A stretch of DNA of 32,000 nt from Wolbachia endosymbiont of Drosophila innubila (GCF_021378375.1 NZ_CP076228.1:150001-182000), one strand, 5' to 3'; numbered from the stretch's first letter, positions 1 to 32,000 are shown. Made by a program: numbers and translations. The notes: generated from the letters alone by a model not told the origin.

Positions 1-700
1 CATTTTTATAATCCATTTGATAACCACTTTTGTCTATAGAATGTGATAGCCCACATGAACCAACGACTTGCCTGAATGGAGCATAGAAGCTAGAGCAGTA
101 TTTCACTGCATAAGATAATATTAATACGTCTTGAAAGTTGTTATCATCTAATGATTTTCTGATTCTTCCTACTCTACCATCCATCATATCAGAAGGAGCA
201 ACTATATCACATCCTGCCTTCGCTAAAGCAAGTGCTTGCTTACACAGTACTGATATAGTTTCATCGTTTTCTATATCCATCTGATTATCTTTTAAAATGC
301 CGTCATGGCCATGAATAGTGTATGGATCCAGTGCAACGTCTGCAATAATACCAATTTCAGGTACCTTTAATTTTACAGCACAAATTGCTCTGCAGATTAA
401 GTTGTCAGAATTATATGCTTCTTCAGCGTTTTCAAATTTTAGTTTACTATCAACTACAGGAAAAATTGCAACAGCATTAATTCCTAAATCTTTAGCTTCC
501 TTAACTATAGACACTAATCCATCTATTGAATAACATTTTACGCCTGGTAAGCCAGAAATTGGTTCAGTTGTTTCTTCTCTGTCATGAACAAACAGAGGAA
601 GAACCAGATCATTTACTGATAAACTATTTTCACTTGTTAAATTGCGAACCCATTTGCTCGAGCGCCTGCGTCTTAATCTTGTATTTGGAAAATTAAACAT
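1..700 (-). CDS. hemB: porphobilinogen synthase (delta-aminolevulinate dehydratase), N-terminal ~233 codons; the rest runs off the left edge
   Basis: Absent from the ORF track because it is open at the window edge. My minus-strand translation from the ATG at 700-698 gives [40 protein letters not shown]...[19 protein letters not shown]...[17 protein letters not shown]...[15 protein letters not shown]. These are the hallmark HemB blocks. The ATG overlaps the nuoH stop by 8 nt. Confidence 0.85.
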
Positions 701-1718
701 TGGATCCAGGCAAGTTCCCAGTAAAGAGCAACACCCCTGAAATGAGTATCACCCAAAGCACCGATATTGGTAGAAATACTTTCCAACCAAGGCGCATTAG
801 CTGATCATATCGATAACGAGGTATTGTTGCTCTAATCCAAATAAATATAAACAAAAGTATAACTATTTTCAAAATGAACCAAATTAAACCTGGAATTTTG
901 TAAAGTAAACTGAACTCCAGCGGCGGATACCATCCTCCTAGAAAGAATATCGTCATCATAGCACTTGCTAGAATCATATTTGCATATTCTCCAAGAAAAA
1001 AGAGGGCAAAAGGCATGGATGAATATTCAACGTTATATCCAGAGACAAGCTCTGCTTCAGCTTCTGGTAAATCAAATGGGTGACGATTAGTTTCTGCAAG
1101 CAAAGAAATAAAAAATATTATTCCTATAGGCATTAGTAGCAAATCAACCCAAAATGGCATATTGTGTTTCGCTACCACCATCTCTCCAAGATTTAATGTT
1201 CCAGTGGTAATAACGACTGCAGCAACTATTAAGCCTATTGAAACTTCATATGAAATCATCTGAGCAGCCGACCGTATAGCGCCAAGGAATGCATAATTGG
1301 AGTTGCTTGACCAGCCTGCAATAATCACGCCGTATACTCCCAGCGACGATATAGCTAGCACGTAAAGCACTCCAACATTAATATTTGCTATAACCTTAGG
1401 AATAACTACTTGCTGGCCATTTTCTACAATTACTTCAGCACCAAACGGTATAACTGCCCAGGCAATTAATGCCAAGATAAAGGTAAGCATTGGAGCCATA
1501 ATGAACAGTATGGTGCTCGCTCTAAATGGTATTATCGGCTCTTTAATCAGTAGCTTAATAGCATCTGCAAATGGCTGCAATAGCCCAAAAGGTCCAACTA
1601 CACTCGGGCCGTGCCTTAATTGAATTGCAGCAAGGACCTTACGCTCAAAGTATGTCAAATATGCAACTGAAAGTAGTAGCGGTACTAAAATAAATAAAAT
1701 ATTAACTAGTGTGTTCAT
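693..1718 (-). CDS. nuoH: NADH-quinone oxidoreductase subunit H
   Basis: 341-aa polytopic membrane ORF. It carries NuoH/ND1 signatures ([66 protein letters not shown]). It overlaps the nuoG stop by 17 nt. Confidence 0.95.
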
Positions 1719-3771
1719 AAAAAGCTTTAGTACAATCTGCCATTATTTTTGAAGCGCGACTTATTGAATCCGTCATATAAAAATTACACTCCTTTAAAGT
1801 AAAAGGTGTATCACTTAAATTTATTTTACCATTGCTAATTGGCACCCATGTGTTTTTTATCACTTGATCAGCATTTCTAAACTGTGGACCGATAGTATCT
1901 AATTTTTTTCTCACGTCAAATAAACTATCATATGGTAAGGAGAGATCCAAATATTGCGAGAGATTTTTAATAATTAACCAGTCCTCCTTTGCTTCACCTG
2001 GAGGAAATACAGCTAAATTTGTTCTTTGCACTCGACCTTCAGTGTTTACATAAGTTGCATATTTTTCTGTATATGCAGCACCAGGCAAGATAACATCTGC
2101 CACATGTGCACCCTTATCACCGTGATGACCTTGATAAATTACAAATGTGTTTTCTAACTTTGATGTGTCAATTTCATCTGCACCAAGAAGATAAACAACT
2201 TCTATTTCACCACTTTCTGCATGTTCCAATATTTGATTAATATCCCTTTCGCCTTTTTTAGGAACAAACCCAATATCTAGCCCACCAACTCTTGCTGCAG
2301 CTTTATGCAGCACATTAAAGCCATTCCAGTCATCTCTGACCATGTTAAATTCTTCTGCAATTTTGCCAGCTAGAATTAGAATTGATTCAGAATCGTCTCT
2401 TACTAATGCATCTTGACCGATAATCAGCATAGGGCTCTGAGCAGCACTCAGCAGCTTACAGAACTTATGATTTCCATTTGCTATTTCACTCAAAATATCA
2501 GGATTATCGCCCAATTTCTCAACATGATACAAATATTCAATGTTAGGACCAACACTTGCAACAGGAAAGTTGCCCTGTAAATATCTCTTTCTCAATCTTA
2601 CGTTAATGATCGGTGCTTCTATCCTTGGGTTTGTATTTATAAGCAGACACAAATCCGCATTCTCTATACCTTCAATAGTGGTATTGAACACATACGATCC
2701 ACGATTATTTGGTATAAGTTTTGCACCATCCTGCCTGCAATCTATATTTCCCGAGCCGAGCTTCTGCATCATTTCTTTAAGTAGAAGCATAGACTCACAA
2801 TCTGCTAAATCACCTGCAATTGCAGCTATTTTATTTGATTTTGTATTCTTTAATTTCTTTGCAGCAGCAGTTAATGCCTCATTCCAATCAACTGGGGCTA
2901 ATTTACCATCTTTTTTTATATAAGGTCGATCAAGACGCTGAACTTTTAGTCCATCATAGGCAAAGCGGGTTTTATCTGATATCCATTCTTCATTTACCTC
3001 TTCGCTCAGCCTTGGTAATATCCTCATAACCTCCGGGCCACGATAATCAACTCTAATTGCGCTACCCACAGCATCTAGCACATCTATAGTCTCACAATGT
3101 GATAGCTCCCATGGACGCGCTGTAAAGGAGTAAGGCTTTGAAGTTAAAGCTCCTACCGGGCAGAGATCTATGATATTTCCGGATAATTCAGAACTAATAT
3201 GCCTTTTTATGTAAGTGCTAATCTCTACATTTTCTCCCCTTCCGATTCCTCCAAGTTCATTTGTACCTGCAACATCAGACAAAAATCTAACACACCGAGT
3301 GCAATGAATGCATCGATTCATCGCGGTCTCAATCAGTGGTCCGAAGTGTTTTTTTGGCACAGCCCTCTTATGCTCATCAAGTCTGCTGGTTCCTTTCCCA
3401 TAAGCCATCGTGATATCTTGCAAATCGCATTCACCACCCTGATCGCAAATTGGGCAATCAAGCGGGTGGTTAATTAGCAAAAACTCAAGCACACCTTCAC
3501 GTGCTTTTTTAACCTTAGGGGTATCAGTGTGAATAACCATCCCTTCTGCAACTGGCATTGCACAAGAGGCTACTGGTTTTGGAGGTCCACCCTCCACTTC
3601 AACCAAACACATTCTGCAATTACCAGCAATTGCTAAACGCTCATGATAACAAAAACGTGGAATTTCAACGCCCACGACTTCACAAGCTTGAATTATAGTG
3701 AGCCCATGCTCTACTTCACATTCCTTAGAATTAATAGTAACTTTAACCACAACTATTATACAGCTTCCCAC
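1702..3771 (-). CDS. nuoG: NADH-quinone oxidoreductase subunit G (75-kDa Fe-S subunit)
   Basis: N-terminal 2Fe-2S and 4Fe-4S cysteine motifs are present ([54 protein letters not shown]). The start is uncertain. The track uses the GTG at 3771, but the GTG at 3750 ([13 protein letters not shown]) lies just past the upstream ORF stop and looks more typical. Confidence 0.95.
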
Positions 3772-3968
3772 TTTATAGGATTGCCGCTTACCTCATCTTC
3801 AACCAGATTGCCGTTGTCATATTGAGCAGACATATAATTCATGCGCGAATCACGATCTATATATCTAACAGGTTTTACCGGTTTATCTTTATACATTTTT
3901 TGCTCAGCTTTCTTACGCTGAGTAGGGTTATTTTTACTAGCTGTCTTTGCTTTCCCACCTGCTGCCAT
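3756..3968 (-). CDS. small basic hypothetical protein (70 aa) directly upstream of nuoG
   Basis: ATG-initiated ORF whose stop (3756-3758) abuts or overlaps the nuoG start region. It has a Lys-rich N-terminus and no motif I recognise. The coding call rests on operon position and on the absence of repeat sequence. Confidence 0.45.
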   Translation of the reverse strand: MAAGGKAKTASKNNPTQRKKAEQKMYKDKPVKPVRYIDRDSRMNYMSAQYDNGNLVEDEVSGNPIKWEAV

Positions 3969-4104
3969 ATAAACTCCTAAAAACTTTTCATTCTATTTTA
4001 ACACTTAAGTATATAGCGTCAATATTTAATAACTTTAAAATTTCAATAGATCTCTTATTATAATCATTTTACAATCATTGTTTAAATAAAAAGTTACCCC
4101 TTGA

Positions 4105-4357
4105 TGCCATTCCAGCGCATGACGCACAGCTGTACGAACATTGCAATTTGCAGGCAATTTGCGTGGCAGATTCAAGTAGCTGACACTGGTTTCCATCCAA
4201 GACAGCAGTAGCCCTTTCGGTGTTATTTCAGTGCTTGACACTGAAATCCAGGATTTTGATTGGATACTGAGTTGGTAAGCATAAAAGTGTAGCTAACGCG
4301 AGCTCTACGTCATACCGCGATTTATTCGCGGTATCTCAAAGCATAGATCCCGCTGCG
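4105..4357. repeat. mosaic of short palindromic repeats (family B hairpin units, family C arm, family A element)
   Basis: Contains gccattccagcgcatgacgc, gctgtacgaacattgcaatttgcagg, cagtgcttgacactgaaatccagg and cgtcataccgcgatttattcgcggtatctc...atcccgctgcgggatgacg. All of these recur in other intergenic blocks of this window. Confidence 0.75.
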
Positions 4358-4854
4358 GGATGACGATTGTCGTTTAGCCATAAATATTTAAGAAATTTAC
4401 CAAATGAAAAAAAAGGCAAAAGAAGTCCTGGGGTTATTATCCGCTTTAAAATATTGGCGTTTTTTATGTTTTAAACGCTTGACAAGCAAGATTAAGCTGC
4501 TTTTAATTGCAACTAACTTACGCTGCAAATGTTTAAGAAATTTACTAAGCAGAAAAAAAGACAAAGAATCCCCGAGTTAGCTAGTCTTTTACTATCTCTG
4601 TCGAGTATTGGCATTTTTTGATGTCTTGTAACGCTTTATAAGCGCGTTCAGCTTATTTAGATAAAAATCTAGATGTAGATGAAGTTTTGTAAAGACATAT
4701 AGTATCTATATACTGCAAAAAATTGAACATAAGACGCCGATACATTAAGTAATCCTTACCTTTTAATCTGCAGATTGGCGAAAGCAAATACAATAGCTTC
4801 AGTTTCATGATAAGGGGGCTGGCGGAGTTTGTCAAGGAAGTTTTTTCGTTTCTA
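4358..4854. repeat. ~495-bp modular repeat, copy 1 (two degenerate ~145-bp tandem modules plus a ~200-bp head)
   Basis: By-eye alignment with 24228-24722 shows a central stretch of ~365 bp that is identical, with divergence at both ends. The modules start with taagaaatttac at 4389 and 4534. Confidence 0.85.
4807..4835 (-). promoter_or_regulatory. sigma70-like promoter inside repeat copy 1 (TTGACA-17 nt-TATCAT on the minus strand)
   Basis: The minus strand reads ttgaca aactccgccagccccct tatcat. The same hexamers and 17-nt spacing are kept in copy 2, although 4 of the 17 spacer bases differ. Confidence 0.3.
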
Positions 4855-4903
4855 ACGATTGTTAACATGCTGCAAAAAACTATGCAAGAGGTCTACCACT
4901 TTA

Positions 4904-5725
4904 TTAGGTATTTGTGCAGTTATTGGTGTTATCAAGATACTCCCTAATCTTCTTTAAGTCCTCCCAGGCTAAACGTTTTTGTGCCGGTTGGCGAAGTAGG
5001 TAAGCTGGATGAAATATAGCGGCTGTGGTGATTGAATTGGACAAATATTGGTTAGTGTACGTATGAAATCTACCACGCAAATTCGATATAGTTTTTGTGC
5101 TGTCAAGAAGGCTATAACATGCGATTCCCCCGACCAAAATTAAAATTTGTGGTGAAACTAGTGCAACGTGTTTTTCGACAAATGGTCTGCACATATCAAG
5201 CTCTAGGTCGGTTGGCTTTCTATTGCCAGGTGGACGCCAAAATACAGTATTGCTTATGTATACCTTAGTGCGATCAAGATTGATTGCATTTAACATTTTA
5301 TCGAGCAACATTCCACTTGCACCACAAAATGGTATGCCTTGAAGGTCTTCATTTGCTCCTGGAGCTTCACCAACGAGCATAACTTTTGCGTTTGGATTAC
5401 CATCGGAAAAGACAGTATTAGTTGCAGTTTTTTTTATCTCACAACCTTCAAATGATTCAACTGCACTTCTTAGTTCATCCACACTATTACATTTGCTTGC
5501 AAGTTTCCTTGCTTCGATTATCCAGTCACTTGGAAACATGTCTTTTCCATCTTTAGTGTCACCCCAGCGCGTATCTGCATCTTTCTTCTTGGTCCCAGTT
5601 TGGATAACAGAGGGTTGTACACTCTCTTTGCTCTCCAATTTTTTTTCCTCTTCACCCTCTGTTAGTGTGCAATCAACGCCCACTTCATGGTAAAATTTTA
5701 ATAATTCTAGGTCTTTATTGCTCAT
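4904..5725 (-). CDS. uracil-DNA glycosylase, family 4, with an acidic N-terminal extension
   Basis: Carries the family-4 UDG motif GEAPGANEDLQGIPFCGASGMLLDKML and a C-terminal HPAYLLR-type block. The start overlaps the def stop by 11 nt. Confidence 0.85.
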   Translation of the reverse strand: MSNKDLELLKFYHEVGVDCTLTEGEEEKKLESKESVQPSVIQTGTKKKDADTRWGDTKDGKDMFPSDWIIEARKLASKCNSVDELRSAVESFEGCEIKKTATNTVFSDGNPNAKVMLVGEAPGANEDLQGIPFCGASGMLLDKMLNAINLDRTKVYISNTVFWRPPGNRKPTDLELDMCRPFVEKHVALVSPQILILVGGIACYSLLDSTKTISNLRGRFHTYTNQYLSNSITTAAIFHPAYLLRQPAQKRLAWEDLKKIREYLDNTNNCTNT

Positions 5726-6254
5726 AATGCTTTTTAACCTTTTGTGCTTTTTTCATGGCCATATCATACTTTAATTGAGATAAATGTCTAATATATAATA
5801 TGCCGTTTAAGTGATCTAATTCATGCTGAATACACCTTGCAAGCCAACCACTAGCTTTTAGTGTTTGTTCTTCATTATCTAAGTCTTTATATTTCACAGT
5901 TAGATACTTTGGACGCTTAATTTCATGACTTTGCTCTGGAATTGAAAGGCATCCTTCCTTGAGAATTACTTGTTCATCGGATAATTCTGTAATCTCAGGA
6001 TTAATCATGTAAAATTTGCCAGTTGAGCCATATCCTGCTGGCTCATTTTCAATCGTTTCTAGCTGAATATCCATAACAAAAATTCTCTTTAACACTCCAA
6101 CTTGCACTGCAGCAAGGCCAAGACCTTCTGCATCATACATAGTTTCGAACATGTCGTTTACTAATTCTTTAATTTTATCGTTTATATCTGTTACTTCACT
6201 GGCACGTGTGATTAGTCTTTCATCAGGGGCAATTACAATTGGTAATATGGACAT
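5715..6254 (-). CDS. def: peptide deformylase
   Basis: All three PDF motifs are present: GLGLAAVQVG, EGCLSIP and HELDHLNG. Confidence 0.95.
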   Translation of the reverse strand: MSILPIVIAPDERLITRASEVTDINDKIKELVNDMFETMYDAEGLGLAAVQVGVLKRIFVMDIQLETIENEPAGYGSTGKFYMINPEITELSDEQVILKEGCLSIPEQSHEIKRPKYLTVKYKDLDNEEQTLKASGWLARCIQHELDHLNGILYIRHLSQLKYDMAMKKAQKVKKHYEQ

Positions 6255-6392
6255 AAAAATTATAATTCTATGTTTTGCTTTTCCTTTTGTCCAGAATTTA
6301 GTGTATATTAAAATGTTGCTATATCTATAATAGAAATATAAATTATTAAAGGAAGCTACAATTTAAATGAAATTGCGTAATAAGGTTAACTA

Positions 6393-7631
6393 ATGTACTC
6401 TGCAGTAATAGCAAAACCAAAGAGAAATGTTTTTGCTGTTTTAGACATAGGTACAACAAAGATTATTTGTCTAATCGTTAAGATAAATGGCAACTTCAGC
6501 TATAAAGTAACAGGAACGGGTTATAAGATTGCAGAAGGTGTAAACGGTGGATCAATAACTAATGTAAAACACGCAAATTACTCCATCTCATCAACTATAG
6601 GTTTAGCTGAACAAGTATCAGAAGAAACCATAGATCAGATATATGTGAACATTGCTGGATGTGGCATCTCATCTTTTAATGTACATAATGAAATTATTGC
6701 AGCTAACCATGAGATTTCTGAGCGTGATATAAGACGTGTAGTTTTTCAAACATTTGAGAAATATATTGAAGACAATGTTATCATTCACAATATACCACTA
6801 AAATATCACTTAGATGACATGACTGACATAAAAGAAGTTGGTGGATTGTACGGAAAAAGACTATCTGCTGATGTTAATGTTGTCACTGCTTCGCGTCCAG
6901 CGCTTACCAATATTGAAAACTGTATTACCAATAATGGTGGATTGAATATGGCAGGTTGTATTGCTTCTGCATATTCTGCAGGTCTTGCCTGTCTGAGTGG
7001 AGATGAAAAAGAGTTCGGGACTGCTATTGTTGATATAGGCGGTGGGTGCACTGCAATTGGAATTTTCAAAAGAGGGAAACTTGTGTATGCAAGCAGCGTT
7101 CCAATTGGTGGTGTTCATATCACTCGAGATATTGCTTACGGGCTATGCACAAGCATAGAACGTGCAGAGTATATAAAAATACTGTATGGCAGCACTATCG
7201 TAACTTCAATAGATGAGAATGAGTACATTACAATGCAAAACAACGAAAATGATGAACCTACTCAAGTATTCAAATCTGAGCTTATTAACATCATAAGACC
7301 AAGAGTTGAAGAAATACTTGAAATGGTAAGAGAGCAATTTCAAGAGCAGAAAGATCCAATTAATAAAGTAGTGATCACAGGTGGAACTAGTCAACTCACA
7401 AGCATGAAGGAAATTGCAGGCTATATATTCAATAAGCAAGTTCGAATTGGGTGCCCTGAGTCTTGTAGCGGTCTTGATGGCGAATATGATAAAAATCCTG
7501 TATTTTCTGCTGCTATAGGCTCTATAAAGCTAATAGTTGACACTTTTTATAAAAATAATTCTGGTATTTTAGGTCAGGATGGTAAAATGAGTAAATTGTA
7601 TAATTGGGTTAAATCAAAAGTTACAGTCTAG
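6393..7631 (+). CDS. ftsA: cell division protein FtsA
   Basis: Actin-fold ATPase motifs are present (VLDIGTTKIICLI, IVDIGGGCTAIGIF, VITGGTSQL), and 412 aa is typical of FtsA. No adjacent ftsQ or ftsZ. Confidence 0.9.
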   Translation: MYSAVIAKPKRNVFAVLDIGTTKIICLIVKINGNFSYKVTGTGYKIAEGVNGGSITNVKHANYSISSTIGLAEQVSEETIDQIYVNIAGCGISSFNVHNEIIAANHEISERDIRRVVFQTFEKYIEDNVIIHNIPLKYHLDDMTDIKEVGGLYGKRLSADVNVVTASRPALTNIENCITNNGGLNMAGCIASAYSAGLACLSGDEKEFGTAIVDIGGGCTAIGIFKRGKLVYASSVPIGGVHITRDIAYGLCTSIERAEYIKILYGSTIVTSIDENEYITMQNNENDEPTQVFKSELINIIRPRVEEILEMVREQFQEQKDPINKVVITGGTSQLTSMKEIAGYIFNKQVRIGCPESCSGLDGEYDKNPVFSAAIGSIKLIVDTFYKNNSGILGQDGKMSKLYNWVKSKVTV

Positions 7632-7754
7632 ATTTCTGTTTTACCACCTTTCATACAAATGACTTGACACTAGGATCCATAGGACTTATTTTTATAATAT
7701 GTAAAATTATTATGTTTATGTATTTGCGAGTAAGCGTACCAATTACAATAAGAC

Positions 7755-8546
7755 ATGGAAAATATGAACATAACTATACACTCACAAGAAGATTTTGAAT
7801 TTATGCGCAAGGCTGGCAGGCTTGCTGCTGAAACTCTTGATTTCATTGCACCGTACGTAAAGGTAGGGGTGACAACTAATGAATTAAATGATCTATGCCA
7901 TGACTTTATAATTAATGCAGGTGCAATTCCAGCACCACTAAATTATAGGGGGTATCCAAAATCAATCTGCACCTCAAAAAATGCCGTTGTGTGCCATGGT
8001 GTTCCTGATGATACACCGCTTAAAGATGGGGATATTTTGAATATTGACGTTACGGTGATTTTGAATGGCTGGCATGGTGATACAAGTCGCATGTTTTGGG
8101 TTGGCAAGCCATCAATAAAAGCAAAACGTTTATGTGACGCTACTTATAATGCGTTGATGGAAGCAATCAAACAAGTTAAGCCCGGCAATAAGTTAAATGA
8201 AATAGGGCTTGCTATAGAGAAATATATTAGAGATTTTGGATATTCTATCGTACGCAGCTACTGCGGACATGGTATAGGAAAAGTCTTTCATGCTCCACCA
8301 AATGTAGTGCATTTCTATGATCAAGATGAAGATCTTGTCTTAAAGGAAGGTATGTTTTTTACAATAGAGCCAATGATTAATGCTGGAAAACATGAGACTC
8401 TGCTCAGTAAACTCGATGACTGGACAGTAACAACACGCGATCTTTCACTTTCTGCTCAATTTGAGCATACACTTGGAGTAACAAAAGATGGTGCTGAAAT
8501 ATTCACATTATCACCTAAGAATTGGCATTTCCCACCTTATAATTAG
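7755..8546 (+). CDS. map: type I methionine aminopeptidase
   Basis: MetAP-I blocks are present: CHGVPD, DILNIDVTV, GWHGDTSRMF, GHGIG..FH, FTIEPM and EHT. Confidence 0.95.
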   Translation: MENMNITIHSQEDFEFMRKAGRLAAETLDFIAPYVKVGVTTNELNDLCHDFIINAGAIPAPLNYRGYPKSICTSKNAVVCHGVPDDTPLKDGDILNIDVTVILNGWHGDTSRMFWVGKPSIKAKRLCDATYNALMEAIKQVKPGNKLNEIGLAIEKYIRDFGYSIVRSYCGHGIGKVFHAPPNVVHFYDQDEDLVLKEGMFFTIEPMINAGKHETLLSKLDDWTVTTRDLSLSAQFEHTLGVTKDGAEIFTLSPKNWHFPPYN

Positions 8547-8573
8547 ATTTTTTTAAATTCTGCTATACTGCAA

Positions 8574-9821
8574 CTATACTTGGTTTACTTTGGGTAATTT
8601 TGAAGAAAGCTCACCCTTAATTTGCGATATAGCAACTAGCCCAATTAATGCACAGAAAATCATGTAAAAACTAGCTGAAGTCTCTTGTCCTGTAACCTTG
8701 ATAATTGTTGTGCATATAAATGGTGCAAGGCCGCCAAAAAATCCAGCAGCTATATTTCTTGATAAACCAAATCCACTGTACCGAACCTTTGTTGGAAATA
8801 ATTCGCACATAAGTGCACTGACAGGACCAAGCGATGCAGCTATTGGAATTATAAAAAGAATGTGTGCCAGCAAGTAATTGCCACTACATAACATTGAAAA
8901 AACTGGATAACTCACTATTACAAAAGCTATGAATGCAAATTTCATAACTTTTTCTCTTCCTACCTTATCAGAAAGTATTGCAAACAATATTGTCAATCCT
9001 CCGAGCGCAATTTGACTCAGTATTTCCACTATATGATTAAAATGAGTATTTACTGTTAATATTTTATTCGTAAGCACATTGAAAAATACCAAATATATAT
9101 AGAGAGACGCATTTTCAACCAAGTCAATACCTATTGATATTAGAACAGGCTTTTTGTAATTGTTTAATAACTCTTTTAGTGGCAATTTAGACGGATTTTT
9201 TTGTCTTTTATACTCTGGGCTTTCATCAAGTATATATCTCACATATATGCTAATTAATCCCATTGCTAAACTGAAAATGAAAGGTAATCTCCACCCCCAA
9301 GATTCAAAATCAGATACTTTTTTGCATATGAGTACCGCTATCAGGCTTAATACTGAACCAAAAATTGCGCTTAATACTTCAATGCTGCCAAAAAATCCTT
9401 TTTTGTTTTTAGGAGCATGTTCTATTAAAAATGGTGCATTTCCTGCTTCTCCTCCAAGGGATATACCCTGCAATAGCCTTAAACAAACTACCAGAATTGA
9501 TGCTAGTATTCCAATGCTTTGATAACCTGGAACAAAAGCAATTAATACGGTTGATAAAGTCATTAATATAATCGAGAGCAATAAGGCAACTCTTCTGCCA
9601 TGTTTATCACCAATGTGACCAAATATAGCAGCACCGACTGGTCTCATTAAGAAACCCACTGCAAACACTCCAAAAGCCTTCAATACGCTGGTTAGTTGAT
9701 CATCCGATGGAAAAAACACACCACCTATTATGTTTATTAAGTGGCCAAAAAGCATGTGGTCATACCACAATAAAGTGTTACAAATCAAACTTGAAAATAT
9801 TACTTTTGTTATTTGCTGCAT
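8574..9821 (-). CDS. MFS transporter, metabolite:H+ symporter (ProP-like) family
   Basis: 415-aa ORF with about 12 hydrophobic segments. It has the MFS loop motif GHIGDKHGRR. The substrate cannot be read from the sequence. Confidence 0.85.
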   Translation of the reverse strand: MQQITKVIFSSLICNTLLWYDHMLFGHLINIIGGVFFPSDDQLTSVLKAFGVFAVGFLMRPVGAAIFGHIGDKHGRRVALLLSIILMTLSTVLIAFVPGYQSIGILASILVVCLRLLQGISLGGEAGNAPFLIEHAPKNKKGFFGSIEVLSAIFGSVLSLIAVLICKKVSDFESWGWRLPFIFSLAMGLISIYVRYILDESPEYKRQKNPSKLPLKELLNNYKKPVLISIGIDLVENASLYIYLVFFNVLTNKILTVNTHFNHIVEILSQIALGGLTILFAILSDKVGREKVMKFAFIAFVIVSYPVFSMLCSGNYLLAHILFIIPIAASLGPVSALMCELFPTKVRYSGFGLSRNIAAGFFGGLAPFICTTIIKVTGQETSASFYMIFCALIGLVAISQIKGELSSKLPKVNQV

Positions 9822-10039
9822 AATTTCCCTATAGCCTGTTTGATCTTATATATAAAAAAAAATGTGAACGTTATGTGAATATTATATTAACAATATTAAA
9901 CCTTGATTTTAATATTATTGCTCATATATTCCGATAAGATACCATATTTTGGCAAGAAAATCTATGTACATAAATAAAATTGATGTGAAGAGTAGAGTAG
10001 AGTAGGATATCTACACCAACTGTACTTAAATTTTTTGAT

Positions 10040-10984
10040 ATGACACACACTCCAGTTTTGTTAAAAGAGATGCTATCACTACTATCACCGCAGGATGGTG
10101 GCATATACGTGGACGCCACATTTGGAGCTGGAGGGTATAGCAAAGCAATATTGGAGTCAGCTGATTGCAAGGTATATGCAATTGATAGAGATGAAACGGT
10201 AACTAAGTTTTATGATGATTTAAGCGTTAGATATCCCGATAGAATAAAACTATTCATTGAGAAGTTTAGTAATATTAAAAGTATACTAAGCAGCGTTGAG
10301 CCATCTCCTGTCATCCCAGTACTTGATACTGGAAAAAATAACTGGTCACGCGCTGGAATGACATCAAACGGAGTGGATGGAGTGGTCTTTGACATCGGAG
10401 TTTCATCTATGCAGCTTGATAACGGAGATAGAGGGTTCTCATTTTTACATGATGGTCCACTCGATATGAGCATGGATAACTCTTCTTATATAAACGCTTC
10501 AACGTTTGTTAACGCTTTACGCGAAGAAGAAATCGCAAATACTATATATAACTACGGAGGCGAACGTCATTCTCGCAAAATTGCAAGAGCAATAATAAAT
10601 GCACGGAAGAAGAAAACTATCAAAACTACATTTGAGCTTGCGGATATTGTACGTTCCGTGGTATTTCGTGGAAAAAGCAAAATTGATCCTGCAACCAGAA
10701 CATTTCAGGCAATCAGAATATGGGTAAACGATGAGCTAGAAGAACTTGAAAAGGGTATTAAAGCTGCATCTGAGATTTTAAGTGAGAATGGCAAATTAAT
10801 TGTCGTCACCTTTCATTCCTTAGAAGATCGTATAGTCAAAACTTTTTTTAAAGATTTATGTGCTACTGATTGCAAGACATTCTCTCTGCTAAATAAAAAA
10901 GTGATCGAAGCAAGTATAGAAGAAGTAAGTGCAAATCCGCGTTCACGCTCAGCAAAACTAAGAGCTATACAGAGGTTGTCGTGA
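10040..10984 (+). CDS. rsmH: 16S rRNA (cytosine1402-N4)-methyltransferase RsmH/MraW, carrying an in-frame repeat-derived insert
   Basis: HTPVLL, DATFGAGGYS, FDIGVSSMQLD, RGFSF, GPLDMSM, FHSLEDRIVK and NPRSRSAKLR are all present. Residues 91-108 are encoded by a family B hairpin element. Confidence 0.93.
   Translation: MTHTPVLLKEMLSLLSPQDGGIYVDATFGAGGYSKAILESADCKVYAIDRDETVTKFYDDLSVRYPDRIKLFIEKFSNIKSILSSVEPSPVIPVLDTGKNNWSRAGMTSNGVDGVVFDIGVSSMQLDNGDRGFSFLHDGPLDMSMDNSSYINASTFVNALREEEIANTIYNYGGERHSRKIARAIINARKKKTIKTTFELADIVRSVVFRGKSKIDPATRTFQAIRIWVNDELEELEKGIKAASEILSENGKLIVVTFHSLEDRIVKTFFKDLCATDCKTFSLLNKKVIEASIEEVSANPRSRSAKLRAIQRLS
10310..10363. repeat. family B palindromic mini-element inside the rsmH reading frame (54 nt, 18 codons)
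   Basis: The sequence is gtcatCCAGTActtgaTACTGG...ctggtcacgcgctggaatgaca. The left unit matches the intergenic unit gtcatcccagtgcttgacactgg. The right unit is the inverted form of gtcattccagcgcgtgac (seen at 27456). Confidence 0.7.
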
Positions 10985-11292
10985 GAACTTTCTGCATCAT
11001 CTCAATAGTTATGTTTTTTCTTAGCATTGTAGGACTATTTAAGGTAAAATTACATGTTCAGTCGTTAAATAGAGAGCTAATAAAAATAAAAAGTGAAATT
11101 AATTTAGTACAAAGTGATATGAAAGTTTTACAAGCAGAATGGAGCTATTTGAATAATCCAAAAAGACTTGCAAGCCTTGTAAAGAAATACCTGAAAAATA
11201 ACTCTTTAATACTGGCTAGCCAGGTTAAAAATCTTGACTCTCTAAATGGCCGCAGTGTGCTAGCACAACTTAAAATCCATGATCAACAGTGA
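10981..11292 (+). CDS. ftsL: FtsL-like small bitopic cell-division protein
   Basis: The GTG start overlaps the rsmH stop (GTGA). It has a single N-terminal TM helix followed by a coiled-coil-like segment, and it sits directly after rsmH as in dcw clusters. The family is weakly conserved, so the call rests on position and architecture. Confidence 0.6.
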   Translation: MRTFCIISIVMFFLSIVGLFKVKLHVQSLNRELIKIKSEINLVQSDMKVLQAEWSYLNNPKRLASLVKKYLKNNSLILASQVKNLDSLNGRSVLAQLKIHDQQ

Positions 11293-11396
11293 GATTAAGT
11301 CTTATTTTTTACAGATGAGCACATCACAATAAAACTTACTTTGTATCCGTTCAGGATAGCGGCAAGGTAGTATAACCATAGAGTAAAAGTGAGTTT

Positions 11397-11588
11397 ACAA
11401 CAAATGGTGTCATCCCAGTGCTTGACACTGGGATCCAGCCTTTCCATAATCATCAAAAACATTGTATTTTAACGTAAAACAGCTATTTTTATGCTTACCA
11501 ACTTAATAAAATTCCTGGATCCCAGTGTCTGGGCACTGGGATGACAAAGGAGAGCAGTGTCAGCTACTTGCATAACACCATTTGTTGT
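11397..11588. repeat. MITE-like family B composite: two inverted hairpin units flanking a ~75-bp core, inside a longer 13-bp inverted repeat
   Basis: acaacaaatggtg is followed by gtcatcccagtgcttgacactgggatccag, then the core, then ctggatcccagtgtctgggcactgggatgac, and finally caccatttgttgt. The inner ~130 bp recurs at about 15987-16115. Confidence 0.8.
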
Positions 11589-11593
11589 GCAAC

Positions 11594-11893
11594 TTACTTT
11601 AGTATGAAATTGCTTGCGTAAGATTTTGGCAGCCTCTTAACATTTTTTGGCATTTCAATTATGTATTTAACGTTGCGTTTTTTTGCGTAGAATACTGCTT
11701 TTTCAAGAGAATCAAACTTTAATACAATCTGTTTTTTTGGATCTTTTGAGCCAACCCACCCCATCAAAGGTTCAATGTAGTAAGAGCCAGATTCAATTTT
11801 TAGGTGCCAGAAATTTGTATTACCTAAACCAGATTGTGTTGCAGTTCTTGTTGGTTTATAAATCCTAAAAACTACTTTATCGTCAATGCCCAT
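11594..11893 (-). CDS. ETC complex I subunit conserved-region protein (NDUFS4 / 18-kDa subunit homologue)
   Basis: The 99-aa ORF contains RIYKPTRTATQSG...W.L......EPLMGWVGS.D...Q..LKF.S.E.A..YA.....Y.....K....PKSYASNF. This matches my memory of the alphaproteobacterial NDUFS4-like family. Confidence 0.8.
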   Translation of the reverse strand: MGIDDKVVFRIYKPTRTATQSGLGNTNFWHLKIESGSYYIEPLMGWVGSKDPKKQIVLKFDSLEKAVFYAKKRNVKYIIEMPKNVKRLPKSYASNFILK

Positions 11894-12038
11894 AGTTCTT
11901 GTTAAATAAGCTTAAATATATATCTAAATAAATCCTTTCACAAACAATTAGTATGAAAGAATGAAGTTTGAAATAAATATTTTTATGTTATATTATTGTT
12001 AAATTATATTAAAAGGATTAGCTGAATAGGAGTAACCG

Positions 12039-12650
12039 ATGACGCAACAGGAAATAGTAACAATTAATGCAGAGTTACGTGATATAACAAAAACAAAAGC
12101 GATGCATTCTCTAAGGAAGAAAGGAAACATCCCTGGAATCATATATGGAAAGGGCCATGATAATGTAAATTTGACATTGTCTGCAAAGGAATTCACAAAG
12201 CAATATAAGTCAGGCTCTCTTTCTGCACATTTGATAGAGCTGAATATTTCGGGCAAAAAGGAATATGCTCTTGTTCGCGATATCCAATTGCATGTAGTAA
12301 AGGATACTGTGCAACATGTTGATTTTCAGTTTGTTGATAAAGGCAGTGAAATTAAAATAGACATACCTCTATCATTTGTGAATGAAAGTAAAGCTCCAGG
12401 AATCAAATTAGGTGGAGTGCTTAATGTTTTGTGTCGTTCTATTGCTGTTAAATGCTCTCCTGATAAAATACCTCAGGTTATTGAAGTTGATTTATCCGGT
12501 AAAATGATTGGCCAATCTATACATATCAATGATGTAAAATTACCAGAAGGTGTTAAGTTTGTAGCTCATGAAGAAGAAAATTTTACCATTGTTACAATTT
12601 CTGCTGCCGATAGTGACGTTGAAGAACCTCAAGCAGAAACAGAGGAATAG
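12039..12650 (+). CDS. rplY: 50S ribosomal protein L25 / general stress protein Ctc
   Basis: 203 aa with LRKKGNIPGIIYGKG, VQHVDF and an acidic C-terminal tail. It sits directly upstream of pth, the conserved rplY-pth arrangement. Confidence 0.9.
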   Translation: MTQQEIVTINAELRDITKTKAMHSLRKKGNIPGIIYGKGHDNVNLTLSAKEFTKQYKSGSLSAHLIELNISGKKEYALVRDIQLHVVKDTVQHVDFQFVDKGSEIKIDIPLSFVNESKAPGIKLGGVLNVLCRSIAVKCSPDKIPQVIEVDLSGKMIGQSIHINDVKLPEGVKFVAHEEENFTIVTISAADSDVEEPQAETEE

Positions 12651-13198
12651 TGCACCTGATAGTTGGGCTTGGTAACCCTGGTAGTCAATATGAGTTAACT
12701 CATCATAATATCGGCTTCATCGTAGTTGATACAATTTGCAAATATTGGAATTTCCATTCGTTCTCTAAAAAAGCCGATTATCTGATAACCTCTGGCATAA
12801 TTAATGATAATAAAATTATGTTAATAAAGCCTTATTCATTTATGAATAATTCAGGCATCCCTGTTGCAAAAATACGAAACTTTTACAAATTATCGCTAGA
12901 TAATATCGTTGTCATACACGATGACGCTGATTTGGAACTTGGAAGAATAAAAGTAAAGAAAGGTGGTAGTTCTGCTGGACATAATGGACTTAAATCCATA
13001 GATAGTTTTATTGGCAACGATTATTGGCGCTTGAGATTTGGAGTGGGTAGACCTGAAGATCAAAGAAGCTTAGCAGATTATGTGTTATCAAAATTTTCAA
13101 ATTTTGATAATGTTACTCCCTTAGTGGAAAAAATAGCAAAAAATATACACTTAATGCTGCAAGGAGATAATACAGCTTTTATCAATTTGATTGTATAA
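12650..13198 (+). CDS. pth: peptidyl-tRNA hydrolase
   Basis: GLGNPG..Y..T.HNIGF, HDD.DL..G and GG..GHNGLKS motifs are present. The GTG start overlaps the rplY stop. Confidence 0.93.
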   Translation: MHLIVGLGNPGSQYELTHHNIGFIVVDTICKYWNFHSFSKKADYLITSGIINDNKIMLIKPYSFMNNSGIPVAKIRNFYKLSLDNIVVIHDDADLELGRIKVKKGGSSAGHNGLKSIDSFIGNDYWRLRFGVGRPEDQRSLADYVLSKFSNFDNVTPLVEKIAKNIHLMLQGDNTAFINLIV

Positions 13199-13200
13199 TA

Positions 13201-14163
13201 TTACGAAACACAGGAAGTGTATGGTCCCAGAGTGTGATGGTGTGGATTTAGTATGAACAATTCAGGAGATTTTGTCCACTGTAAAGATATAAACTCAAAA
13301 GGTGTAAGACCCTTAAGAGTTTTGAGTCTTTTAGCATAATTGTAGGCCATAACAAAGTCATAAAGATGCTCTTTGAGTTGCTGGTGAGACTGATAGTAAT
13401 ACTTCTTAACAGTGGCATTCTTTAAAGTTTTGTTCATACGCTCAACTTGCCCATTTGTCCAAGGATGGCTAACTTTTGTTAGACGATGTTCAATGTCATT
13501 TTCTTCACAAGCTCTATCAAATATATGTTGAAAAGCGTATTTATGGCGTTTTTGGTTGGTAAATTGTACACTGTTATCTGTCAAAATAGTGTGGATTTTA
13601 TATGGTAAAATTTTAATCAAATTACGTAGAAACTCAGCAGCTATAGGTTTTGTAGCACTTTTATGCAACTCAACATACGTAAATTTGGATGTTCTATCTA
13701 TTGCAACAAACAAATATAACTTTCCTTCTTCTGTTCTGACTTCTGCAATATCAATATGGAAATAGCCTATAGGATATTGTTTGAATTTCTTTTTTGGTTT
13801 AACTTCGCCATCAACATCTGGTAGTCTGCTAATGCTGTGCCTCTGTAAGCAACGATGTAGACTAGAGCGAGTCAAGTGTGGGATTGAGGTTTGCAAAGCG
13901 TAGAGACAATCATCTAATGGCAATAGAGTATGCTTACGAAATGCAACAATTACAGCCTCCTCTTCTAAAGTTAAAACAGTTGATCTTGCATGCTTCGGAC
14001 CCATATCAGCGTCTTTGGCAAAAGACCGTTTTCTCCATTTAATGATAGTTTTTGGATTAAGGTTATAGTACCTGGAGAGTTTTGCTATGCTCTCTTTACT
14101 ATTTTGTATTGCTCTACGAATTGTCTCTGTTGTTTTGGCGCACCCATGTAATATTTGTCCCAT
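13201..14163 (-). CDS. IS481-family DDE transposase
   Basis: It has an N-terminal HTH region, an integrase-like core (HIDI..V...GK.YLFVAIDR.S, ILTDN, HPWTNGQVERMN) and an uninterrupted frame. The ORF reads through the left IR, and its stop (13201-13203) is supplied by flanking DNA. Confidence 0.9.
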   Translation of the reverse strand: MGQILHGCAKTTETIRRAIQNSKESIAKLSRYYNLNPKTIIKWRKRSFAKDADMGPKHARSTVLTLEEEAVIVAFRKHTLLPLDDCLYALQTSIPHLTRSSLHRCLQRHSISRLPDVDGEVKPKKKFKQYPIGYFHIDIAEVRTEEGKLYLFVAIDRTSKFTYVELHKSATKPIAAEFLRNLIKILPYKIHTILTDNSVQFTNQKRHKYAFQHIFDRACEENDIEHRLTKVSHPWTNGQVERMNKTLKNATVKKYYYQSHQQLKEHLYDFVMAYNYAKRLKTLKGLTPFEFISLQWTKSPELFILNPHHHTLGPYTSCVS

Positions 14164-14228
14164 AATTCCTCCTTTGATGGTATTGTTTTCTCATATTTTA
14201 TCATACCATCACACTCTGGGACCATACA
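13218..14228 (-). mobile_element. IS481-family insertion sequence, apparently intact (~1.0 kb)
   Basis: It has 23-bp perfect terminal inverted repeats: tgtatggtcccagagtgtgatgg at 13218-13240 and its complement at 14206-14228. They enclose a single 320-aa DDE transposase ORF. No flanking direct repeat is visible. Confidence 0.85.
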
Positions 14229-14253
14229 TCCCCCCCTCCCCCCTAATTCCTAT

Positions 14254-14412
14254 ATCAAACCTTTCTTTACTAGATTATATAGTCAATATAAAAAGCCATA
14301 TAAAATTGCTTCCACTGCTGCCATGAGGAAATTGCTTATTCTTGCTAACTCTTTAGTCAGAGATGACAGGGTTTTTACTGAGGAATATAACTCTCTGTCT
14401 GTTTCTATCTAA
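14254..14412 (+). pseudogene. IS110-family transposase, C-terminal fragment only
   Basis: The translation KPFFTRLYSQYKKPYKIASTAAMRKLLILANSLVRDDRVF resembles the conserved C-terminal tail of IS110-family transposases (..RL...GK..KVA..A.MRKLL..N..L..). Everything upstream is replaced by the IS481 element. Confidence 0.6.
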
Positions 14413-14422
14413 GAGCCAGTAT

Positions 14423-14470
14423 AGCTGTGGATAAGCACGTTTATACAGATAAAAGTACTTATCCACAGCT
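14423..14470. other. 13-bp perfect inverted repeat (agctgtggataag / cttatccacagct) with a 22-nt loop, immediately after the IS110 fragment
   Basis: Read directly from the sequence. It may be the subterminal structure of the IS110 remnant or a terminator-like hairpin (followed by caattttt). Confidence 0.4.
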
Positions 14471-14519
14471 ACATCAATTTTTCTATTGACTTTTAACACA
14501 ACTGCTGAACAGATACATT

Positions 14520-14567
14520 CGTCATCCCGCTACGTGTTAGCGGCCAAGATACCGCGGCGGTATGCCG
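14520..14567. repeat. family A palindromic element (inverted orientation)
   Basis: cgtcatcccgctacgtgttagcggccaagataccgcggcggtatgccg contains the two hairpins of family A in reverse order. Confidence 0.7.
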
Positions 14568-14604
14568 TGGGAAACCTGACTTGCATTAGCTATAAAATAG
14601 TGAT

Positions 14605-15753
14605 TTATATAAATCCCATAGCATGCCGAATGAAGCGTTTTTTGAGGAAATTTGAATTTTCAACTGCAATCAAGCCAAGATTTCTTAGTGCTTTAGCGCA
14701 GAATATTCTGTTGGAAAACATCCTATTTAATCCATCAGTTGCAAGCGCCATTGTAAAATTATCAAAGTATCTGTTACGTGAAATTTTCTTTAATAAATAA
14801 CTACTGCCAACATCAATACCAGATGCTTTTGCGGCAACTACGTGCTTTATAATACTTTCTACATCTCTAATTCCAAGATTAAGCCCTTGACCTGCAACTG
14901 GATGAATTGAATGTGCTGCATCGCCGATAAGCAAAACTCTACCCTTATATAACTTTTTTGCGAAAACAAAACTTAAAGGATAAAGTTTTCTTTCACCCTC
15001 TAATTTTATCTCTCCTAAATAAGAACCAAATCTTTTTTTAAGCTCTATAATAAATTCTTCTTCAGACAGATCCATTAGCATTTTTGAAATTTCAGATTTT
15101 TCTGTCCAAACTATCGAAGAAGTATAGCCACCCTTCATCGGTAGAATTGCAAATGGACCGCCAGGGAAAAAACGCTCCACAGCTAAGTTTTGGTGATGCA
15201 GTTCATGCTTTACATTAAATACTATGCTACTTTGTTTATAGTCAAATTTCACTGTCGGTATAGAAAATAACTCTGGTAATTTAGAGTTTTTGCCTTCAGC
15301 ACAGATAAGTAGCGATGATATTAATTCCTGGTTATTATCAAGAATCACTTCCACATATCCTGAATCACAAGCAATTGTTTTATAGGAATGTGGAGAGTAT
15401 ATATTCAGTTTATTTAGAAAATTATTGTTGATTGCATTCCATATAGTAGCATTGTTGATAACATAACCCATTGGCTCTTCGCTAACCATTTTATGATTGT
15501 AATGCACAGTAACCGCATCTAATATGCATATATCAAGTATTGGCTCAGCTTCACTTTCCACAAACTGCCAAATCCCTAACTTTTCCAATATTTTTTTCGA
15601 GCCTTGAGAAATAGCAAATGCTCGATTATCATCTACTACACGTGGTAGACTATTTTTTTCAATCACAGCTACAGACACAGAGTCACAACTGAGGCCAATG
15701 GCAGTAATAAGACCAAGTAACCCACCACCTGAAATGATTACATCATAATTCAT
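14605..15753 (-). CDS. FAD-dependent ubiquinone-biosynthesis hydroxylase, UbiH/UbiF/COQ6 family
   Basis: It has a GxGxxG dinucleotide fold right after the ATG at 15753 (MNYDVIISGGGLLGL) and the LIGDAAHSIHPVAGQGLNLGIRD motif. The track start at 15810 is a TTG giving an unlikely 19-aa extension. Confidence 0.85.
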   Translation of the reverse strand: MNYDVIISGGGLLGLITAIGLSCDSVSVAVIEKNSLPRVVDDNRAFAISQGSKKILEKLGIWQFVESEAEPILDICILDAVTVHYNHKMVSEEPMGYVINNATIWNAINNNFLNKLNIYSPHSYKTIACDSGYVEVILDNNQELISSLLICAEGKNSKLPELFSIPTVKFDYKQSSIVFNVKHELHHQNLAVERFFPGGPFAILPMKGGYTSSIVWTEKSEISKMLMDLSEEEFIIELKKRFGSYLGEIKLEGERKLYPLSFVFAKKLYKGRVLLIGDAAHSIHPVAGQGLNLGIRDVESIIKHVVAAKASGIDVGSSYLLKKISRNRYFDNFTMALATDGLNRMFSNRIFCAKALRNLGLIAVENSNFLKKRFIRHAMGFI

Positions 15754-15856
15754 TTTATTTACGCTAATTGTAAAATTATATTTTATCTGTTTTGAAAATA
15801 GTTTAAACAAACTTTATAGACAAAGACCTATAGCTAACCCAAGAAAGGTTTCCCTA

Positions 15857-16187
15857 CGTCATACCGCGATTCATTCCATAGCTGTACGAACATTGCAATG
15901 TGGCACATAGTAAACGATGTCATGAAAGTAGCTGACACTGGAATTCAGAAAAAAGGATGATGTTATTCCAGTGCCTCTATGATGTCATCCCAGTGCTTGA
16001 CACTGGGATCCAGCTTTTTCATAATCATCAAAATATTGTATTTTAACATAAAACAGCTACTTTTATGCTTACCAACTTAATAAAATTCCTGGATCCCAGT
16101 GTCTGGGCACTGCCCACTGGTGGCCCAAACTACAACGTTCGTACAGTTGTGCGCGGTATAGATTCCGCTAACTAGTAGCGGAATGAC
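15857..16187. repeat. nested repeat block: a family A element split in its first hairpin loop by a family C inverted-repeat element that itself contains family B units
   Basis: cgtcataccgcgattcatt ends at 15875 and cgcggtatagattccgctaactagtagcggaatgacg resumes at 16151. The 275-bp insert is bounded by ctgtacgaacattgcaatgtgg and its imperfect inverted copy. Confidence 0.8.
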
Positions 16188-16321
16188 GGTTTTTCAAATT
16201 GTCGGTAAACCTAAGCCACTTTAGCTATATCATCTTGAGAACACCTAAAAGTAAACTTCTGTAATAAAATGTTAATTACTTCATGCTAAGATAGATCTTA
16301 TTTTATTAAAGGTATTAGTTT

Positions 16322-16951
16322 ATGACTACAGATTGCAAAGCAAAAATGTTAAATTGCATTAGTAAGTACAGAGAAGAACTTGGAGAAAACAAAGCAGCAA
16401 TCAAACAAACTTTAACTAATGATAAAATCAATATAAGCGATCACTTTTACCAGGGTGATAAAATCTGCAACGAAGAAATATTTAATGTAGGAGGCGAGTG
16501 TCAAGATACAAAACATGGTAACTCAGAATATACGTATGATGACTGGAAGCAAAAAATTGAAAAATCTCATGCTAAAGATTTGCTAAAAATGCTACAAGAT
16601 AAAGCAAAAGACAAAATATTAAAGAGTTTTGAAGATTATGAAAAGTATCATGAAAATGCTGTTGAAGCTATAAAAAGAGAATTAGACATAGATTCGAAAT
16701 TAAAGGCAATATTCAGAGAAAAGCAACAACCAGAAACTGATGAAACTCGAGCATATTATGACATTATACGAGGTTTGTATGAAAATGGAGACATGGATTC
16801 TCAATTAAAGTGCAGAGATCTTGATTGTTTTGATAGAACAATAAAGGATAATCTATCCCAAAAACAATCGGAATTAACTAATATAAAGAATAACTTTTTA
16901 GATGATACACAAAACATCTTTAAATATATTCAAGTTGAAGATAATATTTGA
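16322..16951 (+). CDS. hypothetical protein, 209 aa, highly charged (orphan)
   Basis: ATG ORF with no TM segment, no signal peptide and no motif I recognise. It is K/E/D-rich and probably helical. It is bounded by a repeat block on the left and converges on mrp. Confidence 0.6.
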   Translation: MTTDCKAKMLNCISKYREELGENKAAIKQTLTNDKINISDHFYQGDKICNEEIFNVGGECQDTKHGNSEYTYDDWKQKIEKSHAKDLLKMLQDKAKDKILKSFEDYEKYHENAVEAIKRELDIDSKLKAIFREKQQPETDETRAYYDIIRGLYENGDMDSQLKCRDLDCFDRTIKDNLSQKQSELTNIKNNFLDDTQNIFKYIQVEDNI

Positions 16952-17025
16952 TAGACGAATATCTATTTTATAGTAAAGAGGACAGACGAATTCTTAAAGT
17001 CTCTTTGCGTAAAGCTGTGTTTTTT

Positions 17026-18048
17026 TTAGAATTTTACAGCTATGCAATGTTTTACTGTTTCCAAAGCAATATCTTTATAAATTTTTGCCAAATCCTCACT
17101 TAACATTAAAGGATTTCCGCAATCAGAAGCATGGCATATTTGTGGATCTAGAGGAACTCTGCCTAGAAGTTTGATGCCCAGCTCCTCAGACATTTTTTTT
17201 GCACCGTCTTTTCCAAATATGTATATTTTTGAGCCGCTTTGAATGAAATAACTCATATTTTCTACAATGCCAATAACCGGTACGCTGAGCTTTGTAAACA
17301 TATCATAAATTTTGCGAGCATCGATTAAAGAGAGCTTCTGTGGAGTTGAAACTATTATCGCCCCAGTTAAGTTAAAATTTTCCATAAGACTTAAATGCAC
17401 ATCGCCAGTTCCAGGTGGTGTATCAACTATCAAATACTCTATATCGGACCATTTTGTTCCCATTAGCAGATTATAAAGTGCTTTTGTAATCATAGGTCCG
17501 CGCCATATTGCTGCACGATCTTTATCGATAAAATAGCCAATTGAAATAGTATGCAGTCCATACTTTTCTATAGGCATTGCTTTACTATCCTGTATTTCTG
17601 GCTTTAATTTTTCAGCGCCAAGCATTTTAGGAATTGAAGGACCATATATATCTGCATCAACCAGCGCAATTTTGTGTTTTAACTTTGCTAATGAGAGAGC
17701 AAGATTTAGCGCAACTGTGGACTTGCCCACACCGCCTTTACCAGAGGCCACAACGATTATATTTTTCACTCCTTCGATATGTAATTTAGCTTTTTGTTGC
17801 CCAGTTTGTTTTTGACAAGTAGCAACCACGGTCACTTTTGTCACCCCCGGTATAGCTTTAACAGCTTGCTCACAATTTCTTCTTAATTCTTCATTTGCTT
17901 GCGTGTTACCGGCAACTTCAAGCACAAAACCAACATCTTGACCTTTAATAATAATTGAGGATATTATGCCAAGAGCGATCACATCTTTACCGCTTTTTTG
18001 CTCTATGACTTTTTTTAAGTTCTCTCTTACAATTTTTTCGTTGATCAT
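17026..18048 (-). CDS. mrp: Fe-S cluster carrier ATPase, Mrp/ApbC/NBP35 family
   Basis: It has a DUF59-like N-terminus and the deviant Walker A motif ASGKGGVGKST, followed by DADIYGPS and DTPPGTGD. The likely start is the ATG at 18048 (MINEKIV...), because the track's 37-aa upstream extension overlaps the neighbouring fragment. Confidence 0.9.
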   Translation of the reverse strand: MINEKIVRENLKKVIEQKSGKDVIALGIISSIIIKGQDVGFVLEVAGNTQANEELRRNCEQAVKAIPGVTKVTVVATCQKQTGQQKAKLHIEGVKNIIVVASGKGGVGKSTVALNLALSLAKLKHKIALVDADIYGPSIPKMLGAEKLKPEIQDSKAMPIEKYGLHTISIGYFIDKDRAAIWRGPMITKALYNLLMGTKWSDIEYLIVDTPPGTGDVHLSLMENFNLTGAIIVSTPQKLSLIDARKIYDMFTKLSVPVIGIVENMSYFIQSGSKIYIFGKDGAKKMSEELGIKLLGRVPLDPQICHASDCGNPLMLSEDLAKIYKDIALETVKHCIAVKF

Positions 18049-18055
18049 TAGCCTT

Positions 18056-18370
18056 TTAGGTGATTTCTTCCTGAAGTCGTTTAATCTCAGCTTGAGGAAG
18101 GCCGGTTGTCTGAGAGATAATATCAATAGAGATGTCAGCTTTAAGTAAATTTTTTGCAACTTCGATTTTTCCTTTCTCTATACCTTCCTCAAGTTTGTAT
18201 TCAAGAATGGCTTCTTCTTTCCGCAGATCCATTATTCTTTCTTCATATGCTACTAAATCTTTTTCATTCCAGCTAAACCTGTCTAATTCATCGTAGGCTA
18301 ACTTTATTATTGGTGCTTTTTCTGCTATTTTCCTTAAGTCTTCTTCCGCAGTTTCATCTGCATATTGTTG
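18056..18370 (-). pseudogene. Rpn / PD-(D/E)XK-family putative transposase, C-terminal ~100 codons only (3' flank of the intron remnant)
   Basis: APIIKLAYDELDRFSWNEKDLVAYEERIMDLRKEEAILEYKLEEGIEKGKIEVAKNLLKADISIDIISQTTGLPQAEIKRL matches the characteristic C-terminal region of Rpn/YhgA-like proteins as I recall it. The nuclease core is absent. The upper boundary is approximate. Confidence 0.6.
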
Positions 18371-18371
18371 T

Positions 18372-18867
18372 CTAAGTGAAGAAGGTCGCCCCTCCTCACT
18401 CGACTTCAAAACCGTACGTGAGACTTTGCGCCTCATACGGCTTCTCTCCAATTTGGAGCTTTTCATGCACACCTCCTGTGTAATTCATCGTGACAATGTC
18501 CATGTAACAAAGATAAGTTTTTGATCATGTTGTTTCGTCTATTCCGGTCTTTGTGATGTATTTCTATTGTATCATCACTTTTAAACCATAGTCTACAATT
18601 ATCACATTTACTTTATTGTAACTTCAATAGTTTTATTACTCTTAATGGCTTATCTGGTATTTTTCTCAGACGTTTACCCCAATAAACCCAATCACCATCA
18701 TATGGAGATCTGGTTTTTTGCACTTTGATATGTCGTTTAATAACATGATCGCTGTGTATAATAAAATGTATCTTGTTACTTGTCATAAAACGCCAGTTAT
18801 CGTTATTATACTTTTTAAAGTATTTTCTTTTTATCCAGCATTTCCCTTTGTTTGGGTGCCTAAAGAC
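18372..18867 (-). mobile_element. group II intron, 3' remnant: maturase tail and HNH domain of the intron-encoded protein (one in-frame TAA), then domains V and VI
   Basis: The minus-strand translation is RHPNKGKCWIKRKYF...IKRHIKVQKTRSPYDGDWVYWGKRL...KLQ*SKCDNCRLWFKSDDTIEIHHKDRNRRNNMIKNLSLLHGHCHDELH. Domain V-like RNA (aagccgtatgaggcgcaaagtctcacgtacggtt) lies at ~18409-18444. A stem ending cttcttcac follows it. The 5' part is cut off by the IS3 element at 18868. Confidence 0.7.
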
Positions 18868-20071
18868 TGACCTTACCCAGAAAAAGTGGAGAGAAAGAAA
18901 GGAGTTTTTTTGGGTAAAATAAAATTTTGGAGGATTAGAAATGGTAAGAGAATATACAGCAGAATTCAAATTGGAAGCTGTTAAACTGGCAAATGAACAA
19001 AGAAAGGTAGGTCAACCAGTTGCAAAAGTAGCAAGAGATCTAGGAATAAGGGATAGTGTATTAGGAAAATGGATAAAGAAACACAACGAAAAAAAAAGTC
19101 GGCGGCAAATGCATTTCCAGATGTAGCACCTTATGACAAAGAGAGGTTTGATTTACAAAGCAAGAGTAACAAGGGAAAGAGACATTAAAAAAAAAGCCCT
19201 GGCCAGTCAAAAAGAGTAAAATATTTTTTTATATAGTAACTGCTATAAAGTACAGGAATTATGTAGGATTTTCTGCTAGTGGCTACTATAAGTGGACCAC
19301 AAGAAAAATAAGCAGTAGAGAATCAGCAAATAAAGAGTTATTAGCAGATATTCAAAAAATATATCAAGCTTCTAAATGTAGATATGGAGCTCCTAAAATT
19401 CATGCTGAATTGAAGGCTTTGGGTAAAAGTTGCAATTTGAAAACGGTGCAAAGTATTATGCAGAAAAATGACATCAGGGCTATACTGAAAAGAAAGTTTA
19501 AAATTAAAAAACAACAAACAGATAATAGAGCTGTAGCTCCCAATATACTAGATCAAAACTTTATTGTTGATCAACCAAATAAAGTATGGGATTACTTATA
19601 TAAAAACCAAAGAAGGATGGCTATATTTGGCAACAATAATCGATCTATATTCACGCATGGTAGTTAATGAGCAGTTCAATAAATAAACAATTGGTTATGG
19701 ACTCTTTATTAATGGCCGTTAACAAGCGTAAACCTGCCAAAAATCTACTATTACATAGTGATCAAGGTTCACAATATACTTTGCAAGGTTATCAATATCT
19801 CTTAGCTGTAAAGAATATAGATGAGTAATAAAGGCTGTTGTTACGACAATTCTGTTGCAGAAAGCTTCTTTAGCTCATTGAAAAGAGAAATACTTATTGA
19901 TACTTCACAACACTCTGCTCAACAAACTAGAACTGCAATATTTGAATACATAGAAATTTTTTATAACAAACAACGTCACTATTAACTATTGCATTCCAGA
20001 ACAATTTGATGCATCATTCTTTTTGTAAAAAACATTCCACACTTTCTCTCCACTTTTTCTGGGTAAGGTCA
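18868..20071 (+). mobile_element. IS3-family insertion sequence, decayed (orfA and orfB broken by frameshifts and stops)
   Basis: It has 30-bp perfect terminal inverted repeats (tgaccttacccagaaaaagtggagagaaag at 18868-18897, complement at 20042-20071) with TG...CA ends. An orfA-like HTH (MVREYTAEFKLEAVKLA...) is present. orfB pieces (YGAPKIHAELKALG, HSDQGSQYT, CYDNSVAESFF, IFEYIEIFYNKQR) lie scattered over three frames. Confidence 0.85.
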
Positions 20072-20076
20072 CTGAC

Positions 20077-21501
20077 TCAATACCCAGTCAATATCCTTTC
20101 CACCAGTTCTTTTACTGCCGGTACGTAGCCATTCTCATAAAATGGATCTTGCTTAAATTTGTACACATTGTGCCCGGAAAACATGAGTTCGTTCTCAATA
20201 TCACCGTCGTGTATAACGTTTTGCAGTGTTTTTTGTATGCAAAAACTACGCGGATCTGGCTTTCGTCCTGTTGAATGGTCACCATGATCTTTCCAATTGC
20301 TAAACAAACAATGGCTCAAACATCCCATACAATTGATTTGATCTTCTCTTATTTGTTTAAATTTATCTGGCGTCACAAAAATAACAGTTGAATCTGGGGT
20401 TTTCATTGCTTCTGTGTACCCTGCTTTAGTCCATGTATTTGCCAGTTCTTTGTCTTTTGCAGTAAGGTAGATCTTCCTACCTCTGCTACCCATTGCAAAT
20501 TCACTATTGGATTCTTCGCTGGCATTTTCTGAAAAATTTACTTGATGTAATTTTCGTTCCTGTAACTCACGTATAAAATTATTCCTCACCGCAGATGAGT
20601 AAAACCCTGTTGGACTGAATTTATTTAAAAATACATCACCTTCTTCTAAAGTGAGTAGCTTCTTTTTCCACTCTGCAGAAATTGGGCTTTCTTTCGTCAA
20701 AAGTGGACGAGTGCCAAACTGAAAAGCTATTGGTCCAATTTGCAGATTGTCAAACCAATGTTCCCAATCTTTCAAATGCCACACTCCTCCTGCCATAACA
20801 ATTGGTGTTTCTGAAAGACCGATCTCGTTCATGAAAGATCTAAGCTCTGCAACTCTTTCAAATGGAGCCTGTGGTAGCTCTGGGTCTTCACTGTTACTCA
20901 GTCCATTGTGCCCTCCAGCAAGCCATGGATCTTCATACACTACTCCACCAAGCAAATAGGAAGATATTCTTTGGTAAGCACGCTTCCATAATGCTTTAAA
21001 AGCACGCACCGATGAGATAATAGGGTAATAATAAACCTGATATTTAGCTGCAATTTCTCCAAGCCTATAAGGCATACCAGCACCGCAGGTAATACCATGA
21101 ATCAAACCTTTCGCTCCTTCTAATATGCCATGAAGTACGCGTTCTGCTGCTCCCATCTCCCAAAGTACATTCATGTGTATTCTTCCATGACCTTTTGATA
21201 TTTCATTTGCTATTCTTGCCTGACTAATTCCAGCTTCAATACTATACTCAATCAATTCACTATGCTTTTCATTTCTTGTTTTGCCTTTATAAATTAGTGG
21301 CACTAACTCGCCATTATCATCAATAAGCTTAGCATTTGCACCAGAAAATGTACCCACAGCATCTGCTGCAGCAAATGCTCCGCTTGATCTCCCATCACTA
21401 ACTGCAATGCCTTTACCACCTTCGATGATTGGCCACACTTCCTTTCCTGAAATTACTATCTTTTTTATCTTATTTTTCAAAACTTCCTCGCAATCTTTCA
21501 C
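20077..21501 (-). CDS. nitronate monooxygenase / 2-nitropropane dioxygenase family flavoprotein (long form)
   Basis: It has TIM-barrel FMN oxidoreductase blocks (GITCGAGMP, IVMAGGV, FQFGTRPL) and a Cys-containing C-terminal extension. The exact function is not deducible. Confidence 0.8.
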   Translation of the reverse strand: MKDCEEVLKNKIKKIVISGKEVWPIIEGGKGIAVSDGRSSGAFAAADAVGTFSGANAKLIDDNGELVPLIYKGKTRNEKHSELIEYSIEAGISQARIANEISKGHGRIHMNVLWEMGAAERVLHGILEGAKGLIHGITCGAGMPYRLGEIAAKYQVYYYPIISSVRAFKALWKRAYQRISSYLLGGVVYEDPWLAGGHNGLSNSEDPELPQAPFERVAELRSFMNEIGLSETPIVMAGGVWHLKDWEHWFDNLQIGPIAFQFGTRPLLTKESPISAEWKKKLLTLEEGDVFLNKFSPTGFYSSAVRNNFIRELQERKLHQVNFSENASEESNSEFAMGSRGRKIYLTAKDKELANTWTKAGYTEAMKTPDSTVIFVTPDKFKQIREDQINCMGCLSHCLFSNWKDHGDHSTGRKPDPRSFCIQKTLQNVIHDGDIENELMFSGHNVYKFKQDPFYENGYVPAVKELVERILTGY

Positions 21502-21615
21502 TCTATTTTACTTAATTACTAAAAAAATGATAGCTGTTTATTTTTTCTTGTATCATTAAAGCTTCTGTAGCTACTCATGCTGTTGTAGTTTGAGAGCAGT
21601 TCCCATCGGAAGGGT

Positions 21616-21822
21616 GTCATTCCAGTGCTTGACACTGGAATCCAGTTTTTGATCAAAAATGTTGCTATAGTGCACAATCAATTTTCCTGGATCCAAGTAG
21701 TCTGGGCTACTTGGATGACACCATAGGGGGCTACTTGGATGACAGGGGAGGCTGCTGGGATCCTGACAACCGTCATCCCGCTGCTTGTTAGCGGGATCTA
21801 GAGATACCGCGGCGGTATGACG
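21616..21822. repeat. family B hairpin units followed by a family A element (inverted)
   Basis: Contains gtcattccagtgcttgacactggaatccag, ctggatccaagtagtctgggctacttggatgac and ccgtcatcccgctgcttgttagcgggatctagagataccgcggcggtatgacg. Confidence 0.8.
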
Positions 21823-21827
21823 TAGAG

Positions 21828-22415
21828 CTACGTGTTTAGGTTTAATGAATCCACTATATCTTTTACTTGAGAAAAAACATACTCTTTGCTTACACTGGTA
21901 TCGATAATAAAGTCACTCATCTTCCTTTTCTCCTCAATAGATAACTGAACATCGGAGATTAGATTAAGCTTTTCTTTATCTATGTTGCGTTCGTTAAGTC
22001 TTTGAGCTTGCACAACGCTATCTGCATGAACAAAAACAATAAGGTCGCAATATAAATAAAATTTTGTTTCTAATAGAAGTGGCACATCTAAAACTAAAAG
22101 TTTTCTATCGATCTTTTTTTCCTTGGCAATAAAAAATTCTAATTCACGCAGCACAGCAGAGTGAACCAAAGATTGAAATTGTTTCCAATTTTCATCGTAG
22201 GCTAAGAAATATTTAGACAGTACTGTTCTATCTATTTCACCATTTACTACCACTCCAGGAAAATTTTTCTCTGCATAACTTATTATGCTTTTATCCACTT
22301 TATAAAGTTGGTGTACAACAGAATCAGCATCAAATACAACAGCACCAAACTCTTGAAAGCAATTAGCTACAAAGCTCTTTCCTACCCCAATTCCGCCTGT
22401 TAGACTTATAATCAT
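21828..22415 (-). CDS. coaE: dephospho-CoA kinase
   Basis: It has the P-loop at the N-terminus (IISLTGGIGVGKS), a length of 195 aa and the DVPLL motif. Confidence 0.9.
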   Translation of the reverse strand: MIISLTGGIGVGKSFVANCFQEFGAVVFDADSVVHQLYKVDKSIISYAEKNFPGVVVNGEIDRTVLSKYFLAYDENWKQFQSLVHSAVLRELEFFIAKEKKIDRKLLVLDVPLLLETKFYLYCDLIVFVHADSVVQAQRLNERNIDKEKLNLISDVQLSIEEKRKMSDFIIDTSVSKEYVFSQVKDIVDSLNLNT

Positions 22416-22490
22416 ATAACAAAATACATTCGACTTCTTTTGAAACTATAGCTAAGGTTTCTCTATATATATTAACTAGATTTTCTAGAT

Positions 22491-22694
22491 CTCAGTGTCA
22501 AGCACATAACTATACGAACATTGCAATTTGTAGGTGGTGTTATTCCAGTCTGGAATCTAGCTTTTATGTTGCATAGTGCACAATCAATTTTCCTGGATCC
22601 AAGTAGTCAGGGCTACTTGGATAACACCCTACTTAACCGTCATACCGCCGCGGTATCTCTTAGCCACTAACACGTAGCGGGATGACGATTGTCG
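22491..22694. repeat. mosaic of family B, C and A repeats
   Basis: Contains ctcagtgtcaagcac, ctatacgaacattgcaatttgtagg, ctggatccaagtagtcagggctacttggataac and ccgtcataccgccgcggtatctc...cgtagcgggatgacgattgtcg. Confidence 0.8.
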
Positions 22695-22710
22695 ATAAAT
22701 CTAAGTTACT

Positions 22711-23939
22711 TTAGCAACAGTTATTCTCCACTAAATTACTCTGAATTTTGGTTATATTATTTGCGGATTTCACTGCTGAAATCTCAAATTTTGAGCTTGT
22801 GTTCAAAAATGATTCAACTGACCTGCCAAAAAAATCATATCTCCATCCCTTGAATAATTTATCTGTCTGTCCAGATATTGACCCGGTTAACTCATCTTTT
22901 GAAGAAACTAATTTCCTTGATATGTTACTTTCTTTACATTTACTATCTAAAATAATTGAGAGTATATCAAGTACAGATTTGTCATAATTACTCGATAAGG
23001 TGTTGTTTTGCTGCATCCAATTTCTCTCATTTTCATTAAAAATATTCACAAACTCTAGTAAATCCGCATCTTTTATATTTTTGTATTCCTCTTGAGATCA
23101 TCTAAAATCTCATCAACATGCTCTACATTTTTTTCAATAAAATCAGCTATTACAGCATTATTGATTATTTTATTACGGTTCATATTATAGCGCTGTGCTA
23201 AGGTTTCTTGCCACTCACTAACTGCTTTAACAGTTAGTATCAATCTTGGATTTACTTCATAATTAAATTTAATCCTCTTCCATGCATCTTTTGGGCTATG
23301 TAAATACTTATTTATATCAACTATTGATTCCATCTCTTCTTGAAACCAACCCATCCTATTATTTTCTTCAAGTTTATTGCACAATATTTGGTATAGGTCA
23401 TATAGGTGTACCACGTCGTTTACTGCATAATCTAACTGATCTTCGGACAACGGACGCCTTAACCAATCTGAATTTTTAGCTTTAATTTTATCCAGTGCTA
23501 TTCTTTGATATTGCTCCACTACTTTTGAGTAACCAATAAAGTCATGATAATAATGACAAAACATAGCAGCAACTTGGGTATCAAAAATGGGAGTGGGAAT
23601 ACATTTAAACACAGTGAGTAAGGATTCTATATCCTGCCGGCAGCTATGAAACACTTTGGTTATCCCCTGATTTAGCATTATTTTCTTAATGAATGATAAA
23701 TCAATTTCTGGCACTAATGCGTCTACAATAAAACTCTTCTCTCCGTAAGAAATTTGAATTAACGATAATTTTGGGTAGTAGATTAAATTATTTCTAATGA
23801 ACTCCGTGTCAACTGCTATAAATTTCGGCTTTTTTGCTATTAACTCTTCACATGTATTCTCCAGTTCTGATGTTGTACTAATTAGCATATATTTTTTATT
23901 CAGTGGATTTATTTTATAATTTATATTAAATTTTTGCAA
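22711..23939 (-). pseudogene. rnd: ribonuclease D, split into 288-aa and 112-aa ORFs by a -1 frameshift
   Basis: The N-terminal part has the DEDDy 3'-5' exonuclease motifs (IAVDTEF, LIQIS, VFHSCRQDIE, YAVNDVVHL). The C-terminal part carries the GWRYDFFG block. Adding one base to the 5-nt run at 23078-23082 joins ...DDLKRNTK to NIKDADLLEFVNIFNE.... Confidence 0.8.
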
Positions 23940-23994
23940 TTAATGACTTCTTGCAGAACTTTCTATCACTCATTGGCATCACACAAATAGCCTT

Positions 23995-24227
23995 TTCCAT
24001 CCCAATCCCAGTGCTTCCTTCTCCTGTCATCCCAGTGCCCTGACTACTTGGATCTAGCAAGCTTTGCTTGCAAATAAGTCTAATACGCGTCGCGTTTTAT
24101 GCCAAAACACAATTGGAGTTACATGCAAAATAGATCCCAGACTGGGATGACAAAAAAAGGAGCACTGGGATGACAGCAGTCCTGCGTCATACCGCCGCGG
24201 TATCTCTAGATCCCGCTAACAAGTAGC
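23995..24227. repeat. family B units and a family A element preceding repeat copy 2
   Basis: Contains cccaatcccagtgc, gtcatcccagtgccctgactacttggatc, gatcccagactgggatgac and gcgtcataccgccgcggtatctctagatcccgctaacaagtagcggg. Confidence 0.75.
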
Positions 24228-24722
24228 GGGATGACGATTGTCGTTTAGCTATAAATATTAAGAAATTTACCAAACAAAAAAAAGGCAAAAGAAGCCCTGG
24301 GGTTATTATCCGCTTTAAAATATTGGCGTTTTTTATGTTTTAAACGCTTGACAAGCAAGATTAAGCTGCTTTTAATTGCAACTAACTTACGCTGCAAATG
24401 TTTAAGAAATTTACTAAGCAGAAAAAAAGACAAAGAATCCCCGAGTTAGCTAGTCTTTTACTATCTCTGTCGAGTATTGGCATTTTTTGATGTCTTGTAA
24501 CGCTTTATAAGCGCGTTCAGCTTATTTAGATAAAAATCTAGATGTAGATGAAGTTTTGTAAAGACATATAGTATCTATATACTGCAAAAAATTGAACATA
24601 AGACGCCGATACATTAAGTAATCCTTACCTTTTAATCTGCAGATTGGCGAAAGCAAATACAATAGCTTCACTATCATGATAAGGGAGCTGGCGAAGGGTG
24701 TCAAGTAAGTTTTTCGTTTCTA
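24228..24722. repeat. ~495-bp modular repeat, copy 2
   Basis: It is collinear with 4358-4854. The central ~365 bp is identical by eye, and the orientation is the same. Confidence 0.85.
24676..24704 (-). promoter_or_regulatory. sigma70-like promoter inside repeat copy 2 (TTGACA-17 nt-TATCAT on the minus strand)
   Basis: The minus strand reads ttgaca cccttcgccagctccct tatcat. The hexamers and spacing are conserved relative to copy 1. Confidence 0.3.
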
Positions 24723-24770
24723 TAGCTACTACCACGATTGTATAGGTAATTCTTCACTTATAATAATGAT

Positions 24771-27235
24771 TCAAGCCTTCAGCTCCTCAAACACTTCATT
24801 TGCTCTATTTAAAACAGAATCAGGAAAACCAGCAAGTTTTGCTACATGTATTCCATATGACTCATCTGCAATGCCTTCAATTACTTCATGTAGAAAAATA
24901 ACCTCTCCGTTCCACTCTCTTATTTTTACACAAAAACATTTCACGTTCTTCAAGTATTTGCTTACTTTAGTTAATTCATGATAATGAGTTGCAAAAATGG
25001 CGCGGCACTTATTTACATTGTGAATATGTTCAATCACCGCCTGTGCAATAGATAATCCATCATACACCCCTGTGCCCCTACCAATTTCATCAAGTATCAC
25101 CAAGGAACGGTCCGTTGCCTGATTTACTATCGTTGCTGTTTCGATCATCTCTACCATGAAGGTAGAATAACCAGCTGTTATATTATCCGTTGCGCCAACC
25201 CTGCTGAATATCTTGTCAATCACTCCAATATGTGCACTCTCTGCTGGCACAAATGACCCCATGTGAGCTAAAATTGCAATGAGAGCGTTTTGCCTCAAGA
25301 AAGTGCTTTTTCCAGCCATATTAGGACCAGTAATTAGATGTATACCAGCTAAATTGATGCTATTTGCAATGAATTTATCGTTAACTTCAACCACTGGATG
25401 TCTTCCGCTACAGATATTGAACTCTTTGCTGTCATCAATAATGGGTTTTACGTAATTATTTTGCACTGCAAGCTCTGCAAATGCGGTTCTAACATCAAGT
25501 TTTGCCAAAGCATTTGCAGCAAGAGCAATTTTTCAGATTCTTTAGCGACTTCACTACACAGTTCACTAAAAATTTTCATTTCTAAGCCGATTGCAGCATC
25601 ACGTGCCGTAAGAATTTTATTTTCTAGTTCTTTCAATTCATTAGTAGTGTAGCGCATGCTATTTGCTAAGCTTTGCCTATGAATAAATATATCCGAAGTT
25701 ATTTTGTGATTTGCCGACACTTCAACGTAATAACCAAGTATGTTGTTGTGTAATATTTTGAGTGCGGCAATGCCAGTAAGATCGCGATAAGATTCACGGA
25801 GCTTAGTTACCAACTTGTTACTGTTGTTCAATATATAAGATAACTCAGATAATTCTGAGTTGTATTTTGAGTGAATAAATCCTCCTTCTTTCACGGAACT
25901 GAGGTTATTATCGAGTATAGCACTATTTAACAGTTCAAATAGGTCTTTATGATTGCCAAGGCTTTTATGTATTGTGCTTAGTTCACTCTCGTCTGATTTT
26001 ACTGTTATTCCAGCGCGTGACGCTAGCTGGATCTCAGTTTGGATGACATATTGTTGTGGGAGAGATCCATTTTCACCTGATTCAATTTTACATAAGAACT
26101 CAGACAATTCTAAAGTCTTTCCTAGGCCTATTTTCAATAGGTTCATATCCTTTGGTGAACTACGCCCTAGTATTAAGCGCGATAAAGACCTTTCAATATC
26201 CGGAATGTTAGATAATATCTCTCGTATTTTTCTGCGTGAATCATGATTATTTACAAAAAATTGAGCGGTGCTGAGCCTCAAATTGATTGCCTTGGAGCAA
26301 GCAAGGGGTGAAGCGAGCATTTGTTTGAGCAGGCGTCCACCAGAAGCTGTAACTGTATGATCAATAACTGAAATTAGTGAACCTTTCTTTTCACCAAATT
26401 GAGTTGAAAACAACTCAAGATTTCTCCTTGCTGAAGCATCAATAAGCATGAAATTTTGTTGCTTATAGGTTTTTGGGAATTCAAGCCTTGGAATAGAGCC
26501 CCTTTGTGTTACTCTGACATATTCAAGCAGTGCACCACACGCCATGATTTCTACTTTGCTGAAATTTCCTATACTCCCAAGTTCCCTGATTTTATAAAAC
26601 TCGCATAATGTTCTGTGAGATTTACTATACTCAAAAAAGCTCTGTGCGTGTTGCGTAATTGATATTTTATAATTTTTTAAAATCGATCTAATTTTTTCAT
26701 CCTCAGTGAATTTTTCAGAAATTAATAATTCTCTTGGTGATATACGCAATAAATCACTATCTAGAGCTTTCAAACTCGTTAAAGTGTGAAAAAATTTTCC
26801 CGTCGATAATTCAAGCCAACTAATAGCATATTCGTCATTTTGTTCAACTATGGATGCGAGATAATTATTGCTTTTATCCTCCAGTAGTGAATCTTCTATA
26901 ATTGTACCTGGAGTTACAACTCGCACTACATCACGTTTTACTATGGATTTATAGCCCCTCTTTTTTGCTTCATCAGCAGTTTCTAATTGATCACAGATTG
27001 CTACTTTGAATCCTAAATCTATTAGCTTGTGCAGGTAAGATTCACTACTGTGTGCTGGCACTTCACACATTGGTATTTCTTGCCCACACGAATTACCTCT
27101 CTTAGTGAGCACTATATTCAGCAATTTCGCAGCTTTAATAGCATCATCGAAAAACAATTCATAAAAATCTCCTAGCCTATAAAATAGCAGATGATCTTTG
27201 TATTGAGCTTTCAGGTTCAAATACTGCTCCATCAC
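24771..27235 (-). pseudogene. mutS: DNA mismatch repair protein MutS, split into 595-aa and 245-aa ORFs by a -1 frameshift
   Basis: The N-terminal ORF has MMEQY..K......[17 protein letters not shown]. The C-terminal ORF has GRHPVVE, the Walker A motif [15 protein letters not shown], and DEIGRGT and THYHEL. Adding one base to the 5-nt run at 25529-25533 gives ...[17 protein letters not shown].... Confidence 0.9.
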
Positions 27236-27378
27236 AGGGGTGTTTTTTCTTTTACGAAGCTCATAATATTTTTTAATATATTGTATTGATAAACGTTATT
27301 ATAGATTATATTGCACATGTGAATAACATAAATTTTAAATAGGTGTATAGAGGGGAAAATTTAAAACAATTAAATTTC

Positions 27379-27485
27379 TTGGATCCAAGTAGTCAGGACA
27401 CTTGGATGACATAAAGAGTAGGAGTATTTGATGACAAAAAAACAAAAACACAGTTGTCATTCCAGCGCGTGACGCTGGAATCCAG
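27379..27485. repeat. two family B hairpin units
   Basis: Contains cttggatccaagtagtcaggacacttggatgac and gtcattccagcgcgtgacgctggaatccag. Confidence 0.8.
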
Positions 27486-27538
27486 AATATCCTAATTACA
27501 AGGTTTATTATTTAGTTTGAAAAATACTATAGCTTTTT

Positions 27539-28345
27539 CTATGTAAGTTGTGGCCCCTTTTTACCATTTGCGACAGTTGTATCATCAACAGATATTTCAG
27601 AGCTAACAGTGCTAATAGTTTTTTCTATCGCTTTAGCCTGTTCATAGTCTTGACTCAAAAAATACATGGCCAGTCCAATAGCTATACTAGCAACAAGAGA
27701 AGATGCTATCATTACACCTAGTATCATACCACCAGAAAGACTTACTGCAACACACACACCAGCTCCAAGTACAACACCAAGAAAACCACCAATTATTACG
27801 CCAGGCACCAAACTGCCTACCATAGCGCTTTCTTTTTTCGTATTAGCTTGTTTTTTCATACTTTTAATAAGCACTTCTTTTGTTTTTCCTTGAGCTAAAT
27901 CTGAAGGAACTTTATTATCCGCGTTTTGTATCAAAGGATTTGCACTATATGTAACAAGCAGGGTGGTTATTTCTTCAGTTTTATTACCTATAACTGCATG
28001 ATGTAGTAATGTATTTCCCTCTTCATCTTTAAAGTTTATATGAGTACGAAATTCTTCATCTAGATTTCTTATTGGGTTGTTTTTTGCATATATCCTAGAT
28101 TGTATTGCTCCATCTAAGTATTGTATTACTTGTTCTAGTGATTGCTCGCCAGGATTTTGTATAAAATGAAGCAGAATTTCGTGTACTATCGCTTCCTTTG
28201 TAGTTTGTGGGCATTGTAAAGCGTAATTAAATGTCTGTGTAGTAATAACTTCTTCTTTTCTTTTTTTAAGAACAACCCTTAAATCTTCAATCGCCTTTTC
28301 ACCATCTTTTATTCCAAGAATTATTGAATCCAAATTATTTATCAT
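27539..28345 (-). CDS. ankyrin-repeat protein with a C-terminal Gly-rich double transmembrane region
   Basis: It has an ANK consensus (DEEGNTLLHHAVIGNKTEEITTLLVTYSANPLIQNADNKVPSDLA). A ~55-residue hydrophobic stretch follows (MVGSLVPGVIIGGFLGVVLGAGVCVAVSLSGGMILGVMIASSLVASIAIGLAMYFL). Confidence 0.8.
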   Translation of the reverse strand: MINNLDSIILGIKDGEKAIEDLRVVLKKRKEEVITTQTFNYALQCPQTTKEAIVHEILLHFIQNPGEQSLEQVIQYLDGAIQSRIYAKNNPIRNLDEEFRTHINFKDEEGNTLLHHAVIGNKTEEITTLLVTYSANPLIQNADNKVPSDLAQGKTKEVLIKSMKKQANTKKESAMVGSLVPGVIIGGFLGVVLGAGVCVAVSLSGGMILGVMIASSLVASIAIGLAMYFLSQDYEQAKAIEKTISTVSSEISVDDTTVANGKKGPQLT

Positions 28346-28530
28346 GCTATCCTCCTTGATTTGATTGCATTACTCATTAATAAATAATATAATAAATCCT
28401 GCTAAAAGTCAAGCAATTAATTAATAAGTTAATATAATCCTCCAAAAGGAGCTCCTTACTTTTTGTTCAGCATGTCCATTGGATCAGACTCTTTAAGCTT
28501 GCTGTTTGCTGAATTTATTCATCACAATAG

Positions 28531-28850
28531 CTACAATGTGCTATCGAAGTTCTCTGTAATCTTAGTTGGTTCTTCTAGAATATTCAAAATATCAGTTGCA
28601 CAATAAACCCGATCTCTCTTTCCTTGAGAAGTTTGTGAAACGATGCCTAAATCTTCAAGCTTTACGATTGCTCTTTGGGCTGTTGTAAATACGACACCTA
28701 AGTTTTCAACCACTTTCCTTATAGTAAAGTAAGGGTTTAAAGACTATTCACTAAATCATTGTCCCATTCAAATTTTGGTGGCAAGGGGCTTGGTATAAAT
28801 GCCTGATAACCAGCGAATACTTTGCCTGATGGTGATCCTTTAATATACAT
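28531..28850 (-). pseudogene. Fic-family protein remnant: N-terminal ~37 codons fused out of frame to the C-terminal winged-helix ~65 codons; the Fic core is deleted
   Basis: The N-terminal piece (28850 downward) reads MYIKGSPSGKVFAGYQAFIPSPLPPKFEWDNDLVNSL*. The C-terminal piece reads NPYFTIRKVVENLGVVFTTAQRAIVKLEDLGIVSQTSQGKRDRVYCATDILNIL. Both resemble the ends of bacterial Fic adenylyltransferases. No HPFxxGNGR motif is present anywhere between them. Confidence 0.6.
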
Positions 28851-29110
28851 TCATTCAGCCTAGCACACTATTTTTATAGTATATATTATTTTCAAATAAA
28901 GTCAAAAATGAAAATAAGGCTTTATCTTATTTGCGTGCATGAAAATAAGAAACTCTCTTATTATTGATTTTGCTCAAAAACGAAAATAGAAGAAGCTGCT
29001 GAACTTTATATATCCTGTTTTTCTGGAGAACTGCTATAAAACTTCTGAGTGAAGTCACTTAATTTTTACACATCTATTGTAGAGTAAGAAGAACCGAATT
29101 TGAAACAAAA

Positions 29111-29817
29111 ATGCTAACTGATGCTTGGACTTTACTGACACTTACACTACTTGAAACTATACTTAGTGTAGACAATTTAATCTTTATTTCTCTAGCAATA
29201 GATAAGGTACCAAATGCGCTGAGAGAAAGAGTGCGCCTTATGGGCCTTGGATTAGCACTATTAATGCGTTTTGTAATACTATTTTTACATCATCTATATT
29301 ATCAATGCAAAAACCTATATTTCACACTGCATCAGCAAGGGATTTACTTATGATCGCAGGGGGATTATTCCTTATTGTTAAGAGCTCTATGGAGTTACGG
29401 GATGACATCTTTGTATGTAAGAAAAATAAAAAGAAAGCAAACGTTAAATCAAAATTTTTTTTAGTTGTGCTACAAATTATATTAATAGATTTAGTTTTTT
29501 CGGTTGATTCGATATTAACTGCTATAGCGCTAACTTATAACATGGTAATAATTGCTACAGAATTTACATTTTCCATGCTAGCAATGCTGTTTTTATCAAG
29601 TTATACCGCCCAGTTAATCAAATCTAACCCAGGGTTAAAAATAATCGCCATTTTATTTGTTTTACTTGTCGGTGTGTACCTCATACTTCATGGATTTCAT
29701 ATAGAATTACCAAAAGGATATTTGTATTCTTCATTTATGTTTGCACTGCTTGTGGAAATTATAAGCAAAATAAAGAAAATTAACCGTCATACCGCGATTC
29801 ATTCGCGGTATCTCTAG
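29111..29817 (+). pseudogene. TerC-family integral membrane protein, split into 80-aa and 170-aa ORFs by a -1 frameshift
   Basis: It has the TerC N-terminal signature (LLETILSVDNLIFISLA) and RDLLMIAGGLFLIVKS in the second ORF. Adding one base to the T5 run at 29282-29286 joins ...RFVILFF to TSSILSMQKPIF.... The last ~10 codons and the stop lie in a family A repeat. Confidence 0.8.
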
Positions 29818-29841
29818 ATCCAGCTAACAAGCAGCGGGATC
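29784..29841. repeat. family A palindromic element overlapping the terC 3' end
   Basis: The sequence is ccgtcataccgcgattcattcgcggtatctctagatccagctaacaagcagcgggatc. Confidence 0.8.
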
Positions 29842-29849
29842 TTTTTGAT

Positions 29850-31412
29850 TTACTCCCACTCAATAGTTGCGGGTGGTTTAGAAGTGATATCATAAACAAC
29901 TCTATTTACTCCGGGAACATTATTAACAATTATACTGCCGACATTGCGTAAAAAATCCCAAAATACTAGCAAGTGTTGATCCTTATCTTCAAATGGAAAT
30001 GCATCGGCTGTCATACCATCAGATGATGTTACAGCCCTTAAAGCACAAACATATCCATACGTACGACCATCTCCCATAACGCCTACAGTTTTTATTGGTA
30101 ATAATACAGCAAAAGCTTGCCATATCTTATCATATAGATCGTAATTTTTCATCGTATTAATATATATTTCATCTACTTCTTGCAATATTTGCACCTTTTC
30201 TTTATCGACTTCACTTATAATCCTCACTGCAAGTCCGGGTCCAGGAAATGGATGTTGAAATATTATCTCGTCTGAAAGCCCAATTTCTTTTCCAAGTAGC
30301 CTTACCTCATCTTTAAAGAGGTAACGTAAAGGCTCCACTAACTTCAGATTCATCTTTTCTGGCAACCCACCAACATTATGGTGAGACTTAATTGTACTAG
30401 TGTTGTCTGAGGCATGCCCTGACTCAACTACATCAGAGTAGATGGTACCTTGCATCAAAAAATCCACATCACCTATTTTTTTTGCTTCTTCTTCAAACAC
30501 TTCAATAAAAGTGTTACCGATAATTTTTCGCTTTTCTTCTGGATCAGTTATTCCCTTCAACCTACTCAAAAATAAATTTGATTTATCAACGTAATTTATC
30601 GGAATCTCTTTCAACATAGCGATGGTTTGGTTCTTGCGTAACAACCCAGTATCGATAAAAATACAGTTCAATTGTTTTCCTATAGCTTTATGTGTGAGAG
30701 CCGCTGCAACGCTTGAATCAACCCCACCACTTACTGCAGCGATTACTTTTTTCTCTCCTACTACATTTTTGATTTTTTCCTTTTGCTCCTCAATAAACGA
30801 CTTCATTGTCCAGTCTCTTTTGCAATTTGCAATATCCAAGAAGTTAGAGAGCAATTTACTGCCATTTGTTGTGGGCTTAACCTCAGGATGGAACTGAGTA
30901 CAGTAAATCTTCCGCTGTTCGTTGACAATCATTGCAATTGTTTGATTTATCACACCTGATGCGATAACAGTAAACCCCTGTGGTATAGTATCAACACTGT
31001 CCGCATGGTTCATTAATACATCCACTTCAGAATTAACATCCCAGGTATCCTTTACAATGGGGGATTCTTTTAGTATCTTGATTTTAGTTCTACCAAACTC
31101 CTGTTTGAAACTCTCTTTTACTTTTGCTCCAAAATAATGACAAATGAGTTGCTGTCCATAGCATATTCCAAGTATAGGAACGCTTGTTGCCTCATTAAGT
31201 TTTATAATTTCATGTACTACTCTACTTATTTCAGAACAATCATCATTTACAGATTGTGGTCCTCCAGAGAGAATAAACCCATTGAATTTTGATATTGTTT
31301 CAAAACTGATGTTGCTTGGAAATATCTCACAATAAACACCCATTCCTCTTACTTGTCTTGCGATAAGCTGTGTAAACTGTGAACCAAAATCAATAATGGC
31401 AATTGCTGACAA
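29850..31412 (-). CDS. guaA: GMP synthase (glutamine-hydrolysing)
   Basis: It has a GATase-1 domain ([12 protein letters not shown]), an ATP-PPase P-loop (SGGVDSSV) and the C-terminal dimerisation tail ending KPPATIEWE. Confidence 0.95.
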
Positions 31413-31535
31413 TTTGCTCCTCCATATTATTTAAAATGATATCTGATAATAAAGAAAATAATGGAGTAAGTAAACCAAGACCTGTTTAAAAGCTTTAACG
31501 CGTGGTACAAGTTAGCTATATAGCTAATTTTCCTA

Positions 31536-31826
31536 CACCATACCGCTGCGGCGCTAACTAGTAGCGGAATGACAGCAATCTACGTCATACCGCCGCAGTA
31601 TCTCAGCCGCTAACAAGTAGCGGGATTATCTTCATGCTGCCACGAACCGTCATACCACCGCGAACCGTCATACCGCGATTCATTCGCGGTATCTCAGCCG
31701 CTAACAAGAGATCCCGCTAACAAGCAGCGGGATGACGAGGTATAAACTTTATCGTCATGCCACCGCGAACCGTCATACCGCGATTCATTCGCGGTATCTC
31801 GGCCGCTAACAAGTAGCGGGATGACG
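31536..31826. repeat. cluster of about four tandem, imperfect family A palindromic elements
   Basis: There are repeated cgtcataccgc(g/c)... gcggtatctc(a/g)gccgctaacaagtagcgggat(gacg) units starting near 31536, 31582, 31655 and 31755. Some carry an internal duplication (ccaccgcgaaccgtcatacc). Confidence 0.8.
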
Positions 31827-32000
31827 ATTGTCGTTTAGCCATAAATATTTAAGAAATTTACCAAATGAAAAAAAAGGCAAAAGAAGCCCCGTAATTGGCT
31901 AATTACTTACATTATACTTTCAAGTATGGCGTTTTTTTATTCTAAACGCTTAATAACCGCGACTCAGCTGCTTTTAAATGCAACTAACCTTAGCTATAAA
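31818..32000. repeat. ~495-bp modular repeat, copy 3 (first module only, more divergent; continues beyond the window)
   Basis: gggatgacgattgtcgtttagccataaatatttaagaaatttaccaaatgaaaaaaaaggcaaaagaag matches the left end of copy 1. A module follows with conserved flanks (gtatggcgttttttt, aaacgctt, cagctgcttttaaatgcaactaac) and a different centre. Confidence 0.7.

Follow-up and report, generated by a model that had tools for sequence, protein, structure and literature searches.

A palindromic repeat remnant read in frame within a predicted loop of the Wolbachia rRNA methyltransferase RsmH

The rsmH gene analyzed here lies in a 32,000-nt stretch of Wolbachia DNA (the window, to whose first letter all positions refer), and its linker region carries an insert with the following parts.

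10040 to 10984, plus strand: rsmH, the gene of the 16S rRNA m4C1402 methyltransferase, an intact ORF of 314 aa that hosts the insert
10295 to 10309, plus strand: upstream insert-derived codons VEPSP, whose bases are missing from the empty alleles L081, L082 and L088
10310 to 10332, plus strand: left repeat unit GTCATCCCAGTACTTGATACTGG, whose bases 10316–10332 form the perfect hairpin CCAGTA/CTTGA/TACTGG
10333 to 10341, plus strand: A-rich linker AAAAAATAA, whose counterpart in the undeleted L083 dimer is AAGAAAAATAA
10342 to 10363, plus strand: right unit CTGGTCACGCGCTGGAATGACA, inverted and shortened, with 9 nt (GATTCCAGC) missing relative to L083

The best RsmH matches listed (n = 120) are 77–95% identical to the window protein, and those named among them are all Wolbachia except two labelled Rickettsiales bacterium. 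PF01795 is recorded on all of its close RsmH homologues, and the residues that are invariant in the Wolbachia RsmH alignment are all kept in the window protein, the conserved DIGVSS segment included. The sequence-only reading had called the gene essential, which is overstated since rsmH can be deleted in E. coli. Upstream of rsmH, the MFS transporter gene (8574–9821) is intact at 415 aa; its counterpart in L082 (1536–2782) is split into ORFs of 307 aa and 110 aa, and that in L081 is truncated and adjoins IS genes.

We found that positions 10310–10363 (GTCATCCCAGTACTTGATACTGGAAAAAATAACTGGTCACGCGCTGGAATGACA) translate in the rsmH frame to VIPVLDTGKNNWSRAGMT, codons 91–108; hence, coordinates, ORF and translation all agree with the earlier claim that these codons are a repeat element read in frame. 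The insert is composed of a single hairpin unit followed by an A-rich linker and then a shortened inverted unit, and its core is bounded by GTCAT...ATGAC. The left unit is identical to the rsmH copy of L083 (23/23), and its identity to two intergenic units, those at 11409 and 15984, is 91%. Relative to the intergenic consensus (10316–10332 compared with 11415–11431), its stem has changed from CCAGTG/CACTGG to CCAGTA/TACTGG, a form common to L083 and L084, and the stem is still perfect because the two changes (G>A and C>T) complement each other.

The insert is also longer than first described. The in-frame insertion stands, and the size of 54 nt, or 18 codons, does not: the net gain over an empty allele is 63 nt, or 21 codons. 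The EPS motif is common to most filled alleles, and positions 10301–10320 are 95% identical to an intergenic copy at 24017–24036. Since VEPSP is a remnant of an outer degenerate unit that is present at full length in longer alleles (EPSVISK.SPVI), the element-derived sequence begins at about 10295.

Outside rsmH, the following copies of the family were located in the window.

11406 to 11548, plus strand: full-length intergenic element of 143 nt, with inverted unit ends GTCATCCCAGTG...CACTGGGATGAC
15983 to 16112, plus strand: second intergenic element, 95–96% identical to 11406–11538
21615 to 21646, plus strand: intergenic unit GTCATTCCAGTGCTTGACACTGGAATCCAG, which matches the repeat
26004 to 26047, minus strand: second in-frame copy, inside mutS, in the ORF at 25448–27235
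27455 to 27486, plus strand: intergenic unit of the GCGCG-loop subtype, TGTCATTCCAGCGCGTGACGCTGGAATCCAG, which matches the right half of the L083 dimer at 31/31 positions

In all, the 32 kb hold at least seven copies of the family, two of them within genes (rsmH and mutS). The intergenic unit has the form GTCAT-CCCAGTG-CTTGA-CACTGGG-ATCCAG, in which CCCAGTG-CTTGA-CACTGGG is the stem-loop; inverted pairs of units flank a spacer, and this inverted two-unit form is found both in the rsmH gene of L083 and in the window. The element at 11406–11548 folds into one long hairpin (−58.9 kcal/mol, z = −8.5).

We found four matches to the 23-nt left unit in the window at three or fewer mismatches, including the intergenic copies at 11409, 15984 and 21616, compared with 0.00 expected from shuffled sequences. 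The right end of the insert (GTCACGCGCTGGAATGAC) agrees at 18/18 positions with an inverted unit that lies between genes at 27456 (E = 9e-6), and the undeleted L083 form of the insert matches window positions 27455–27485 at 31/31 nt (E = 4e-13). Hence, the insert belongs to the same repeat family as the intergenic blocks, as had been proposed, and the GCGCG-loop unit at 27455–27486 represents the type from which the right arm of this insert derives. An Rfam scan gave no match at the insert locus.

All six window copies of the subfamily to which the rsmH insert belongs begin with TGTC (TGTCAT), not CGTC; the CGTC-tagged copies (CGTCAT) form a sister family, CGTCATCCCGC.../CGTCATACCGC.... CGTC-tagged sister families (CGTCATCCCGCTnnnTGTTAGCGGGAT, CGTCATACCGCCGCGGTATCTCT) stand in dense clusters at 4300–4360, 14515–14570, 21765–21825 and 22638–22692, with more clusters at 24182–24242, 29782–29840 and 31538–31830, and the pair at 21765–21825 and 24182–24242 is 95% complementary over 61 nt. 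A 300-nt direct repeat (4381–4680 and 24250–24549, 96% identity, with a third partial copy at 31816–32000) lies, in every copy, directly downstream of a CGTC-repeat cluster. The 3' end of a TerC-family ORF (29305–29817) enters a CGTC-type repeat (from 29786), so that its last codons and its stop are encoded by the repeat (29782–29817). Elsewhere in the window, Rfam reports a group II intron match (RF00029, 18370–18445, minus strand, 43.9 bits, above the gathering score) amid short ORFs that lack Pfam matches. An IS element at 13201–14228 comprises a rve-type integrase ORF (320 aa, 13201–14163) and 27-nt inverted repeats at 13218–13244 and 14202–14228 that are 96% complementary; L081 and L082 carry the same IS at the same place.

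The mutS copy has an 18/18 match at 26007–26024, and the alignment to E. coli MutS breaks there (query 377–415 against chain 377–385), with about 30 extra residues at the copy. The mutS gene itself (24771–27235, minus strand) is split into ORFs at 25448–27235 and 24771–25508, in different frames and with a 61-nt overlap; the alignment of the first to E. coli MutS extends to about residue 533, and the second holds MutS domain V. This split gene could be a frameshifted pseudogene or could reflect a sequencing error.

Beyond the window, a DNA-pattern scan of metagenome contigs found 102 copies of the exact 30-nt unit on 80 loci, and 19 of these lie within frames that run without a stop for 50 codons or more to either side. 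Their Pfam hosts are PriA, LeuRS (two contigs), PurL (two copies) and the 2-oxoacid dehydrogenase E2, and further a cytochrome c assembly protein, a XerC/D-type recombinase, YhdP and an oxidoreductase. The priA ORF holds the exact unit at about codon 236.

We compared RsmH proteins inside and outside Wolbachia at the insert site. Among solved structures, phmmer leaves a 19-residue gap in human METTL15 opposite query residues 85–103, and the RsmH proteins of T. maritima, Thermus and E. coli each match in two separate stretches that flank the insert region. In an alignment of 20 non-Wolbachia RsmH representatives (43–59% identity, one of them labelled Anaplasmataceae), 18 have a short linker like that of the empty Wolbachia alleles. 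The other two, the unrelated proteins P0180 and P0223, have extra residues of their own at the same helix-strand loop, with sequences unlike the insert (alignment columns 110–150), and these unrelated extras suggest a generally permissive site. The insert was not found in any of the 20 aligned non-Wolbachia proteins or in the PDB homologues. Hence, the segment is specific to Wolbachia and missing from the outgroups examined.

These comparisons bear on the notion that RsmH had the segment ancestrally and other lineages lost it, or that it resembles the repeats by chance. The extra residues of P0180 and P0223 at this loop could be taken in its favor, but they are unrelated in sequence to the insert, while the other 18 outgroups are short, the PDB homologues lack the segment, and the genomic repeat matches within the window have E values of about 1e-5 to 4e-13 where shuffling predicts none. 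We consider this origin extremely unlikely.

In a census of the Wolbachia RsmH linker, 108 of the 120 clusters listed could be classified. A 10-aa linker (NLLDSNNI[EK]G) is found in about 70 of the 108 (~65%), and one cluster has 7 aa. The filled class comprises about 35 distinct alleles with linkers of 23–52 aa (13–42 extra residues), which share one site and one orientation; the linker of the window allele is 31 residues. Supergroups A, B, D and E, as well as other lineages, have filled alleles, and in supergroups A and B these occur side by side with empty ones. Since the length of the empty linker equals that of the outgroups, the empty state is ancestral.

We aligned orthologous rsmH DNA from ten loci and found a series of forms of one element. 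The clean two-unit palindrome is found in wNlug (L083, supergroup B), at 72 nt, as GTCATCCCAGTACTTGATACTGGGATCCAG-AAGAAAAATAA-CTGGATTCCAGCGTCACGCGCTGGAATGACA. The window allele equals this dimer minus two 9-nt deletions, GATCCAGAA and GATTCCAGC. The wNo insert has different deletions, and in wFol (supergroup E) one hairpin of 29 nt is left. The copy in filarial strains, wBp among them, is longer, with 38 extra residues and about 83% identity (a hand count on the alignment), and includes an additional degenerate outer unit (EPSAVSK...). The shared site, orientation, unit subtypes and linker across supergroups point to one old insertion of about 110–125 nt, followed by many deletions. Predicted RNA folding gives −34.7 kcal/mol (z = −8.2) for the dimer versus −14.0 kcal/mol (z = −2.7) for the window copy. 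Hence, deletions in multiples of three wear down the hairpin.

The core units of the supergroup A allele (window) and the supergroup B allele (L083) are identical at 23/23 and 19/19 nt; the genes of these two strains differ by about 10% (an estimate from per-bin counts). This identity, like the compensatory stem pair, could be a sign that the hairpin is under constraint, that other copies have converted it or that it was transferred recently.

The way in which such an element can be read through follows from its symmetry. The dimer is stop-free in one frame per strand, and both frames read VIP...GM(T); the palindromic form of the repeat, with GTCAT...ATGAC as its ends, leaves one frame stop-free in either orientation. 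Insertion in that phase into a permissive loop therefore leaves the protein whole. Other frames of the single unit are also open (SSQCLTLGS, WIPVSSTGM and LDSSVKHWND). Of the traits that define a MITE-type transposon, namely terminal inverted repeats, a target-site duplication and a cognate transposase, the rsmH element has inverted ends. We looked for a target-site duplication at the insert in the aligned alleles and found none that is consistent, an AGTAAT direct repeat flanking the wBp copy only. The window holds no IS200/RAYT-type gene, its only IS being of the rve type.

We then compared this strain with two others around the insert. Between the window and L082 (supergroup A, empty site), there are 23 substitutions in 1745 aligned positions (the gene with 400-nt flanks), 17 of which adjoin the insert. 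L081 and L082 are closely related strains with an empty site, and L084 (an independent assembly, SRR6014648) has the identical insert allele in an otherwise divergent background. A three-way comparison defined the following interval.

10237 to 10384, plus strand: minimal recombinant patch with the filled allele, with breakpoints within 10136–10237 and 10384–10396

Inside this interval, 17/18 informative sites match L084, and outside it 175/179 match L082 (Fisher p = 7.5e-20, for interval boundaries that were set after seeing the data); the patch spans 148–260 nt. Since the patch sites match L084 and the remainder match L082, the insert sits on a recombinant patch, and its presence or absence among close strains thus reflects exchange of alleles and not recent transposition. 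This lineage probably gained the patch, as suggested by two empty-site relatives on the same backbone.

Transposition of the element into rsmH recently, in this strain, would also leave the site empty in the close strains L081 and L082. However, the flanks change together with the insert, homologous inserts occupy the same site in the same orientation across supergroups, and the window copy is heavily deleted relative to intact genomic copies. A recent event is therefore very improbable: the insert is an old, much-deleted remnant, and the strain got it by homologous recombination.

The same comparison addresses whether the insert is an assembly artefact or rsmH a pseudogene here. Repeats can misassemble, and mutS in this window is split into two ORFs, but the identical insert allele occurs in the independent assembly L084, the rsmH ORF is intact with its invariant residues kept, and the structural model of the protein is confident. 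Either possibility is hardly credible.

We modelled the window RsmH with AlphaFold from a 147-sequence alignment and obtained a mean pLDDT of 92.5 and a pTM of 0.89. The sole low-confidence stretch is residues 87–111 (below 50 at 90–95 and 99–109), which lies between the helix at 76–86 and the strand at 112–118 that leads to the D-x-GVSS motif. Foldseek gave target-normalised TM-scores of 0.92–0.96 against RsmH of T. thermophilus, T. maritima and E. coli, and of about 0.83–0.90 against METTL15 on the mitoribosome. Hence, the insert is predicted to be a disordered loop in RsmH, in line with the earlier expectation that it would map to a loop of the structure. In class I methyltransferases, the loop before such a strand is at the end of the sheet opposite the SAM and substrate site; from this known topology, the insert loop would lie at the end of the sheet away from that site.

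A disordered loop that varies this widely in length is most likely neutral, a judgement that we hold less firmly than the overall account below. The insert could instead have been exapted, such that the loop or the mRNA hairpin is functional, through contact with the ribosome or a partner or through translation or stability of the rsmH-ftsL transcript, with the polymorphism under selection. The persistence of filled alleles in supergroups A, B, D and E and others, the identity of the A and B core units, the compensatory pair that keeps the left stem perfect and the preservation of the frame in every case all agree with such a role. However, relatives about 99.6% identical outside the patch are entirely without the insert, the ~35 alleles have arbitrary deletions that progressively ruin the hairpin, and the insert region is the only low-confidence part of the model. 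Moreover, selection on RsmH itself demands preservation of the frame, and template switching in quasi-palindromes, a known mutational process, also gives perfect stems. We therefore regard exaptation as unlikely. Slightly less probable still is that the filled/empty polymorphism is non-neutral because the loop, or the hairpin in the rsmH-ftsL mRNA, tunes the activity or expression of RsmH and hence methylation of the decoding center; if this were true, selection would keep both allele classes across supergroups and short-patch recombination would shuffle them.

The repeat resembles several published systems. In-frame palindromic repeats are known in Rickettsia (RPEs) and, since 2005, in Wolbachia (PMC4224334, PMC3733652), where the Wolbachia palindromic elements (WPE) were named by Ogata, Suhre and Claverie (Trends Microbiol 2005, 13:253), as cited in PMC4224334, PMC3733652 and PMC3767692. 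As described in those citations, WPE are, like the insert family, Wolbachia palindromic repeats that occur between genes and in frame within genes without inactivating their hosts. The rsmH insert has the traits of WPE in that it is multi-copy between and within genes, forms a hairpin, is missing from orthologues and leaves the fold of its host intact. Badawi et al. reported WPE-like in-frame inserts in addA, addB and priA (PMC4224334), and the priA copy of the 30-nt unit falls in the priA region that they flagged as WPE-like. Matsutani et al. described an ATGAC motif common to WPEs and to RPE-4, -6 and -7 (PMC3767692); WPE are rich in ATGAC, and ATGAC forms both ends of the rsmH element.

The architecture found here, of a tag, a short stem, a 5-nt loop, the second stem arm and a short tail, is that of the CGTC-4 repetitive extragenic palindromes of Di Nocera et al. 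(BMC Genomics 2013), which form inverted dimers and large clusters, apparently without a dedicated transposase (PMC3733652). Their supplement gives VIPVLDTGI as a CGTC-4 repeat in the gene of a ComEC/Rec2 family protein, WRi_011360; this peptide is the translation of the unit here (frame +0: VIPVLDTGIQ), and the rsmH insert begins with VIPVLDTG. The tag of CGTC-4 is CGTC, whereas the rsmH-insert subfamily in the window starts with TGTC. In their tag, the sister families of the window are closer to the repeats of Di Nocera et al. than the rsmH subfamily is. The same authors state that the CGTC-4 repeats of wRi and wMel are unrelated to the WPE of wBm (PMC3733652), so two named families may be involved. 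The rsmH gene is not on their list of CGTC-4 genes (PMC3733652), and the rsmH instance was not found in PMC4224334, PMC3733652 or PMC3767692. The rsmH insert may be an unlisted member of a published family.

RPEs (Ogata et al. 2000–2002) show the same behavior, as palindromic repeats in frame in housekeeping genes at surface-exposed permissive sites, and RPE-4, -6 and -7 share the ATGAC/CGTC ends (PMC3733652, PMC3767692). However, RPEs belong to Rickettsia and measure 100–150 bp, whereas the rsmH copy is a remnant of 54–63 nt in Wolbachia, an analogue and not a member. The parallel with RPEs drawn at the outset is apt as an analogy of palindromic insertion that preserves the frame. Its further claim, that the case extends this behavior to the present family, had been anticipated by the WPE of 2005, as they are cited, and by VIPVLDTGI in PMC3733652, and 19/102 copies of the unit lie in open frames. 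The palindromic cid genes (PMC12461563) are kilobase-scale palindromes, unlike this short element. Hence, the repeat family and its in-frame behavior are both already published.

Taken together, the segment is very probably the remnant of an old palindromic repeat that forms an in-frame disordered loop, is carried as a tolerated passenger and was acquired by this strain through recombination. The repeat would be a non-autonomous Wolbachia palindromic element, WPE-like and of the CGTC-4 type, that entered rsmH long ago in the linker between helix 76–86 and strand 112–118 of the Rossmann-type methyltransferase domain. An original insert of about 110–125 nt would then have decayed by multiple-of-three deletions, each taking hairpin arms, and the window allele would have arisen from the 72-nt two-unit form by its two 9-nt deletions, with a weak hairpin left. 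The SAM-binding and catalytic motif would lie on the other side of the sheet from the disordered loop that the 21 extra residues would form. Filled and empty alleles would be exchanged by short-patch homologous recombination, which would have brought the insert into this strain. We infer the original transposition event and its enzyme, and likewise the direction of the recombination.

The case carries little weight as a discovery, in-frame palindromic repeats having been known in Wolbachia and Rickettsia since 2000–2005; its value is as a worked example. In a conserved enzyme, a single permissive loop preserves an allelic series of some 35 steps that documents how frame-keeping deletions wear away a coding hairpin. 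As the mosaic patch shows, close strains can differ in such an insert through allele exchange rather than transposition, which calls for caution in the use of these inserts as markers of recent mobility. The case also points to one origin of length variation and local misalignment in core-gene phylogenies of Wolbachia.
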